Numbered from the stretch's first letter, positions 1-64,000 are shown. The stretch: DNA of 64,000 bases from Halodesulfurarchaeum sp. (GCA_034520565.1 JAXHNL010000002.1:96001-160000), one strand, 5' to 3'. Numbers and translations are program-made. The notes: generated from the letters alone by a model not told the origin.

Positions 1-232
1 CGAGACAGCGGCGGCCGTCGAGGACGTCGTCGAAGGGGCCCTCCCGGCGGCCGAGATCAGGCAGGTCGAGGGGCATCCGGGAAGCCGCCTGGTCGAGATC
101 GCCGAGTCGGAGGACTTCGATCGCATCGTCCTGGGCGGCGGCGAGCAGAGCCCGATGGGCAAGATCCGTATCGGCTCCGTCGCCGAGTTCGTCCTGCTCA
201 ACTCCCACGTCAGTGTCACCTTGCTCAGATGA
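1..232 (+). CDS. Universal stress protein (UspA family), 5'-truncated by the window edge
   Basis: Frame 2 reads ...VEGHPGSRLVEIAESEDFDRIVLGGGEQSPMGKIRIGSVAEFVLLNSHVSVTLLR*, a typical USP C-terminus. Its stop overlaps the next ATG (ATGA). Confidence 0.85.
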   Translation, partial: ETAAAVEDVVEGALPAAEIRQVEGHPGSRLVEIAESEDFDRIVLGGGEQSPMGKIRIGSVAEFVLLNSHVSVTLLR

Positions 233-762
233 CAGACCGACGGTATCCAGAGGAAGCGGCCGGGCCGTTCCCGACCCCACCGATCCGGTGGACCGACGAC
301 TCGGGCCGCCCCGTCGAAATCGACGTCTACGAGGACGACCGGGAGGGCCTCGTCGAGATGTACGGCGACTTCGATCCGGCCGAGCGAGCCCAGGGAATCC
401 CACCAGTGGGAGAGGGAGCGATCCGCGAGTGGCTCGATCACCTCCTCTGCCAGAACTGCGATAACGTCGTCGCGAAACACGACGATGACCTGATCGGCCA
501 CGCGACCCTGGTCGGTGACGACGAGGGCGCCTACGAACTGGCGATCTTCGTCCATCAGGATTACCAGGATGCCGGCATCGGCACGAAGCTCCTCGAGGCC
601 TTGCTGGGTCACGCAGCCGAGAAGGGCATCGAACGGGTCTGGCTGACCGTCGAACGGTGGAACAAGCCGGCCACGTATCTCTACCGGAAAGTCGGGTTCG
701 AGGGGACCGGAGCCGAGGACTTCGAGCGGGAGATGAGTATCCGGCTGGCCGACAGGACGTAA
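229..762 (+). CDS. GNAT family N-acetyltransferase
   Basis: Motif A FVHQDYQDAGIGTKL, then N..A..LY.K.GF. Confidence 0.9.
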   Translation: MTDRRYPEEAAGPFPTPPIRWTDDSGRPVEIDVYEDDREGLVEMYGDFDPAERAQGIPPVGEGAIREWLDHLLCQNCDNVVAKHDDDLIGHATLVGDDEGAYELAIFVHQDYQDAGIGTKLLEALLGHAAEKGIERVWLTVERWNKPATYLYRKVGFEGTGAEDFEREMSIRLADRT

Positions 763-806
763 TCGGGGATCGGGTGTTTCTTCCCCGCCGGTACCGACTC
801 ACCAGT

Positions 807-1889
807 ATGCAAGACTGGGTCATCGACGACGACAATCTCTCGCCAGAGCGGAAGTCCCTGCTGCCGGGGACGGGGTTTTTCGTGCCACAAGACATCCGCG
901 AGGAGCGAAAAGACGAGGAGATCGAGGCGCGGGTCAGCGGGGCGGAGGTACTGGCGGTCGTCGACCCCGACGCCGACGGTCTGGGCTGTGTCGCGATCCT
1001 CAGAGACGTGCTCGGAGACGTGGAGTTCATCCCGGCGAGTCCGCACGAACTCGCCGACGGCATCGAGCGGGCCGCGGAGTTCGGCGCGGAGGGCGGTGCG
1101 GTCTACATCTGTGATCTCGCCCCGGACGACCCCGAGACGATCGCCGAACCGCTCGACGCTCTCCTCGACCACGCGGGGGCTGTCACGTGGTACGACCACC
1201 ACCAGTGGACCGGGGAGGCCGAAACCGCGGTTAGGGAGGCAGGCGTCGAACTCGTCGTCGGGGACTCGGACGCCGAATGCACGGCGGACGTCGCTGCCCG
1301 GTCCATCGACGGGGAGGTTTCCCCCCATCTCGCCGAACTGGCAGCCGTCACCCGGGATCACGACCTCTGGATCAAGGACGACGACCGCTCGGATGATCTG
1401 GCGGACCTCTCACACTGGAAAGATCCCGAGGAGTACCTGGCGGTCGTCGAGGAACACGGCGTGGACTTCCCCGAGGACGTCCAGGACTTCCTCGCGGAGA
1501 AGCGCGTTGAGAAGGAAGACCGAATCGAGCGGGCGGTTTCCCGGGCGGAGATGTACGAAATCCGGGACTGGACCGTCGGCGTGACCTACGGCCGGTGTTC
1601 CCAAAACGAGGTCGCCGAAACACTTCGGGAGCACGGAGCCGATGCGGCCGTCATCGTCAAGCCCTCCGGAAGCGCTTCGATCAGGGGGAGCGAGGGCTTC
1701 GAACGGGCTCACGAGGTCGCCCGCCAGGTCGGCGGTGGCGGCCATCCCCGGGCGGCCGGCTGTAAGCCCCGGATCTACGAGGACATGCTGGATTATGCCC
1801 ACCACTGGACGACCCGCGGCGCACCGGCAAAACAGCTTCTCATGAAGGCCTTCTGGAATCTGTCCGAGGAGCCGGCCGAGGACGAATAG
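807..1889 (+). CDS. DHH/DHHA1 family phosphoesterase
   Basis: DPDADG, YDHH and GGGGHPRAAG motifs; start taken at MQDWV (807). Confidence 0.85.
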   Translation: MQDWVIDDDNLSPERKSLLPGTGFFVPQDIREERKDEEIEARVSGAEVLAVVDPDADGLGCVAILRDVLGDVEFIPASPHELADGIERAAEFGAEGGAVYICDLAPDDPETIAEPLDALLDHAGAVTWYDHHQWTGEAETAVREAGVELVVGDSDAECTADVAARSIDGEVSPHLAELAAVTRDHDLWIKDDDRSDDLADLSHWKDPEEYLAVVEEHGVDFPEDVQDFLAEKRVEKEDRIERAVSRAEMYEIRDWTVGVTYGRCSQNEVAETLREHGADAAVIVKPSGSASIRGSEGFERAHEVARQVGGGGHPRAAGCKPRIYEDMLDYAHHWTTRGAPAKQLLMKAFWNLSEEPAEDE

Positions 1890-1913
1890 CGACCCGTTCG
1901 TTTTCGATCCGGC

Positions 1914-2372
1914 CTACAATTCTCGCTCGCCGGCGACCCACTTATCGGCGTACATCTCGCCACAGGCACACCGCGCGTAGGCGTGAATGACGTCGCCTTC
2001 CGCGTAGAGGCCGCCGACCTCCTCGTTTTGCTCCTCGGCGAAGGCAAAGACGATTTGGACGTCGTGGCCATCGGCCCCGGACTCGTCACGCTCCTCGCCC
2101 CTGGGACAGTCCCCTGCCGTGAGAGCTGTAGCGATCGTGCCCGCTTTTCCCATGGCCTCGCCGGCGAAGTCCATCGGATCGATCCCCGAGGCCGATTCGA
2201 ACGCCGCTCGACCCGCGTCCGCCGGCACGACGATTCTGACGCCGTCCCCGGCGGCCTCCGCGTACGCCTGTTCGGCAAGCGTGGCGGCGTCAGAGAGCGT
2301 CTCTCTGGAGAAATACGCCGCGACGTGTTGTGGGTGTTCCCCGGCGAGAAACGAGTCGATGGAGGTATTCAT
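1914..2372 (-). CDS. Conserved haloarchaeal hypothetical protein (DUF5807-like)
   Basis: Acidic ORF ending FAFAEEQNEEVGGLYAEGDVIHAYARCACG. Confidence 0.7.
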   Translation of the reverse strand: MNTSIDSFLAGEHPQHVAAYFSRETLSDAATLAEQAYAEAAGDGVRIVVPADAGRAAFESASGIDPMDFAGEAMGKAGTIATALTAGDCPRGEERDESGADGHDVQIVFAFAEEQNEEVGGLYAEGDVIHAYARCACGEMYADKWVAGEREL

Positions 2373-2455
2373 ATTGGCGCTTCGACGAGAACCGGGTTAA
2401 GCCCGGCGGAGATGCGCGATGAGGGCCCCAATTGAAACAAAAACCCCCCGTCGGC

Positions 2456-3202
2456 TTACTCCTCGGTCTCGTCGTCTTCGTCGTCCGTTTCTGCTTCGTC
2501 GGCAACCTCGTCGTCCGTTTCTGCTTCGTCGGCAGCCTCTTCGTCGCCTTCTGCTTCCTCGTCCTCTTCTGCTTCCTCGTCCGTTTCTGCTTCGTCGGTA
2601 ACCTCTTCGTCCTCTTCTGCTTCCTCGTCCGTTTCTTCTTCGTCGGTAACCTCTTCGTCCTCTTCTGCTTCCTCGTCCGTTTCTGCTTCGTCGGCAACCT
2701 CGTCGTCCGTTTCTTCTTCGTCGGCACCCTCTTCATCGTCTTCTTCCTTCTCCTCGTCTGCACCGTCATCCGTCTCGGCTTCCTCCGCAGTTTCGTCTTC
2801 GTCCTCCTCGACTTCCTCCGGTTCCTCCTCGCCGAGAGCGACGGGGACCGAGCCCTCGCCCTCGGTCACTTTGACGTTCAGTTGGGTGATCGGTTCGCCG
2901 ACTTCGCGACCACGAACGGTAATGCGTCGGCGTTCGCCGTCCCGGTTGGGCTTGTAGCCGACCCCGTCGGTCAGCAGTACTTCGGAGAGGTCCGCACCAG
3001 AGACGTCCGGCCGCATCGGACGGCCGGCGTCGTCGGATCCGCCGGTGATTTCGACGGTAAAACCGTCCAATCCGACCGCCGTCCCGTCGACGGCCTCGCC
3101 GATCTCTCGGCCCAGAAAGCGGTTTGCGTCCTGCCCGTCGACTTCTCGCGTAAACGATCGCCCCGTCTCCGGATCGGAGACGACGACGCTGAACGTAGCC
3201 AT
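2456..3202 (-). CDS. rps6e: 30S ribosomal protein S6e with a very long acidic C-terminal tail
   Basis: MATFSVVVSDPETG...ITGGSDDAGRPMR...GERRRITVRG...QLNVK, followed by ~120 aa of D/E repeats. Confidence 0.93.
   Translation of the reverse strand: MATFSVVVSDPETGRSFTREVDGQDANRFLGREIGEAVDGTAVGLDGFTVEITGGSDDAGRPMRPDVSGADLSEVLLTDGVGYKPNRDGERRRITVRGREVGEPITQLNVKVTEGEGSVPVALGEEEPEEVEEDEDETAEEAETDDGADEEKEEDDEEGADEEETDDEVADEAETDEEAEEDEEVTDEEETDEEAEEDEEVTDEAETDEEAEEDEEAEGDEEAADEAETDDEVADEAETDDEDDETEE
2470..2730. repeat. Imperfect tandem repeats (~48 bp and ~30 bp units) encoding the S6e acidic tail
   Basis: Recurrent tcctcgtccgtttctgcttcgtcgg / ETDEEAEEDEEVTDE units. Confidence 0.8.
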
Positions 3203-3249
3203 GGTAGAGCGAACTGTTCCGGGCGTCAAAAGGGCATCGAACCCGACTC

Positions 3250-3789
3250 TCACTCCGTTTCGTCCGCGAACGCCGCCTGGATCTTCTTCACCTTCGGTTC
3301 GACGTACAGGGTGCAGTACCGATCGTCTGGGTTGTTCGCGTAGTAGTCCTGGTGGGCCTCTTCGGCCTCCCAGAAGGTCTCGAGCGGTTCGACCTCGGTG
3401 ACGATCCCGCCCTCGAAGGCTTCCTCGTCCTCGAGGGCAGCCAGAAACGCCTGCGCGGTCTCCAGTTGCTCGTCGTCGTGGGCGAAAATCGCCGAGCGGT
3501 ACTGGGTCCCCACGTCGGGACCCTGTCGGTTCAATTGCGTGGGATCGTGGACCCGAAAGAAAACCCCAAGAAGGTCGACGTATGTGATCTCCTCTGGGTC
3601 GTACTCGAGTTGCACGCACTCGGCATGGCCCGTCTCGCCGGTCGAAACGGCCTCGTAGCTCGGGTCGGAAACGTCCCCGCCCGCGTATCCCGACGTCGCC
3701 GAAAGCACTCCGGGAACCTCCTCGAAGGCGGCCTCGAGACACCAGAAACAGCCGCCCGCGAGTGTCGCCAGGACCGGTTCGGTTGCCAT
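3250..3789 (-). CDS. msrA: Peptide-methionine (S)-S-oxide reductase
   Basis: GGCFWC, GHAE, QGPDVGTQYRS and AEEAHQDY motifs. Confidence 0.95.
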   Translation of the reverse strand: MATEPVLATLAGGCFWCLEAAFEEVPGVLSATSGYAGGDVSDPSYEAVSTGETGHAECVQLEYDPEEITYVDLLGVFFRVHDPTQLNRQGPDVGTQYRSAIFAHDDEQLETAQAFLAALEDEEAFEGGIVTEVEPLETFWEAEEAHQDYYANNPDDRYCTLYVEPKVKKIQAAFADETE

Positions 3790-3900
3790 ACGAATAGAAG
3801 GCCGGAGAGACCCAAAAGCACACCGGCAGCGGAAATCGGGTGCGAGTTGGCTGGCGGCGAATCGACGGGTGGAAACCGACGGGCCAGCTACCCGGACCCG

Positions 3901-5184
3901 ATGGAGATCCGGTTTCTCGGCGGCGCCCGCGAGGTCGGCCGGAGTGCCCTCCTCGTCAACGAGCGGCTGCTGCTCGACTTCGGTATCAAAGCCGGCGAGC
4001 CGCTCCAGTTCCCGATCGATCGGCCGTCGGTCGACGCGGTGGTGGCCAGCCACGGCCACCTCGACCACGTCGGCAACGTCCCCACGCTCTGTACCGGCGA
4101 AGACTGGCCGACGATCCACTGGACGCCACCGACCGGCGAGTTGGCCCGCACCCTCGCTCGGGACACGCTCAAACTGCACGGCGTTCCGGAAACGGGAGCG
4201 AAATCCGGCCGGTTTCAGCCCCGCGAACTCGGCGGCAATTACAACTGTCCGTTCACCGAGATCCACGTGAAACGAGTGACCCAGCAGTCCCGGATCCACG
4301 GGTACCGGGAGCCGTTCACCGCGGCGGGCCACGAAGTCACCTTCTTCTCAGCGGGTCACATCCCCGGAAGCGCGCACGTCCTCGTCGACGACGGCGAGAC
4401 ACGACTGCTCTACACCGGCGATTTCCACACCGCCGACCAGCGACTCGTGGCCGGAACGACCGCCCGCCCGGATGCGGACGTCGTCATCACCGAGAGCACC
4501 TACGCGAACGTCACCCACGAGCCACGGCACGAGGTCGAATCGCGATTCGTCCGACAGGTCGAACGGACCCTCTGGGAGGGTGGCACAGTGGTCATTCCGG
4601 CCTTTGCCATCGGGCGGACCCAGGAGTTGCTGCTCGTCTGTGACGCCCACGACATCCCGTGTTACGTCGATGGTATGGGCAAGGGCGTGACCGAAATGCT
4701 CCGGCAGTATCCGGCGTTCGTCCGGGACCCGAAGGCACTCAAACGGGCGAGCTCACACGCTCGCTTCGTCACGGGTCGGGACGGGCAGCGAAAACGGATC
4801 GCGGACCAGAGCACGGCCATCGTCACGACGAGTGGCATGCTCTCCGGCGGTCCGGCAATGACGTATATCCCGGAGATCCGGTCGGACCCGAAGAACCTGA
4901 TCGCCCTCACAGGATATCAGGTCGAAGGGACTCCCGGTCGGGAATTGCTCGAGACCGGAAACGCCGAGATCGACAACCGGCGGATGCGAGTCGCCGCTCG
5001 CGTCGAGCAGTTCGATTTCTCGGCCCACGCGGATCGGGCGGGATTGCGGTCGTTCCTGGATTCCTATCGGGACACACAGATCCTCGTGAATCACGGCGAT
5101 CGATGTGTGGAATTTACGGCGGCGTTGACGGAAGACGGGTACGAGGCAAGCGCGCCGAAAAACGGGACGACGGTGTCCGTGTGA
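3901..5184 (+). CDS. MBL-fold beta-CASP ribonuclease (archaeal CPSF-like)
   Basis: LGGAREVGRS, HGHLDH, AGHIPGS, ESTY, FSAHAD, VNHGD. Confidence 0.9.
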   Translation: MEIRFLGGAREVGRSALLVNERLLLDFGIKAGEPLQFPIDRPSVDAVVASHGHLDHVGNVPTLCTGEDWPTIHWTPPTGELARTLARDTLKLHGVPETGAKSGRFQPRELGGNYNCPFTEIHVKRVTQQSRIHGYREPFTAAGHEVTFFSAGHIPGSAHVLVDDGETRLLYTGDFHTADQRLVAGTTARPDADVVITESTYANVTHEPRHEVESRFVRQVERTLWEGGTVVIPAFAIGRTQELLLVCDAHDIPCYVDGMGKGVTEMLRQYPAFVRDPKALKRASSHARFVTGRDGQRKRIADQSTAIVTTSGMLSGGPAMTYIPEIRSDPKNLIALTGYQVEGTPGRELLETGNAEIDNRRMRVAARVEQFDFSAHADRAGLRSFLDSYRDTQILVNHGDRCVEFTAALTEDGYEASAPKNGTTVSV

Positions 5185-5238
5185 CGGGCCGCTTCGGAGG
5201 GAAAGGGTTTAACCGGACAGTCACGACCGTGTAGGTGT

Positions 5239-5312
5239 GGGCCGGTAGCTCAGGTAGGCAGAGCGTCTGGCTTTTAACCAGACGGACGGGGGTTCAAATC
5301 CCTCCCGGCCCG
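5239..5312 (+). tRNA. tRNA-Lys (anticodon UUU)
   Basis: GGGCCGG acceptor stem pairs with CCGGCCC; D arm TAGCTCAG..GGCAGAGC; anticodon arm TCTGG-CTTTTAA-CCAGA; T loop GGTTCAAATCC; CCA not encoded. Confidence 0.95.
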
Positions 5313-5604
5313 CTTCTGTCAAACCAAGAGCGTGTCCCGTCAGGGACCGCTCGACCAGTGACGAACGGGACAGGAGGGATTTGAACGAGAGAAACGCGAG
5401 CACGAGCGAGCGTTTCGCGTAGTTCACAATCCCTCCCGGCCCGTGAGTCCCCGAGCGAAGCGAGGGTGACGAACCGGGGCGGTCGGTGTCCTGCGAACGA
5501 AGTGAGCAGTGACGCCGACGGGATTTGAACCCGGGGAGGGGCGCGCGCAGCGAACAACCGTGAGCGAGCACGTCTCCACTCGCTTCAACATCCCTCCCGG
5601 CCCG
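5298..5604. repeat. tRNA 3'-end-derived repeat array with internal hairpins
   Basis: ATCCCTCCCGGCCCG at 5298-5312, 5429-5443 and 5590-5604; inverted T-arm copies GGGATTTGAAC at ~5376 and ~5520. Confidence 0.85.
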
Positions 5605-5761
5605 TCTTTTCTCGCGAGCGTGCGAGAGCAGGTCGACCCTGTCCGGGAGTTTATGAATGATGACGGGGCCAACGGCACCCATGAATTGACCCCGTACCCG
5701 AATCGGGCAGCGATTGTGTGACGAATCGATTCGGGAAGATTCGCCGTCACCTGTTCGCCAT

Positions 5762-6877
5762 TCAGGCCGTCTCTCCACGGGCCCCGCCAGCCTCCGAATC
5801 CGCGAGCTGGAGTTCCACGACGAACACTGCTCCGCGTGGCTCGTTATCTTCCACCCAGACGTCGCCGTCGAACTGGCTCACCAAACTCTCGACGAGGTAG
5901 AGCCCGATGCCGGTACTCCCGCTGTCCAGGCCCGCTTCGCCCTTGCCGAATATCTTCCACTTCTGGTCGTCGGGAACCCCGGGGCCGTTGTCGGCAATCT
6001 CGACCCGGAAGGTTCCGTCGTCGGTCGTGGCCGAAACCGTCACGGTGGGCTCCTCCGAGTCGTTGTGAACGATCGCGTTCGTGAGGAGGTTCCGGAACAC
6101 CGAATCGACGAGTTCGGTCGCCCGGACCGACACGTCGGGAATCGAGCCATCGATTTCGATCATCGCGGCGGGGTTCGCCTCCCGGACCATCGCGAGTTCC
6201 TCCTCGAGGACCGCTTCGATCTCGATGGCCCCCAGTTCGGGGGGCTCCGAAGCGGTGACGACGTCCATGAGGTCCCGAGCCGCCTTGGTGATCGAAACCA
6301 CGTGTTCGCCGGCCTGGAGCGCCCGTTCGAGGTACTCCGAGGCCGTCGGGTCATCGACCGCGTCGGCGGCCGTCTCGACGAAGCCCAAAATGACTGCCAT
6401 CTCGTTGCGGATGTCGTGGCGGACGACCCGGTTGAGCACCTCGAGCTGGCGGGTCATGATCTCGAGTTCTCGCTCGCGCTCGCGCCGTTCGCTCACGTCC
6501 TCGAAGGCAAAGACCAGCCGTTCGACCGCCCCGTCCGAGACGATCGGCGCGCCGGAAATCGAGAGGAAAACGGGATCGGCGTGCGGGCGTTCCATCCGGA
6601 ACTCCTGGCCGAAGATCGGGCCCTGTGAGTCCCGAACCAGCACGAATGGATGGCCCGATTCGGGCACCGGCTCGCCCGCCTCGTCGGTGAACGTCCATTC
6701 CGGTTCAGCGTACGTCTTTCCCTCGATGTCTGACTCTGACAGTCCGAGGAGCTCCTCGGCCCGGTCGTTACACCGGGTGATCGAGCCGTCGGGGGTCAGC
6801 ACGACGATTCCGGTCGGACTCGTCTCGAAGATGCGATCGAGCAGATTCGACTCGGGCCCGGAATCGTCTCCCTGCAT
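5762..6877 (-). CDS. PAS-domain sensor histidine kinase
   Basis: PAS domain, H-box RHDIRN, N-box NLLTNAIVH, DNGPG, GIGLYLV. Confidence 0.9.
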   Translation of the reverse strand: MQGDDSGPESNLLDRIFETSPTGIVVLTPDGSITRCNDRAEELLGLSESDIEGKTYAEPEWTFTDEAGEPVPESGHPFVLVRDSQGPIFGQEFRMERPHADPVFLSISGAPIVSDGAVERLVFAFEDVSERRERERELEIMTRQLEVLNRVVRHDIRNEMAVILGFVETAADAVDDPTASEYLERALQAGEHVVSITKAARDLMDVVTASEPPELGAIEIEAVLEEELAMVREANPAAMIEIDGSIPDVSVRATELVDSVFRNLLTNAIVHNDSEEPTVTVSATTDDGTFRVEIADNGPGVPDDQKWKIFGKGEAGLDSGSTGIGLYLVESLVSQFDGDVWVEDNEPRGAVFVVELQLADSEAGGARGETA

Positions 6878-6921
6878 ACCGGGAGAGAGGGCGTCGCCAC
6901 CAAAGGATCTATCGTTCAGTT

Positions 6922-7128
6922 TCAGGACTCGACGAAGTGACCGAGCCAGACCAATCCGACACCCATGGCGACCGCCGTGAGCGCGCCCAGGAGCTGCAGC
7001 ACCATCTGTGGCGTGCCGCCGGCCGCGTACTGCCAAGGCTGTCCGAGAAGCGTCCCCAGCCCGACCACGAACACGAAGAGGCCGAGCGGGACACTGAGTA
7101 GGTCCAACCGGTCCTGAAACACGTCCAT
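6922..7128 (-). CDS. Small two-TM membrane protein
   Basis: MDVFQDRLDLLSVPLGLFVFVVGLGTLLGQPW..., two hydrophobic helices. Confidence 0.65.
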   Translation of the reverse strand: MDVFQDRLDLLSVPLGLFVFVVGLGTLLGQPWQYAAGGTPQMVLQLLGALTAVAMGVGLVWLGHFVES

Positions 7129-7208
7129 GACAGTCGGTGTGTGAGGCAGGTATCTAATGCTGACGGTCCAGACCGCCCCCTCCCCCGGCAAGAATCGTGG
7201 GCGGCCAC

Positions 7209-7382
7209 TCACAGCTCCTTCTCGACGATCGACGACGCCCACGCTTCCGCCCCGCATCGATTGCAGCGGAACATCGTCCCGTCGTCGTAGTGATCGAAGT
7301 CGACGTCGTCGCTCCCACAGTCCGGACAGTTGAAAAACGAGCGCCAGTCGTGGTAGGTTCCGGATTGAGGACGGCGGGCCAT
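7209..7382 (-). CDS. Small CPxCG-type zinc-finger protein
   Basis: CPDCG...CNRCG in a 57-aa ORF. Confidence 0.65.
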   Translation of the reverse strand: MARRPQSGTYHDWRSFFNCPDCGSDDVDFDHYDDGTMFRCNRCGAEAWASSIVEKEL

Positions 7383-7674
7383 GGGTACACTGACAGTAGG
7401 TGGAGCGTGCCCTTTGCTGTTCCGTCGGCTCGAAACCGGTGGGAAAGACAGGAGACACAAAACACTCATACATCCAGTTCGGAGCGGCTAGTGGGTCTTC
7501 TGTGTCGGGGACACAGGAGACCGGTCCGGGGAGCACCCCCCGTTTCCTGTACTCGCCGTCACCCCCATTGGTGTCGGGTGTTTGGATCCGATAGCGGAGC
7601 ATCTCGGCAATGCGCCACGTCGACGAAAGGGACAGAACGGCCGGTTCCATCAGCACCGGACCCGACGGACCCGA

Positions 7675-8358
7675 TTATTCCCGGAAGTGCTTCTCGTCGG
7701 GGACGCCCTCCGTGCCCTCGTCGACACGATCGCACATTGCGTCGATTTCTTCGTCCGTGGGGGCCGCCACGTCGATCCTCTCACGAACGTCGGTGATCGC
7801 TTCGTCGGTCATGGCCACGGCCGCCCGATGGAACGGGGCCTCGGCGGCCGCGTTCTCGACCCGCCGACGGAACGCCGGAAGCCAATCGAGGTGGTCCGCG
7901 ACGAACTGCCGGTGTTGGGCCTCGGTCCCGTTCTCGACCAGGATCGAGGCGTACTCCAGCAGGAGCGCGAGGTGATCGGGCATGTAGGAAGCCGGGGGCG
8001 AGATGCCGATCGTCTCGAAGCGCTCGCGCATGTCAGCGGCTTGCGGGCCGTTCAGAAGGCCGTCGCTTCCCGGTCCGTCGTACCATTCCTTGTACGCCGA
8101 CTCGATGGCGGGGGCGTACGGCTGCTCGAAGGCCTCGAACAGCGAGATGTACTCGTTGTCGAAGGCCGCCGCGGTCTCCGGAACGTCCTCGACGTCAGGA
8201 CGAGGGACTAACTCGAAGTCCAGCTCCGCTTCGGTGGCGTCGATCTCCTCGTCGAGACGCCCCTCCAGTACGTCCTCGTGGAACGTTTCGTCGGGATGTT
8301 TGAAACACTCGGATAGCACCGCGTACAGCCTCGAAAGTTTGGGTTCGGATTCTGGCAT
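7675..8358 (-). CDS. TorD/DmsD family molybdoenzyme maturation chaperone
   Basis: PYAPAIESAY and PDHLALLLEY motifs; last gene of a molybdoenzyme operon. Confidence 0.9.
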   Translation of the reverse strand: MPESEPKLSRLYAVLSECFKHPDETFHEDVLEGRLDEEIDATEAELDFELVPRPDVEDVPETAAAFDNEYISLFEAFEQPYAPAIESAYKEWYDGPGSDGLLNGPQAADMRERFETIGISPPASYMPDHLALLLEYASILVENGTEAQHRQFVADHLDWLPAFRRRVENAAAEAPFHRAAVAMTDEAITDVRERIDVAAPTDEEIDAMCDRVDEGTEGVPDEKHFRE

Positions 8359-8425
8359 AATTGTCGAGGAGTTCTGATCCGTCGCCGGGATCGAACGCCG
8401 GCGGGATAACCGGTCTTCGGTTCGG

Positions 8426-9373
8426 TTAGCTAACTGTCCATCGATCCACGAAGCCGTAGATGAGTGCCACGATCGCGAGCACGACCACGACCAAGGCGAC
8501 GTTGAGCCCGACCGTGTAGAGCAAGCCGATCAGACCGCCGGGAATCTCGTTCGTGGCGATGCCCTGTGCGACGCTCAGGCCGCCGGTCGGCACGGGAGAG
8601 AGTACGTATTCGAGGATGACCCCCGTCCAGGCCGCCCCGAAGAGGATCATCCCGACGATGACGCCGGTGGTCAACGCGGTCCCCGCGGTCTCCTCGGGGC
8701 AGGGTGCATCGACGTACCCGACGGATCGCTCGATCCAGCCTTCCCACTCCTCGCAGGCACGACCCAGCGTGACCGTCCCCGTGAACATCGACCGGTCGAG
8801 TGGGAACTCCTTCGCGTGAGTCATGAAGAGGTGGAAGGTTACACCCAGGAGCATCGTCACGGCCACGATGGCGTGAACGTCGCGGAAGATCAACATCGCC
8901 GGTGCCGGGGAGGCGTCCGTGATCGTGCCACCCCAGAGGACCAGCCCCGTCGCGATCATCGCCGTCGTCTCCACGATGATAATCCAGACCTCGGCCTTCT
9001 GGAGGAACGTGTACTTCCCGGACTCGGGGTGGTCTCGCCAGCCGGCGAGGTACTTCAGGTGCTCGATCGCCTCGCCGAGGTCACCGAGGCGCGGCAGCAC
9101 GTTCCGCAGCGAGCTGTGACCGGCGAGTCGGCCGAGTGCACCATACACCAGATAGAAGATCGACGTCGCGATGAGGACCGCGCCGATCAGGACGTGGACG
9201 TTGACCAGGTTCCCGTATCCGACCAGGCCGATGACCCAGCCGAGGGAATCATGGAAGGTGATCGGCAAGCCGGTCACCCAAAGCAGGAGGATCGACGCCG
9301 CGAGCAACCCGTGGACGTACACCTGAACGTCGTTGAACCGGAGGACTTCGCTCTCGGCTTCCATCGTCGACAT
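8426..9373 (-). CDS. Di-heme cytochrome b membrane anchor (FdnI/PhsC-like)
   Basis: His residues in TM helices (HGLL, NVHV, DVHA, FHLF) and GKYTFLQK, like the FdnI GKYN..QK motif. Confidence 0.85.
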   Translation of the reverse strand: MSTMEAESEVLRFNDVQVYVHGLLAASILLLWVTGLPITFHDSLGWVIGLVGYGNLVNVHVLIGAVLIATSIFYLVYGALGRLAGHSSLRNVLPRLGDLGEAIEHLKYLAGWRDHPESGKYTFLQKAEVWIIIVETTAMIATGLVLWGGTITDASPAPAMLIFRDVHAIVAVTMLLGVTFHLFMTHAKEFPLDRSMFTGTVTLGRACEEWEGWIERSVGYVDAPCPEETAGTALTTGVIVGMILFGAAWTGVILEYVLSPVPTGGLSVAQGIATNEIPGGLIGLLYTVGLNVALVVVVLAIVALIYGFVDRWTVS

Positions 9374-9690
9374 CAGGCCTCACCTCCGTCGTCCATCAGA
9401 AGTCGCCGCCAGGTGCCAATCATCTGACCGGCAATGATCACGAAGACGAACGTGATATACACGCCCAGCAGGATCCGGACGAGATACCACGTCTCGTTGA
9501 GCCCCGTGTAGGGCACCTTCAGCCCCACGAGCCCGACGGCACTTGGCACCCATACCGGGTCCAAGGGCTGGAAATCGGAGACGAGCAGGAACGCGAAGAT
9601 GGTCCCGGCGAACGCGAAGATGAGCGCTATCCGGCCCCGCCAGGCGTCCACGGTGGGATACGTGGTAGTCGATTCGTTGCGTGTGGCCAT
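9373..9690 (-). CDS. Small two-TM membrane protein inside the molybdoenzyme operon
   Basis: Hydrophobic ORF tightly packed between the Fe-S and cytochrome b genes; GGAGG precedes the next start. Confidence 0.7.
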   Translation of the reverse strand: MATRNESTTTYPTVDAWRGRIALIFAFAGTIFAFLLVSDFQPLDPVWVPSAVGLVGLKVPYTGLNETWYLVRILLGVYITFVFVIIAGQMIGTWRRLLMDDGGEA

Positions 9691-9694
9691 GGGC

Positions 9695-10291
9695 TCAGTC
9701 GCTCTCGAAGGTCACTTGGGCGCCCGAGGACTCGATGATCACGTTGCCCTTCCGACTCTGGGCCTGCGCGACGGCCGAATCGGTCACCTCCTTCATGAGT
9801 TCGTCCATCGGACCAGCTTTCAGTGCATCGCCGACACAGTTGTCAACACAGTTGGGTTTGGCCCCGCCGTCCTCTTCTTTGGCTTTCGCCGGCTTCCCAT
9901 GGCCGTCGCCGGCACCTTCGCCCAGACAGAGGTGACACTTCTGCATCTTGTTGTCCCCGTCGAACTTCGGTGCGCCGTAGGGACACGCCCAGGCGCAGTA
10001 GTGACACCCGATACACTTGTCCTGGTTGACGGTGACGATACCGTCCTCGTTGCGCTTCTCGATCGCGCCGGTCGGACACACCGTTTCACACGGCGGGTCC
10101 TCACAGTGCATGCAGGCGATCGAGACCGACATCTGCTGGTAGTCGGGGAATGTCCCGTTCTCGGCGTGAACGACCCGCCGCCACTTGGCACCGTCAGCGT
10201 CGATGTCGTTTTGCACGCGACAGGCGACCGTGCAGGCGTGACAGCCGATGCATTTGTTCGCGTTGAAGTAAAAGCCCCATTGCTCGGTCAT
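9695..10291 (-). CDS. 4Fe-4S electron-transfer subunit (PsrB/PhsB/DmsB family)
   Basis: CIGCHACTVAC, CMHCEDPPCETVCP, CIGCHYCAWACP, KCHLC...C. Confidence 0.93.
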   Translation of the reverse strand: MTEQWGFYFNANKCIGCHACTVACRVQNDIDADGAKWRRVVHAENGTFPDYQQMSVSIACMHCEDPPCETVCPTGAIEKRNEDGIVTVNQDKCIGCHYCAWACPYGAPKFDGDNKMQKCHLCLGEGAGDGHGKPAKAKEEDGGAKPNCVDNCVGDALKAGPMDELMKEVTDSAVAQAQSRKGNVIIESSGAQVTFESD

Positions 10292-12592
10292 TGGGGCTCA
10301 CCTCCGAGGCGCTCGACCTCGACAGGATGGTTCCGTGACACCATTCCGGTCGTCGGTTCCATGTGCCGTTCTCTGTTGAGTTTCATGCTGTGACCACCTT
10401 CCTCGTCCGGGTGCGGCGAGCCTTCGCCGAACCCGCTCTCTGTCACGACCCACCCTGGGCGGACCCCTTCCCAGACGTCCGCCATGAGTTCGATTTCGTC
10501 GTCCACCGACCCGACTGCCACCCAGTCGCCGTCCTCGATACCGCGCTCCTCGGCGTCCACCGGATTGATGTGGAGGTAGTTTCCACGGTAATCCTCGTCT
10601 TCGTGGCCGAACCGGGCCGCGTATTCCTCGAGTGACTGTTTCAGTGCCTGACAGTGACCACGGGATATCTGCTCGACGAACGCGTCGGTGAACAGGAGCG
10701 GATACTCCTCGGAGGTCGTTTCCCCGAAGTGCCCGTCATCGGGCGGAATCCAGGCAGGTGCTGTACTGATGCCGATATCGTCGGCCAGCGCAGCGTAGTC
10801 CTCCTTGACGTCGAGGTCGAAGTTGAACAACCCGTTGACGGTGTTGAAATCGCGGTCCTCGTACTGCCGGTAGGGGAACTCGCTGATGACCTCGTAGTTC
10901 TTCTCGTCGAGTTCGTCGAAGGTCATCCCGAGCGGCTCGAGTACGTCGTCGTAGTACGCCTCCGCGTTCTCCCAGGGGAAGTACTCGCCGTCGCCCATCT
11001 CCTCGGCGAGACCTTTGTAGATCTTGTAGTCCTGGATGCAGTCACCGAGCGGCTCGATGGCCCCCTTCGATCCGGTGACCCACCCGCTCGTGGGATATGC
11101 ACCGTCGCCACCGGCTTTGAAAATCGGCTGTTCCAATTGCGAGGCGCCGGGGAAGACCACGTCGGCCCGCTTGCTGACTCCCGTCCAGAACGCGTCGACG
11201 GTAATGACCAGATCCATCGCTTCGAGGGCATCCCACCACGCCTGCGTGTTGCCACTTTTCGGCGGTTGGGACCAGTTCATGACGACCCCCTGAATGTCGC
11301 CCCGTTCGACGGCCGTCGGAACGAAGTTGTGCGAGAGGTCCCGGATGTGGCGCTGGAACGGGTAGTCGTCGTAATCCGGTGTAGGCTTGTCCGCGTGGTT
11401 CGACGGCAGGCTCACACCTTGTTTCTCGTGGGGCTTGCCGAGGCTGAACGGTTTCGTCCACTGGCGGGTCCCACCTTTGCTGTCGATGTTGCCGACGAGC
11501 CCGTTGAGCGCGTGGATGTTCTGGGAGTTCTTGAACCCGTTCGACTGGAAGGCGATTCCCGTCCACGGGAGAGCGACACACGACGGCGCCGCTTTCGCGA
11601 ATCCGATCGCGATATCCCGAATAAGGTCGGCGTCGACGTCCGTGATTTCGGCCGCCCACTCCGGCGTTTTGTCGGCGACGGCTTCCTTGTACGCCTGGAA
11701 CCCGTGGGTCCACTCCGAGACGAAATCCTCGTCGTAGAGGTTCTCCTCGATGATGACGTTGCCCATCGCCAGGGCGAGCGCCCCGTCCGTCCGGGGTTCG
11801 ATCGGAATCCACTTGTCGGCCTTCTCGGCGGTCTTCGTATATCGCGGGTCGATACAGACCAACGTCGCGTCGTTTTCCTCCTGGGCCTTGAGGACCCCTT
11901 TCGGCTCGGCCTGTCCGCGGAAGGCCTCCATGACGTTCCGACCCCAGGCGATGATGTACTCGGAGTTCTGCCAGTCGGGCCACTCGCGACCGTACCCTGA
12001 CATCCACGCCCAGGAGTCCGAGAACGGACCGTGACAGGTGGTCTTTCGGCCCTCGGATATCGGGGTTCCGTAAATGTTCTGGAAGAGCTGGGCCTCCCAT
12101 GGGTGTTTCCCGATGGGATAGCCCTTGTACCGGAGCAGTTTCTCCGGGCCATGTTCCTCGGCGAACGTCTCGAGACGATCCGCGGTATATTCGAACGCCT
12201 CGTCCCAGTCGACGGCCGTCAATTCGCCGTCCTTCCGGACGTGTGGCCGCCGGATCCGGTTCGGGTTGTAGGTCTTGTCCAGCTGGGCCATCCCCTTCGA
12301 ACAGAGGGTGCCCTTCCGTCCCCGCTCCAACACTCGCCTTCGGATGACCGTCGACACCCGTCAGGTCGATGGCTTTTCCGTCCTCGATAGTGATTTCCTG
12401 CCCACACACTTCCCGACAGATCCAACAGTTCCCGTGAGCGACCTCCCGGCCGTCGTCGCCCTCCTGGGCCTCTGCTTCACCGGTGATCCCAGAGACGCCG
12501 ACGCCGGTCAATCCCACTGCCGCTGCTGCTCCGCCTGCTTTCAGTAGCGTCCGGCGACGAACGCCACCCTCGTTTTGTGCTGATTTAGACAT
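10288..12592 (-). CDS. Tat-exported molybdopterin oxidoreductase catalytic subunit (Psr/Phs-like), split by a 1-nt frameshift at ~12311-12317
   Basis: N-terminal frame: RRRTLLK Tat signal and CWICREVC. Second frame resumes GTLCSKG, then TTCHG (candidate Cys Mo ligand), IDPRYT..A..AD, PRTDGALALA. Colinear with the paralog at 44142-46517. Confidence 0.88.
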
Positions 12593-12829
12593 TTATGAGT
12601 TGTCTCCTGTTTCGATCGGCCGGTCGTCCCGGCCGAACTCGTTTACGACCGCTTCGTGGTACTTCTCGTGGAATTCGACTTCCGAGAGTTCCCCGTCCGA
12701 GACGCGACGAGCGTCACGGGCCATCTGACGGCCGAGGTCCTCGTCGTACGTGGACTCCCGTGTGAGTGTCCCTACCTCGTCCCGAGAGAGCGGATGGCGT
12801 CGTTCGCCCGTCCCATCTTTTTTTGTCAT
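12593..12829 (-). CDS. Small DmsE-like / ferredoxin-N-terminal-domain protein
   Basis: YDEDLGRQMARDARRVSDGELSEVEFHEKYHEAVVNEFG; paralog of 46521-46742; first gene of the operon. Confidence 0.75.
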   Translation of the reverse strand: MTKKDGTGERRHPLSRDEVGTLTRESTYDEDLGRQMARDARRVSDGELSEVEFHEKYHEAVVNEFGRDDRPIETGDNS

Positions 12830-12898
12830 CTGGCCAGTCACCTAGTCCGTCTGAGAGTAGTATTCGGAGGTGCCTGAGGTCGACTCTTTCACCGACAA

Positions 12899-12914
12899 GG
12901 AGTTTTTATACCGC
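12899..12914 (-). promoter_or_regulatory. Putative TATA box of molybdoenzyme operon 1
   Basis: Minus strand CGGTATAAAAACT upstream of the first gene. Confidence 0.5.
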
Positions 12915-12996
12915 TGCTAGGCATCCACAAACATGTTGCTAGAAAACGATGTCCATTCGGGCCAAAGCAGATCCCAATCGGCGATGTGAGCTGGGG

Positions 12997-13062
12997 CTGA
13001 TCGGTCAGGTGGGGAACGGAACTGATCGCTCAGGTCAGGAACGAAACTGATCGCTCAGGTCA
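12997..13062. repeat. 25-bp-period tandem repeat (3 copies of CTGATCG(G/C)TCAGGT)
   Basis: Copies start at 12997, 13022 and 13047. Confidence 0.8.
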
Positions 13063-13084
13063 GAACCGGGGCTGGTCGATCATA

Positions 13085-13741
13085 TCAGCACCCGAACAGT
13101 TGCGTGATGAGTTTCTCCTCGACCGCACCCAACCGCTGGGATAGCGCCTGCTGGGAAATGTCCAGTTGGTCGGCCAACTCCTCGAGGGACGTCTCGCGTG
13201 GGCGCTTGTAGTATCCCTCCTCGATCGCCAGTTCGACGGCCGATTGTTGCTTCTCGGTGAGCGTGGAGAGGTCGACGCGTTCGATCCGGCTTGTGAGATC
13301 CGACCCTGAACCGGTGACGATTTCCTGGAGACTCACGGCGTTTCCGACAGACTTGAGTTCCTCGATCAGTTCCTCGAGAACCGATCGGTCGGGAACGTGA
13401 GTGGTAATCGTGATGCCGGTGTCGTCGGCGTCCGTGATGTCAGCGATGCACGCGTGTTCGTGAAACACGGTGCAGGCACAATCGTCCTCGAGTGGCTGTT
13501 GGGTCTGTTCGATGACAGTTTCGCTCCGCGTGACAATGGCCTTACAGAGGCAGGTGTCTCCGGCCAGTTGTGCCTCGATGTGTTTCGGGTTGACGTCGAA
13601 CTGAACCATGGGACAGTTGCCCTTGGGCTCGATCCGAATGACGACGCGCAGCATTCGCTGTTCGGGGCCTGGTGGCTGTTCGGGCGGTTTCACTCGAAGA
13701 CACCCCCATTCCACGACCGGACCCCGAAGCTGCTCATTCAC
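13085..13741 (-). CDS. DmsR/NarO-like Bat-family (HTH_10) transcription activator with a Cys cluster; start uncertain (13654-13741)
   Basis: C...CxCx7C (CACTVFHEHAC) and C-terminal LTEKQ...GYY..PRE..LEELA..L.IS. Confidence 0.85.
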   Translation of the reverse strand: MNEQLRGPVVEWGCLRVKPPEQPPGPEQRMLRVVIRIEPKGNCPMVQFDVNPKHIEAQLAGDTCLCKAIVTRSETVIEQTQQPLEDDCACTVFHEHACIADITDADDTGITITTHVPDRSVLEELIEELKSVGNAVSLQEIVTGSGSDLTSRIERVDLSTLTEKQQSAVELAIEEGYYKRPRETSLEELADQLDISQQALSQRLGAVEEKLITQLFGC

Positions 13742-13815
13742 TCTTCAGGTACGTTACGAGGGGGTATAAGAATGGCTACATCGACTCTGCAAGTACTGCC
13801 AAAAACCGACCCGGC

Positions 13816-14442
13816 TCAGGTGGACCACTCCCGAAGGAGCCGCTTCGCCCGTTCGAGGTCCGCCCGCGTGTTGACGTTGAAAAAGGTGTGTTCGTCGGCA
13901 CTCGCCCACAGTTCCTCGCCCGCGATGGTCACCGCGTCGAGGGACAGGGCGGGTTCGATCGGCCGTTCGACCCCGGATTCGAGCGCTTCTTCGACGGCCG
14001 CGACCATCGCCCCGACCCGGTACACTGCCTGCAAGGGTTGATACCAATTCCCCTCGCCGTGCCGTGGAATCGCCACGTCGTGGCCCCTCGCTCGGTCGAA
14101 GAGTTCCGCAACGAAATCGGGATCGACGAACGGCATGTCACACGCGACGACGACGGCGTACTCCGCGTCGGTCGCCTCGAGACCCCGCCCGATCCCGTGG
14201 AGCGGGCCTGCGTCCTCCCGTTCGTCGAAGGAGAAGGTGACCGGCGGGTCATATCCGGCCATCGCCCCTTCGATGCACTCGCGTTGGGACTCACGGCAGT
14301 TGATTACGAGTTCGTCGACGACGGGTTCGATCCGGTCGGCGACGTGGCGCACCAGGGGCCGACCGCCGAGGTTCGCACAGACCTTGTCGTCCTCACCGAA
14401 CCGGGTCGATCCGCCCCCGCAGACGAGCACTCCCGCGACCAT
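13816..14442 (-). CDS. mobA: Molybdenum cofactor guanylyltransferase
   Basis: GVLVCGGGSTRFGEDDK, GPLHGI, ACDMPF, FNVNT. Confidence 0.9.
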   Translation of the reverse strand: MVAGVLVCGGGSTRFGEDDKVCANLGGRPLVRHVADRIEPVVDELVINCRESQRECIEGAMAGYDPPVTFSFDEREDAGPLHGIGRGLEATDAEYAVVVACDMPFVDPDFVAELFDRARGHDVAIPRHGEGNWYQPLQAVYRVGAMVAAVEEALESGVERPIEPALSLDAVTIAGEELWASADEHTFFNVNTRADLERAKRLLREWST

Positions 14443-14542
14443 TGCTCGGGCGTACGTCGTGCCGGTATAGGAGTCCTTGGATCGAAGGCGGCTCCGGGAA
14501 CGGCACAAACGTTCACAACGATCCAGCTCGAAGAGTCCTCGA

Positions 14543-15076
14543 ATGCACATTGCACTTCCGACCGGTGAAAATGGCGGCAAAGCGGCACCAGTATCGGAAC
14601 ATTTCGGGCGGACGGCGGGCTTTACGATCGTCGATACCGAAACGGACGAATCCGAATTCGTGGCCCACACCGGCGGCCACGGCCCGGACGCGAATCCGCC
14701 ACCGGTGACCGTCGCCGACGCCGGAGTCGAAGTAGTGATCGCGGGAAACATCGGTCGAGGAGCCGTCTCAAGACTCCGATCCGCAGGGGCCACCGTCTAT
14801 CGAGGGGCGGACGGAACCGTCAGCGAGGCGATCGAGCAGTGGCGGGACGGGGAACTCGACGAGGTGGAGACGGCGGACGTGCACGGACATGATCACGAAC
14901 ATGGGTACGATCACGAACATGAGCACGATCACGGTCATAGCCACGGAGACGGTCATGGTCACGACCACGGGGCTGGCCACGGCCACGATGGGTGTAACTG
15001 CGACGAACACGATCACAAAGCAGACGACGGGGACGAGGGCGGATCGGAGAACACAGTCCCACCGTTCGATCGCTGA
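14543..15076 (+). CDS. NifB/NifX-family cofactor-binding protein with a His-rich tail
   Basis: VSEHFGR, VIAGNIG.GA...L...G, then a long (HD/HE/HG)n tail. Confidence 0.85.
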   Translation: MHIALPTGENGGKAAPVSEHFGRTAGFTIVDTETDESEFVAHTGGHGPDANPPPVTVADAGVEVVIAGNIGRGAVSRLRSAGATVYRGADGTVSEAIEQWRDGELDEVETADVHGHDHEHGYDHEHEHDHGHSHGDGHGHDHGAGHGHDGCNCDEHDHKADDGDEGGSENTVPPFDR

Positions 15077-15106
15077 GAAACGCGGATCGATACCGGTATC
15101 GATCGC

Positions 15107-15475
15107 TCAGAACGGCGTTTCGGGTCCGGCCGTCTCTTCGCCATCGTTGTCGTAGTTCGGCACCCTGATCCCCATCGATTCGAGTTTCGCCTTCCCGGTC
15201 TCGGTGGCCTTCTCGGGGGACCACGGCGGTTCCCAGACGAGTTCGACATCGACCTCCGAAACCCCTTCGACGGCTCCTGCAGCCACGTTCACGTTCCGCT
15301 TGATGGAATCCGCGATCGGGCACCCCATACTCGTCAGGGTCATTTCGATGTGTGCCGAACCCGTATCCTCCTCGACCTCGATGGAGTACACGAGTCCGAG
15401 GTCGACGATGTTCACCGGAATCTCCGGGTCGTACACCTCCGATAACGCGTCCCGGATCTCGTCGCTGAGTGCCAT
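15107..15475 (-). CDS. Metal-sulfur cluster assembly factor (DUF59/SufT/PaaD-like)
   Basis: VYDPEIPVNIVDLGLVY, MTLTSMGCP, VWEPPW. Confidence 0.9.
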   Translation of the reverse strand: MALSDEIRDALSEVYDPEIPVNIVDLGLVYSIEVEEDTGSAHIEMTLTSMGCPIADSIKRNVNVAAGAVEGVSEVDVELVWEPPWSPEKATETGKAKLESMGIRVPNYDNDGEETAGPETPF

Positions 15476-15567
15476 TACCCGCCCTTGGCTACTCAGCGTC
15501 AAAAGTATTGTTCTACCCGTTCAATTCTCCCCGGTTTTCCCACACGATCCGGGCGTTTCCAGGACGG

Positions 15568-15798
15568 TTAGTTACCAGGCCCGAAAATGCCGGCCGCCTC
15601 CAATCTGGCCCGGAGGTCGTCGTCTTCGAGGTTCGCTTCCAGTTCCGCGATGTCGATGTGCTCCACGGACAGATCCTCCTCGACGGCCTCGAGAAGCTGC
15701 AACGCCGTCCTGACGTTGAACGCACACTCGTCGGTTTCACACGCTTCGAGTGAGTCTTCGAGAAGACGACGGACGGCCACGAGACTAGATTCGGTCAT
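15568..15798 (-). CDS. Small acidic hypothetical protein
   Basis: Acidic helical ORF MTESSLVAVRRLLEDSLEAC...VRTALQLL. Confidence 0.55.
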   Translation of the reverse strand: MTESSLVAVRRLLEDSLEACETDECAFNVRTALQLLEAVEEDLSVEHIDIAELEANLEDDDLRARLEAAGIFGPGN

Positions 15799-15903
15799 AC
15801 ACTCGGATAGGCAGGGACGGCCCTGAAACTTTCGCTCGCTGCCGCCCTGAGAAAATCGCGGTGGGAGACACACGTTTCAGCGTGGCAGCCGAACCGCTCG
15901 ACG

Positions 15904-16428
15904 ATGGATTTCGACGTTTCGACTGCACTCGACGCGTACGCGGAGACCCAGGGCGTACTCCCCGATCGACTCGAGACGTTCGGGACCCACTATCGCGAGC
16001 AGGGCTATCTCGACCGGGACCAACTCTACGATCTCGCCTACGCGACCTCGACCCGAAGCGCGTACCACGTCGAGACGAATCCGCCGGATCGCTGCCGGGA
16101 AGTGACCGAAAACGTGCTGAAAGTCGACGGTGATTTCTCGAAGATCCAGTTGCTAACCGGGCTCAGCGGGTTCAAGGCCCCGACCGCTTCGGCGGTGCTT
16201 GCGGCACTCGACCCAGACCGGCACGCGGTGGTCGACACCCGTGTCTGGGCCCACCTCGAACGGCTCGGCTTCCTCGACGGGCGAAAGGAATCCTTCGACG
16301 CGGCCGACTACGTCACGATGATCGAGCCGATTCGGGAACTCGCGACCGAGACGGGCTATTCCGCCGCGGAAGTCGGCTACGCGCTGTTCGCTGCGGACGT
16401 CCGAGAGCGAGACGGGACACTTCACTGA
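15904..16428 (+). CDS. Hypothetical protein with a helix-hairpin-helix-like motif
   Basis: LTGLSGFKAPTASAVL...AVVDTRVW resembles HhH-GPD glycosylase cores. Confidence 0.65.
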   Translation: MDFDVSTALDAYAETQGVLPDRLETFGTHYREQGYLDRDQLYDLAYATSTRSAYHVETNPPDRCREVTENVLKVDGDFSKIQLLTGLSGFKAPTASAVLAALDPDRHAVVDTRVWAHLERLGFLDGRKESFDAADYVTMIEPIRELATETGYSAAEVGYALFAADVRERDGTLH

Positions 16429-16537
16429 CGAGCCTGGCCGAGTCAGGGCGGTCACGGACCAGTCTTTTCGCCATCCGAACCGGACCGCAGCCGAACTCGG
16501 GTACGCTTTTGCAGGGGCGGGACGTAGGGGGACACAC

Positions 16538-17715
16538 ATGTCGGGAAAAACACAGTACCTGGCCGAGAAAGTCGAGGAGATGCGGGAGCGGGGGAAACCT
16601 GGGACCTCCGCCAACTCGAGGGGCCATCGAAGCCGAACGTCACCGTCGAGGGTAAAGAGGCCGTCCTCCTCGCCGCGAACAACTACCTCGACCTCGCGAA
16701 CGATCCACGGGTCAAGCAGGCAGCACAGGAGGCGATCGAGGACTACGGCATGGGCGCGGGGTCGGACTGGTCGATCGCGGGGTACATGGAGATCCAGGAC
16801 GAACTCCACCGAAAGATCGCCGACTTCAAGAACACGGAGGCGGGGATCGCCTTCCAGACCGGCTTCGCCGTGAACGCCGGCGTCCTGCCCCAGTTGCTGG
16901 AAGACGGTGACGTCTACATCTCCGACGAGTTGAACCACGGCAGCATCATCGACGGAGTGCGACTCTCGCCGGCGGACGTGAAAATATATGACCACACGGA
17001 CATGGCCAGCCTCGAGGAGACCCTCGAGGCCGTCCACGGGGAGTACAACCGGATGATCATCGTGACCGACGGCGTGTTCTCGATGGACGGCGACGTCGCC
17101 CCGATGGACGAGATTCAGGAACTCGCCGAGGAATACGGCGCGATGACCTACGTCGACGACGCCCACGGCGAAGGCGTGCTCGGGGAGGGACACGGGATCG
17201 CCACCGAGTTCGACCTCGAGGAGGACATCGACTTCCAGATGGGCACGTTTTCAAAGGCAGCCGGCGCCTTCGGTGGCATGCTCGCCGGCGACGAGGAGGT
17301 CATCGAGTACGCGTACAACACCTCACGGACGTGGCTCCTGAGCGCCGGCTATCCCCCGGCGATCGCCGCAGCCAACATCAAGGCCCTCGAGATCATCGAG
17401 GACGAACCGGGACGGGTCGAGAAACTCTGGGAGAATCGGGAGTACTTCATCACCGAAATGGAGGCGATGGGCTGGGACACCGGTCGGAGCGAGACGCCGA
17501 TCGTGCCCGCCATGGTCGGGGACAGCAACAAGGCAAAGGAACTCGGCAACCGCCTCTTCGAGAACGGGATCTTCGCCCTCCCGATCGTGTTCCCGATGGT
17601 CCCACGGGGCGAGGCGCGGATCCGCAACCAGCTCAGCGCCGGCCACTCGACTGAAGATATCGACGAGGCGCTGCGGGTCTACGAGGAGGTCGGGCGGGAT
17701 CTAGATCTGATCTGA
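16538..17715 (+). CDS. kbl: Glycine C-acetyltransferase (2-amino-3-ketobutyrate CoA ligase), with a frameshift in the G run at 16590-16594
   Basis: ANNYL, SDELNHGSIIDG, TDGVFSMDG, DDAHGEG, GTFSKA (PLP Lys), ARIRNQ. Adding one G joins MSGKTQ... to ETWDLRQLEG. Confidence 0.8.
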
Positions 17716-17895
17716 GGGTGGTTCGGGGCCGTCGGTTCGGTCCGGGCTCAGATGGCGATGTGAATGTGACTTGGGTTAAACGGGAAAACATGGGCGAAAT
17801 CGGAGCAGCTGGGTGAAAGCCGGTAGCATCGAAGCGTTTGGGGTCATCGAAGTGAGGTCACTCGGCGCCAAGCAGGGGCCGAACACTCGGCCTTC

Positions 17896-19977
17896 TCAAA
17901 GTTTGTCGGCGGCTTTCGCTTGGTCGCTTCGACGGTTAGCCTGATCGAGGCGATTGCTCGTGGCTCGAGCGAGGCTCTCCGGGAGTGAGTCTTTTGCCGC
18001 TTCCAGTCTGGTTGCGACGCGGTTCAGTCGCTCGATCACCGTATCGAGGTTCTGGTCGGCTTGATCCCGCTCCCCGGCCTCTGCGGCCTCAGCCGCACGC
18101 CGCGCAGCGTCGGTAACGGCGTCCAGTGCGTTCGCAAGCCCTCTAACGGCGTTTTCCCTGCCCCCACCATCCTGTTGATCGTCGTCACCGTCGTCGCTAT
18201 CACCCTCGACGGCCGCCACTTTGTCTCGGGTCTCCTGGGTGACAGCTGCGAGGTACTCCGCGAGCGGTGCCTTTCCGGTGCGTGGATTGTCCACCCGCAC
18301 GCGCTCTTCGTCACCAGGGTTGATGCGGAACGCGCCGATCTCGCCGTCGCTATCTCGGACTTCCGTCGTGTACGCCCCGCCGTTGTGGACGTAGACGGCG
18401 TCCGGACCTGACAGCGGTGCGTCGTACATGCGCCCCGCGAAATCGTCCTCGACGGCGAGATCTCGCAGGTCGGTGTCCGCCTCGCTCGGATCGATCTCCA
18501 TTTTCACGGCGTGCTCGCGGGCGACGACGGGTATCTCTCCCTCGATACCGGCCGGCGTCACCGCGTCGTCCGCGGCAACGGTCACGGTCTCAGAGTGGGG
18601 TGTGACGCCTGCGCCGTTGATCGTCAATTCGTGGTCGCCTGCAGGAACGTCCTGAACGACGGCGATACCGTTGAACGTGGGGACAGCCTCTGGGTCACTC
18701 TGCAACAGCGCGAACATCTCAAGCGGCGAGGAGACGGTCGTCAGTCCCTCGTCCTCCGGGGCATCCTCCTCGGAGACGGCGTTCGTCACCCCGGCGACGA
18801 CCTGGCCAACAGGAGACGGCTCACCAATGGCATCATAGCGGTCGGCCAGCGCCTGCCTGTGTTTCGGCTCGCTGATGTCGGAAGCGGGGTTCTCGTAGCG
18901 CAGGTCCTTCCACGGGACGCCCGCGGTAGTGATATGGCTCGAAACGGCGTTCTCCGCGAACTCCGGGATGGTGAACTCGAAGCTCAACTGCGGCCCGACG
19001 AAGTCGTCGATGTGTTCGAGATCGCTGCTCGGACGCAGGTCGTAGGGCACGTCGGTTTCCGCGACCTGTGCATCGTAATAGTCGAATCGGTAACCGGTCT
19101 CCCGTTCGGGGAGTTCCGGCGGCGATTGCAGCTCGTCAAACGAGCGGATCGTGAGCTCGTCCGGCATGAGGTCCGAGGCGTCCACGGATGGCAGTCGGTC
19201 GTGCTCGTAGATCGGTTCTTCGTCGAGTTCCGGAATCGAGTAGGGGAGCGCAAAGCCTTCGTCCCGCGGGAGGCCGTACGCCAGCGGAATAGCCGCGAGG
19301 GCGTCGATACCGTCGATGACGCTGTTGGTGATGTCGGCGACGCTACCCGCTAGCGGGAGTCGCTGGAAGTGTTCGGCGTCGTCGTTGACCGAGAGCCCGC
19401 TGGAGTGTGACCCGAGTTCGGAGAGAATCCGCGGTCTGACAGGCTCGGGGTCCAGAAACTCGTTGTTCGGGACGTTCCGAGAGTGGGAACTTGCCACGTG
19501 GAGTTGAATGTCCCCAGTGTCGCTATCCACGAACACCTGCAGGAGTTCCCAGTCGTGCCAGTGGAAGTTCGCGGTGAACTGGTCGAACACGGAGTAAAAC
19601 CAGAACTGGACGACCGCCAGCGAGGATCCCTCGTACTCGACGACGTTGTAGAAGCCGGTCGGCGCGGGCGGGTCGTCTGCACCACCCTGTTCGACGTAGC
19701 CGTCGAGTGCATCGAAACCGTCGACGACCGTTTCCCCGTCGAGTTCGCGCTCGAACGGTCGGGGATCCGTCGGGAACCACCGCTCGTTTTCGTCGAAGTA
19801 AAGCGTCGGTGCGAACTGTTCAGCGAGTGCCTGGGCCCGCTCGCCGGTGACAGTCGACACGCCGCCATCGTCGCCGGTGTCGAACATCGAGCACCCGGCA
19901 AGCGCCGCTGTCCCGCCTCCAGCAAGGGAGGCGAGGAACGTTCGTCGATCGAAGTCGATTGGATTCTGTTCTGGCAT
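17896..19977 (-). CDS. Large Tat-exported lipoprotein of unknown function
   Basis: DRRTFL...LAGC lipobox; QFWFYSVFD...HWHDWE motif. Confidence 0.75.
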   Translation of the reverse strand: MPEQNPIDFDRRTFLASLAGGGTAALAGCSMFDTGDDGGVSTVTGERAQALAEQFAPTLYFDENERWFPTDPRPFERELDGETVVDGFDALDGYVEQGGADDPPAPTGFYNVVEYEGSSLAVVQFWFYSVFDQFTANFHWHDWELLQVFVDSDTGDIQLHVASSHSRNVPNNEFLDPEPVRPRILSELGSHSSGLSVNDDAEHFQRLPLAGSVADITNSVIDGIDALAAIPLAYGLPRDEGFALPYSIPELDEEPIYEHDRLPSVDASDLMPDELTIRSFDELQSPPELPERETGYRFDYYDAQVAETDVPYDLRPSSDLEHIDDFVGPQLSFEFTIPEFAENAVSSHITTAGVPWKDLRYENPASDISEPKHRQALADRYDAIGEPSPVGQVVAGVTNAVSEEDAPEDEGLTTVSSPLEMFALLQSDPEAVPTFNGIAVVQDVPAGDHELTINGAGVTPHSETVTVAADDAVTPAGIEGEIPVVAREHAVKMEIDPSEADTDLRDLAVEDDFAGRMYDAPLSGPDAVYVHNGGAYTTEVRDSDGEIGAFRINPGDEERVRVDNPRTGKAPLAEYLAAVTQETRDKVAAVEGDSDDGDDDQQDGGGRENAVRGLANALDAVTDAARRAAEAAEAGERDQADQNLDTVIERLNRVATRLEAAKDSLPESLARATSNRLDQANRRSDQAKAADKL

Positions 19978-20050
19978 ACTATCTCTCCATTGGTTCCGGA
20001 TACAACGGGCAGACCGAGCGGCGCCCGTGAGATAAACGGCCCGTCACGGG

Positions 20051-20584
20051 TTAGGCCACCTGTTCGCTGCTCTGGAACGTGACCGTCGTGTCGTCCGATT
20101 GCACGGTCGTGAGGATGGTGATCCACCCGTCTTCCTGATCGATCATGAGCCCCTCTTGAAGCGACAGTTCAACCCGTTCCGTGGTCGTGTGGGTGCCACC
20201 AGCCTCCATGGTGCCGACTTCTTCCGTGCCTTCCCAGACCATATCCGCCGAGTTAGTGTTGTCTTCTCCGGCGAAGATACGGACGTATACGGTGACGTTG
20301 GTCGCGGTCTCGTCTTGGTTATTAGTGAGTGATGAGGTCACGTCCCGGCACGTCGATCCACACGCTTCAATATCGTCTATCGAGAACGTGAACGGTTCTG
20401 CATCTTCAGTCGATGTCGCTTCTGATCCACCGACATCCGTGTCCTCCTCGGTCGGGAACTCCTCGATCTCGTCGCCGGAATTTCCACCGGGAGCCGGACC
20501 GACACCGGTATAGAGAGCCGCGCCAAGGCCCCCGACGATGATGAGAACGACGAGAACGCCACCGATCACGTACTTCTTATTCAT
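20051..20584 (-). CDS. Membrane-anchored secreted hypothetical protein
   Basis: N-terminal TM helix, CGSTCR, beta-rich acidic domain. Confidence 0.7.
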   Translation of the reverse strand: MNKKYVIGGVLVVLIIVGGLGAALYTGVGPAPGGNSGDEIEEFPTEEDTDVGGSEATSTEDAEPFTFSIDDIEACGSTCRDVTSSLTNNQDETATNVTVYVRIFAGEDNTNSADMVWEGTEEVGTMEAGGTHTTTERVELSLQEGLMIDQEDGWITILTTVQSDDTTVTFQSSEQVA

Positions 20585-20593
20585 CTGTCCGGC

Positions 20594-21166
20594 CTACTCG
20601 TCTTCGTACTTGATCGCGATCCCGTCCGGAACGGGCTGAAGCACGTAGTTCCCCGTCTGTCCCTGGCTGACGGGGGTGAAGTCGGCTGTAAACACGGTGC
20701 GAGTGTTCTCCCTGATGTCGAATTGCTGGTTGAACGTGAGCGGGGCTTCCCCTGGCACTTCTACAGTTGCCGAACTGCCGTCTTCGAGGGTTGCCTCGAC
20801 CCCGTCGGTGTCGAGCTGCAGGAACTCGTATGTCGAGACTTCGAGTTCTTGTTCGTCGACCAACTGCGTATTTCCGTCCTGTAACTCGACCAGGTCGGCC
20901 TCTTGCGGTTCGTCGTACTCGTGGTACTCGCGATCGGCAGGATCTTCACCGTCTTCGTCACCGGCCGCTGCCCCCTCGGGGCCGAGCCACATGCCGACGA
21001 TCGTAACGACACATGATTCGAAGTCGGCGATATCCCCTGGTTGATCGGTTACTTGTGTCGCAAGCGTGCCTGTCGATCCACTGCCGAGACAGCCTGCCAA
21101 TCCGACTGTTCCGAGCGTTGCGATTCCAACCGTCTTGATGTACGAGCGTCGATCGAGTTCGTTCAT
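20594..21166 (-). CDS. DUF4382-like Tat lipoprotein
   Basis: DRRSYI...LAGC; TDQPGDIADF; FTADFTP. Confidence 0.8.
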   Translation of the reverse strand: MNELDRRSYIKTVGIATLGTVGLAGCLGSGSTGTLATQVTDQPGDIADFESCVVTIVGMWLGPEGAAAGDEDGEDPADREYHEYDEPQEADLVELQDGNTQLVDEQELEVSTYEFLQLDTDGVEATLEDGSSATVEVPGEAPLTFNQQFDIRENTRTVFTADFTPVSQGQTGNYVLQPVPDGIAIKYEDE

Positions 21167-21585
21167 GATTGTATCCTCTGTTGTTTCCGGGTACAGTTGT
21201 CGGAATGCAGATGAACCACTTCCCCTGCAAGCACTGCGACGAGATCGTTTGCTCCGTTTTTCCCAGCCTTCATTTGGAATGGGTGGTTGCTTAAAATGGG
21301 GATATGGTCAACGCTGATTTGCCCGAATTAACCCCGCTTACGGGTTCCGACGGAGAAGCGGTGATCCGTGAACACCAATTGAGCGTTGACTTGGAGTGCG
21401 ACAGGAGACACAGCACGTCTCTTCACTGAAACGCTCGCTTCGAAAAAATCAGCAAGCGTCTCGAAGTGGGATGTGAGTCATTGACACTGAGTGTCCCAGT
21501 CACAACCTGCAAACGTCCCAGTTCGCCCGAAAACCGTCGTCACATTTATTAGATAGATCTGCAGAATGAGAACACGTGTTACACG

Positions 21586-21900
21586 ATGGCACGAGAAGAT
21601 GGCAAGCGAAACTTCGCACTGCGTGACCAGGACGGCGGAGAGGAGAGCGTCTTCTCCGGACAAACGCCCCGACAGGCCGCACTGAAGGCCGCCCGACGGG
21701 TGGACCCGTCCCCCAGTCAGGCGCGCGCAAAGGAGCAAACCACCGAGATCCGCCTCCGGGAGAAAGGCACCGACAAGGTGCACATCTACGACGCATGGGC
21801 GTGGGAGGAAGAAGCACCGCCGGACGCCCCAGAGTGGATGCCCGAACGGATCACGGAGGCAAACGTCTCAAAGCAGGGCACCCGCCACATGGAGAAGTGA
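21586..21900 (+). CDS. Non-histone chromosomal protein MC1
   Basis: KRNFALRD...FSGQTPRQAALKAA...LREKGTDKVH. Confidence 0.92.
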   Translation: MAREDGKRNFALRDQDGGEESVFSGQTPRQAALKAARRVDPSPSQARAKEQTTEIRLREKGTDKVHIYDAWAWEEEAPPDAPEWMPERITEANVSKQGTRHMEK

Positions 21901-22000
21901 TCGTCACATCGAGGAGTGTCCCGGAGAGGATTGATGGGACTGATTAAACCACGCGTACCCCATCCGAACGCCTATAACTGCCCCGTTACAACATGTCGAT

Positions 22001-22204
22001 ATGATCGAGGCTATCCCTCTCCAGGGTATCGGCGGCCTAGACGTGACCATCTCGTTACTTTGGGTAGTCTTCCTCCTGCTGGCCGTCTGGACGTACTTCG
22101 ACGCCGAGAAAAACAGCAGCCATCCGTCCATCCTCTGGGCACTCGTCGTCTTCATCGCACCGATTTTGGGGATTATTCTGTACTTCATCCTCGGCCGGAA
22201 CTAA
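22001..22204 (+). CDS. Small membrane protein (PLDc N-terminal-like)
   Basis: W..DA.....LWALVVF..PILGIILYF. Confidence 0.7.
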   Translation: MIEAIPLQGIGGLDVTISLLWVVFLLLAVWTYFDAEKNSSHPSILWALVVFIAPILGIILYFILGRN

Positions 22205-22299
22205 CGGTCCGTTGGCGGAGTTCGCAATGGTTGATCAAGGATAGCCGACTACTGCCACACTTGGGCCCGCACCGTCTCGCTGACGATCCTCGAAATCCG

Positions 22300-22370
22300 T
22301 GGTCCGTTCTGCCGGTGACTTCGTCCGACCGGGATGGTCAGTTCTGCCGGTGACTTCGTTCGACCAGGAT
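22300..22370. repeat. Two-copy ~35-bp direct repeat between convergent genes
   Basis: GTTCTGCCGGTGACTTCGT(C/T)CGACC(G/A)GGAT occurs twice. Confidence 0.75.
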
Positions 22371-22399
22371 TTGCCCGAGTGAACGGACGACGTTTCCAG

Positions 22400-23335
22400 T
22401 TACTGCAATTTCTCCTCGAGATGCTCGAGCATGTCCGCGGTCATCGACTCGAGGTCGTAGGTGTGCTCCCAGCCCCAGTCCTCGCGGGCCGCGGAGTCGT
22501 CGACGGCGTTCGGCCAGGAGTCCGCGATTTGCTGGCGGTCGTCGGGTTCGTAGTGGGCCTCGAAGTCCGGGAGGTGCTCCTGGATCGCCGCCGTGAGTTC
22601 GGTCGGGGTGAAGCTCAACGCGCCCACGTTGTACGAGCAGGGGTACTCGAGGTCGTCCCGATCGGCGGTGGCGATCCCGATGAGGGCGTCGATTGCGTCG
22701 GCCATGTACATCATCGGCAGTTCGGTGTTTTCGTGAACGAAGTAGGTGTACTCGCCGTTCTCGATGGCCTCGTAGAACACCTCGACGGCGTAGTCGGTGG
22801 TGCCACCCCCGGGCAGCGTCTTGTGACTGATGATGCCCGGGAGTCGGACCCCGCGAACGTCCAGTCCATAGTTCCAGCTGTAGTAGTTCCCCATGTGCTC
22901 GCCGAAGACCTTCGAGATCCCGTAGATGGTTCGTGGTGCGAGAGTGGTCATCTCACCCGGGTTCGGCGGCGTTTCGGGGCCGAAAACGGCGATCGAACTC
23001 GGAACGACGAGGCGGTCGAGCCCGTGTTCCCGACCGGCCTCGAGGACGTTGTGCATCCCGTCGATGTTCACCTCGAAGGCGAGTTGGGGCTTTTCCTCAC
23101 CGCGCGCGGAGAGGATCGCCGCGAGATGGAACACGGTGTCGACATCGTACTCCACGAGGGCCGCGGAGAGGGCTGCTCTGTCCCTGACGTCGATCTCTTC
23201 GGTGGGTCCGGACTCGTCGTCGGGTTCCGTGATGTCCGTCGCCACGACCGTTTCCACGTCGTCTCGTTCCCGCAGCGCCGGAACGAGTTCGGAGCCGATC
23301 TGTCCGCGAGCACCGGTCACCAGAACGTTCTGCAT
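22400..23335 (-). CDS. tdh: L-threonine 3-dehydrogenase (SDR/epimerase type)
   Basis: VTGARGQIG, HLAAILSA, PSSIAVFG, YGISK, PGGGTTDYAV, RQQIADSWP. Confidence 0.85.
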   Translation of the reverse strand: MQNVLVTGARGQIGSELVPALRERDDVETVVATDITEPDDESGPTEEIDVRDRAALSAALVEYDVDTVFHLAAILSARGEEKPQLAFEVNIDGMHNVLEAGREHGLDRLVVPSSIAVFGPETPPNPGEMTTLAPRTIYGISKVFGEHMGNYYSWNYGLDVRGVRLPGIISHKTLPGGGTTDYAVEVFYEAIENGEYTYFVHENTELPMMYMADAIDALIGIATADRDDLEYPCSYNVGALSFTPTELTAAIQEHLPDFEAHYEPDDRQQIADSWPNAVDDSAAREDWGWEHTYDLESMTADMLEHLEEKLQ

Positions 23336-23491
23336 ACGCCGAAATCTGTGCGGGACGCTAATAACACACGTGATTTTTCCCTGCTGAGGGTCGTCGCCAA
23401 TCGCCACGGGTGAACAGGTTCGACGCATCGCCGAGCAGCCAATACTGTCGAAGTGACACCATTCAAGTCCACCCATCCCATAGCGCGGTTC

Positions 23492-26257
23492 ATGCAAGCC
23501 ACCGGCCCCTTTGGGGCACTTCGGGAATTCGAACACGACGGCGAGTCGTATCGCATCGCCGATCTCACGGTCCTCGAGGAGGAGGGCCTCTGCGAACTCG
23601 ACGACCTGCCCGTCAGTATCCGACTGCTGCTCGAGTCGGTCCTCCGCCAGGCTGACGGGGAGAACATCACCGAAGAAGACGTCCGGAACGCGGCCGCGTG
23701 GGAACCTGACGTCCCGGAGGCGGAAGTCCCGTTCACCCCGTCCCGGGTGGTCCTCCAGGACCTCACCGGGGTACCGGCGGTCGTGGACCTTGCCGCGCTC
23801 CGATCGGCAGCCGAGCGCAAGGGCCGGGACCCGTCGATCGTCGAACCGGAGATCCCGGCCGACCTCGTCATCGACCACAGCGTCCAGGTGGACTACTACG
23901 GCTCCGGGGACGCCTTCCGGAAGAACGTCGAGATGGAGTACGAGCGAAACGCGGAGCGCTACCGGGCGATCAAGTGGGCCAACCAGGCCTTCGAGGACTT
24001 CAGCGTGGTGCCGCCGGGAACGGGCATCGTCCATCAGGTCAACCTCGAATACCTGGGCCGGGTCGTCCACGACCGCGAGAAAGACGGCGAGAACTGGCTC
24101 CTGCCGGACACGCTCGTCGGCACCGACAGCCACACGCCGATGATCGGCGGAATCGGGGTCATGGGCTGGGGCGTGGGCGGCATCGAGGCCGAAGCGGCCC
24201 TCCTCGGCCAACCGGTCACAATGAAACTCCCGGAGGTCGTCGGCGTCAAGTTGACGGGCGAACTGCCCGAGGGGGCCACCGCAACCGACCTGGTCCTCCA
24301 CGTCACCGAGAAGCTCCGGCAGGTGGGCGTCGTCGATCGCTTCGTCGAGTTTTACGGCCCGGGCGTCTCCGAGTTGACCGTCGCCGACCGGGCGACGATC
24401 TCGAACATGGCCCCCGAACAGGGCTCGACGATCAGCATGTTCCCGGTGGACGAGGCGACACTCGATTACCTCGAACTCACGGGTCGGGATCCGGAACACG
24501 TCGATCTCGTCGAAGCGTACCTGAAGGCACAGGGGCTCTTCGGCGAACAGAACCCCGAGTATACCGAATCGGTCGAACTCGACCTCGGGGACATCGAGCC
24601 CAGCCTGGCCGGGCCGAGCGAACCGGACCAGCGCATTCCGATGGGCGAGATGCGCTCCCACTTCAGGGAACTCGTCGCTGGTGAGACCGGGTACGGCGAC
24701 CTCGACGACGATGCCCTCAACCGGTGGCTGGAGAACGGCGGCTCTGCCGTGTCCCTCGAAGAGAGCGACGAGTTGCCCGTCGGCGATCTCAACGAGAAGT
24801 ACGAGATCGAGATGCCAAACGGGCGAACCACGGAGTTCGGCCACGGCTCCATCGCCGTCAGCGCCATCACGTCCTGTACGAACACCTCGAACCCCTCCGT
24901 GATGATCGCCGCCGGCTTGCTTGCTCGAAACGCCGTCGAGGCGGGCATCGACGTCCCGCCACACGTGAAGACCAGCCTCGCCCCCGGAAGCCAGGTCGTC
25001 ACCGAGTACCTCGAGGAGTCGGGGCTGCTCGAGGATCTCGAGGCGCTTGGCTACCACGTCGTCGGGTACGGCTGCACCACCTGCATCGGGAACGCTGGCC
25101 CACTACCGGATCCCGTCGAGGACGTCATCGACGAGCAGGACCTCTGGGCCACGAGCGTGCTCTCGGGCAACCGCAATTTCGAGGCGCGGATCCATCCGAA
25201 GATCCGGGCGAACTACCTCGCCAGCCCCCCGTTGGTCGTGGCCTTCGGACTCGCCGGTCGCATCGACGTCGATCTGGAGACCGATCCGCTCGGGTACGAC
25301 CCCAACGGCGAACCGGTCTTCCTCGAGGACATCTGGCCGGATCCACAGGAGATCCACGAGGTCATGACTGCAAGCGTCCATCGGGAGATGTTCGAGGAGA
25401 AGTACGACTCGGTACACGAGGGAGACGAACTCTGGAACGATCTCGAAGCCCCGACCGGTGACGTTTACGAGTGGGACGAGGAGTCCACGTACATCCGCGA
25501 GCCGCCGTTCTTCAAGGACTTCCCGCTGGAGAAGCCGGGTGTCGAGAACGTCGAGGACGCCCGCTGTCTCATGACCCTGGGGGACACGGTAACGACCGAC
25601 CACATCAGCCCAGCCGGGCCGTTCGGCCCGGACCTGCCGGCGGGTCAGTGGCTCATGGATCAGGGGGTTGATCCGGTCGATTTCAACACCTACGGCTCCC
25701 GCCGGGGCAACCACGAGGTCATGATGCGGGGGACCTTCGCGAACGTCCGCATCGAGAACGAGATGCTCGACGGAACGGAGGGGGGGTACACGATCCATCA
25801 TCCGACCGGGGAGGAAACCACCGTTTTCGAAGCCAGCGAACGGTATCGCGAGGACGACACGCCACTCGTCGTAATGTCCGGGATCGAGTTCGGAACCGGA
25901 TCGAGCCGGGACTGGGCCGCGAAAGGGACGGACCTGCTCGGAATTCGGGCCACCATCGCGGAGAGCTACGAGCGCATTTACCGGGACAACCTCATCGGGA
26001 TGGGCGTCCTACCACTCCAGTTCGCCGAGGGCGATTCCTGGGAATCACTCGGACTCGACGGCACCGAACGCTACAAGATCGCCGGACTCGAAAATGGCCT
26101 CTCCGTGAACGCGGAACTGACCGTCACCGCGACCCACGAGGACGGATCGACGACCACCGTCCCCGTAACCGCCCAGGTCGGGACGCCGGCTGGAGTCGAG
26201 TACGTCGAGCAGGGGGGTATTCTGCACTTCGTGCTTCGGCGACTCCTGACAGAGTAG
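23492..26257 (+). CDS. acnA: Aconitate hydratase A
   Basis: LVIDHSVQVD, GTDSHT, AITSCTNTSNP, GYGCTTCIGN, TTDHISPAG, GSSRDWAAKG. Confidence 0.96.
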   Translation: MQATGPFGALREFEHDGESYRIADLTVLEEEGLCELDDLPVSIRLLLESVLRQADGENITEEDVRNAAAWEPDVPEAEVPFTPSRVVLQDLTGVPAVVDLAALRSAAERKGRDPSIVEPEIPADLVIDHSVQVDYYGSGDAFRKNVEMEYERNAERYRAIKWANQAFEDFSVVPPGTGIVHQVNLEYLGRVVHDREKDGENWLLPDTLVGTDSHTPMIGGIGVMGWGVGGIEAEAALLGQPVTMKLPEVVGVKLTGELPEGATATDLVLHVTEKLRQVGVVDRFVEFYGPGVSELTVADRATISNMAPEQGSTISMFPVDEATLDYLELTGRDPEHVDLVEAYLKAQGLFGEQNPEYTESVELDLGDIEPSLAGPSEPDQRIPMGEMRSHFRELVAGETGYGDLDDDALNRWLENGGSAVSLEESDELPVGDLNEKYEIEMPNGRTTEFGHGSIAVSAITSCTNTSNPSVMIAAGLLARNAVEAGIDVPPHVKTSLAPGSQVVTEYLEESGLLEDLEALGYHVVGYGCTTCIGNAGPLPDPVEDVIDEQDLWATSVLSGNRNFEARIHPKIRANYLASPPLVVAFGLAGRIDVDLETDPLGYDPNGEPVFLEDIWPDPQEIHEVMTASVHREMFEEKYDSVHEGDELWNDLEAPTGDVYEWDEESTYIREPPFFKDFPLEKPGVENVEDARCLMTLGDTVTTDHISPAGPFGPDLPAGQWLMDQGVDPVDFNTYGSRRGNHEVMMRGTFANVRIENEMLDGTEGGYTIHHPTGEETTVFEASERYREDDTPLVVMSGIEFGTGSSRDWAAKGTDLLGIRATIAESYERIYRDNLIGMGVLPLQFAEGDSWESLGLDGTERYKIAGLENGLSVNAELTVTATHEDGSTTTVPVTAQVGTPAGVEYVEQGGILHFVLRRLLTE

Positions 26258-26441
26258 GTGAGACACTCACACCAGATATTGTGACTGCTCTCTCGGTGGC
26301 CAATGGGGTCGAAATCGTGTTGTCGCGCCAATTAATTCGATTTCGACGGGTCGAATGTGATGGACAGTCGAGGTGTCGAATGTGATGGACAGCCGTCAAA
26401 CGACCAAAGGTTTATCGCGATGGTCTCTCATCAACCGTTTG

Positions 26442-27989
26442 ATGAGTCCTCGGCTGAATTACGGCGGCCTGGTCATCGCCGGAGTGGGATTTTTCCTCAC
26501 GCGGTTCACCGTGACACTCGCCATCGGGGACCCCCGCCAATTCTACCTCGCCGGCGTCGTGCCACTTCTGTTGGGGCTCGGGTTGGCGGCATTCGGCGTC
26601 GCCTTAACTGTCGCCGACGTCGATGCGGCACTCGTCAGGACGACAGCGATCTGGTGTGTCCTCGGTGCCGGGTCGATGCTGGTCCTTGTCGTCCTCACGC
26701 TTTTGGGTTCAAGCCCCGACGGTGCCCTGAATCTCGAGACCGTTCGGTCCCAGACCACACTCTCGACCTTCCTCATCGGCGGAAGTGTCGGAGGGACACT
26801 GACCGGGCTCTACGCTGCTCGTAACCGAAGACAGCGCGACGAACTCGCCCAACAAACAAACAGGCTCTGGGTGCTCAACCGAATCCTTCGCCACGAGGTT
26901 CTCAACGCGGTGACCGTGATTCGCGGATATTCGACACTTGACAGCGATGAATACGATACCGGCAAACGGATCGAGGAGTACTCGGAAAGTATCGAGCAAA
27001 CGATCGAAGAGGTAAAGCACCTCACCCGCACGGGCACGGCGAGGGAAGCGTCGACCGGTGCCGTCGATCTGAAAGACCATCTGGAAGCGAGTGCCGAGTC
27101 GGTACGCGAACAATTCCCGGACGCGGATATCTCCCTCGAGATGCCCGCCGGGGAGTTAACTGTTCGAGCCAACGAACGGCTGACACAGGTTTTCACGCCA
27201 CTAATCGAGAATGCCGTCGTCCATGCTTCCCGACAGCCACCGACGGTCGAGATCGGGGTGACGACGACTGCGGCAATGGTCCGGATTTCCGTCACTGACG
27301 ATGGGCCGGGCCTTCCCCAGCGCCACCGAGCGTTGCTGGAAACTGGCGAGATCGAGGAGTTCGACGACCCCACAACGGGGTTCGATCTCAATCTCGTTCG
27401 GCTCCTCGTCGAAAACTACGAGGGGAGAATCGAGACCGAGGTGAACGACGGCACGACAGTGGAGGTCGTCCTGATGCGAGCGGGGGACACGGGAACGAGT
27501 GTCGAACCGAGCCGGTCGCGGTTGACGGGCGTCAGTCCGGCTACCCCGCATCTGGTAGTCACCCTCGGAGCGGCGCTACTCGCCGGTATTCCGTATGGCA
27601 TCGTGGCCGAACAACTCGGCGGATCGATCGCGGCAATCGGCGTCTTCTACGGGGTCAATGACCCGATCGTCGGGTGGCTCACCCACGAATTCCACAGTGC
27701 CGTGTTCGGGTTCGTGTTCGCGGGGATCGTCTCGCTGGCGCCGGCCCGCTACACCAATCATGTCCCCGCCTACGTGGCAATGGGAATCGGCTGGGGCCTC
27801 ACACTCTGGGCACTGGCAGCCGGGTTCGTTGCACCCCTCTGGCTCAATCTGCTGGGCATCTCCATGCCGATCCCGACGTTCTCGACGGTGATACTCCTGA
27901 GCCACCTCGCCTGGGGGATCTCACTTGGCGTACTCACCGCACTCGGTTACAGACACGTCACGCCGTGGCTCGTTCGGCTCCGGCGGTGA
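26442..27989 (+). CDS. Membrane-bound histidine kinase-like protein with N- and C-terminal TM domains
   Basis: RILRHEVLN H-box, ENAVVH, DDGPG; 4 N-terminal and ~4-5 C-terminal TM helices. Confidence 0.8.
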   Translation: MSPRLNYGGLVIAGVGFFLTRFTVTLAIGDPRQFYLAGVVPLLLGLGLAAFGVALTVADVDAALVRTTAIWCVLGAGSMLVLVVLTLLGSSPDGALNLETVRSQTTLSTFLIGGSVGGTLTGLYAARNRRQRDELAQQTNRLWVLNRILRHEVLNAVTVIRGYSTLDSDEYDTGKRIEEYSESIEQTIEEVKHLTRTGTAREASTGAVDLKDHLEASAESVREQFPDADISLEMPAGELTVRANERLTQVFTPLIENAVVHASRQPPTVEIGVTTTAAMVRISVTDDGPGLPQRHRALLETGEIEEFDDPTTGFDLNLVRLLVENYEGRIETEVNDGTTVEVVLMRAGDTGTSVEPSRSRLTGVSPATPHLVVTLGAALLAGIPYGIVAEQLGGSIAAIGVFYGVNDPIVGWLTHEFHSAVFGFVFAGIVSLAPARYTNHVPAYVAMGIGWGLTLWALAAGFVAPLWLNLLGISMPIPTFSTVILLSHLAWGISLGVLTALGYRHVTPWLVRLRR

Positions 27990-28296
27990 CAGAAGCTTCC
28001 TTCCTGCTCAACGAGTGTCCGTGAACCACGTTCGGTTGAGTGGTATCGTTGTTGAGTGCTATACGTGAGCGGACATGCTACAGGTTCACACCCCCACAGT
28101 AGAGAACGTCGGTTCGCTGTCTTCGTGAAAACTCTGCAGTTCCCGCGAAGTGCTCGCCACGTCTGCGGAGCGCCGACACCGGTCAATTTCGAAAATCCGG
28201 GCCATCGGGAACTGGCGCTGGGCTGCCGACAGAACTGCGTTCCCGCTCCATCGTGACGTGGGAAAAGATTACGCCGCCGGCAGCCGGGTCGACGGT

Positions 28297-29103
28297 ATGG
28301 GCGAACGCGAGGCCATCGAGCGGGTCGACGAGCCCGTCACGATGGCAGCCATCGCAGCCGACCTCCGAGCGCTCGGCGTCGAATCCGGCGATACGCTCTT
28401 CGTGCATACCTCACTTTCGTCAATCGGCTGGGTGAGCGGCGGTGCCCAGGCCGTCGTCGAGGCACTCCTTGCGGCGGTCGGTCCGAATGGGACACTCGTC
28501 ATGCCCGCGCATACGGGCCAGTACACCGACCCCGACGACTGGGAGAACCCCCCGATTCCCGACGACTGGGTCCAGACGGTCAGGGACACCCGCCCGCCGT
28601 TCGACCCGGACCGCACGCCAAGTCGGGGGGTCGGACGGGTCCCCGAGACGTTTCGGCAGCATCCGAACGCGATCCGGAGCGATCACCCGCTGTATTCGGT
28701 CTCCGCGCTCGGAGCGAATGCGGACCGGATCGCCGGTTCGCATCCGGACGACTACGGCCTCGGTCCGGAATCGCCACTCGGGACCATCTACGATCTCGAC
28801 GGGGCGGTGCTCATGCTCGGAACGACCCACGAGACGAACACGTCACTCCACCTCGCCGAACACATCGCCGACGTGGAGCAGGCAGAGCAAACCCGGCGGG
28901 CACCGGTCCGCCGCGGTGGCGAGCGCGTCGAGATCGAGTACCGGGACATCGAACTCGAGACTGACGATTTCGCCGCCGTCGGGGCGGATTTCGAGGCCGA
29001 CGTGGACCCGTCGATCGGGACCGTCAGCGTCGCTGAGAGCAAACTGTTCGACATGCGGACACTCGTCGACTACGCCACCGAGTGGTTCGAGCGGAACCGG
29101 TAG
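28297..29103 (+). CDS. AAC(3)/YokD family N-acetyltransferase
   Basis: FVHTSLSSIGWV.GGA, GTLVMPA, RSDHP, NTSLHLAE. Confidence 0.88.
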   Translation: MGEREAIERVDEPVTMAAIAADLRALGVESGDTLFVHTSLSSIGWVSGGAQAVVEALLAAVGPNGTLVMPAHTGQYTDPDDWENPPIPDDWVQTVRDTRPPFDPDRTPSRGVGRVPETFRQHPNAIRSDHPLYSVSALGANADRIAGSHPDDYGLGPESPLGTIYDLDGAVLMLGTTHETNTSLHLAEHIADVEQAEQTRRAPVRRGGERVEIEYRDIELETDDFAAVGADFEADVDPSIGTVSVAESKLFDMRTLVDYATEWFERNR

Positions 29104-29188
29104 GCTGTCGGTGGCATGACGGTCGAATGGGACTGAGGTTCCCGGAAAGACAACAGGTATTTTGCTTGTCCAAGCTGAGTTGTTGATA

Positions 29189-30274
29189 ATGGGGCTCCGA
29201 ACCCGGACGCTCACGTGGAGTGGGGTTCTCGCCGCGCTGTTGTTCGCCATCGTCACGGCGAGTGCCGGTATTGGGCCCGTCTCGATCGCCCCGGTGGACG
29301 TGCTGAAGGTGCTTCTCAACCAATTGGCGGTTCCGACCTCCGTCTCGTTCACCGGCACGCTCTCGCTCGGAGGCGTCACGCTGCCGTTTTTCGCACTCGG
29401 GTTCACCGAGGTCTTCCACTTCGACCTTCCCCGGACGGTCACGACCATCGTCTGGACGGTCCGCATGCCACGAATCGTCCTCGGCGCCCTCGTCGGCTTC
29501 GCCCTCGCCGTCGCCGGCGCGGTCATGCAGGGCTTTTTCCGCAACCCCATGGCCGATCCGTCCATCATCGGGGTTTCGACCGGGGCCGCCGTGGGAGCCG
29601 TCGCCGCCATCGTCCTCCCCGTTCCGATCGGACTCCGGGCCGCCGCCTTCGTCACCGGGCTGATCGCGGCCTTCGGCGTCTACCTCATCGCAACCGAAAA
29701 CGGCCGGACGCCCGTCGCGACCCTGCTTCTCGCCGGGGTGGCGGTGCAGACGTTTCTCGGCGCGGTCATCTCGTTCATGCTCACCATGGGCGGTCAGAGC
29801 CTCGAACAGGCCGTCTACTGGCTGATGGGGCACCTCCACAACGCCACCTGGGACGAGGTCGGGTTTGCCTTTCTCTTCGTTCCCGCCCTGTTTCTCGTCC
29901 TCGCCTGGTACAGTCGCGACCTCAACGTGCTCCTCCTGGGCGAGGAAGACGCCGCGACCCTTGGCATCGAGGTCGAGCGAACCAAGCGAATCCTCCTGGG
30001 CGTTTCGAGCCTGATCACGGCCGCAGCCGTCGCCGTCTCGGGTGTCATCGGGTTCGTCGGGCTGATCGTCCCACACATGATGCGGCTCGTCGTGGGCCCG
30101 GACCACCGGATCCTGTTACCGACGAGCGCGGTCGCGGGGGCGGCCTTTCTGGTGGCCACGGACACCGTCGCGAGAACCTGGGCCGGAGAAATCCCGGTCG
30201 GAATCGTCACGGCGGCCCTCGGCGCGCCGTTTTTCCTCTTCCTCCTCCGCCGCCGGGAGGTGCACGCGCTATGA
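29189..30274 (+). CDS. btuC: Cobalamin/Fe-siderophore ABC transporter permease
   Basis: RMPRI, FRNPMADPSIIG, GEEDAATLG, GVIGFVGLIVPH. Confidence 0.85.
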   Translation: MGLRTRTLTWSGVLAALLFAIVTASAGIGPVSIAPVDVLKVLLNQLAVPTSVSFTGTLSLGGVTLPFFALGFTEVFHFDLPRTVTTIVWTVRMPRIVLGALVGFALAVAGAVMQGFFRNPMADPSIIGVSTGAAVGAVAAIVLPVPIGLRAAAFVTGLIAAFGVYLIATENGRTPVATLLLAGVAVQTFLGAVISFMLTMGGQSLEQAVYWLMGHLHNATWDEVGFAFLFVPALFLVLAWYSRDLNVLLLGEEDAATLGIEVERTKRILLGVSSLITAAAVAVSGVIGFVGLIVPHMMRLVVGPDHRILLPTSAVAGAAFLVATDTVARTWAGEIPVGIVTAALGAPFFLFLLRRREVHAL

Positions 30275-31638
30275 GTTCCCGGCTTTCGAACCTCATCGAC
30301 GAGATCACCGGAACGACCGAGCGGGTTCGTTCGACGGGAAATCGTACCGACCCGATCGTGGACGTGGCGGACGTCTCCGTGACTTTGGGAACCGTGCAGG
30401 CCCTCTCGGCGGTCTCCGTCGACGTCGATCGTGGGGAGTTCATGGGCGTCATCGGCCCGAACGGGGCCGGGAAGACGACGCTGCTCCGCGCGATCAGCGG
30501 CGTTCTCGAGCCGACCAGCGGTTCGATCCACGTCGACGGCCACGACGTCACCCGTCTCCCGTCGAAGGCAAGCAGCCGCCTCGTCGCCGTCGTCCCCCAG
30601 GAGACCAACCTCGCCTTCGACTTCACCGTCCGGGAGATCGTGGAAATGGGACGGACTCCCTACCAGCAACGCGTGCGTTTCGACCAGTCCGCGGACGGCT
30701 CCATCGTCGATCGGGCCCTCGAGCGGACCCAGATCGCCTTCCTCGCAGAGCGGGATATCGGCGAGGTGAGCGGTGGCGAGCGCCAGCGGGTACTCCTCGC
30801 CCGCGCGCTCGCCCAGGACACGCCGGTCATGTTGCTCGACGAGCCGACCGCCAGCCTCGATATCAACCACCAGATCCGGACCCTCGAACTTGTCAAATCC
30901 CTCGTCGAGGACGGAAAGACGGTCATGGCCCCGATCCACGACCTCAATCTCGCGGCCCATTACTGTGACCGGCTCCTCCTGCTCTCGGACGGGAAGCGGA
31001 CCGCGCTGGGACCGCCGACTGAGGTGCTGACCGAGACAAACCTCGAAGCCGCCTTCGGGACCGACGCGGTGGTGACGAACAACCCGGTCACCGGATCGGT
31101 CTACGTCATGGCGCTCCCGGACGGAGCCCGGGATCGCGATGGGCCACGCGTCCACGTCGTCGGCGGCGGGGGGGCGGGGGCCCGATTGCTCTACCTGCTC
31201 GCGGCCAGCGGCTATCAGGTGACGACCGGGGCGCTCAACGAGGGCGACGCGGACATCGAAACCGCCCGGATGCTCGGCATCGACGCTACCACTCTCGAAC
31301 CGTACGCGCCCATCGACGACGCGACTGCAGCGGCGGTGACCGAGCGGGTCGAAGACGCGGCCGTGACGGTGCTTGCCGACGTGGCGATCGGCCACGGCAA
31401 CCTCCCGAACCTCAGGGCTGCGGCGAGCGCGAACGAACTGATCCTGGTCGAAGACCGGCCCATCGAGGAGCGGAACTACGCCGGCGTGCGGGGGGAAGAA
31501 CTCTACGAGTCACTCCGGGAACGAGCGGAGACGGTTCACTCCCGGAACGTGCTCGAAGCTGTCGGAGACGCCGTCGATGGAACGGGCGAAGACGCCGTCG
31601 ATGGGACGGTCGAGGGACCGGTCGAAACACCGGACTGA
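30271..31638 (+). CDS. btuD: Cobalamin ABC transporter ATP-binding protein with the haloarchaeal C-terminal extension
   Basis: GPNGAGKT, SGGERQR, LLDEPT, HDLNLAA; start overlaps the btuC stop. Confidence 0.85.
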   Translation: MSSRLSNLIDEITGTTERVRSTGNRTDPIVDVADVSVTLGTVQALSAVSVDVDRGEFMGVIGPNGAGKTTLLRAISGVLEPTSGSIHVDGHDVTRLPSKASSRLVAVVPQETNLAFDFTVREIVEMGRTPYQQRVRFDQSADGSIVDRALERTQIAFLAERDIGEVSGGERQRVLLARALAQDTPVMLLDEPTASLDINHQIRTLELVKSLVEDGKTVMAPIHDLNLAAHYCDRLLLLSDGKRTALGPPTEVLTETNLEAAFGTDAVVTNNPVTGSVYVMALPDGARDRDGPRVHVVGGGGAGARLLYLLAASGYQVTTGALNEGDADIETARMLGIDATTLEPYAPIDDATAAAVTERVEDAAVTVLADVAIGHGNLPNLRAAASANELILVEDRPIEERNYAGVRGEELYESLRERAETVHSRNVLEAVGDAVDGTGEDAVDGTVEGPVETPD

Positions 31639-31646
31639 GGGACCGG

Positions 31647-33101
31647 TCAGTCTTCGTCCTGGGCGGCGAGTTTCTCGGCGATTTCGGAGTCGATCGGCGG
31701 TCGCTCGTAGGCCGCAAGCAGCTGCTCCACGCGCTCTGTCGCCCGGTCGGCGATCGACGGCTCGCCCGCGTCGGTCCAGGCGTCGTGACTGCCCCGAATC
31801 CCGATCGTGTCCTCGAACACGGGCGCGTCCGGCAGCGTTCCGGGATCGCGACCGTCGAAAAACGGGTCCCGTGGCTCGCCGATCGGCATCGAGTCGGTGA
31901 CCGATCCGGACTCGAGACGCTCCCTGAGGGCCCGAGCTTCCGACGTGGCCGCCCGAAGCAGCCTGATCCGTTCGGCATCGAGGACCGTCTTCTCTGGCGA
32001 GACCATGCCGAAGGTGTCCAGTCCGCCGGTCGCGTTGAGCAGCAGGTCCGCCCCCGAATCGAGTCCCGCAGCGAGGTGGTGCATCGACTCGGCGCCACTC
32101 TGCTCGTCGATGGCCTTCGCGTCGGTGGCGGCCCCGTGGCCCCGCGACGGAAGCCCGTAGAAGGTAGCCATCTCGATCATCACCCGCTGGAGCGTCGAGC
32201 CGGGTATTCCGGCCGAGACCGCCTCGGCATTTCGGTCGTACATGGTGCTCGCCCGACCGAAGACGACCGGCGTCCCCGGATTGACCAGCTGGACGAGCGT
32301 CACCCCGAACAGGGATTCGGCCGTGGCCTGGACGGCCGTCTCCGCGAGGGAGTGAGGAGCCGACGCGCCGGGAATCGCCCCCGAGGAGACCACCAACGGT
32401 TGCCCCGCACGGGCGTACTGGAGCATTCCGTCCACGATGGGTTCGTTGAACAGCCTCGGCGAACGCAGGCAGAGGATCGCCAACACGGTCGGCTCCGAGA
32501 GGGCCGCTTCGTCGAAAGCGATCCGGGCCATTTCGAGTGACGCCGCGGCTTCGCCACCGCTTCGAGCCGAGCCGACGATCGGCTTGTCCGTCCCCGTAAA
32601 CAGCCCCTCCAGGAGTTCGTATCCCACCGCGGGTACCTCCAGTCCACCCGGGTTCCCCGGCAGCGAGTACCCCTCGGGACTCGTGAGATCGTAGCCGACG
32701 ACGTCGATCTCGGACTCCTCGTGGGCGAGTTTGACGAGCATCTGGAAGTCGTCCATCGTCGCCCGATGGCGGGCCTCGCCGGGTCGTTTCACGTATCGCG
32801 GGCCCCGGGTCGGAGCGATGACCGGCTCGCCGGTTCCCACGGTCACGCTCTTTTCGGGATCGCGGGCCCGCCACCGGAACGTTCCCGGGGCTGTGTCGAT
32901 CGCCTCTTCGACGAGGTCGGCCCCAATGGTAACCACCTCCCCGTCGACGGTCGCGCCGGCGGCTGCGAGTGTGTCCCGGGCCGTCTCGTGTTCGACCCGC
33001 ATGCCGTGTTCGGAAAGCAGCTCGATTGCACCCTCGTGAACCGTCCGTCGGGCGTCCGATGAGAGAAGGTCCATGCCCCATCCCAGGCGAGCATCGGACA
33101 A
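31647..33101 (-). CDS. Trimethylamine methyltransferase (MttB) superfamily protein, non-pyrrolysine
   Basis: HEGAIELL...GMRVE, ARDPEK, GASAPHSLA, QLVNPGTPV.FG, YGLPSR...TDAKAIDEQSGAE, SPEK.VLD; no in-frame TAG. Confidence 0.88.
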   Translation of the reverse strand: MSDARLGWGMDLLSSDARRTVHEGAIELLSEHGMRVEHETARDTLAAAGATVDGEVVTIGADLVEEAIDTAPGTFRWRARDPEKSVTVGTGEPVIAPTRGPRYVKRPGEARHRATMDDFQMLVKLAHEESEIDVVGYDLTSPEGYSLPGNPGGLEVPAVGYELLEGLFTGTDKPIVGSARSGGEAAASLEMARIAFDEAALSEPTVLAILCLRSPRLFNEPIVDGMLQYARAGQPLVVSSGAIPGASAPHSLAETAVQATAESLFGVTLVQLVNPGTPVVFGRASTMYDRNAEAVSAGIPGSTLQRVMIEMATFYGLPSRGHGAATDAKAIDEQSGAESMHHLAAGLDSGADLLLNATGGLDTFGMVSPEKTVLDAERIRLLRAATSEARALRERLESGSVTDSMPIGEPRDPFFDGRDPGTLPDAPVFEDTIGIRGSHDAWTDAGEPSIADRATERVEQLLAAYERPPIDSEIAEKLAAQDED

Positions 33102-33113
33102 GGGTTTTCGGGC

Positions 33114-33431
33114 CTATTTCTGGACGCGGCTTTTAACCCGTTCGACGAGCATCCGGCTCTCACAATCCGGGCAAGACCAGCTGCCAGTCGGACCGAAACC
33201 CATCTCGCCCCAGGCGACCGTTTCGTAGCCACACCGGGGACACTGGAGCTCCCATTCGCCGGGTTCCCACTCCGCGTCCGGGACGTATTCCAGACGAATC
33301 GAGCGGAGACAACCGCCAAAATCACCCTGGCATTGCGTGTTCCCGAGCGTCTGAGGCGGGTCAGACGGGTCGACGTTCCGAACCGGTTGGCGGGTTCCAC
33401 AGACCGGGCACGCATAGACCGGGAGACTCAC
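33114..33431 (-). CDS. Multi-CxxC zinc-ribbon protein
   Basis: CPVCG, CQGDFGGC, CPRCG, CPDCE; GTGA overlap with the vWA stop. Confidence 0.7.
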   Translation of the reverse strand: MSLPVYACPVCGTRQPVRNVDPSDPPQTLGNTQCQGDFGGCLRSIRLEYVPDAEWEPGEWELQCPRCGYETVAWGEMGFGPTGSWSCPDCESRMLVERVKSRVQK

Positions 33432-35335
33432 TCGAAAAGCACCTCCTGGACGAGCTGTCGAAGGGCCCGACGGAGCTGTTCGGTCTCGGGCGGGACGGTC
33501 ACCTGCCGGTGGAACTCGCTTTCCCCGGCAGCCTCGTCGGTCGTGAGATTGACGCCGAGGACTGGAACGGTGAAACGGTTCAGCGCCTCGCGGTAGCGAT
33601 CGGGCTCGGAGGGCCGGCCGTCGGTGACGACGATCACGAACCGATTCCCGTCGGCTCGCTTGAGATACTCCCGGGCGATGTGCAGGGTGTCCGTGAGCGG
33701 CGTTCCACCGCCGACGTCGCCGTGATACAGCCGGCCGGCCGCCCGGTCGACGCTCCGATCGACTGGCTTTGCAAGCCGGACCTCCTTATCGAGGAGTTCG
33801 AGCACGGAGACGTCCACGTCGACTGCTTCGAGGGCCACCGCGAGCATCCCCATCGCCTGTTCGGCAACGCGGACGTGCTGACGCATGCTCCCGGAGCGGT
33901 CGAGCACGAACAGACACCGATGTTCGGTTTCGTCCGGCCGCTCCCGTCGCTGTTTCACCCGTCGGTCGCCGGTCGCGTGTCGGTGGAGTGCGGCCGGGTC
34001 GAGGCGGCCGCGGCGCGTGTTTCGCTGGATCGATCGCTTTCGCTGCTTCTGGAAGCGGTTTTTCAGCACGCGTGCGAGTCGGGTCCCATCCGCCTCGGCG
34101 GCCGCCCGGGTCGGTTCGTGGGGCACGGGATCGTCGGTCGGAATCACGACCCCGTCGCTCTCGAGTTCCGTTTCGGCAGCCGAGACGGCTGCCTGGAGGT
34201 CCTCGAGGGATTCTCGCCGTTCGTCGATCGACCGACCCTGTCGACGTTGGGCCTCGATCTCGGCGGCGAGGTCCGTCGAAAGCTGCTCGTCGAGTGGTGA
34301 TTCGTCACCTGATTCCGCCCCCTCCGAACGGTCGTCCGAACCGGATGAACCGTTCTGCTGCAGTTCGACCTGGTCTCCCGCTGTCGAATCAGCGGGTCGG
34401 TTCCGATCGGCGCGCTCGGCCCCGTCACCGCCGATTTCGATGGCCGGAAGCGGCTCCGTCTCCGTCGAAAGCGGCCCGTGGCTGGCGTCGTCCGGCATCC
34501 CCCAGTGGTTCCCGGCCCAGGCGGCGACCTGCGCGCGGCCGTCGGCGTCGGCTTCGGCGATGACCCCCCGGATCTCGTCGAAACACTCGATTGCGAGCCG
34601 GTTCCGTTCGGTCGGATCGGTCACGCCGGCACGGCTCCGTTTCGTCTCCTCGATCGCCGGCAGGACCGTCGATTCGAAGCGCTCCCGGTCGGCGTCGGTG
34701 TGGAAGTGGTGGCGGTCGGTGGCTGAGTCCAGCAGCTCCGAAAGCGGCCCCGACTCGATCACCGTCCCGTCCATGACCGCGAGCACCGCCGCCTGCGCCA
34801 TGGGGTAGACGAATCCGCCATCCGGATCCGGAATACCGGGTCCGGTAGCCACGAGCAGGTTCCGCCGAACCGTCCGGATCCACTCGCCGTAATTCGGCCA
34901 TCGGTCGCGAATCGTCGCCTCGATTGCGGCGTCCTCGAAGGCGTTCCAGAGCGCCGCGGCGACCGGTCGGTACCCCGCAGCGATCTGTTCGAGTCGATCG
35001 TCCAAGTCGGCAAAGTCGGTGTACTCGAGATGGGTGAGTTCGTGGAGCACCCAGACCCGCTGGACGAGCAGGTGATACTCCCGCTCGGGGTACGCGGTCA
35101 CCGGCTGGAGAACTGGGTCCCCGGAGAGTGTCACGGTCGGTGTGCCATCGGCCACGGTGAGGGTCGCCGGCGGAAACCCCGACTCGATCCTGACCACGAG
35201 GTCCCAGCGACCGGTCCTGATCCGGGCGTCCCGCTGGAGGCGATCGGCCCGGGCCTCGCTTTCTCGCAGCGACGCCGTCTCGGCGTCGAGGTGGGCCGAC
35301 ACGGCCTCGGGGTCGGTCGAGCTGTCGATGTGCAT
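33428..35335 (-). CDS. vWA-domain protein (CobT/NorD/CbbO-like partner of a MoxR ATPase)
   Basis: N-terminal HELTH...NAFED, acidic linker, RGRLD, MIDAS DRSGS...GGTP...TDG. Confidence 0.88.
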   Translation of the reverse strand: MHIDSSTDPEAVSAHLDAETASLRESEARADRLQRDARIRTGRWDLVVRIESGFPPATLTVADGTPTVTLSGDPVLQPVTAYPEREYHLLVQRVWVLHELTHLEYTDFADLDDRLEQIAAGYRPVAAALWNAFEDAAIEATIRDRWPNYGEWIRTVRRNLLVATGPGIPDPDGGFVYPMAQAAVLAVMDGTVIESGPLSELLDSATDRHHFHTDADRERFESTVLPAIEETKRSRAGVTDPTERNRLAIECFDEIRGVIAEADADGRAQVAAWAGNHWGMPDDASHGPLSTETEPLPAIEIGGDGAERADRNRPADSTAGDQVELQQNGSSGSDDRSEGAESGDESPLDEQLSTDLAAEIEAQRRQGRSIDERRESLEDLQAAVSAAETELESDGVVIPTDDPVPHEPTRAAAEADGTRLARVLKNRFQKQRKRSIQRNTRRGRLDPAALHRHATGDRRVKQRRERPDETEHRCLFVLDRSGSMRQHVRVAEQAMGMLAVALEAVDVDVSVLELLDKEVRLAKPVDRSVDRAAGRLYHGDVGGGTPLTDTLHIAREYLKRADGNRFVIVVTDGRPSEPDRYREALNRFTVPVLGVNLTTDEAAGESEFHRQVTVPPETEQLRRALRQLVQEVLFE

Positions 35336-35336
35336 C

Positions 35337-36374
35337 TCAGAGTTCGGCGGTGATGGTGTCCCGAATCGTGGCTTTGTCGAGTTTGAGCGTGGCGTGGCCC
35401 ACGAGCACGAGGCGAGCGGCCTCGGCGATCGGCATGAACTCCTCCGCGGACCCGGCCATCTCGACCACCTTCAGGAGTTCCCGGTGGCTGATCGGCGTCT
35501 CGAGCTCGTCCCGGCGGTGGGCCTCGCGGAGGCGCTCGGCGACGGCCGTGAGGCGCTTGGCCGTCTCCGGATCGACGCCCGTCTCCTCGATCAACAGGTC
35601 GGCTTCCTCCTCGGGCGGCAGGTACTCGACCGGCAGGACGACGAATCGCGAGCGGAAGGCGTCGTTCATCTCGCTCGTCCCGGCATACGAGAGCGGGTTT
35701 GCGGTGCCGACGAAGCGGAAAGCGGGATGGATGTACCGACCGAGGTGTTTCTCGGGGTCCCACTCGGTGTCCGGTGGAAGGTCAGTCAGCGTTCGACCGG
35801 TCCCCCTGAGATTGAGTCGCCGACGGCCGGCCTCCTCGCAGATGGCGTGGAGATGCGAGGTGATGTCCCCCTCGGCCATGTTGATCTCGTCGGCGACGAA
35901 GATCCACCCGAAAAGCGCCGCCTTCGCGAGTTCGCCGAGCACGTAGACGGTATCCCCGCCGACGAGGTCCTTCTCCCCGATGAGGTCGAAAACGGTGGTA
36001 TCGGCTCCGAAGTTCATTCGGGTGACCGGCCGATTCGTCTCGCTTGCGAGGGTCAAAACGGCCGTGTTCTTCCCGGTCCCGGCCTCGCCCTCGAGGAGGA
36101 CAGGCTTGTCCAGTTCACCCAGCGCGCGGGCGATGATCTCCTCGGAGTCGCGGCCGCCAGTCATCGCCGTGGGATGGTAGGCCGTCCGAACCGTCGGCAC
36201 CTGCTGGGGGCCCGGCTCGTGGACCGGGAGTCCGTAGTAGGTCGAATCCGTCGGCGGGCCGACGAGGTGGGAGGCGGGATCGACCGTAACGCGGATCCCG
36301 GCGAGATCGTGGTACTCGGCCGGCCGGCGGGCCAGTTCCGAGTCCGACTGCTCACCCGGGGTCTCCCGGGTCAT
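35337..36374 (-). CDS. MoxR-class AAA+ ATPase (CbbQ/NirQ/NorQ/CobS-like)
   Basis: Walker A GEAGTGKN, Walker B FVADEIN, TANP, DAFRSRF. Confidence 0.9.
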   Translation of the reverse strand: MTRETPGEQSDSELARRPAEYHDLAGIRVTVDPASHLVGPPTDSTYYGLPVHEPGPQQVPTVRTAYHPTAMTGGRDSEEIIARALGELDKPVLLEGEAGTGKNTAVLTLASETNRPVTRMNFGADTTVFDLIGEKDLVGGDTVYVLGELAKAALFGWIFVADEINMAEGDITSHLHAICEEAGRRRLNLRGTGRTLTDLPPDTEWDPEKHLGRYIHPAFRFVGTANPLSYAGTSEMNDAFRSRFVVLPVEYLPPEEEADLLIEETGVDPETAKRLTAVAERLREAHRRDELETPISHRELLKVVEMAGSAEEFMPIAEAARLVLVGHATLKLDKATIRDTITAEL

Positions 36375-36553
36375 CGGTTCCTCCGGACCCGTAAAGCGGT
36401 CGCTGGCGCCCGTTCCCGCAGATCGGTGTCGTATCGCGGCGATCCGGCCATCGAAATCACGTATACCGGATCTTGGCGCCCACGGATAGAAAGCCTTCGA
36501 CCGGCCGGTGTGTCGTTCGACCCGCTCACCACGTCGACCACCTGCGAATCGCC

Positions 36554-37300
36554 CTAGAGCCGCTTGTTCCACTCGTCGGTCCGGAACTGCGAGTCGGCCA
36601 ACGCTCGCGCCCGCTCAAGGGTCGCTTCCTCGTAGGAGCCCTCGCGGGTGCCGTAGGTCGAATCGAGGGCGTCGATGAGCGACCCGATGATCGCCTCCCG
36701 CGAGCCCTCGACGTGGTCGGTGATCCGGGCGACCCGCTTCTCGGCGGACTTGACGGCCTTGTCCGAGACCTTCTCCTCGCCGATCCGCAGGGCCTTGAGC
36801 ATCCCCGCGATGTCGACGCTATAGCTCATGGTCGTGTGGTGTAACACCGCGTCACCGGACCGGAGTTGGGCCGAGCCGCCGATCTTGCCCTCGGCGTGAC
36901 TGATGTCGTTGAGCGGCTCGTGATACGCCGCGAGCCCGGCCCGTTCGAGGCCGTCGAGCACCCACTCGTCGAGTTTCTCGTAGCTCTCCTCGATGTCGTC
37001 GGGAACGTCCTCGCGGCGGAAGTACATCGAGTAGGTGATGACGTCCCCCGGCTCCGCGAACATCGCCCCGCCGCCGGTGATCCGTCGAACGACGTCGATA
37101 CCATGGCTTTCGACGTAGTCGGTCGCGACCTCGTCCTCGTAGGCCTGAAATCGGCCGAGGGGAATCGCTGGACTGGTCCGGTACCAGAACCGGACCGTCG
37201 GCTCGATTTCGTCCGCGGCGAGCCGATCGAGGAGGACTTGATCGAGGGCGTGATGCATCGGTTCGTCGAACTCGCCCTCGTCGATCAGCCGGACCGTCAT
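36554..37300 (-). CDS. lplA: Lipoate-protein ligase catalytic subunit
   Basis: RRITGGGA, NDI, KIGGSAQ, HHTT. Confidence 0.9.
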   Translation of the reverse strand: MTVRLIDEGEFDEPMHHALDQVLLDRLAADEIEPTVRFWYRTSPAIPLGRFQAYEDEVATDYVESHGIDVVRRITGGGAMFAEPGDVITYSMYFRREDVPDDIEESYEKLDEWVLDGLERAGLAAYHEPLNDISHAEGKIGGSAQLRSGDAVLHHTTMSYSVDIAGMLKALRIGEEKVSDKAVKSAEKRVARITDHVEGSREAIIGSLIDALDSTYGTREGSYEEATLERARALADSQFRTDEWNKRL

Positions 37301-37566
37301 TCCAGGGCCTCCACGGTCACGGTCGCCAGGTCCGCTGCGTCGAAGCCGATGAGTTGGGCGTCGACGGCCTCGATCTCGGCCTGGAGGTCCGGAGTCGAGA
37401 TATCCACGGAATGGCCCTCGATCGCGGCCTCGAGGTCGGCCAGGGCCTCGGGCGGTTCGAGGAAGAAGTCCCCCGTGATCGCGACGTCCTCGATCGTCTC
37501 CTCGTAGGTCACCTCGACTCTGACGAGTTTGCCATCGGGTACCTTGACGGACTCGGTCGCCTGCAT
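37297..37566 (-). CDS. Lipoate-protein ligase C-terminal domain protein (LplB-like)
   Basis: KVPDGKLV...ITGDFFLEP; overlaps the lplA start. Confidence 0.85.
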   Translation of the reverse strand: MQATESVKVPDGKLVRVEVTYEETIEDVAITGDFFLEPPEALADLEAAIEGHSVDISTPDLQAEIEAVDAQLIGFDAADLATVTVEALE

Positions 37567-37712
37567 ACTACTGGTCACGGGCTGGCAATTCTTGTACCCG
37601 CCGATCCCGGAAGCGACCGACCGTGCAGTCGGCTGGCCGTGGTGTGACAGTTGATGTCCCACGAATCGCCGCCACCGGAGGATTCATCCCGGAGAACCAC
37701 GGATGCTCGAAC

Positions 37713-37952
37713 ATGCCGGAATCGGAAGTGACGTTGCCGGACCGAGTCACGAGTGACATCGACCGTTTCGTCGAATCGGGGGAGTTCCTGAACTGGGACC
37801 AGGCCGTCGAGGAGCTGCTCACTCTCGGCCTGTCGGCCTACCAGTCCGAGGAGTCGGTCGGACAGGAGGAATCGGTGTTCACCGGGACCGTCGACGACCA
37901 GCAGGACCCCGCGATCGCGGACGACGATCCGGGTTCGGATCGGATGTACTGA
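37713..37952 (+). CDS. Small ribbon-helix-helix-like protein
   Basis: EVTLPDRV..DIDRFVESGEFLN.DQAVEELL. Confidence 0.7.
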   Translation: MPESEVTLPDRVTSDIDRFVESGEFLNWDQAVEELLTLGLSAYQSEESVGQEESVFTGTVDDQQDPAIADDDPGSDRMY

Positions 37953-37972
37953 ATCGGGAGCGTTCGACCGTT

Positions 37973-38299
37973 TTAGGCGATCGAGACGGTCTCATCCGCC
38001 GACTCGATCAGTGACACCAGTTCGTCCATTTTCGCCCGGGGCCGCAGGTCGTCGGCTTCCATGTCCCGATGGTCAAGACAGCGATCGCAGGCCAGGAGTT
38101 CGCCGCCATCCATCTGGAATTTCCGGATGATTCCGTGCGGGTTCACGTCGTCCCCGGCGGGCTGGTCCGGCGCCTCGACGCCGTCCCCGAGGAGGTAGGC
38201 GGTGACGTCGTGACCGGCCTCGAGGGCCGAATTGCCGAGGTGAAAGCCGTTCCAGACGGGGCCGGGTTCCTTCGTTTCGACGATCAGACAGAGGTGCAT
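37973..38299 (-). CDS. DsrE family protein
   Basis: GHDVTAYLLGDGVE, ACDRCL..R. Confidence 0.85.
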   Translation of the reverse strand: MHLCLIVETKEPGPVWNGFHLGNSALEAGHDVTAYLLGDGVEAPDQPAGDDVNPHGIIRKFQMDGGELLACDRCLDHRDMEADDLRPRAKMDELVSLIESADETVSIA

Positions 38300-38370
38300 A
38301 GAGAATCGACACGGCCCAGGTCAAAGATAGAATCGGTCGGGGCAACGGCGTCTGGCTCCTCACCGTCCCG

Positions 38371-38745
38371 TTACCGTTCCAGTTCGCGGTCGATCTCGTC
38401 CGGCTCCGGGTTGGCAATCTCGGTTTCGAGGAGCCGCTCCAGTTTGCGTTCGAACTCGTCGTCGGTCAGTTCCCCGGCCGCATACCGGTTCTTCAGCGTC
38501 TCGACCGCGTCATCCTCGGTCTCTGCTTCCGGCACGTCGACCTCCTCGTCCTCCCACCACTCGGCGATGGTTTCCTGATCGCCGAAGGCAAGGGCCGTAA
38601 GCGGCACAACGACGATGTATCCGAGCAGCGTGAACGGAAGCCACCGATCCAGGCCCGTGAACAGGGCCCCCAACCAGACGCCGGTCACCACCACGGAAAC
38701 CACCTGAGTCAGGTTCTCCCGAAGGCGCTCCACCGGTCGGCTCAT
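38371..38745 (-). CDS. SHOCT-domain membrane protein
   Basis: Two TM helices, then LKNRYAAGELTDDEFERK. Confidence 0.8.
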   Translation of the reverse strand: MSRPVERLRENLTQVVSVVVTGVWLGALFTGLDRWLPFTLLGYIVVVPLTALAFGDQETIAEWWEDEEVDVPEAETEDDAVETLKNRYAAGELTDDEFERKLERLLETEIANPEPDEIDRELER

Positions 38746-38775
38746 ACCCGAACTTCACGGAGGCGGGCCGTAAAA

Positions 38776-40077
38776 TTACGGGGATTTCGTCGCCGCCTCG
38801 ATCGCCCGCTCGAGGTCCACAATAATGTCCGCCGGATCCTCCAGGCCCACGGAGAGCCGGATCATGTCGGGTTCCACGCCCGCGTCCGCGAGTTCACTCT
38901 CCGAGAGCTGCTGGTGGGTCGTCGAGGCGGGGTGAATGATGAGGGTCTTCGCGTCGCCGACGTTGGCGAGCAAACTCGCGAGTTCGGTCGACTCGACGAC
39001 CGTCTGAGCCTCGTCGTAGCCGCCCTCGATCCCGAAGGTGAGCATGCCGCCGTAGCCGCCATCGAGGTACGTTTCGGCGTTCTCGGCGGTTTCGTGGCTG
39101 TCCAAGCCGGGGTAGTTGATCCACTCGACGGCCTCGTGGTCCGCGAGGTACTCCGCGACGATGGCGGCGTTCTCGGAGTGACGAGCCATTCGGAGCGGGA
39201 AACTCTCGAGTTTCTGGAGGGTGACCCAGGCGTCGAAGGGGGACTGCTGGTTCCCCAGGTCGCGGAGGCCCCGAGCAATCGCGGCGTAGGTGAAGGCGGC
39301 GTCGCCGAACCGGTCGGCGAAGTTGACGCCGTGGTAGGCCGGGTTTTCGCCCCCAATTTCGGGATACTTCTCGGCGTGTTCCTTCCAGGGGAACGTCCCG
39401 GCGTCGACGATGACCCCACCGACGGTCGAGCCGGCCCCGTGGAGCCACTTCGTCGTGGAGTTCCAGACGAGGTCTGCGCCGTACTCGATCGGGTTGCAGA
39501 GATACGGCGTCGCGAAGGTGTTGTCCACGAGCAGCGGCGTGTCGTTCTCGTGAGCGATGTCGGCGATCCGCTCGATATCCGGGGTGATCAGGGCGGGATT
39601 GCCGATCGTCTCGATCAGGACGTAGGCGGTGTCCGCGTCGATCGCTTCGCGATACTGGTCGTCCTCGAGCGTGTCGACGAACCGCGTGTCGATGCCCCGC
39701 CGGGGGGCGGTGTGATTCAAATAGGTGTGTGTCCCGCCGTACAGCGAGGAGGCGGCGACGATGTTGTCCCCGGATTCGGCGAGCAGGAAGGTCGTGAGAT
39801 CCAGCGCGGCCATTCCCGAGCCGGTTACCGTCGCGCCGACGCCACCCTCGAGTGAGGCAAGCCGCTCCTGGAGGGTCTCGACGGTCGGATTCATCAACCG
39901 CGAGTACACGTAGCCCGGTTTTTCGAGGGCGAACTGGGCGGCCGCGTCTTCCGCGTCTTCGAACTCGTAGGAGGTCGTCTGGTAGATCGGCGGTGCGCGC
40001 GAACCGGTGGCCGAATCGGACTCCTGGCCCGCGTGAATCGATCGGGTGTAGATCCCGTGGTCGTCTGGTCCTGTCAT
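38776..40077 (-). CDS. metY: O-acetylhomoserine aminocarboxypropyltransferase/sulfhydrylase
   Basis: PIYQTTSY, YSRLMNPT, DNTFATP, STTKW, ANVGDAK.LIIHPASTTH. Confidence 0.93.
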   Translation of the reverse strand: MTGPDDHGIYTRSIHAGQESDSATGSRAPPIYQTTSYEFEDAEDAAAQFALEKPGYVYSRLMNPTVETLQERLASLEGGVGATVTGSGMAALDLTTFLLAESGDNIVAASSLYGGTHTYLNHTAPRRGIDTRFVDTLEDDQYREAIDADTAYVLIETIGNPALITPDIERIADIAHENDTPLLVDNTFATPYLCNPIEYGADLVWNSTTKWLHGAGSTVGGVIVDAGTFPWKEHAEKYPEIGGENPAYHGVNFADRFGDAAFTYAAIARGLRDLGNQQSPFDAWVTLQKLESFPLRMARHSENAAIVAEYLADHEAVEWINYPGLDSHETAENAETYLDGGYGGMLTFGIEGGYDEAQTVVESTELASLLANVGDAKTLIIHPASTTHQQLSESELADAGVEPDMIRLSVGLEDPADIIVDLERAIEAATKSP

Positions 40078-40849
40078 CAGTTCGGAAAAGCGGAGACCGA
40101 TGTATAAACCTGACGAATAAAGTTCGTTAGATATATGTTCAATAGTAATATATCTGCGCCGGGTCGTTCCATTCACGACCGGCCAGCTCGATCACGGCCG
40201 GCCAGTGGGGGAATCACCCGTGAGGACCTGATTCCGACGATCAAGTTCGCGGAGAATCCGAACAATCGATTCCGAACTCTTTTCGTCATTCGTCGATGTA
40301 AAACGCGGAAAATCGGACGGCACACCCGCCCCGAAGCGAGGGCCGACCGTAGACACTCCGGTACCAAATAGGGGTTTGCGGCGAAGTATTACCAGTTCAA
40401 TAAAATGTTAGTTTCTCGGACTTTCGGGAGGTCGTCGGTCCATGGCAGCGTTTCACAACTCGACATGAAAGGGCCTGTCGAACACAACTCCCTTGTGAAC
40501 GAAAACGGAACAAAAACACCACATAGTAGCCATATAGACCCAAGAAACAAGTGCTATACTGCCCGACCAAATGATTCTGGAACGACAATTCGACGGATTC
40601 GTCGTCGGATATTCAATAATTTCATGTCCCCACCCACAAAAGACGAAACCCGACTGCGTAGTACTACAATTCCTTTGTTATTGATGTGTTTTCAATCGTT
40701 TATATTCGTTACACTCCAAACAAGCGGCGACGCTGGCATTCTCATCGGTCTCTGTCGACCAACGTTTTTCGATAATTGACGATGATCCCCGAGCGGGTGG
40801 ACGGCACGTCGAAACCAGTTACAACGCAAGTCGAGTCCCCGGAGATCAG

Positions 40850-41350
40850 CTACGAGTTGCGCACGCCGTCGGCCGTGTCAGTACGGTCGGGCGACAGTTG
40901 GCCCTGAGCCATGCAGCTGTCCTCCCAGACGCGATCGTTACAGCGGTGCTTGCAATCGAGCCCCACGAATTCCCTGGCGCGCTCGAGCACTTCGGCCGGG
41001 AGGGCGAAGCTCGCCTCGTAACTTTCCGTTCCCGGTATCTCGACGTCCAGTGTCGACTCGACGAACCGAACGAAGACACACTGTCGCCACTGGAGATGCC
41101 GGGCCATCGAGGCCCCCTTCCGGGTAAGGGAAATCCCGCCGTATGGCTCGTGATCGACGTAACCGGCATCCGCCAGGTGGTTCGTCATTTCGGTCACGCT
41201 GGCCGGGCTGACGTCGAGTCGGTTGGCGATGTGGCTCGGCCGGACCTCGTCCGTCGGCCCATCCACCGAGAGGAGGATGGACCGGAGGTACCGGCCGGCG
41301 TTCCGGTTCGGAAGCTCCTGGACCGGCTCCGGATGATCTGTCAGTCCCAT
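40850..41350 (-). CDS. DtxR/SirR-like metal-dependent transcriptional regulator
   Basis: IANRLDVSPASVTEM..HL...GYV.HEPY.G..LT..G. Confidence 0.8.
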   Translation of the reverse strand: MGLTDHPEPVQELPNRNAGRYLRSILLSVDGPTDEVRPSHIANRLDVSPASVTEMTNHLADAGYVDHEPYGGISLTRKGASMARHLQWRQCVFVRFVESTLDVEIPGTESYEASFALPAEVLERAREFVGLDCKHRCNDRVWEDSCMAQGQLSPDRTDTADGVRNS

Positions 41351-41353
41351 CGG

Positions 41354-41704
41354 TCAGGTCCCCTCGGCGTCGGTCCGCCAGTACACCCGGGTGCCACCGA
41401 CTTTGCGACGATCAAGCCGATCGGCATCACAGAGATCGTTGAGTTTGCGTCGAGCCCCCTCCGTGGTGCTGTCGAAGTGGGCTGCCACGTCGGTCGTGGC
41501 GATTACCGGCCCTGGCACGCGGTCGAGCAGGTCGAATATCTCCTCCTCGCTCATCCGCTCGACGTACTGGCCGCGTTCGTTTCGTCGCCTCGACCGGTCG
41601 TCACCAGCTCGGCGACGCTTGTTGCCCGTCTTCCCGCCCCTGTGGCCCGTGGAACTGGACTCGGTGTCCGCCCGGGAACCGCCGTGACCCTGCTTTCGGG
41701 ACAT
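41354..41704 (-). CDS. Small winged-HTH protein
   Basis: TTDVAAHF.....ARRKL..L......RRKVG...VYW. Confidence 0.65.
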   Translation of the reverse strand: MSRKQGHGGSRADTESSSTGHRGGKTGNKRRRAGDDRSRRRNERGQYVERMSEEEIFDLLDRVPGPVIATTDVAAHFDSTTEGARRKLNDLCDADRLDRRKVGGTRVYWRTDAEGT

Positions 41705-41886
41705 ACCTCACACTCTACGGCCGTCGAAGTTAACCGTTTTGGAGGTTCCAAGTGGGTGGGACCAACCGGGGAATCCACGGACCGATTGGGGAACGCTTTT
41801 GCAACCGGGAGACCAATATGAAGGCTGTAAAGAGACAGCTCGGGAGCGGACCGATTCCCGATCAGTCTCGTCTCCCCGAGACATCC

Positions 41887-42312
41887 ATGGCACAAACGAT
41901 CAAGGAAATGGTCTACTCGAGCGTCTCGCCCGAGGAGGTCTTCGAGTCCTTCTACGGGCTCAATCACCGCGAGCGCCAGACCTACGAGACGATCCTGCGC
42001 GCGGAGGAGCCACTCTCCGTGGAGGCCATCGCCGACCGAATGGACTGTTCGCTCTCGACGGCCTACCGCTACGTGGACACCCTGGAGGCCCACGACCTCG
42101 TGCACGTCACCGGACTCTACGGGGGCGACTACCTCAAGTCGGCGTACACCGCCGTTGATCCCGCGGAGATCGCCGAGCACATGTTCGAGTACGTCGATTA
42201 CAAGTACCGGAAATGCGAGCAAAACATCGAGGCGATCGCCGAGCGCACGGGCGACGACGCGGACTGCGAGGAAACCGAGTGGGATCGCCCGGGCACGTTT
42301 CTCTCGCACTGA
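41887..42312 (+). CDS. TrmB-like HTH transcriptional regulator
   Basis: YGLN..E..TY..L....PLSVEAIADRMDCSLSTAYR.V..L. Confidence 0.8.
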   Translation: MAQTIKEMVYSSVSPEEVFESFYGLNHRERQTYETILRAEEPLSVEAIADRMDCSLSTAYRYVDTLEAHDLVHVTGLYGGDYLKSAYTAVDPAEIAEHMFEYVDYKYRKCEQNIEAIAERTGDDADCEETEWDRPGTFLSH

Positions 42313-42429
42313 CGGGACGGTCGATCGAACCGGGTCGTCGTTGCTGCCATCGGGTGTCGTTTCGTCTGGTCGAGTCGAGAGATGACAGGAAGTTTTGGGT
42401 ACTGTCAGTGAACGGCGAACACGACCGCG

Positions 42430-43512
42430 TTACACGACTGTGAGCGGAAGTTTCACTGCCGCGAAGATGATGACATAGCGGAGGAAAAAGCCCCCGACCA
42501 GCACCAGCCCGTACTTCAGGACGTAGCCTGCCCGGAAGATGGTATGCCACGTGTGGCTGCGCTCGTCGAGATCCCAGAGCGCTGAAGAGCCAGTCATCAC
42601 GAGCGAGAGCGCGAGCGGCGTGAGCAATCCGAGCCCGACGACGCCGACCCAGAACGGCGTCGAAAACACCGAGTTAAGCGACTCGACGGTAGCCTGACTC
42701 GCGAGGCACTCACTTCGACCCTGGAGGACGCGGTAGAACGTCAGGAGAATCCCGAGTTCGATCACGATGAGCGCGTCGTCGGCCAGGCTGTACTGGTGAA
42801 CAGTCTCGGTGAGGCCGTCGAAGATGGTCGGTATCGCGACCGTGGCTGCCAGGCCCGTCGAAACGCCGCTCATGAGAAAGAGCGGCGGCAGGTAGCTCCG
42901 GTTCCAGAGCGGACAGGTCCACAGGTCCGAGAGGAGCATCGACGTGTAGACGATCACGCCGAGCCCGAGCACGGCCACGAAGCCGCGGACGAACGGGTGC
43001 AATCGCTCCGGCGGGCGGGTGCTGTCGGCAAATCGGTCGAACAGTTTCAGGAGGACGGGTTCGCCGGCGATCCTGACCCACCCGAGGATCCGGCGCGGGA
43101 CGTAACTCCCCGCCGTCTTGCCCCGCTTGTCCGAGCCGAACAGGAGCCAGATCGCATCGACGGTTGCAAGCACCGAGAACAGGACGATGAGCCAGGTCCC
43201 GATCACGAGCCACGAGCCGTAGTTCGTGAAGTTCCACACGAACGTCAGCGCACGGAGCGGCGCGCCGAGGTGATAAAGGAGGGCGGCGGTGCCGACCCCG
43301 ATCGACACGATCGCGAGAATGCCACCCCATCGGGCGGTCTCTCCCCGCGATCTTGCCTCGGCCTCGTCGGCCGTCCGACCCTGCAATACCATCGCCGTCA
43401 TCGAGGTCACGTAGGAGCCGCCGCTCACCCCACCGAGAAAGAGGTAGGTGGCGATGAACAGCCCCCAGTGAACCCGGGGCACCCAGAGGACGCCACTTTC
43501 TGCTGCGACCAT
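42430..43512 (-). CDS. NrfD/PsrC family membrane anchor
   Basis: WGLFIATYLFLGG, HLGAPLR, SWLVIG, YTSMLL...PLWN, GGFFLRY. Confidence 0.92.
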   Translation of the reverse strand: MVAAESGVLWVPRVHWGLFIATYLFLGGVSGGSYVTSMTAMVLQGRTADEAEARSRGETARWGGILAIVSIGVGTAALLYHLGAPLRALTFVWNFTNYGSWLVIGTWLIVLFSVLATVDAIWLLFGSDKRGKTAGSYVPRRILGWVRIAGEPVLLKLFDRFADSTRPPERLHPFVRGFVAVLGLGVIVYTSMLLSDLWTCPLWNRSYLPPLFLMSGVSTGLAATVAIPTIFDGLTETVHQYSLADDALIVIELGILLTFYRVLQGRSECLASQATVESLNSVFSTPFWVGVVGLGLLTPLALSLVMTGSSALWDLDERSHTWHTIFRAGYVLKYGLVLVGGFFLRYVIIFAAVKLPLTVV

Positions 43513-43518
43513 CTGTTT

Positions 43519-44142
43519 TTACCCCTGGAACGGAATCGGTGTCTCGACATCCGCGGCCGCCTGACAGGTTTCGTCCGTCGGTGGCTCGACGATGACCGAG
43601 GTCGGGTTCTGCTCGAACCGTCGCGCGGCGGCCTCCGAGGCCAGATCCATCAACTCGCCGATCGGGCCGGCGTGGAGTGCCTCGCCCACGCACTCGTCGA
43701 CGCAGGCGGGTTCGAGCGGCTCGTCCTGGGTGTTTTTCGACTCGGCCCCGGCACCGGCGCCGGGCCCCTTGTCGAGACAGAGGTTGCACTTCTGCATCAA
43801 GCCCTCCTCGCCGTACTGGGGCGCGCCATACGGGCAGGCCCACCCACAGTACCGACAGCCGATACAGTCGTCGCGATTGATAGTGACGATGCCGTCGCTG
43901 TCCCGCTTCTCGATGGCGTTGGTCGGGCAGACGTTCACACACGGGGCGTCCTCACAGTGCATGCAGGAAAGGGAGATATTCGTCTCCTGATAGTCGGGGA
44001 ACTCGCCGGTTGCAACGGTTTCGACCCGTCGCCAGTCGACGTGGCCGGCGTCGACGTCGTGCCGGTTTTTGCAGGCGATCGCACAGGCGTTACAGCCCAT
44101 ACAGGCGTTCGAGTCGAAGTAGAACCCCCACTGCTCGCCCAT
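43519..44142 (-). CDS. 4Fe-4S subunit (PsrB family)
   Basis: Four Cys clusters; close paralog of 9695-10291. Confidence 0.93.
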   Translation of the reverse strand: MGEQWGFYFDSNACMGCNACAIACKNRHDVDAGHVDWRRVETVATGEFPDYQETNISLSCMHCEDAPCVNVCPTNAIEKRDSDGIVTINRDDCIGCRYCGWACPYGAPQYGEEGLMQKCNLCLDKGPGAGAGAESKNTQDEPLEPACVDECVGEALHAGPIGELMDLASEAAARRFEQNPTSVIVEPPTDETCQAAADVETPIPFQG

Positions 44143-46517
44143 CAGTGTTCACCTCCACGCTTCGAGACGGAAATCGCGATGTGTCTATCGATTTCGCCGG
44201 AGATCGGATCGATCTGGTCTGGCCTGTTCAGTAACATGTTGTTCGCGCCCTCCTCGTCTGCCCGCTTGTCCGCTGTCTCGCCGGTGTCCTGAATGGAGCC
44301 GCGACCGAACCCGTAGGGCTCGACGCTGACGGCCCCGGGACGAATCCCTTCCGTAACCGCTGCCATCAGTTCGGCCTCCCCGTGTTCGGAAGCGATCGTA
44401 ACCATGTCCCCGTGTTCGATACCCCGCGCCTCGGCGTCCTCGGTGTTGATCACGAGGTAGTTGCCGCGGTACTCGTGGTGTTCGAGATCGTAGGATTCGG
44501 CCAGCTGTTCGAGCGGCTTGGAGAGGGCCTGGTCGCCCCCGTGAGAGAACTCAACCGTGCGGGCGTCGATCATCTCCAGGGGGTACTCCTCGGTCAGTTC
44601 GTCGCCGATCGTCCCCGGGGGCACCCACTGTGGCCCGGTCTCGATCTCGGTGCCGACCTCGTCGCTCAGCGTCTCGTAGGCGCCCGTGAGCTTCTTGTCG
44701 AGGTCGAACCAGAACGTATCCGCACCCTGTGCGAAACCGCCCTGTTTCCACTTCTCGTAGCCGAACTCGTCGGTAAGGACGTACGTGTCCTCGGCCTCCA
44801 GGTCCTCGAGGATCAAATCGAGGGCGGAGAGCTGATCGTTTATGTACGCCTCCTTGGAGTCCCAGACGAAGTAGTCCTCGAAGCCCATCGCCCGGCCCAG
44901 CCCCTGGATAATGTCGAAGCCAGACTTGGTGTTCCACTGGGGTTCGATCGCGGCCTTCGAACCGGTGACCCACGTCTCCGTGTTGTAGGCGCCGTAGCCA
45001 CCGGAGCCAAGCATCGGCTTTTCGAGCTGTGAGGACTCGGGGAAGACCACGTCGGCTTTCCGGGCCGTCTCGCTCCAGAACGCGTCGATGCCGATGATGA
45101 GGTCCATCTGGTCGAGCGCGCCCGCCCGGTCCTCGGTGCCCAGCCACTCCTGACTGGCGCCGTCCGTGACCGGATTGCGGTAGTAATAGACCATCCCGTT
45201 CACGACCCCGTCTTCGACCATCTTGGGGACGTTGTTCTGGACGGGCTTGTTGGTGAGAGACGCATACCCCGCGTCGGGGTCGGTCAAGTAGCACATATTC
45301 TCCGCAGCGTTGTCCGGGAGATCGGCTTCACACCCGACCTCGAAGGGGTCCGAGAGGTCCGGCGACCCGAACCAGCGCTGACCACCCGGCCGGTCGATGT
45401 TGCCAACGAGGCCGGTCAGTGCCACGACGTTCTGGGCCGCCTTCTGGTGGTCGGCACTCTGCCCAAGCCCGGTCCAGGAGGTGATCGCGGCCTGCGGGGC
45501 GGACCGACCGAAGCCCGTCGCGACCTCGCGGATGACGTCGGGCTCGAGCCCGGTCTTCTCGGCCGCCCATTCCGGCGTTTTGTCGGCAACGGCCTCCCGG
45601 TAGGCCTCGAACCCGTGGGTGTGATTCTCGACGAACTCGGCGTCGTAGAGCACCTCCTCGATGATGACGTTGGCCATCGCGAGCGCGAGTGCGCCGTCCG
45701 TTCGGGGCTCGATCGGGAGCCACTTGTCCGACTTCTTGGCGGTCTCCGTGTAGACCGGGTCGATCGTGACGATCGTCGCGCCACGCTCTCTGGCCCGGAG
45801 CAACTGCTTTGCCTCCCACTGGCCGGCGAAGGTCTCGAGTGGATCCCGCCCCCAGACGAGGAGGTACTCCGTGTTCTCGTAGTCGACCCAGCGGATGTTC
45901 CCGCCGCCAAGTCCCATGAGCGTCCCGGTGACGGCCATGGAACCGAAACAGGTCGGGGTCGGATGGGGCATCGAGTTCGGGCAGCCATAGAGGTTCCCGA
46001 AGAGGGTACTGAAGATGCCGGCAGTTCCCCACCCGTGGAACTCGATCAGGCTCTCCGGCCCGTACTCCGCCTTAAACTCCTCGAGGCGGCCGGCGGCGTA
46101 CTCGAAGGCCTCGTCCCAGCTCACGGCCGTCAGGTCGCCGTCTTTCCTGACGTAGGGCTGCTTGATCCGCTTGGGCGAGTAGGCCTTTTCGACCTGTGAG
46201 AGCCCCTTCGGGCAAAGCGTGCCCTTCGTCCCCTCGCCCGCACTTCCGCGCGGGTGGCCATCGATACCGTGGACTTCGGTCGCGATTTCGGACCCGTCCT
46301 GGGTTGCTTCGAGGGTCACCTCCATGCCACAGAGCTTGTGACATTGCCAGCAGTTCCCGTATGCGGTGTGCTCGTTCGACGATTCGCTCTTGGCATCCCC
46401 GGACTGAGCGGCCGTGGCACCGACGCCGGCCGCGAGCGCGCCGGCAGCGGATGCCTTCAAGAGTGTCCGTCTGGTGAGGCCGTCAGTTTCCTCGCGGTCG
46501 GGCTGTGAGTGTGACAT
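44142..46517 (-). CDS. Tat-exported molybdopterin oxidoreductase catalytic subunit (polysulfide reductase PsrA-like)
   Basis: TRRTLLK, CWQCHKLC...LCPKG, PTCFG (candidate Cys ligand); followed by PsrB- and NrfD-type genes. Confidence 0.88.
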   Translation of the reverse strand: MSHSQPDREETDGLTRRTLLKASAAGALAAGVGATAAQSGDAKSESSNEHTAYGNCWQCHKLCGMEVTLEATQDGSEIATEVHGIDGHPRGSAGEGTKGTLCPKGLSQVEKAYSPKRIKQPYVRKDGDLTAVSWDEAFEYAAGRLEEFKAEYGPESLIEFHGWGTAGIFSTLFGNLYGCPNSMPHPTPTCFGSMAVTGTLMGLGGGNIRWVDYENTEYLLVWGRDPLETFAGQWEAKQLLRARERGATIVTIDPVYTETAKKSDKWLPIEPRTDGALALAMANVIIEEVLYDAEFVENHTHGFEAYREAVADKTPEWAAEKTGLEPDVIREVATGFGRSAPQAAITSWTGLGQSADHQKAAQNVVALTGLVGNIDRPGGQRWFGSPDLSDPFEVGCEADLPDNAAENMCYLTDPDAGYASLTNKPVQNNVPKMVEDGVVNGMVYYYRNPVTDGASQEWLGTEDRAGALDQMDLIIGIDAFWSETARKADVVFPESSQLEKPMLGSGGYGAYNTETWVTGSKAAIEPQWNTKSGFDIIQGLGRAMGFEDYFVWDSKEAYINDQLSALDLILEDLEAEDTYVLTDEFGYEKWKQGGFAQGADTFWFDLDKKLTGAYETLSDEVGTEIETGPQWVPPGTIGDELTEEYPLEMIDARTVEFSHGGDQALSKPLEQLAESYDLEHHEYRGNYLVINTEDAEARGIEHGDMVTIASEHGEAELMAAVTEGIRPGAVSVEPYGFGRGSIQDTGETADKRADEEGANNMLLNRPDQIDPISGEIDRHIAISVSKRGGEH

Positions 46518-46520
46518 CGC

Positions 46521-46742
46521 TTATTCCTCCGGCCCGGCGACCGGCCGCTCGTCGAAGCCGAACTCCTCGACGACCCGGTCGTGAAATCGCTCGTAGAACT
46601 CGGCTTCGGTCAGTTCGCCGGTTCGCAGCTGCTTTGCGGCCTCGCCCATCGCCTTGCCGAGTTCCCGATCGTACTCGGCCGCCGGCTCGGCGATCACAGA
46701 AAGCGGGGAGCTATCCGTCGGTCGTGACTCGTGTTCCGCCAT
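46521..46742 (-). CDS. Small DmsE-like protein
   Basis: YDRELGKAMGEAAKQLRTGELTEAEFYERFHDRVVEEFG; paralog of 12593-12829. Confidence 0.75.
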   Translation of the reverse strand: MAEHESRPTDSSPLSVIAEPAAEYDRELGKAMGEAAKQLRTGELTEAEFYERFHDRVVEEFGFDERPVAGPEE

Positions 46743-46815
46743 GGTGACTTCGGTGACTGCTATTCATCACACACACAAAGACCCGCGAACGGTTCCAATA
46801 ATCTTGTAAGCATTT

Positions 46816-47805
46816 TCAATAGTTACCCACAACCGTCGTAATCGTCGGGAGCCAATAACATGGCATCAAATGGCCGGTAACGGCTGTTTTGTCGTTTGGC
46901 ACTTCCAAACTGCGGGCGTATTTTCCGCCAGTGTCGTGAGTTGTTCGAACAATATTGATCCCGATACCGGTGGCCGCGTCCTTCATCGCCTCGAGGAGGG
47001 TCGGATCGACCGCGCCGTCCGCGTAAATCGTCCGTCGGGGACCGAGCACCCCCACCGATCCGACCACCTCCTCCTCGCCCCCGAAGATGGGGACGCCAAG
47101 ACAGGCGATCTGCCCGTGGTCGGTCACGGCGTATCCCTGTGCCGCGACGGTCTCCAGCCGGGCCGTCAATTCGTCGCGTTCGACCGGCAGTTCGCGGGCG
47201 TACTTCGCGAGCGGACAGTCGAACTCGCAGCCGGTATCACAGGAGAGCAGCCCGTACCGCTCGACGATCGATTCGACCGTCGCCGAATCCATCCCCGAAA
47301 GAATCGACAGCCCCGGCCCGTTGCAGTGGAGATACCGCCGGGTGCCCTGCGAGAGGCGGTTCTTCGAGATGAGGTCGGACGTCGTCCGGGAGTACAGGCA
47401 ATAGCCGTATCCGTGCTCGGGAGCCATCACGGTGAACACGCCCTCGAAGCGATCCGCGAGCGCGTCGATCTTCGGCTTCCCCTCCTCGAACAGGTTGCGC
47501 CCCCGGATCGATTTGTTGCAGACGTCCAGCACCCGGAGCCCGATGGCGAACTCGCCGGAATCGAGTTTCGTCACGTATCCCTCCGACCGGAGCGTACTGA
47601 CGTAATTCGAGGCCGTTCCCTTCGAGACGCCGAGTTCGTCGGCGATTTCGCCGATGGTGGCTCCGTCACGGTCTTTCAGCACCTCGATGAGTTCCAGCGT
47701 TCGCGAGGCTGCCTGTACCGGATTCGTCGGCAGGGCGGCTGGCTGCTGCTGGGGCACCCGGTATCCCTGGTCCGGGTCCATCCCGGCCCGCGGTCGTTTT
47801 GACAT
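46816..47805 (-). CDS. IclR family transcriptional regulator
   Basis: HTH EIADELGVSKGTAS, then effector domain YLHCNGPG...QGYA...GVPI. Confidence 0.85.
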   Translation of the reverse strand: MSKRPRAGMDPDQGYRVPQQQPAALPTNPVQAASRTLELIEVLKDRDGATIGEIADELGVSKGTASNYVSTLRSEGYVTKLDSGEFAIGLRVLDVCNKSIRGRNLFEEGKPKIDALADRFEGVFTVMAPEHGYGYCLYSRTTSDLISKNRLSQGTRRYLHCNGPGLSILSGMDSATVESIVERYGLLSCDTGCEFDCPLAKYARELPVERDELTARLETVAAQGYAVTDHGQIACLGVPIFGGEEEVVGSVGVLGPRRTIYADGAVDPTLLEAMKDAATGIGINIVRTTHDTGGKYARSLEVPNDKTAVTGHLMPCYWLPTITTVVGNY

Positions 47806-48138
47806 ACTAAAACGTAGCGAGGGGAGGCATAAATGCGTTCCCAAATCCGGGATTCCGCCGATCGGGAAAAACCGGCAGCAAGCAGCCGAATTGGCTGTCC
47901 GAAGACGACCGTCGTTTTGCATTCCAAAACAAGAGACAGGTCGACGGATCGTCCGTCCCGATCACGTCGCGAACTGGCCACGGGAAGGGCCGATCGGCAC
48001 GTCAAGAAGGAGCATGATTGCAAATAATTCGTTCGTTTGGATGCGTAAAACTTACACTACAGAGCTTTTAGCCCCAAAATTCGGCAGTTTCGTGAGCCGA
48101 CGGTTCGGCAAGCGACCGAAATACCTAGCGATTCCGCC

Positions 48139-48831
48139 CTAGTGGAGTGCCCAGCCCGCCTTTTCGGCCGTCGGGACGATTCCCTCGAACTCCCAGCCCG
48201 CCTCCTCGGCGATTTGTTCCTGTCCCTCGGCCCCGACGAGGACGAGCCTGTCGGAGTGGAACGTGGATCCTTCGGCGGTGACCCGGGACAGTCGCTGGGC
48301 CGGCGAGGCCGCCCCGTTGAAGAAGTCGACGTCGACGCCGTTGCGCCGGAGGAAGGTGTTGATCGTCGGCGCGTCGGCCTCGCCGACGACGCCCACCCAG
48401 TCGGACCAGGACCGCGCCTCGGAAACCACGGCGGCCGGGTTCTCGAGCTGGGTCAGCGCGGCCAGGGTGAAGGCGGTAGTCAGGTCGTGTGCGTCGGGTT
48501 CCTCTGCCTCTTCCTCCTCGGTCGGTGCCTCACAAGATTCGCCACCGGAATCGACGGCCGGTTTCTCCCCCTTCGATTCCGGGACGCCTGGCATCTGGCT
48601 GCCCGAACTTGTGTTCGCGTTTCCCGCCTCCCGGGCGTCGGGTTCGCTGGGTTCCTCGGGAGACTCGTCTTCGCTGGGCACGCCCGGCATCGGCGCGCCG
48701 CCGTCAGTTCGGACTGGACGACCGGCGGTCCGTCCGTCGTCGCGGGCATCCGGGTTCATGTCACCGCGTACTGGATAAGCGCCTATTATCTTGCTGGTCG
48801 CGAGAAGCCCAACCGGATCTGGACGAGCCAT
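48139..48831 (-). CDS. Conserved haloarchaeal hypothetical protein
   Basis: LTTAFTLAAL..L.NPAAV..EAR.WSDWVGVV domain after a low-complexity N-terminus; start uncertain. Confidence 0.7.
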   Translation of the reverse strand: MARPDPVGLLATSKIIGAYPVRGDMNPDARDDGRTAGRPVRTDGGAPMPGVPSEDESPEEPSEPDAREAGNANTSSGSQMPGVPESKGEKPAVDSGGESCEAPTEEEEAEEPDAHDLTTAFTLAALTQLENPAAVVSEARSWSDWVGVVGEADAPTINTFLRRNGVDVDFFNGAASPAQRLSRVTAEGSTFHSDRLVLVGAEGQEQIAEEAGWEFEGIVPTAEKAGWALH

Positions 48832-49199
48832 CAGAACGGGGGTTCCGTCGTTCCGCCGTCTTCGCCTCCCGCTGGTCCGTCGACGCCGTCAAGCCTGCCC
48901 GACAAGTTGTCCTGTTCGAGCTGGAAAAAGCGCTCTCGCTGGGCGTCGGTCATGGTCGTGATCTCGGCCTCGAAGGACGCGCCGGTTTCCTCGACCGCCT
49001 CGCGAAGTCGCGAGACGAGGATGGTCTTGACCTGGTCGGGGATGTTCAACATCGGGAGCGCGAGCGTGACCGTCGCGGCCCTCCCGTCGAACTCGATGGC
49101 GGCGATCATCCCCAGATCGACGAGGGTCGCGTCGATCTCCGGATGGGTGACCGTCTCGACAGCCGCTTCGACCGCCTCCGCCGTCGGTTCGTCTGGCAT
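48831..49199 (-). CDS. DUF59-like iron-sulfur cluster assembly protein
   Basis: VTHPEIDATLVDLGMI...VTLALP. Confidence 0.75.
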   Translation of the reverse strand: MPDEPTAEAVEAAVETVTHPEIDATLVDLGMIAAIEFDGRAATVTLALPMLNIPDQVKTILVSRLREAVEETGASFEAEITTMTDAQRERFFQLEQDNLSGRLDGVDGPAGGEDGGTTEPPF

Positions 49200-49317
49200 G
49201 TCTCGATGTTGGGAAAGCGGCGGTGAATAGTTACTGGTTGCCCGCTGCAGTCCCCCGGTCGTGGGTGTATCGCGGGAATTCTCAAACCGAGCAACGGCCG
49301 AAACCGGTCCCGCCGAC

Positions 49318-49764
49318 TCACTCCGAGAGATTCCCCATCCACCCGATCTCCAGGTCCTCGATCGGCGGCCCTTTCGGCGCGTAGGGTTTGATATCGAGGA
49401 CCGGCGTCCCGTCGACGAGGTCGAGGTTCGAGACCGACAGCCGCGTTCCATCGATTCCGTCGAGGGCGAGAACCGACTGACCGATCGCGTTCGGTCGGGA
49501 GGGACCGGAGGTGGCGAAAATCCCGACCGGCGCTCCCTGGCCGAGCGGGCGGACCTGCAGGCGTTTTCGATCGACGAGGTGAAGATGAGTGATCGCCGTG
49601 ACGTGTGAGAACTCCTCGAGCCCCACGAGCCCCGGCTCGTATTCTGCCTCGAGAACGATCGACCCCGACGCTTCGACCGGCGTATTGCCGGGACGAGGCA
49701 CGTCTGCCGGATCCTCGAACGGCGACTCGACCACCCCGATCGGGCTGAACGTGACCGGCTTCAT
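49318..49764 (-). CDS. trmO: tRNA m6t6A37 methyltransferase TrmO/TsaA-like
   Basis: PIGVVESPF, GIFAT..P.RPN.IG, DGTPVLDIKPY. Confidence 0.88.
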   Translation of the reverse strand: MKPVTFSPIGVVESPFEDPADVPRPGNTPVEASGSIVLEAEYEPGLVGLEEFSHVTAITHLHLVDRKRLQVRPLGQGAPVGIFATSGPSRPNAIGQSVLALDGIDGTRLSVSNLDLVDGTPVLDIKPYAPKGPPIEDLEIGWMGNLSE

Positions 49765-50039
49765 ACTGGAGAATTTGCTGACGAACGGTTAATTCTTCGG
49801 CTCTCCGTTGCCACGCGCAGCGGGCGATGAAACCACAGGCGACACCACCCCCCGCTGACATCGGGGTGTCGGCTTGCTCGAAATAACAACTCCTTTAGGA
49901 GGGTGAACGAACGTTCAAGCCGAGAAGCGATGGAGCGGTGCCAGGTCCCACGGAGAAATCGGCGTTGCGGTGACGGTTCCCTCCCCACGGAAAGTGGTAC
50001 CGATACCACGTCACTTCGCTCAAGCACCGTCGTGAGACC

Positions 50040-51482
50040 ATGAGGGGGAAACGGCCGATCGGGGCCATCAAACGCGCACTCGACACCGTCTTCCGCACCG
50101 AGGAGGACCTCGAGATGCTGACTGGGTCGATCGGAAAGCCGCTGTTCTTCCTCTCCCTGCCCCTGGTGCTAACCAACCTTCTCCAGAGCGCCTACAACAT
50201 TGCCGACACCTTCTGGTTGGGCCAGTACGGGACGAACGAACTCGCGGCGATCAGTTTCGCCTGGCCGCCACTGTTCCTGCTAATGATGCTGGGGATGGGG
50301 GTCGCCGTAGCCGGGAGCGTGCTCGTCGCTCAATACACGGGTGCGGGGAAGGAACGGACCGCCGAATACTCGGCCGCACAGACGATCACCTTTGCCGTGC
50401 TCGCCTCCGTCGTCATCGGCTCGATCGGCTACCTGATGGCCGGACCGTTGATCGGCGTTCTCGGGGCGGCGCCCGAGGTACATCCGCTCGCGACGGGGTA
50501 TCTCCAGGTCGTCTCGATCGGGTACGTGTTCATGTTCGGGTTCATGGTCTTCAACTCGGTCATGCGGGGGTACGGTGACACCGTTACGCCCATGCTGGTC
50601 ATGGCCGCGACGGTGGTTTTGAACATCGTCCTTGACCCGTTCCCGATCTTCGGGTGGGGACCGTTTCCCGAACTGGGAATCCTCGGTGCGGCCTACGCGA
50701 CGATCTTCTCCCGGGCGGTGGGACTCGCGATCGGGATGTACGTCATGCTTTATTCGAGCCGTGGCATCACGATCCACCTCCGGGATACCATCCCCGACCT
50801 GGCCTTTTTCCGCCGGATCGTCCGAATCGGTGCTCCGGCCGCCGTCGAGGGGGTGAGCCGAGCCGTCTCACAGAACCTCCTCATGATCGTCGTCGGCTGG
50901 TTCGCGACCCCGATCGTGGCGGGATTCGGGATCGCAACGCGGGTGTTCTCGATCGTCTTCACGCTGGGCGTCGCCGTCGACCGGGGCGTCGAAACGATGT
51001 CCGGGCAGAACCTTGGGGCGGAGAAACCCGACAGAGCCGGGTCCGCCGCCCGCATCGCTGCGATCGGGCTGTTCGTCTTCCTGTCGGGAATCGGTGCGGT
51101 CCTCTTCGTCGGCGCTGTGCCGATCTCTGCCCTGTTCACCCCCGATCAGGCCGTCATCGACGCCTCCGCCGAATTCATGCGGTGGGTCGCCCCAACCCTC
51201 GGATTCATCGGACTCATGCGGGCCTATTCGGGCAGTTTGCGAGGAGCCGGGAAAACGCTGACCGTGGCGGCGATCGCCGTCCTGATGATGGGCGTCACGC
51301 GGTTTCCCCTCGCCTGGATTGCCGCCTCCATCATGGGCGAAACGGGTATCTGGCTCGCCTTCGGCGCCTCGAACGTCGTCGGCGGTCTCGTCGCCTACCT
51401 CTGGTATCAGCGGGGGACGTGGCGGAACGTCGACCTGACCGAGCAGGAACCCGACCTTCCGGTAGAGGAGGTTCCGGAGTAA
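50040..51482 (+). CDS. MATE family efflux transporter
   Basis: QSAYNIADTFWLG, RGYGDT.TPM, NIVLDP, GQNLGA. Confidence 0.92.
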   Translation: MRGKRPIGAIKRALDTVFRTEEDLEMLTGSIGKPLFFLSLPLVLTNLLQSAYNIADTFWLGQYGTNELAAISFAWPPLFLLMMLGMGVAVAGSVLVAQYTGAGKERTAEYSAAQTITFAVLASVVIGSIGYLMAGPLIGVLGAAPEVHPLATGYLQVVSIGYVFMFGFMVFNSVMRGYGDTVTPMLVMAATVVLNIVLDPFPIFGWGPFPELGILGAAYATIFSRAVGLAIGMYVMLYSSRGITIHLRDTIPDLAFFRRIVRIGAPAAVEGVSRAVSQNLLMIVVGWFATPIVAGFGIATRVFSIVFTLGVAVDRGVETMSGQNLGAEKPDRAGSAARIAAIGLFVFLSGIGAVLFVGAVPISALFTPDQAVIDASAEFMRWVAPTLGFIGLMRAYSGSLRGAGKTLTVAAIAVLMMGVTRFPLAWIAASIMGETGIWLAFGASNVVGGLVAYLWYQRGTWRNVDLTEQEPDLPVEEVPE

Positions 51483-51631
51483 CTCGCCGCCGATCACGCC
51501 AGTCGTGAAACGTTCGAGAAATCAGGAGCGCCATTCACGGGATCAGCAGTGTTCCGTTCGCGGAACCGATTTTGTGTTGTTCGCGAACTCAGCACAACTC
51601 CTATTACCGATCTCCCACCAACGTATCGTCA

Positions 51632-53557
51632 ATGGCTCACGAAGTGACGGTGTCTTTCGATCCCTGGGAGGTGGCGGTTGCCGTCGAGGCCGGCGAGACG
51701 ATTCTCGACGCGGCCGAAGCGGGAAACGTCGGAATCGAGGCTCTCTGTGGCGGGAACGGGTTGTGTGGGACCTGTGCGGTACAGGTCGACGGAGCGGATC
51801 CCCCACTCTCCCCGCTCGATCCGGACGAGGAAGACGTCCTCGACGCCGAAGCCATCGCGGACGGTTACCGACTCGGCTGTCGAGCGGCCGTCGAGGGGGA
51901 TCTCTCGGTCTTCGTCCCCGCGGCCTCACGGAGCGAGGGCGAGATCGTGATGACGGAGGGCCAGGAGATCGACTTCGAACACGATCCGGCCATCCGCCGG
52001 TACCAGCTCACGGTTCCCGCGCCGACACTCGAAGAGACACTCCCCGATCGCGAACGGCTCATCGACGGGCTAGCGGCGGAGTACGACCTCGCGATCACCG
52101 ACGTCGACATGGAAGCGCTCACCACGCTCCCGTCGACGATCCGGGAAGGCGAAACGGACAACGAATTTCGAACAACCGCGACCGTGTACAGTGGCGAAGA
52201 AATTCTGGGCGTCGATCCGGGTCGGCCCGGTCACGCCTACGGCCTTGGGATCGACATCGGGACGACCACCCTCGCGATCTATTTGTTGGATCTCCAGTCC
52301 GGCGAGCAGGTGGCCGTGGACTCCAAGCTCAACCCCCAGAGTACCCACGGCGGGGACATCATCAGCCGGGTCCAGTATGCGAGCCAGGAACCCGGCGGGA
52401 AGGCCGAACTTCAGGAGGAGATCCTCGGAGCGATAAACGACAGCATCGCCGAGGTTGCCTCGACGGCCGACATCGACCCGACGGACATCTACGAGGCCGT
52501 CTTCGTCGGCAATACCGCCATGCATCACCTCTTTTTGGGGATCGACGCCGGTCCCGTCGCGGCGAGTCCGTACGTCCCCGGCGCCCAGTCGATTCTCCGA
52601 ACGACGGCGAGAGAACTCGACCTCGACGTGAACCCCTCCGCGTCGGTCTCCTGGCTGCCGATCATCGGCGGCTGGGTGGGGCCGGATTTCGTGGCCGACC
52701 TGCTCGTCGCCGGCGTCCTCGACCGGGAGGAGACCGTCCTTGCCATCGACATCGGGACGAACGGCGAGATCGCCGTTTCGGGGCCCGAAAAAACATACGT
52801 CGCCTCCGCACCGGCAGGCCCGGCACTCGAGGGGGCAGAGATCACTCACGGCGTGCGAGCCAAACCGGGCGCGATCGAGACGGTCAGCCTGGAGCCGGAG
52901 ACCTGGGAGCCCGAATTGGGGATCATTGGTGACGAGCCGCCGATGGGGATCTGTGGCTCGGGGATTATTGACGTCGTGGCCCAGCTCTTTCTCGTCGGGG
53001 CGATCAACCGTCGGGGCCGGCTGATCGACCCGGAGGAGGGGCAGGGTCGGATCCGCGAGACCGAGGATGGCGATCGGGAGTTCGTGCTCGTAGAAGCAGC
53101 CGAGGCAGACATCGACGAGGATATCGTCGTCTCCCAGGAAGATATCCGGGACATCCAGAACGCGAAGGCCGCGATCCAGACCGGCTCTCACGTCCTGCTC
53201 GAGGAGGCCGGTATCGAGTCCGTCGACACGCTCGTCATGGCTGGCGGCTTTGGCAATTACATCGATCCCGAGTCGGCGAAACTCTTGGGCCTCTATCCGG
53301 AGGTCGACGTCGACGACGTCGAGTTCCTCGGGAACGCGGCGGGGTACGGGGCGATGTACGCCCTCCTGAACGAGGGAGCCCGCGAGGAGGCCGAACACAT
53401 CGTCTCGGCGGTCGAATACGTCGAACTCGCCGCCTGGGAGGGCTTTCACGACCTCTTCATGGGCGCGATGTACCTGCCCCATCGGGAGTTCGATCGGTAT
53501 CCCGGGGTGAAATCGAAAGTCGAAGCGGCCCGTGGGGGTCCGATCGACGAGCTCTGA
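51632..53557 (+). CDS. ATP-dependent reductive activator of corrinoid proteins (RACo/DUF4445, ASKHA) with an N-terminal 2Fe-2S domain
   Basis: CGGNGLCGTC...RLGC, DIGTTT, GNTAMHH, DIGTNGE, AGPALEG, GICGSG, AGGFG, GNAA. Confidence 0.93.
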   Translation: MAHEVTVSFDPWEVAVAVEAGETILDAAEAGNVGIEALCGGNGLCGTCAVQVDGADPPLSPLDPDEEDVLDAEAIADGYRLGCRAAVEGDLSVFVPAASRSEGEIVMTEGQEIDFEHDPAIRRYQLTVPAPTLEETLPDRERLIDGLAAEYDLAITDVDMEALTTLPSTIREGETDNEFRTTATVYSGEEILGVDPGRPGHAYGLGIDIGTTTLAIYLLDLQSGEQVAVDSKLNPQSTHGGDIISRVQYASQEPGGKAELQEEILGAINDSIAEVASTADIDPTDIYEAVFVGNTAMHHLFLGIDAGPVAASPYVPGAQSILRTTARELDLDVNPSASVSWLPIIGGWVGPDFVADLLVAGVLDREETVLAIDIGTNGEIAVSGPEKTYVASAPAGPALEGAEITHGVRAKPGAIETVSLEPETWEPELGIIGDEPPMGICGSGIIDVVAQLFLVGAINRRGRLIDPEEGQGRIRETEDGDREFVLVEAAEADIDEDIVVSQEDIRDIQNAKAAIQTGSHVLLEEAGIESVDTLVMAGGFGNYIDPESAKLLGLYPEVDVDDVEFLGNAAGYGAMYALLNEGAREEAEHIVSAVEYVELAAWEGFHDLFMGAMYLPHREFDRYPGVKSKVEAARGGPIDEL

Positions 53558-53662
53558 GGCTACAAAAATATAAGTGCTCTTCGAGCGAAATTAACTCGTA
53601 CAGAATCCGAGAAGTGCTTGGAACTCCCGCCGGAAAGACACCGAACACACACGACAGAGACC

Positions 53663-54952
53663 ATGACAGACGAATTCGACGTAACACTGGAGAACTGGGA
53701 ACAGGGGAAGGGAATCGACTTCGAGGACGAGGCGGCTCGCGAGGCCTATCAGGCGCGGGCGGGCCGGCTGGCCACGGCGATCCGCGGGGGCACCCCCGAC
53801 CGCATTCCGACGGTCTTGAGCGCGACGTTTTACCCGGTCTTCCACGCCGGGATCACCCCCGAAACCGCGATGAACGATGCGGCGAAGCTCGCTGCGGCAC
53901 TCGAGGAGACTGTCACCGACCTCGAGCCGGACGGCCAGCAAACCACGGCCGCACTGTTGCCCTCCGCGAAGATGCTCGACATGTTGGACTACAAGCTCTA
54001 CGCGTGGCCAGGCGACGGTGCCTCGCCCACAACTGGATACCAGGCGTTGGAAGACGACTACATGGGAACCGACGATTACGAGCACTTCGTTCGTGATCCA
54101 ACCGACTTCTGGCTGCGGGAGTACATCCCCGAAATCGTCGGCGCGCTCGACGGGTTCAGGCAGTTGCCCAAATTCACCGACCTCGTCGAGATTCCGAACA
54201 TCCACTTCATGGCGATGATGTTCGGACTCCCGGAGGTCCAGGAGTCCCTGGAGACGCTGATGGAGGCCGGCGAAGAGGCCCTTCGATGGCAGGAGATCGT
54301 CGAAGGACGAGCCCAGAACATCATCGAACAGGGGTACCCCCGCTCATTCGGTGGCTTCTCCAAAGCACCCTACGACGTGATCGCCGACACGCTCCGGGGG
54401 ACCCAGGGGGCGTCGATGGACCTCAAGCGCAAACCCGATGAGCTGCTCGAGGCGACCGAATCGCTGATTCCGACGATGATCGACATGGGGATCCGATCCG
54501 CCCACGGGGCAGGCAATCCGCTCGTTTTCATCCCGCTTCACAAGGGGGCCGACGGCTTCATGTCGGAAGCGGAGTTCGAGGACTTTTACTGGGGGCCACT
54601 TCGACAGGTCATCGGCGGTCTCACCGATGTGGGCCTCGTCCCCTGGCTCTTCGCGGAGGGTGGATACAACAACCGCCTCGACGCCATCTCGGACCAGCCC
54701 GACGGGAACATCGTCTGGCAGTTCGACCGGACCGACATGGTCGAAGCCAAAAAGACCCTCGAGGGGCAGGCCGCAATCGCCGGGAACGTCCACAGTTCGT
54801 TGCTCAACACCGAGACGCCCGAAGACGTCACCGAGTACTGCGAGGAACTGATCGCGGACGTCGGCCCCGATGGGTTCATTCTCGCACCGGGCGTGGCTCT
54901 CGACGAAGCCGAACCCGAGAACGTCCGGGCGATGATCGATTCGGTGAAATAA
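53663..54952 (+). CDS. UROD-fold corrinoid methyltransferase 1 (MtvB/MtoB-like O-demethylase MT1)
   Basis: PDRIP, WPGDG, APYD..ADTLRGT, FIPLHKGADGFMS, FAEG, IAGNV. Confidence 0.8.
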   Translation: MTDEFDVTLENWEQGKGIDFEDEAAREAYQARAGRLATAIRGGTPDRIPTVLSATFYPVFHAGITPETAMNDAAKLAAALEETVTDLEPDGQQTTAALLPSAKMLDMLDYKLYAWPGDGASPTTGYQALEDDYMGTDDYEHFVRDPTDFWLREYIPEIVGALDGFRQLPKFTDLVEIPNIHFMAMMFGLPEVQESLETLMEAGEEALRWQEIVEGRAQNIIEQGYPRSFGGFSKAPYDVIADTLRGTQGASMDLKRKPDELLEATESLIPTMIDMGIRSAHGAGNPLVFIPLHKGADGFMSEAEFEDFYWGPLRQVIGGLTDVGLVPWLFAEGGYNNRLDAISDQPDGNIVWQFDRTDMVEAKKTLEGQAAIAGNVHSSLLNTETPEDVTEYCEELIADVGPDGFILAPGVALDEAEPENVRAMIDSVK

Positions 54953-55137
54953 GGGGCGCCCACGCTTCTTTAGTCCTGTCGAGTTCACGCGGGGGACGGA
55001 AACACTCCGTGCCATCACGGACGTTTTCCCAAAAGCTGAATTGATAAAGCGAAAGTAAAACTGCGTATATCGGAGTTTAGCGGGCTCGAGGGCCCAAAAT
55101 TATAATATCATTGTATTCCAATATATAACGGAGTTCG

Positions 55138-55803
55138 ATGTCACAAGAATTCGTAAACGCACTGGCCGATCTCGAGGAGGAGCGAGCGATCGAAATAGCC
55201 GAAGCACGACTCGAGGCGGGTGAGGACCCCCTCGACGTGCTCGACGATCTGAAAAAGGGAATGGGCATCGTCGGTGATCGGTACGCCGACGACGAGTACT
55301 TCATTCCCGACCTGATGTACGCCGGGGAGATCATCGAACAGATCTCCGAGCTGCTCCAGGACCAAATGCCCGAACAGGAGGATGAGTCGATCGGAACCGT
55401 CGTCCTCGGGACCGTCAAGGAAGACATCCACGACATCGGCAAGGATCTCGTCTACTTCATGTTCGACCTCAACGGCTTCAACGTCGTCGACCTCGGCGTC
55501 GACGTCCCGATTCAGGACTTCGTCGACGCCGTCGAGGAGCACGATCCCGAAATCGTCGCGCTCAGTGGCTTCCTCACCGCCGCCTTCGACTCGATGAAGG
55601 AGACCGTCGAGGCACTCGAGGAAGCAGGACTCGTCGAGGAGTTCGACGAGGACGGGATCCGCGATGGCACGAAGGTCATGATCGGCGGGGGCCAGATTAC
55701 AGACGACGTCCGGAATTACGCCCGGGCCGATGGCTTCGAAACCGATGCGCCAGCCGGGGTTACGCTCGCGAAGCAATGGACGGAAGCGAAAATGGAGGCC
55801 TGA
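55138..55803 (+). CDS. Corrinoid (B12-binding) protein 1
   Basis: Cap domain GM.IVG.RY...EYFIPDL; GTVKEDIHDIGK (DxHxxG); DLGVDV; SGFLT; KVMIGGG. Confidence 0.93.
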   Translation: MSQEFVNALADLEEERAIEIAEARLEAGEDPLDVLDDLKKGMGIVGDRYADDEYFIPDLMYAGEIIEQISELLQDQMPEQEDESIGTVVLGTVKEDIHDIGKDLVYFMFDLNGFNVVDLGVDVPIQDFVDAVEEHDPEIVALSGFLTAAFDSMKETVEALEEAGLVEEFDEDGIRDGTKVMIGGGQITDDVRNYARADGFETDAPAGVTLAKQWTEAKMEA

Positions 55804-55805
55804 TC

Positions 55806-57104
55806 ATGGCAGCACAAACTCGATCCGGACCGACCCTCGAATCGTGGATCGAGGGCGAGGAAATCGAATTCGTGGACGAAAAAGCAAAAGCCGACTATCA
55901 GAAGCGGGCCAAACGGTTCGCCGACGCGATTCGTGGCGACCAGCCCGACCGGGTCCCGGTCAATCTGCTCAGTACGTTTTACCCGGTCCTGCACGCCGGG
56001 CACACGCCGGCCGAGGCGATGAACGACGCCGAAATCCTCCAGGATTCGTTGCTCACCTTCGTCGACGACCTCGATCCCGACGTGTTTCCGTGGGCGCTCC
56101 CGACGGTCCCATCGGCAGCGGCGCTGGAAACCGTTGAGTACCAGGGCTTCGACTGGCCGGGGGACGGCTCCGCCCCGGAAACGGTCTATCAGGCAAAAGA
56201 GCAGGATTACATGACCGTCGAGGATTACGACGCCTTCCTCAAAGACCCGTCAGACTACCTCCTCCGGGGCTACCTTCCGGAGACGTTCGGGACACTCGGG
56301 GGGATGGCTCAGTTCCCAAAACCCATCAACCTCACCTTCGGGATCGCCGGCGTCCATCCGTTCCTCCTGCCGTTCGGCCTCCCGCCAGTTCGTGAAGCAC
56401 TCGAAACGTTACTCGAGGCCGGTGAGGAAGCGATGGCCTGGCAGCAAGCCGTTGGAAGCACGGTCGCGGAGATCCAGGCCAGTGGCTATCCCCAGAGCTT
56501 CGGTGGCATTACGCTCGCCCCCTACGACATGCTTGGAGACATGCTGCGAGGGACCCGGGGCATCATGAGTGACCTCAAACGTCGGCCGGATCAGTTGCTC
56601 GAGGCGATCGAGCGGATCACTCCGCTGGCCATCGAAAACGGCATCGTCTCGGCCAACGTGGTGAACAACCCGCTGGTGTTCATCCCGCTTCACAAGGGGG
56701 CCGACGGGTTCATGTCTCCAGCGGAGTTCGAAGAGTTCTACTGGCCGTCGCTGCGAGCGGTCATCGAGGCCCTCCTCGACTTGGATCTCGTGCCGTGGCT
56801 CTTTGCCGAGGGGTGCTACGAGACCCGGCTGGAGACGATCAGTGATCTGCCCGAGGGGGATATGGTCTGGCACTTCCAGGACATCGACATGGGCCGGGCG
56901 AAGGACCTCCTGGGCGATCAGGCGTGTATCGCAGGCAACGTGCCGACGTCGCTCCTGAACACCCGAGAACCCGAAGCCGTCACGGAATACTGCGAGGACC
57001 TGCTTTCGACGGTCGGGACCGAGGGGTTCGTCCTGGCCCCCGGCGTCGGCCTCGACGAGGCAAAGCCCGAGAACGTCGAAGCGATGTTCCAGGCCGTCAG
57101 ATAA
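55806..57104 (+). CDS. UROD-fold corrinoid methyltransferase 2
   Basis: Same motifs as 53663-54952; starts 2 nt after the corrinoid gene stop. Confidence 0.8.
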   Translation: MAAQTRSGPTLESWIEGEEIEFVDEKAKADYQKRAKRFADAIRGDQPDRVPVNLLSTFYPVLHAGHTPAEAMNDAEILQDSLLTFVDDLDPDVFPWALPTVPSAAALETVEYQGFDWPGDGSAPETVYQAKEQDYMTVEDYDAFLKDPSDYLLRGYLPETFGTLGGMAQFPKPINLTFGIAGVHPFLLPFGLPPVREALETLLEAGEEAMAWQQAVGSTVAEIQASGYPQSFGGITLAPYDMLGDMLRGTRGIMSDLKRRPDQLLEAIERITPLAIENGIVSANVVNNPLVFIPLHKGADGFMSPAEFEEFYWPSLRAVIEALLDLDLVPWLFAEGCYETRLETISDLPEGDMVWHFQDIDMGRAKDLLGDQACIAGNVPTSLLNTREPEAVTEYCEDLLSTVGTEGFVLAPGVGLDEAKPENVEAMFQAVR

Positions 57105-57174
57105 TCTTTAGGTCCCTTGGAGTTCCACTTTTTGGAGGACCATACCGGGAAATTAAAAATCGAGAGTCGGTTCG

Positions 57175-58504
57175 TTACTCCTGGCGGGAGAGTCGCAACC
57201 CGTAGACTGCAGCCAGGAACGATGCTACAAACATCGCCGCTGCCAACAGCAATGCTTCGCCATACCCGCCAAAGAAGTCCGCCATGTACCCGAAGAGAAC
57301 AGGCCCGATGGCAAGCCCGGCCCCCACGGAAAACGCGTTGATGTAACTCATCACCATACCGACGTTCTTGCGTCCGAAGAGGGCCGGAACGGCAGCAAAG
57401 TGAAGGATCGGTTGCCCGGGCGTGATGAGAAACAGGATCACGCCGACGACGTAGACCATCAGCAGATTCGAATACGTGAAGTAGAACACCACAAAAATGA
57501 TTGCAGCTAACAGGTAATTTAACCTGAGTGCTCGCGCACGGATCCCCGAGTCTGTCCATCGCCTCCCCCCAGCCCAGCGCAGCAACAATGCCGACGACAC
57601 CGGACATCGCGAAGAAGGTGGGGACAGTGTTACTCGCAATGGTGTCCGGATTGTGGCCGGTTTGACTGAGACCGTCGATCAGGATTGTTGCAATGTTCTG
57701 CAGGAATCCCATGTAGGCAGCGGCAGCGAAAAACATCGCGACGAAGAGTACCCAGAACTTCGCGGTCCTGGCAGCTTCGCCGATGGTGTACTCGCCCCGA
57801 TCGATGTCCGACTCGGGTTCGGCCTCCGGTTCTTCGTCCGATTCGTCCGAGGTTTCGACTTCGAGTTTTCCCGATTCGATCTCCTCCTGCGTCGGGTTTC
57901 GCCACAGCGCGAACCCGAGGACGGCCGTCGCCACGCCACCGGTGGCACCCATCGCGAGAAACACGTCCGCCCCGAATCCGAAAAAGGTGATCAGGAACGT
58001 CGCGAACGGAGCCAGCAGTAATCGTCCGAGGGCTCCACCGAGATTCCCGATTGCCATCGCCCGACCGAGACGGTCACCCCGAAACCATCGGGAAACGGTC
58101 GGGTTCGCCGCCCCCTGTGCCATCCCGGCACCGACGCCGACGATAAAACTCCCCGCGTACCAGGACCACTTTGCCGTCGCCCAATCGTCGGTCGCGAACA
58201 TCACGCCGATGAGCACGAATCCGGCAAAGAACAGTACCGCCGCAAGCCCCAGTGGAACCTTCGGATTATCCATCCAATCGAGAATCGTCCCGGCGATCGG
58301 GGGTCCGATAACCATCGTCCCCACACTGAGTGCAGAGGCACCGATCGCTATTGGCCCGATCACGTCGATGCTAAAGGAGTCTTGAATGAACGGAAACCAA
58401 ATCGACCAGATGCCGGACACTGTGAGCAGTGCTCGAAAAGCTGTTCCTGAGATGGGGTAGTACCATCTCTTATCCGCACCAACACCCTTGTTGAACAATC
58501 CCAT
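57175..58504 (-). CDS. MFS transporter (OFA/OxlT-like), with a 1-nt frameshift at ~57535-57548
   Basis: SRWF...G.A, EAARTAKFW, MDRLG. The last TM helices (VPALFGRKNVG...GYMADFFGGY) are in a second frame. Confidence 0.82.
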
Positions 58505-58725
58505 TGTCCATTAATTTCCTTTAATTTCCTTAGATATATAGTTTATCCTCACCATAAATTGGGTATCTGAAGGTGTATTTCCGGCATAAACCGTGATTAT
58601 CGGATCAAAGATCGACATTTACTCGATCCAAAACTACACTATCTAATTCCGATTTGTGCTATTTTCAACAAATTAATAATGGAAATGCGGGAGATATTGA
58701 AATGATTTTCAGTCGAGAGCTAAAG

Positions 58726-59312
58726 ATGGCACATTTCGGTCAGGACGGTGTCGGCCCTGATAGAAGGTGGTTTTGCCCGATTTCCGGACGGACGTTCAGG
58801 TTCTTCCTTGCGTCCCTCGGAATATGGTCCCTCTTTTTCCCCATACATTATGGACGAATTTAGTCTCGAAGTAGTCACTCCGGTTGCTATCGACTCGTCA
58901 ACAGCGGGTGTCGGAGTAATGGTTCTGGGACCGCCAGTTTCTGAGACAGTTCTCGATAAAATAAAAGCCCCAAAGTTCCTCCTTAGAGCTTGCTGCGGTT
59001 GTCTTCGGCGGAGACGCCCTCCTATTGGCGTTACTGTTGAATGTAGACACCTAGACAACGGCAAGTGGTACTGGTACCTCCTCCTGGGTATCGGTGCCGT
59101 GATGTTCCTCTTCTTCGGTGGTGAACCAGTGGTCAACGTCTCCACGGTTCCACATCTCTTCGCCAGTCCAAACATTGAAATGGAAATGGTTTCCTCAACG
59201 CGTTCTCGGTAGGCACGAGAATTGTGCTCGGTCCAACGGTGATGGCCTATCTATCAGACTTTACCGGATCATACATGTGGCCGCTCGTTTTGGCGCTCCT
59301 ATTACGGTTTGA
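58726..59312 (+). pseudogene. Decayed, internally deleted paralog of the adjacent MFS transporter
   Basis: Fragments GVGPDRRWFCPISG, GPPVSETVLD, KWYWY, VPHLF and LNAFSVG...LGP...SDFTGSY match the N- and C-termini of 57175-58504 across several frames. Confidence 0.75.
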
Positions 59313-59454
59313 ATCGACTAGATTGCCCGGTATGGGATATTATGCGAGCCGTTGAAAATCCGCTCAGTTTTTTTCGTCATATGAAATAGCAGAAGATTAC
59401 ATCCCGGCAATAATTGTCGATAGAACTAAGAGGAGATGAATGTAAGCAAGTAAC

Positions 59455-60768
59455 ATGGGTCAGACTTACGACCTGAAGAACCATCCGTCAGGAGGCGAAT
59501 TGTGGCAAAAATGGGAATCAGGCAGCGATATTGATTTTGTTGACGACGAAGCTCAAGAAACTTACCAACGTCGAGCAACACGGATCCGTAAAGCGATCGA
59601 ACTCAAGGAACCCGACAGGATTCCGGTCCGCTTGGGGGCCGGCTTTCTCGCCGGCCACCTAGCCGACGTGACCTTCGAGGAGATGATGTATGACGCGGAA
59701 AAGGCGAAAAAGGCCATGCGACAGTATAAGGCCGAATTCAAACCGGATCTGAACCCGGTCACGCCACAACCCAGCGGGGAAATGCTGGACACGCTTGGAG
59801 TCGAGTTCTATGACTGGCCGGGGGATGGTCTCAAAGAAAACGTGGGGTATCAAGCGCTCGAAGACGAATACCTTCCCCCCGAGGAGTACGACGAGTTCAT
59901 TGCCGATGTCGAAGGGTGGATGTTGAAGAAATACATGCCGCGGGTGTTTTCCAATCTCGAGGGACTACAGCACCTCCCACAGTTTCTCAGTACGATAGAA
60001 CTCCCCTTCCTCGGCCCCACGTTTTCTGCGTTCGCTAATCCCGATCTTCAGGAAGCGCTTCAAACGTTGATGGAAGCAGGAGAGCAAGGGGCTGCATGGG
60101 GTCAAGAAGTCGGTTCAATAGCTGCAGAAGCAAACGCAGAGGGATTCCCATCAGGTCTGGGAGGGTTCGGAAAGGCCCCCTTCGACATCATTGGAGACAC
60201 GATAAGAGGTACCAGGCCAACGATGGTTGATATGCGTAAACGTCCGGAAAAACTCAAGGAGGCTACGGAAGCTCTCGTCCCTCACGCAATCAAACAGGCC
60301 GTCGGAGGGCCTCTCGCTTCAGGCACACCAATGAACATCTTCGTCCTCCACAAAGGCGACGACTCGTTCATGTCGAAGGAGGATTTCAAGGAGTTCTACT
60401 GGCCGACACTCAAGAAAGTCGTCGATGCGGTCATCGATCGTGGAATCGTTCCCTGGATGTTCGCGGAGGGACGGTATAATGAACGATTAGAAATCGTTGC
60501 AAACGATCATCCCGACGGTCCGATTGTTTGGTACTTCGATAAGACCGATATGAGGCGGGCCAAGGAAATTCTCGGTGACAAAGCGGCCATCGCTGGCAAT
60601 GTCCCCACCGATATCATCAAAACTGGGGATCCAGAGGATGTCGAAGCCTACTGTAAAGATCTTATCGAAGACGTGGGCCCGGAGGGCTTCATTCTCACGC
60701 CCGGTGTGACAGTTTATCGGGCCCCACCCGAAAACCTTCACGCGATCATCGATTCCGTTAAGGAGTAA
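59455..60768 (+). CDS. UROD-fold corrinoid methyltransferase 3
   Basis: PDRIPV, YDWPGDG, KAPFD..GDTIRGT, LHKGDDSFMS, IAGNVP. Confidence 0.8.
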   Translation: MGQTYDLKNHPSGGELWQKWESGSDIDFVDDEAQETYQRRATRIRKAIELKEPDRIPVRLGAGFLAGHLADVTFEEMMYDAEKAKKAMRQYKAEFKPDLNPVTPQPSGEMLDTLGVEFYDWPGDGLKENVGYQALEDEYLPPEEYDEFIADVEGWMLKKYMPRVFSNLEGLQHLPQFLSTIELPFLGPTFSAFANPDLQEALQTLMEAGEQGAAWGQEVGSIAAEANAEGFPSGLGGFGKAPFDIIGDTIRGTRPTMVDMRKRPEKLKEATEALVPHAIKQAVGGPLASGTPMNIFVLHKGDDSFMSKEDFKEFYWPTLKKVVDAVIDRGIVPWMFAEGRYNERLEIVANDHPDGPIVWYFDKTDMRRAKEILGDKAAIAGNVPTDIIKTGDPEDVEAYCKDLIEDVGPEGFILTPGVTVYRAPPENLHAIIDSVKE

Positions 60769-60989
60769 ATCTACGCACTCGGAGGGGGTTTTTCGATATC
60801 GTGAGGGAGGAAGCCGAAAGTAATCCCCTAATTGATTGCCTTGTTTTATCCTGTCCGTGGTTACTAAACGTCAAAGCTTACCCTCGAATACTGTTCGCTG
60901 ATTTCCCCAATTCCGAGCCCATCATCAGTGGGATCGGGCAGTCAAAGAACGGACTACTCCCAAAGTCGGATAGCGATCTTTGACCGTCT

Positions 60990-62004
60990 TGGCCCCGTCG
61001 ATATCCCGGCAACGTCGGCGATATTCTTGGCTACGAAGTGTACGACTGGCCCGGAAATGGCCTCACAGCAGACATGGGTTTCCAGACGAACGAAGGCGAG
61101 TACATGAAAGCCGACGAATACGACGAGCTCATTGCGGACCCCATCCGGTACATGCTGACGAAGTGGTATCTCCGGGCGTTCGACGAGCTCGAGGGACTCG
61201 CCCAGTGGCCGCTTACGACGTACGCGACCGAGTTGACCCTGTTGCCGTTCGAGACGACCGTGTTCGGCACCGAACCGATGCAGCAGGCCCACGACGCCCT
61301 CAAAGAGGCCATCGAGGCGACCCTCCAGTGGAATCAGACCGTCGGGGCCGTTCAGATCAAGGGGAACATGCAGAGATACCCGTCGACGGCGGGTGGGATC
61401 GGAAAGGCGCCCTTCGACGTGCTCGGTGACACCCTTCGGGGGACCCGCAACGTCATGATCGACATGCGAAAGCGTCCGGAGGAGGTAAAGGCCACGGCAG
61501 AAGCGCTCGTTCCAGAAATGATCCAGATGGCCATCGAGGGGCCAAAGCAATCCGGCCTGCCCTTCACGATGTTCGTCCTGCACAAGGGGGCTGACAGCTT
61601 CATGTCCGATGCGGACTGCCGCGAGTTCTACTGGCCGACGCTCAAGATGGTGATGCAGGCGGTCATGGACGAGGGCATCGTCCCGTGGATGTTCGCCGAG
61701 GGAAGTTACGAGGGCCGTCTGGACCTGATCGCGGAAGACCAGCCCGACGGCAAAGTCGTCTGGCACTTCGATCAGACCGACATGGCCCTGGCCAAGGAGA
61801 AACTCGGCGACGAAGCCACGATCGCGGGTAACGTTCCGACTGGCTACATCAAGACCGGCACGCCGGGAAAAAGTGCGGACCTACTGCGAAGACCTCATCG
61901 AGAGCGCCGGACCAGAGGAGTTTTTGCTCACGCCCGGCGCGACGGTCTATCGCGGTCCGGAGGAGAACCTTCAGGCCATCATCGACACGGCGAAGAACGC
62001 GTAA
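60990..62004 (+). pseudogene. UROD-fold methyltransferase 4, 5'-truncated and frameshifted at ~61865
   Basis: Homology starts at YPGNVGDILGYEVYDWPG, just after an in-frame TGA at 60981. The C-terminus EKVRTYCEDLIE...DTAKNA* is in another frame. Confidence 0.75.
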
Positions 62005-62082
62005 ATCGGTCACGGACAGTTTTCTGATTGAACCTCAAGAAATCCGACACCGTCGAGGTCGGGAAAGGCCGAGGCGGAGTCG

Positions 62083-62931
62083 CTACCTGGACCGGATGTG
62101 ACCGAGGAAGCGTTTTGCGTAATCGTCACGCCCCATCACCAGATCGGCGATCAGTACCGTCTCTCTGGTCTCCCCGGGGTTCAATATCGGGACGTTCAGT
62201 CCCGCCTCGATGGCCATCGCGAGGTACAGGTTGTTGATCCGGTCCCGTTCCGGCATCTCGTAGGAAATGTTGCTCAGGCCCAGCGTGATGTTGTTCCCGA
62301 ACTCCTCCCGAATGGTTTCCATCGCGGTGAGGACGTCCAGCCCGGCATCGGAATCCGTAGAGAGGGGATAGGCCAGTGGGTCCAGGATGACGTCCTCGCG
62401 ATCGACGCCGTACTCGTCGGCCTGTTCGAGGAGCGCTTCGGCGAGTTCGATCCGTCCCTCGGCCGATCCCGGCGGGCCGGACTCGTCCATGGTGAGACCG
62501 ACGACGGCAGTGTCGTACTCCGCGACCAGCGGGAAGATCGTCTCGAGTGAGGGGCCCTCCATGCTGACGGAGTTCACGATCGGTCGGCCCGGCACGACCT
62601 CAAGGGCCGCCTCCAGCGCGTCGGCGTCGTCGTAGTTCGTGTCGATGACGATCGGCACGTCGACTGCGTCGGCGACGGTCTCGACGGCCATCGGCAGGAC
62701 CGTCTCCTTGTCGATGCCGTCGGCGTCCACGTTCACGTCGATCAGGTCGGCTCCGTTCTCGACCTGTTCGAGGGCCAGTTCCCGGACTGGCTCCATGTCC
62801 TCATTCTGCAGGGCCACGGCGAGATCGGACTCCGGTCGGGGATTGATCCGCTCGCCGATGATCCTGACCTGTTCCGTCCGGTCGATCCGAACGGTCTCCT
62901 CCGTCCCTTCGACTTCAGTCACTACTGTCAT
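62083..62931 (-). CDS. Methyltetrahydrofolate:corrinoid methyltransferase (AcsE/MtvA/MetH pterin-binding domain)
   Basis: IIGERIN, GADLIDVN, PIVIDT, IVNSVS, ILDPL, GLSNIS; lacks the FolP STRPG and SRK motifs. Confidence 0.88.
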   Translation of the reverse strand: MTVVTEVEGTEETVRIDRTEQVRIIGERINPRPESDLAVALQNEDMEPVRELALEQVENGADLIDVNVDADGIDKETVLPMAVETVADAVDVPIVIDTNYDDADALEAALEVVPGRPIVNSVSMEGPSLETIFPLVAEYDTAVVGLTMDESGPPGSAEGRIELAEALLEQADEYGVDREDVILDPLAYPLSTDSDAGLDVLTAMETIREEFGNNITLGLSNISYEMPERDRINNLYLAMAIEAGLNVPILNPGETRETVLIADLVMGRDDYAKRFLGHIRSR

Positions 62932-63171
62932 GCTACATGTCGAAACCACTCAACCAGATTCTATAAGGATTGTGTTATCCCTGATCCGACCACGGGATAA
63001 TTTGGCAAAGTCAGCGCCAATCGGTTAGTGCCAATGTAAGTCCCAGTCAACCCGATAACGAACAATTTCAGTTGTGTAAGAACAATCAAATCTGAATAAT
63101 TCGGGCCATATCGGCCCTCTACCCCGGAATCTTTAAGGAATAACCAATCCTCATTTTAACCTGGATCACCG

Positions 63172-63828
63172 ATGTCCGATGAATTCGTACAAGCGTTAGC
63201 CGATCTCGAAGAGGACCGAGCGATTGATATGGCCAAAGAGCGCCTCGAGTCGGGTGAAGACCCCCTCGATGTCCTCGATGACTTGAAAAAGGGGATGGGC
63301 ATCGTCGGCGATCGGTACGCCGACGACGAGTACTTCATTCCCGACCTGATGTACGCCGGGGACATCATCGAACAGATTTCCGAACTCCTGCAAGAGGAAA
63401 TGCCTGATCAAGACGACGAGAACATCGGAACGGTTGTCCTCGGCACCGTCAAGGACGACATCCACGACATCGGCAAGGATCTCGTCTACTTCATGTTCGA
63501 CCTCAACGGCTTCAACGTCGTCGACCTCGGCGTCGACGTCCCGATTCAGGACTTCGTCGACGCCGTCGAGGAGCACGATCCCGAAATCATCGCGCTCAGC
63601 GGCTTTCTCACCGCCGCCTTCGATTCGATGAAAGAGACCGTCGAAGCCCTCGAGGAAGCCGGACTCGTCGAGGAGTTCGACGAGGACGGCGTTCGTGACG
63701 GCACGAAGGTCATGATCGGCGGCGGGCAGATCACCGACGACGTCCGGAATTATGCCCGCGCCGACGGGTTCGAAACGGACGCTCCGAGTGGTGTGACACG
63801 AGCCAAAGACTGGCTCGGCGTCGCCTGA
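63172..63828 (+). CDS. Corrinoid (B12-binding) protein 2
   Basis: Near-identical to 55138-55803; DDIHDIG. Confidence 0.93.
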   Translation: MSDEFVQALADLEEDRAIDMAKERLESGEDPLDVLDDLKKGMGIVGDRYADDEYFIPDLMYAGDIIEQISELLQEEMPDQDDENIGTVVLGTVKDDIHDIGKDLVYFMFDLNGFNVVDLGVDVPIQDFVDAVEEHDPEIIALSGFLTAAFDSMKETVEALEEAGLVEEFDEDGVRDGTKVMIGGGQITDDVRNYARADGFETDAPSGVTRAKDWLGVA

Positions 63829-64000
63829 GTGCTCATTCGACCTGCTGTCGCGATTCCGCGTCCCGATTTCTGAGCGAGAGATGGCCGCTGAACCGTCCCC
63901 GACGGAGTGGCTGTAACAAGGGATTTTCGCGCCGGAGAGACCATCCGAAGCGGGAATTGCCGGCAGGTTTTTCTCCCTCCCAATAGAATCGCACACTCGT

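Follow-up and report, generated by a model that had tools for sequence, protein, structure and literature searches.

A bacterial-type corrinoid methyltransferase cluster in Halodesulfurarchaeum sp. that may strip methyl groups from aryl methyl ethers

The locus described here raises the question of whether a haloarchaeon can remove methyl groups from methoxylated aromatic compounds and, if it can, to what use they are put. The window, that is, the whole stretch of 64,000 nucleotides analyzed, comes from Halodesulfurarchaeum sp. and holds, as one cluster, genes for an activase, UroD-fold methyltransferases (MT1s), corrinoid proteins (CPs) with a DxHxxG motif, and a MeTr-like pterin methyltransferase (MT2), with MFS transporter genes alongside:

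51632..53557 (ORF from 51572), plus strand: RACo/AcsV-like reductive activase of corrinoid proteins (Pfam, NCBIfam, orthologue alignment)
53618..54952, plus strand: MT1-A, UroD fold, PLHKGAD clade, ORF of 444 aa (PF01208, tree)
55138..55803, plus strand: CP1, corrinoid protein (methyl carrier), motif DIHDIG (PF02607, B12-binding_2; PF02310, B12-binding)
55806..57104, plus strand: MT1-B, UroD fold, PLHKGAD clade, 432 aa (PF01208, E 5.7e-20)
57175..58504, minus strand: MFS-1 (PF07690), with a frameshift near 57535 within a GGGG run
58717..59361, plus strand: MFS-2 remnant, a dead MFS-1-type copy that has lost an internal part and changes frame (tblastn)
59455..60768, plus strand: MT1-C, third intact methyltransferase of the PLHKGAD clade, 437 aa, motif LHKGDD (PF01208, E 9e-22)
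61008..61998, plus strand: MT1-D pseudogene, nearest to MT1-C (tblastn)
62083..62949, minus strand: MT2, MeTr-like methyl-corrinoid:tetrahydrofolate (THF) methyltransferase, pterin-binding TIM barrel (PF00809, E 3e-26)
63172..63828, plus strand: CP2, corrinoid protein, motif DIHDIG (B12-binding_2 and B12-binding domains)
L001 1082-4078 (G000:C2:160082-163078), downstream of CP2 and outside the window: MFS-3, DUF1638, and IclR

All four catalytic components are present at full length, and seven genes of the catalytic set (activase, MT1-A, -B, and -C, CP1, CP2, and MT2) are intact. A preliminary description of this DNA had reported a RACo activator, four UroD-fold genes (three intact), two DxHxxG proteins, and a pterin methyltransferase, and each of these was recovered at or near its reported place. 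The extent given there holds within the window; its end point does not, since MFS-3, DUF1638, and IclR carry the cluster about 3 kb beyond the window end. Four further haloarchaeal genomes carry these genes in synteny, so the arrangement is not due to chance; the architecture claimed earlier, in which an activase, an MT1, a corrinoid protein, and an MT2 are accompanied by MFS genes, is borne out. The best explanation is that the cluster was gained by horizontal transfer and encodes a corrinoid methyltransferase system of bacterial type with four components.

The activase has full-length Pfam matches to PF17650 (RACo_linker), PF17651 (Raco_middle), PF14574 (RACo_C_ter), and PF00111 (named Fer2), so that a 2Fe-2S ferredoxin domain is followed by a linker, a middle domain, and an ASKHA ATPase domain; the NCBIfam AcsV model NF040756 scores 442 bits, under its cut-off of 800. 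Its ORF opens with a TTG at 51572, and relatives align only from residue 20-21, corresponding to 51632. Within the genus, its orthologues are 73-78% identical. CP1 and CP2 share 91% identity, CP1 reaches 147 bits with TIGR02370 (under the cut-off), and its stop codon lies 2 nt from the MT1-B start. MT2 scores 248.5 bits with NF005719 (cut-off, 259) and matches in the PDB the MeTr 2yci (E 4e-41) and 4o0q/4o1e (E 9e-40), the latter of which we take to be the MT2 of the Desulfitobacterium hafniense O-demethylase. The cluster is under purifying selection: against the nearest genome, dN/dS is 0.07-0.17 for the intact activase, MT1s, CPs, and MT2 (0.105 for the activase, 0.078 for MT1-B, and 0.173 for MT2). 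Elsewhere in the same genome (C2:41587-43379), an MtaA-like gene containing the motif HPCG adjoins its own corrinoid protein; its identity to the MT1s of the cluster reaches only 22-28%.

The UroD-fold proteins are named "uroporphyrinogen decarboxylase family protein" in the database. In MT1-A, PF01208 covers only the C-terminal half (E 1.8e-16). MT1-A is 56% identical to MT1-B and 75-85% identical to its own orthologues, and it falls in an A subclade of the tree; MT1-C is 42-45% identical to both and falls in a C subclade with orthologues of two other genomes. The best relative of MT1-B among solved structures is CdmB (104 bits; UROD, 21 bits), and MtaA is absent from its matches to solved structures at E<=1. 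An AF2 model of MT1-B (pLDDT, 89.4) has a UroD/MtaA fold. MT1-D lacks about 98 N-terminal residues and carries a frameshift near 61855-61865, with tblastn following homologue residues 99-387 in frame 1 (61008-61871) and continuing in frame 2 (61840-61995).

Phylogenetically, the MT1s form one haloarchaeal clade nested in a very large clade marked by the motif PLHKGAD (support, 99), which has no known characterized member. This clade lies beside, not inside, the MtvB-type and MtoB clades (each with support of 100), the MtvB type being represented by close Moorellaceae homologues as stand-ins for the published MtvB sequence. File 5 of PMC13222342 (BLASTp-queries sheet, 63 rows) contains no reference sequence with LHKG. 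The clade is extremely abundant in metagenomes from anoxic settings, with at least 8000 candidates scored, all at E<=1e-30, and at least 612 genomic stretches matching it; of 76 loci of the clade from outside the haloarchaea, 70 have a corrinoid-protein gene near the MT1, counted in flanks of up to 8 kb on each side. By score, the MT1s are nearer to the MtvB type (41-45% identity over the C-terminal half, E ~1e-43; 31-34% overall) than to MtoB (33-35% over the C-terminal half, E ~1e-31) or CdmB (E 5e-29). Ten residues (D92, Q129, Y141, D241, D245, R248, D256, H296, W313, and E335) are common to the haloarchaeal, PLHKGAD, MtvB-type, and MtoB groups. Among them, the pair His296/Glu335 is kept in the MT1s, MtvB, and MtoB but is Trp and Gln in the chloromethane-specific CdmB. 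Since the MT1s fall outside the MtvB-type and MtoB clades, their substrate cannot be read from phylogeny.

The nearest characterized type by score belongs to MtvABC of Moorella thermoacetica, where MtvB is likewise a long-type UroD-fold MT1 that works with a corrinoid protein and passes the methyl group to THF. The MtvB type and the haloarchaeal MT1s share an LH[KR]GA..F.S motif and a conserved Asp/Arg/His/Glu set, and in several Moorellaceae genomes PLHKGAD-type genes adjoin MtvB-type genes, often at a distance of 1-3 kb. The haloarchaeal MT1s differ in their separate clade, in an N terminus that is about 40 residues longer, and at three positions where the PLHKGAD clade has D300, R341, and N378 and the MtvB type has Y, Y, and G. 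The haloarchaeal cluster also has its own activase, whereas PMC10477458 describes M. thermoacetica Mtv as three-component. The same modular archaeal design is seen in the Mto systems (MtoB/MtoC/MtoA/MtoD plus MFS) of Methermicoccus shengliensis and Archaeoglobus fulgidus, which share with the haloarchaeal cluster a RACo-type activase, a CP directly upstream of an MT1, and an MFS gene within the cluster. The Mto MFS gene sits between MtoB and MtoA, and intact MFS-1 orthologues are 34% identical to it over the full length (L119:9508-10770, E 2e-76). A. fulgidus uses Mto-derived methyl groups to drive sulfate respiration, the counterpart of sulfur respiration in the present case. In contrast, MtoA is MtrH-like (PF02007) and H4MPT-linked, while the haloarchaeal MT2 is of the bacterial, THF-linked PF00809 type, and the long-branched MtoB clade has a two-residue deletion after the conserved His. 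The equivalence to Mtv and Mto that had been proposed for this locus is partly supported: it holds for the component layout, but it is weakened by MT1s that lie outside both clades, an MT2 that is not of the MtrH type, and transporters that are broken in this assembly.

The chloromethane dehalogenase/methyltransferase CdmBCA of Acetobacterium dehalogenans (PDB 9rui) offers the best solved relative. It likewise combines a UroD-fold MT1 with N-terminal extensions, a CP, and a THF-type MT2, according to PMC13222342. CdmB is far closer to MtoB (214 bits) than to the haloarchaeal MT1s, however, and it has Trp, Tyr, Asn, and Gln in place of H296, K297, D300, and E335; the accessible account of cdmBCA (PMC13222342) mentions no transporter, whereas the haloarchaeal cluster has MFS genes. 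OdmABCD/Vdm of A. dehalogenans and D. hafniense also comprise four components (AE, MT1, CP, and pterin-type MT2), but OdmB and VdmB, compared by eye only, belong to a short form of UroD protein (about 330 aa) that lacks the PLH motif region.

A survey of 401 sampled Halobacteria genomes found the cluster in five, namely, all four of the genus Halodesulfurarchaeum and one other. No earlier description of it in haloarchaea was found in a literature search, in line with the novelty that had been supposed. Genes for THF-linked C1 oxidation (FTHFS, MTHFR, and FolD) occupy C2:182-193 kb, which is downstream of the window end by 22-33 kb, and PMC5437934 describes for the genus a THF route from formate to methyl-THF. 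Table S11 of the same paper lists, for Halodesulfurarchaeum formicicum, HTSR_1705, 1706, 1710, 1711, and 1712 with 2-28 spectral counts; by order and annotation, these match the activase, MT1, MT2, CP, and MT1. Matched in this way by gene order, the soluble cluster parts are present in the proteome of H. formicicum, a sister species, in which the corresponding transporters have 0-2 counts (PMC5437934). The cells had been grown on formate plus yeast extract without added methoxy-aromatics, and formate and H2 are the only electron donors given in the species description (PMC5437934). Other members show few contextual signs of aromatic metabolism: among nine loci examined with Pfam, one has a 4-hydroxybenzoyl-CoA-reductase-like Mo enzyme and another an arylsulfotransferase, and tblastn finds homologues of the Mo enzyme in 3 of 76 loci.

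How might such a system work? In our preferred reading, which we hold with about even confidence, the cluster strips methyl groups, probably those of aryl methyl ethers, transfers them to THF, and fuels sulfur/DMSO respiration. The data themselves establish which genes are present, their families, their conservation and selection, and, by gene order in the sister species, their expression as protein; we infer from them what class of substrate is used, which way the methyl groups flow, and how the system connects to respiration. MT1-A, -B, and -C would each demethylate a small substrate and methylate Co(I) of the shared CP1/CP2; the most likely substrates are several aryl methyl ethers, for example, vanillate, syringate, and methoxyphenols. 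The MeTr-like MT2 would hand the methyl group on to THF. The RACo-type activase would use ATP and a low-potential electron to rescue accidentally formed Co(II), the MFS carriers would serve in substrate import and/or phenol export, and the IclR regulator and DUF1638 protein would accompany the set. CH3-THF might then be oxidized by the neighboring MTHFR, FolD, and formyl-THF ligase together with formate dehydrogenases, its electrons passing to sulfur, thiosulfate, or DMSO respiration. The methoxy-aromatic substrate is proposed here rather than given by family assignment, because the MT1s belong to a sister clade of the characterized types. Indirect hints to it are the MFS type held in common with Mto, the His/Glu pair, and the MtvB-type neighbors in Moorellaceae. 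Against this reading stand the disruption of all three MFS genes and the low counts of the matching transporters in the published proteome. Moreover, the soluble proteins were made without added methoxy-aromatics, and another donor may be involved. The electron donors of the species description and the few signs of aromatic metabolism also count against it, and one would not readily expect methoxylated lignin monomers to be a main substrate in salt pans.

Possibly, machinery and direction are as proposed but the MT1 donor is not a methoxy-aromatic; candidates would be methyl halides, dimethylsulfide (DMS) or methanethiol, methanol, or another O-, S-, or N-methyl compound present in brines or yeast extract. 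We consider this tentative but deserving of serious attention. DMS is a product of the organism's own DMSO respiration, the PLHKGAD clade has no characterized member, the proteins are made without added methoxy-aromatics, and the breadth of the clade in anoxic metagenomes would fit a very common substrate. There is also the precedent of CdmB, which illustrates (PMC13222342) that close O-demethylase relatives can switch to haloalkanes. On the other hand, gases would not need the MFS carriers found beside the MT1s, one of which is of the type present in the Mto methoxydotrophy cluster, and His296/Glu335 are as in MtvB and MtoB and are replaced in the haloalkane enzyme. Neither is there a Zn-thiolate site of the MtaA/MtsA kind, the MT1 alignment having no invariant Cys and a Glu at position 335. 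The proximity by score to the MtvB type likewise favors the methoxy-aromatic reading.

It is unlikely that the cluster is a decaying, nonworking relic in this genome, despite one dead MT1, one dead MFS gene, and two frameshifted ones. The MT1-D frameshift is confirmed by one metagenome contig that crosses the site with zero differences, and tblastn recovers MFS-2 only as pieces in frames 2 and 3, which match an intact homologue at residues 7-137 and 378-473. GC falls to 0.51-0.57 across 58-62 kb and is 0.51 at MFS-2. In MFS-1, tblastn with intact homologues leaves frame -3 at 57539 and resumes in frame -1 at 57534, a site crossed by none of the metagenome contigs among the matches listed; MFS-3, whose type is 54% identical to an MFS adjoining a sister-clade MT1 in a Bipolaricaulota locus, likewise has a one-base frameshift as assembled. 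As assembled, all three MFS genes are thus disrupted. Of the OFA-type MFS genes announced earlier, the presence of MFS genes stands, whereas the OFA label is based on matches below curated cut-offs (TIGR00890, 55 versus 375 bits; SfMCT, 68 versus 320). Yet the frameshifts of MFS-1 and MFS-3 fall in short homopolymer runs where the listed source-like metagenome contigs break (L157 1013-1038 and 8138-8163), and they may therefore be assembly errors or population variants; a completeness of only 80.7% despite assembly in 2 contigs would fit the former. The seven intact genes and their low dN/dS also argue against decay, and a carrier is perhaps not needed for uncharged methoxyphenols.

Corrinoid-protein methyl transfers are reversible in principle, and the cluster could run in the methylating direction, from CH3-THF via the corrinoid protein and MT1s to an acceptor such as sulfide or a thiol (yielding methanethiol), or also a phenol, in detoxification or biosynthesis rather than for energy. 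The proteins are present during growth on formate, whose carbon can reach CH3-THF, and traces of methanethiol in sulfur-reducing cultures of the genus are mentioned in PMC5437934. We nevertheless find this quite improbable: three MT1 paralogues that come with importers and their own regulator suit a catabolic multisubstrate design, genes for C1 oxidation and formate dehydrogenase adjoin the cluster, and a thiol-activating Zn site is absent.

Finally, a misreading of heme-pathway uroporphyrinogen decarboxylases or coenzyme M (CoM)-type MT2s as MT1s, suggested by the database family name and a predicted fold matching UROD and MtaA (TM, 0.55-0.59; Foldseek 4ay7, 0.59), can be set aside as extremely improbable on model scores (hemE, 23-31 bits versus 303; best MtaA, MtbA, and MtaA/CmuA-family models, 18-39 bits versus 235-600), on the tree split from MtaA-like proteins (support, 97), and on the missing Zn-ligand Cys, the site proposed for it in MtaA-like enzymes being position 335, which is Cys in that outgroup. 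The methylcobamide:CoM methyltransferases MtaA, MtbA, and MtsA do share the UroD fold and a corrinoid-protein partner with the MT1s, but PF01208 covers only half of the latter, and corrinoid proteins pair with MT1s both in the syntenic genomes and across the clade. The phylogenetic check proposed beforehand accordingly gave no grouping with HemE or CoM-type MT2s. We know of no coenzyme M pathway in haloarchaea.

In summary, if methyl stripping from aryl methyl ethers is indeed the function of this cluster, a sulfur-breathing haloarchaeon would gain energy by B12-dependent removal of methyl groups.

ORF listing and profile scans bear out the gene content claimed in the preliminary description, which had seen at 51632..63828 a complete four-component corrinoid O-demethylase-like cluster with a possible role in methoxy-aromatic demethylation. 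In this Halodesulfurarchaeum genome (G000), the activase, the UroD-fold methyltransferases (MT1), the corrinoid proteins (CP), the pterin methyltransferase (MT2), and the MFS transporter genes lie as follows.

Genes of the cluster within the window
51572/51632-53557, plus strand: RACo/AcsV-like activase (PF00111, PF17650, PF17651, and PF14574, each full length)
53618-54952, plus strand: MT1-A, UroD-fold, intact (MT1-A, -B, and -C range from 432 to 444 aa)
55138-55803, plus strand: CP1, corrinoid protein (PF02607 and PF02310, motif DIHDIG)
55806-57104, plus strand: MT1-B, UroD-fold, intact
57175-58504, minus strand: MFS-1, frameshifted as assembled
58717-59361: MFS-2 fragment with an internal deletion
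59455-60768, plus strand: MT1-C, UroD-fold, intact
~61008-61998: MT1-D, UroD-fold pseudogene without ~98 N-terminal residues and with a frameshift
62083-62949, minus strand: MT2, MeTr-like pterin methyltransferase (PF00809; NF005719; PDB 2yci)
63172-63828, plus strand: CP2, corrinoid protein (PF02607 and PF02310, motif DIHDIG)

The activase combines a 2Fe-2S domain with an ASKHA ATPase domain (Pfam), and both corrinoid proteins have the four-helix cap, the Rossmann B12 domain, and the DxHxxG motif. MT2 has the features of a pterin-binding methyltransferase, scoring 248.5 bits with NF005719, just below the cut-off of 259, and matching the MeTr structure 2yci at E 4e-41; we infer that its methyl acceptor is THF. 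The window corresponds to G000:C2:96001-160000, and the cluster extends ~3 kb beyond it with a third MFS gene (MFS-3), a DUF1638 protein, and an IclR regulator, followed by unrelated genes. Directly upstream of the activase lies a MATE efflux transporter (50040-51482; PF01554; TIGR00797, 245 bits), which we rejected as a cluster member after finding none beside the cluster in four related genomes at E<1e-8. CP1 and CP2 share 91% identity, and the identity of each to either CP in the nearest relative is only 81 to 83%, a pattern that suggests gene conversion between the two genes. The segment at 58000-62000, comprising the MFS-2 remnant, MT1-C, and the MT1-D pseudogene, has a GC content of 0.51 to 0.57 versus ~0.63 for the genome and may represent a later insertion or exchange within the cluster.

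The intact MT1s are neither HemE nor CoM-type MT2 proteins. With the hemE model TIGR01464, MT1-A, -B, and -C score 23.5, 31.4, and 26.8 bits against an equivalog cut-off of 303, and the curated MtaA/MtbA models give 18 to 39 bits against cut-offs of 235 to 600. PF01208 covers their C-terminal half. The Cys residues of the His/Cys/Cys set, which we take to be the Zn ligands of the MtaA/MtbA CoM methyltransferases, have no conserved counterpart here: there is no invariant Cys, and in a cross-group alignment position 335 is Glu in the cluster MT1s and Cys in the MtaA-like outgroup. The best solved relative is the chloromethane MT1 CdmB of Acetobacterium dehalogenans, and next comes a plant UROD at 21 bits; MtaA is absent at E<=1 from the PDB sequence matches. 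Together with a tree that separates the MtaA-like outgroup (support, 97), these results led us to reject both identities. The AF2 model has the UroD/MtaA fold (pLDDT, 89.4), Foldseek matched UROD and MtaA only (PDB library to April 2026, which lacks CdmB), and the only matches from the ESM Atlas were clusters with the generic name "uroporphyrinogen decarboxylase."

Relatives are widespread outside the haloarchaea. A scan of one genome per species for F[IM]PLHKGAD or a second motif yielded at least 612 stretches, with 599 confirmed relatives, mostly from Chloroflexota, Desulfobacterota, Bathyarchaeia, Promethearchaeota, and Bacillota. Among genomes of the Neomoorella stamsii family, matches came from 17 of 23 and were of two kinds, often encoded 1 to 3 kb apart: a PLHKGAD type of ~440 aa with 42 to 46% identity over its full length, and an MtvB type of ~390 aa with the N terminus of the vanillate MT1 MtvB and LH[KR]GAYPFLS (31 to 34% identity overall, 41 to 45% in the C-terminal half). 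References for MtoB, the MT1 of archaeal methoxydotrophy, came from clusters in the published Mto order (CP, MT1, MFS, MtrH, activase) among 401 sampled genomes of the phylum; the first 45 residues of two of them are those of MtoB1 and MtoB2 printed in the supplement of PMC13222342.

Trees were built with IQ-TREE in quick mode (LG+C20 PMSF, SH-aLRT support only), with Moorellaceae close homologues standing for MtvB and MtoB taken from an Mto cluster locus; CdmB, OdmB, VdmB, and the published MtvB were left out. The first comprised 83 rows out of the 95 full-length homologues from named loci, after removal of the duplicate locus L019 and of ORFs below 400 or above 520 aa, with at most four rows per class except for loci L020, L032, and L035. 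All 15 haloarchaeal rows formed one clade (support, 99) with subclades A, B, and C, each containing both genera, and the sisters of this clade (support, 85) were one Frackibacter protein together with proteins from MAGs labelled Bipolaricaulota and Thermotogae. This topology, in which one clade splits into three subclades that each hold both genera, indicates a single acquisition followed by triplication before the two genera split. The second tree, a 70-row subset without genome G010 and three Mto near-duplicates but with the Moorellaceae rows added, placed the haloarchaeal clade (12 rows; 99) within a large PLHKGAD clade (46 rows; 99). The MtvB-type (8 rows; 100) and MtoB (7 rows; 100) proteins fell outside it; long branches unite these two groups (support, 85), a join flagged by the program as a possible artefact. 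Judged from these phylogenies, the haloarchaeal MT1s belong to neither characterized O-demethylase clade. As to the likeness to Mtv and Mto systems first proposed, the quick phylogeny separates the MT1s from MtaA-like proteins and does not place them among the MtvB-type or MtoB proteins. We know of no characterized member of the PLHKGAD clade. LHKG occurs in no sequence of supplement file 5 of PMC13222342 (BLASTp-queries sheet, 63 rows). A possible link to Bathyarchaeum tardum, a methoxydotroph in culture, was explored with a Bathyarchaeia clade member as the query; none of the 120 matches listed was named for this organism, which speaks neither for nor against the link.

The cluster also differs from known systems in its other parts. 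The MT2 of the Mto system is MtrH-like (PF02007), the H4MPT-linked MtoA, whereas the only MT2 candidate here is the PF00809 protein; each of the five H4MPT-type clusters examined has MtrH (the Mto-type loci L119, L120, L122, and L123, plus L121). The MFS-1 type does match the MFS at L119:9508-10770 (34% identity over ~448 aa, E 2e-76), a likeness that holds for the type, the G000 copy being frameshifted as assembled. CdmB aligns with the cluster MT1 in three separate stretches at 104 bits only, compared with 214 bits between MtoB and CdmB. Passages of PMC13222342 group CdmB homologues at >=40% identity; the cluster MT1s fall outside the close relatives of CdmB and differ from it at residues 296, 297, 300, and 335. 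Locus L121 (G718:C2:115001-135000), from an archaeon of the same phylum, encodes an MT1 that is 38% identical to MT1-B, with the motif LHKGI, a CP directly upstream, and MFS, MtrH, and MtaA-like genes within ~6 kb. It forms a long branch in the trees and looks like an intermediate, H4MPT-linked relative.

One clue to what the system acts on is the set of residues that the MT1s share. D92, Q129, Y141, D241, D245, R248, D256, H296, W313, and E335 are conserved across the haloarchaeal, other PLHKGAD, MtvB-type, and MtoB proteins; in CdmB, position 296 is Trp and position 335 is Gln. The CdmB substrate requires no leaving-group protonation, and retention of the His/Glu pair in the cluster MT1s would fit ether cleavage. 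The MFS between MtoB and MtoA has been reported to be upregulated on 2-methoxyphenol in A. fulgidus. MFS-3 is of a type 54% identical to the MFS of a Bipolaricaulota locus whose MT1 belongs to the sister group, and this type was present in just 2 of the 76 non-haloarchaeal PLHKGAD loci, as judged from the fetched flanks. In the same flanks we found a CP in 70 loci, an activase in 16, a pterin MT2 in 30, and MtrH in 2; as the CP is nearly always present and the other components are rarer, CP and MT1 are the conserved core of PLHKGAD-clade loci. Signs of aromatic catabolism in the neighborhood (hints in two of nine loci by Pfam and in 3 of 76 by tblastn) were too sparse to serve as evidence. Of the readings weighed, a THF-linked methyl-stripping system feeding respiration ranks first: we consider its general mechanism highly probable and the full statement, with aryl methyl ethers as the substrates, evenly poised. 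The main rival reading, in which the same machinery works on another methyl donor, is to be taken seriously, though less likely than not.

A different concern is that the cluster may be decaying in G000, a reading that does not exclude the others. When intact homologues of related genomes were aligned to the G000 DNA, the frame changed in MFS-1 between 57539 and 57534 and in MFS-3 near 1645-1655 of L001, the stretch just past the window end; these two single-base frameshifts and that in MT1-D all lie within short homopolymer runs. In one salt-pan metagenome run, which may be the source sample, 95% of the words sampled from the stretch occur. Contigs of this run cross the MT1-D frameshift with zero differences, and the MFS-1 and MFS-3 sites coincide with two narrow gaps between the listed contigs (runs X1 and X2), at 1013-1038 of locus L157 (window ~57513-57538) and at 8138-8163 (G000:C2 ~160638-160663). 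This coincidence looks nonrandom, with population heterogeneity, slippage-prone tracts, and assembly error as possible causes. Given the contigs that span the MT1-D site, the gaps at the MFS sites, and a completeness score of 80.7% for G000 even though it consists of only two contigs, we regard the decay of MT1-D and MFS-2 as genuine and treat the frameshifts in MFS-1 and MFS-3 as provisional. In related haloarchaeal genomes with the cluster, the MFS genes are intact. Relative to the nearest genome, the activase, MT1-A, MT1-B, both CPs, and MT2 show dN/dS values of 0.07 to 0.17, at a dS of 1.0 to 1.6 that is near saturation. Weighing the lost genes and these ratios, we hold functional decay of the cluster in G000 to be improbable.

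Candidate genes for a route onward from methyl-THF lie on the same contig, 22 to 33 kb beyond the window end.

Downstream pathway genes
C2:182430-184112: formyl-THF ligase
C2:191734-192366: MTHFR
C2:193050-193532: FolD

A further corrinoid protein and a second activase occur at C2 188-201 kb. Some 53 to 54 kb upstream of the window start, two minus-strand genes encode another corrinoid protein (C2:42729-43379), with 34% identity to CP1, and an MtaA-like UroD protein (C2:41587-42690; HPCG Zn-type motif, full-length PF01208, 174 bits); the pair (C2:41587-43379) is a third corrinoid methyl-transfer module of G000, of a thiol/CoM-like type. To our knowledge, the organism lacks coenzyme M. For the genus, passages of PMC5437934 describe a THF route connecting formate and methyl-THF, together with several formate dehydrogenases, and do not discuss a corrinoid demethylase. 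Operation of the cluster in the methylating direction is, in our estimation, very improbable.

Table S11 of the same paper lists from HTSR_1704 onward TsaA, "ferredoxin," UROD, a hypothetical protein, a Na+/proline symporter, and MFS, and then, on to HTSR_1716, "methionine synthase-like," B12-binding, UROD, an oxalate/formate antiporter, a hypothetical protein, IclR, and SMC. By gene order and annotation rather than by sequence, these entries correspond to the cluster, and several have spectral counts.

Spectral counts in cells grown with sulfur/thiosulfate/DMSO (PMC5437934; column order assumed from its legend)
HTSR_1705: 10/21/4
HTSR_1706: 12/28/5
HTSR_1710: 11/25/2
HTSR_1711: 13/13/6
HTSR_1712: 5/21/6

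The transporters in this range have counts of 0 to 2. No RNA run was among the public runs listed as containing the stretch. Passages of PMC5437934 also mention methanethiol traces from sulfur-reducing cultures of the genus, for which methyl-corrinoid and sulfide could be the source.

Within Halobacteria the cluster is rare. An MT1-B query matched 5 of 401 sampled genomes, namely, G000, the three remaining genomes of its genus, and a single representative of another family, and found no match in the other 396. Named homologues belong to Halodesulfurarchaeum formicicum, H. sp. HSR-GB, Halalkaliarchaeum desulfuricum, and H. sp. AArc-CO. The loci of the relatives contain the same genes in a changed order (activase, MT1-A, CP, MT1-B, MFS, MT1-C, MT2, CP, DUF1638, IclR), and one related genome has lost MT1-C save for a 50-residue remnant. 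In a sister genome, a sodium:solute symporter (L015 9419-10918; PF00474) stands between MT1-B and MFS-3, with none in the G000 cluster; a gene of this family also follows the Mto cluster in L119, at only 24% identity to the L015 symporter.

The view that no such system had been characterized in Halobacteria agrees with our literature search: subscription-only papers aside, full-text searches found no account of a corrinoid demethylase system of this kind in haloarchaea. Halodesulfurarchaeum with corrinoid and MtoB with Halobacteria gave no full-text match, Halalkaliarchaeum is not mentioned in the corrinoid/demethylase matches listed, and nothing relevant on Halodesulfurarchaeum methyltransferases or on haloarchaeal O-demethylases or methoxylated aromatics appeared by title, abstract, or retrieved passage. 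The kind of system is already known; the novelty lies in the lineage that hosts it, in an archaeal system with THF-type wiring, and in the uncharacterized MT1 clade.

Anaerobic sulfur-respiring haloarchaea are described as growing on formate or H2, with yeast extract. With a working methyl-stripping system tied to the THF/formate pathway, methylated compounds would join the few electron donors known to function at salt saturation, and the class Halobacteria would gain a methoxydotrophy-like metabolism. The PLHKGAD clade appears to be among the most abundant uncharacterized MT1 families of anoxic sediments, with members in Chloroflexota, Desulfobacterota, Bathyarchaeia, Asgard archaea, and haloarchaea. 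A bolder proposal, which we consider rather unlikely, is that this clade acts on a donor outside the range of all known corrinoid systems, or on ethers along with other donors, enabling methyl-oxidizing respiration of sulfur, thiosulfate, or DMSO. If true, Halodesulfurarchaeum and Halalkaliarchaeum would oxidize methyl groups to CO2 via THF at salt saturation, coupled to these acceptors, "formate/H2-only lithoheterotrophs" would become methylotrophs, and cultured haloarchaea would be the first tractable hosts for finding the function of the clade. Because both genera are cultured and the proteins seem to be present in a published proteome from one species, they offer a direct experimental handle on it. 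The cluster is also a clear case of a multigene bacterial catabolic module acquired, triplicated, and kept in an archaeal lineage.
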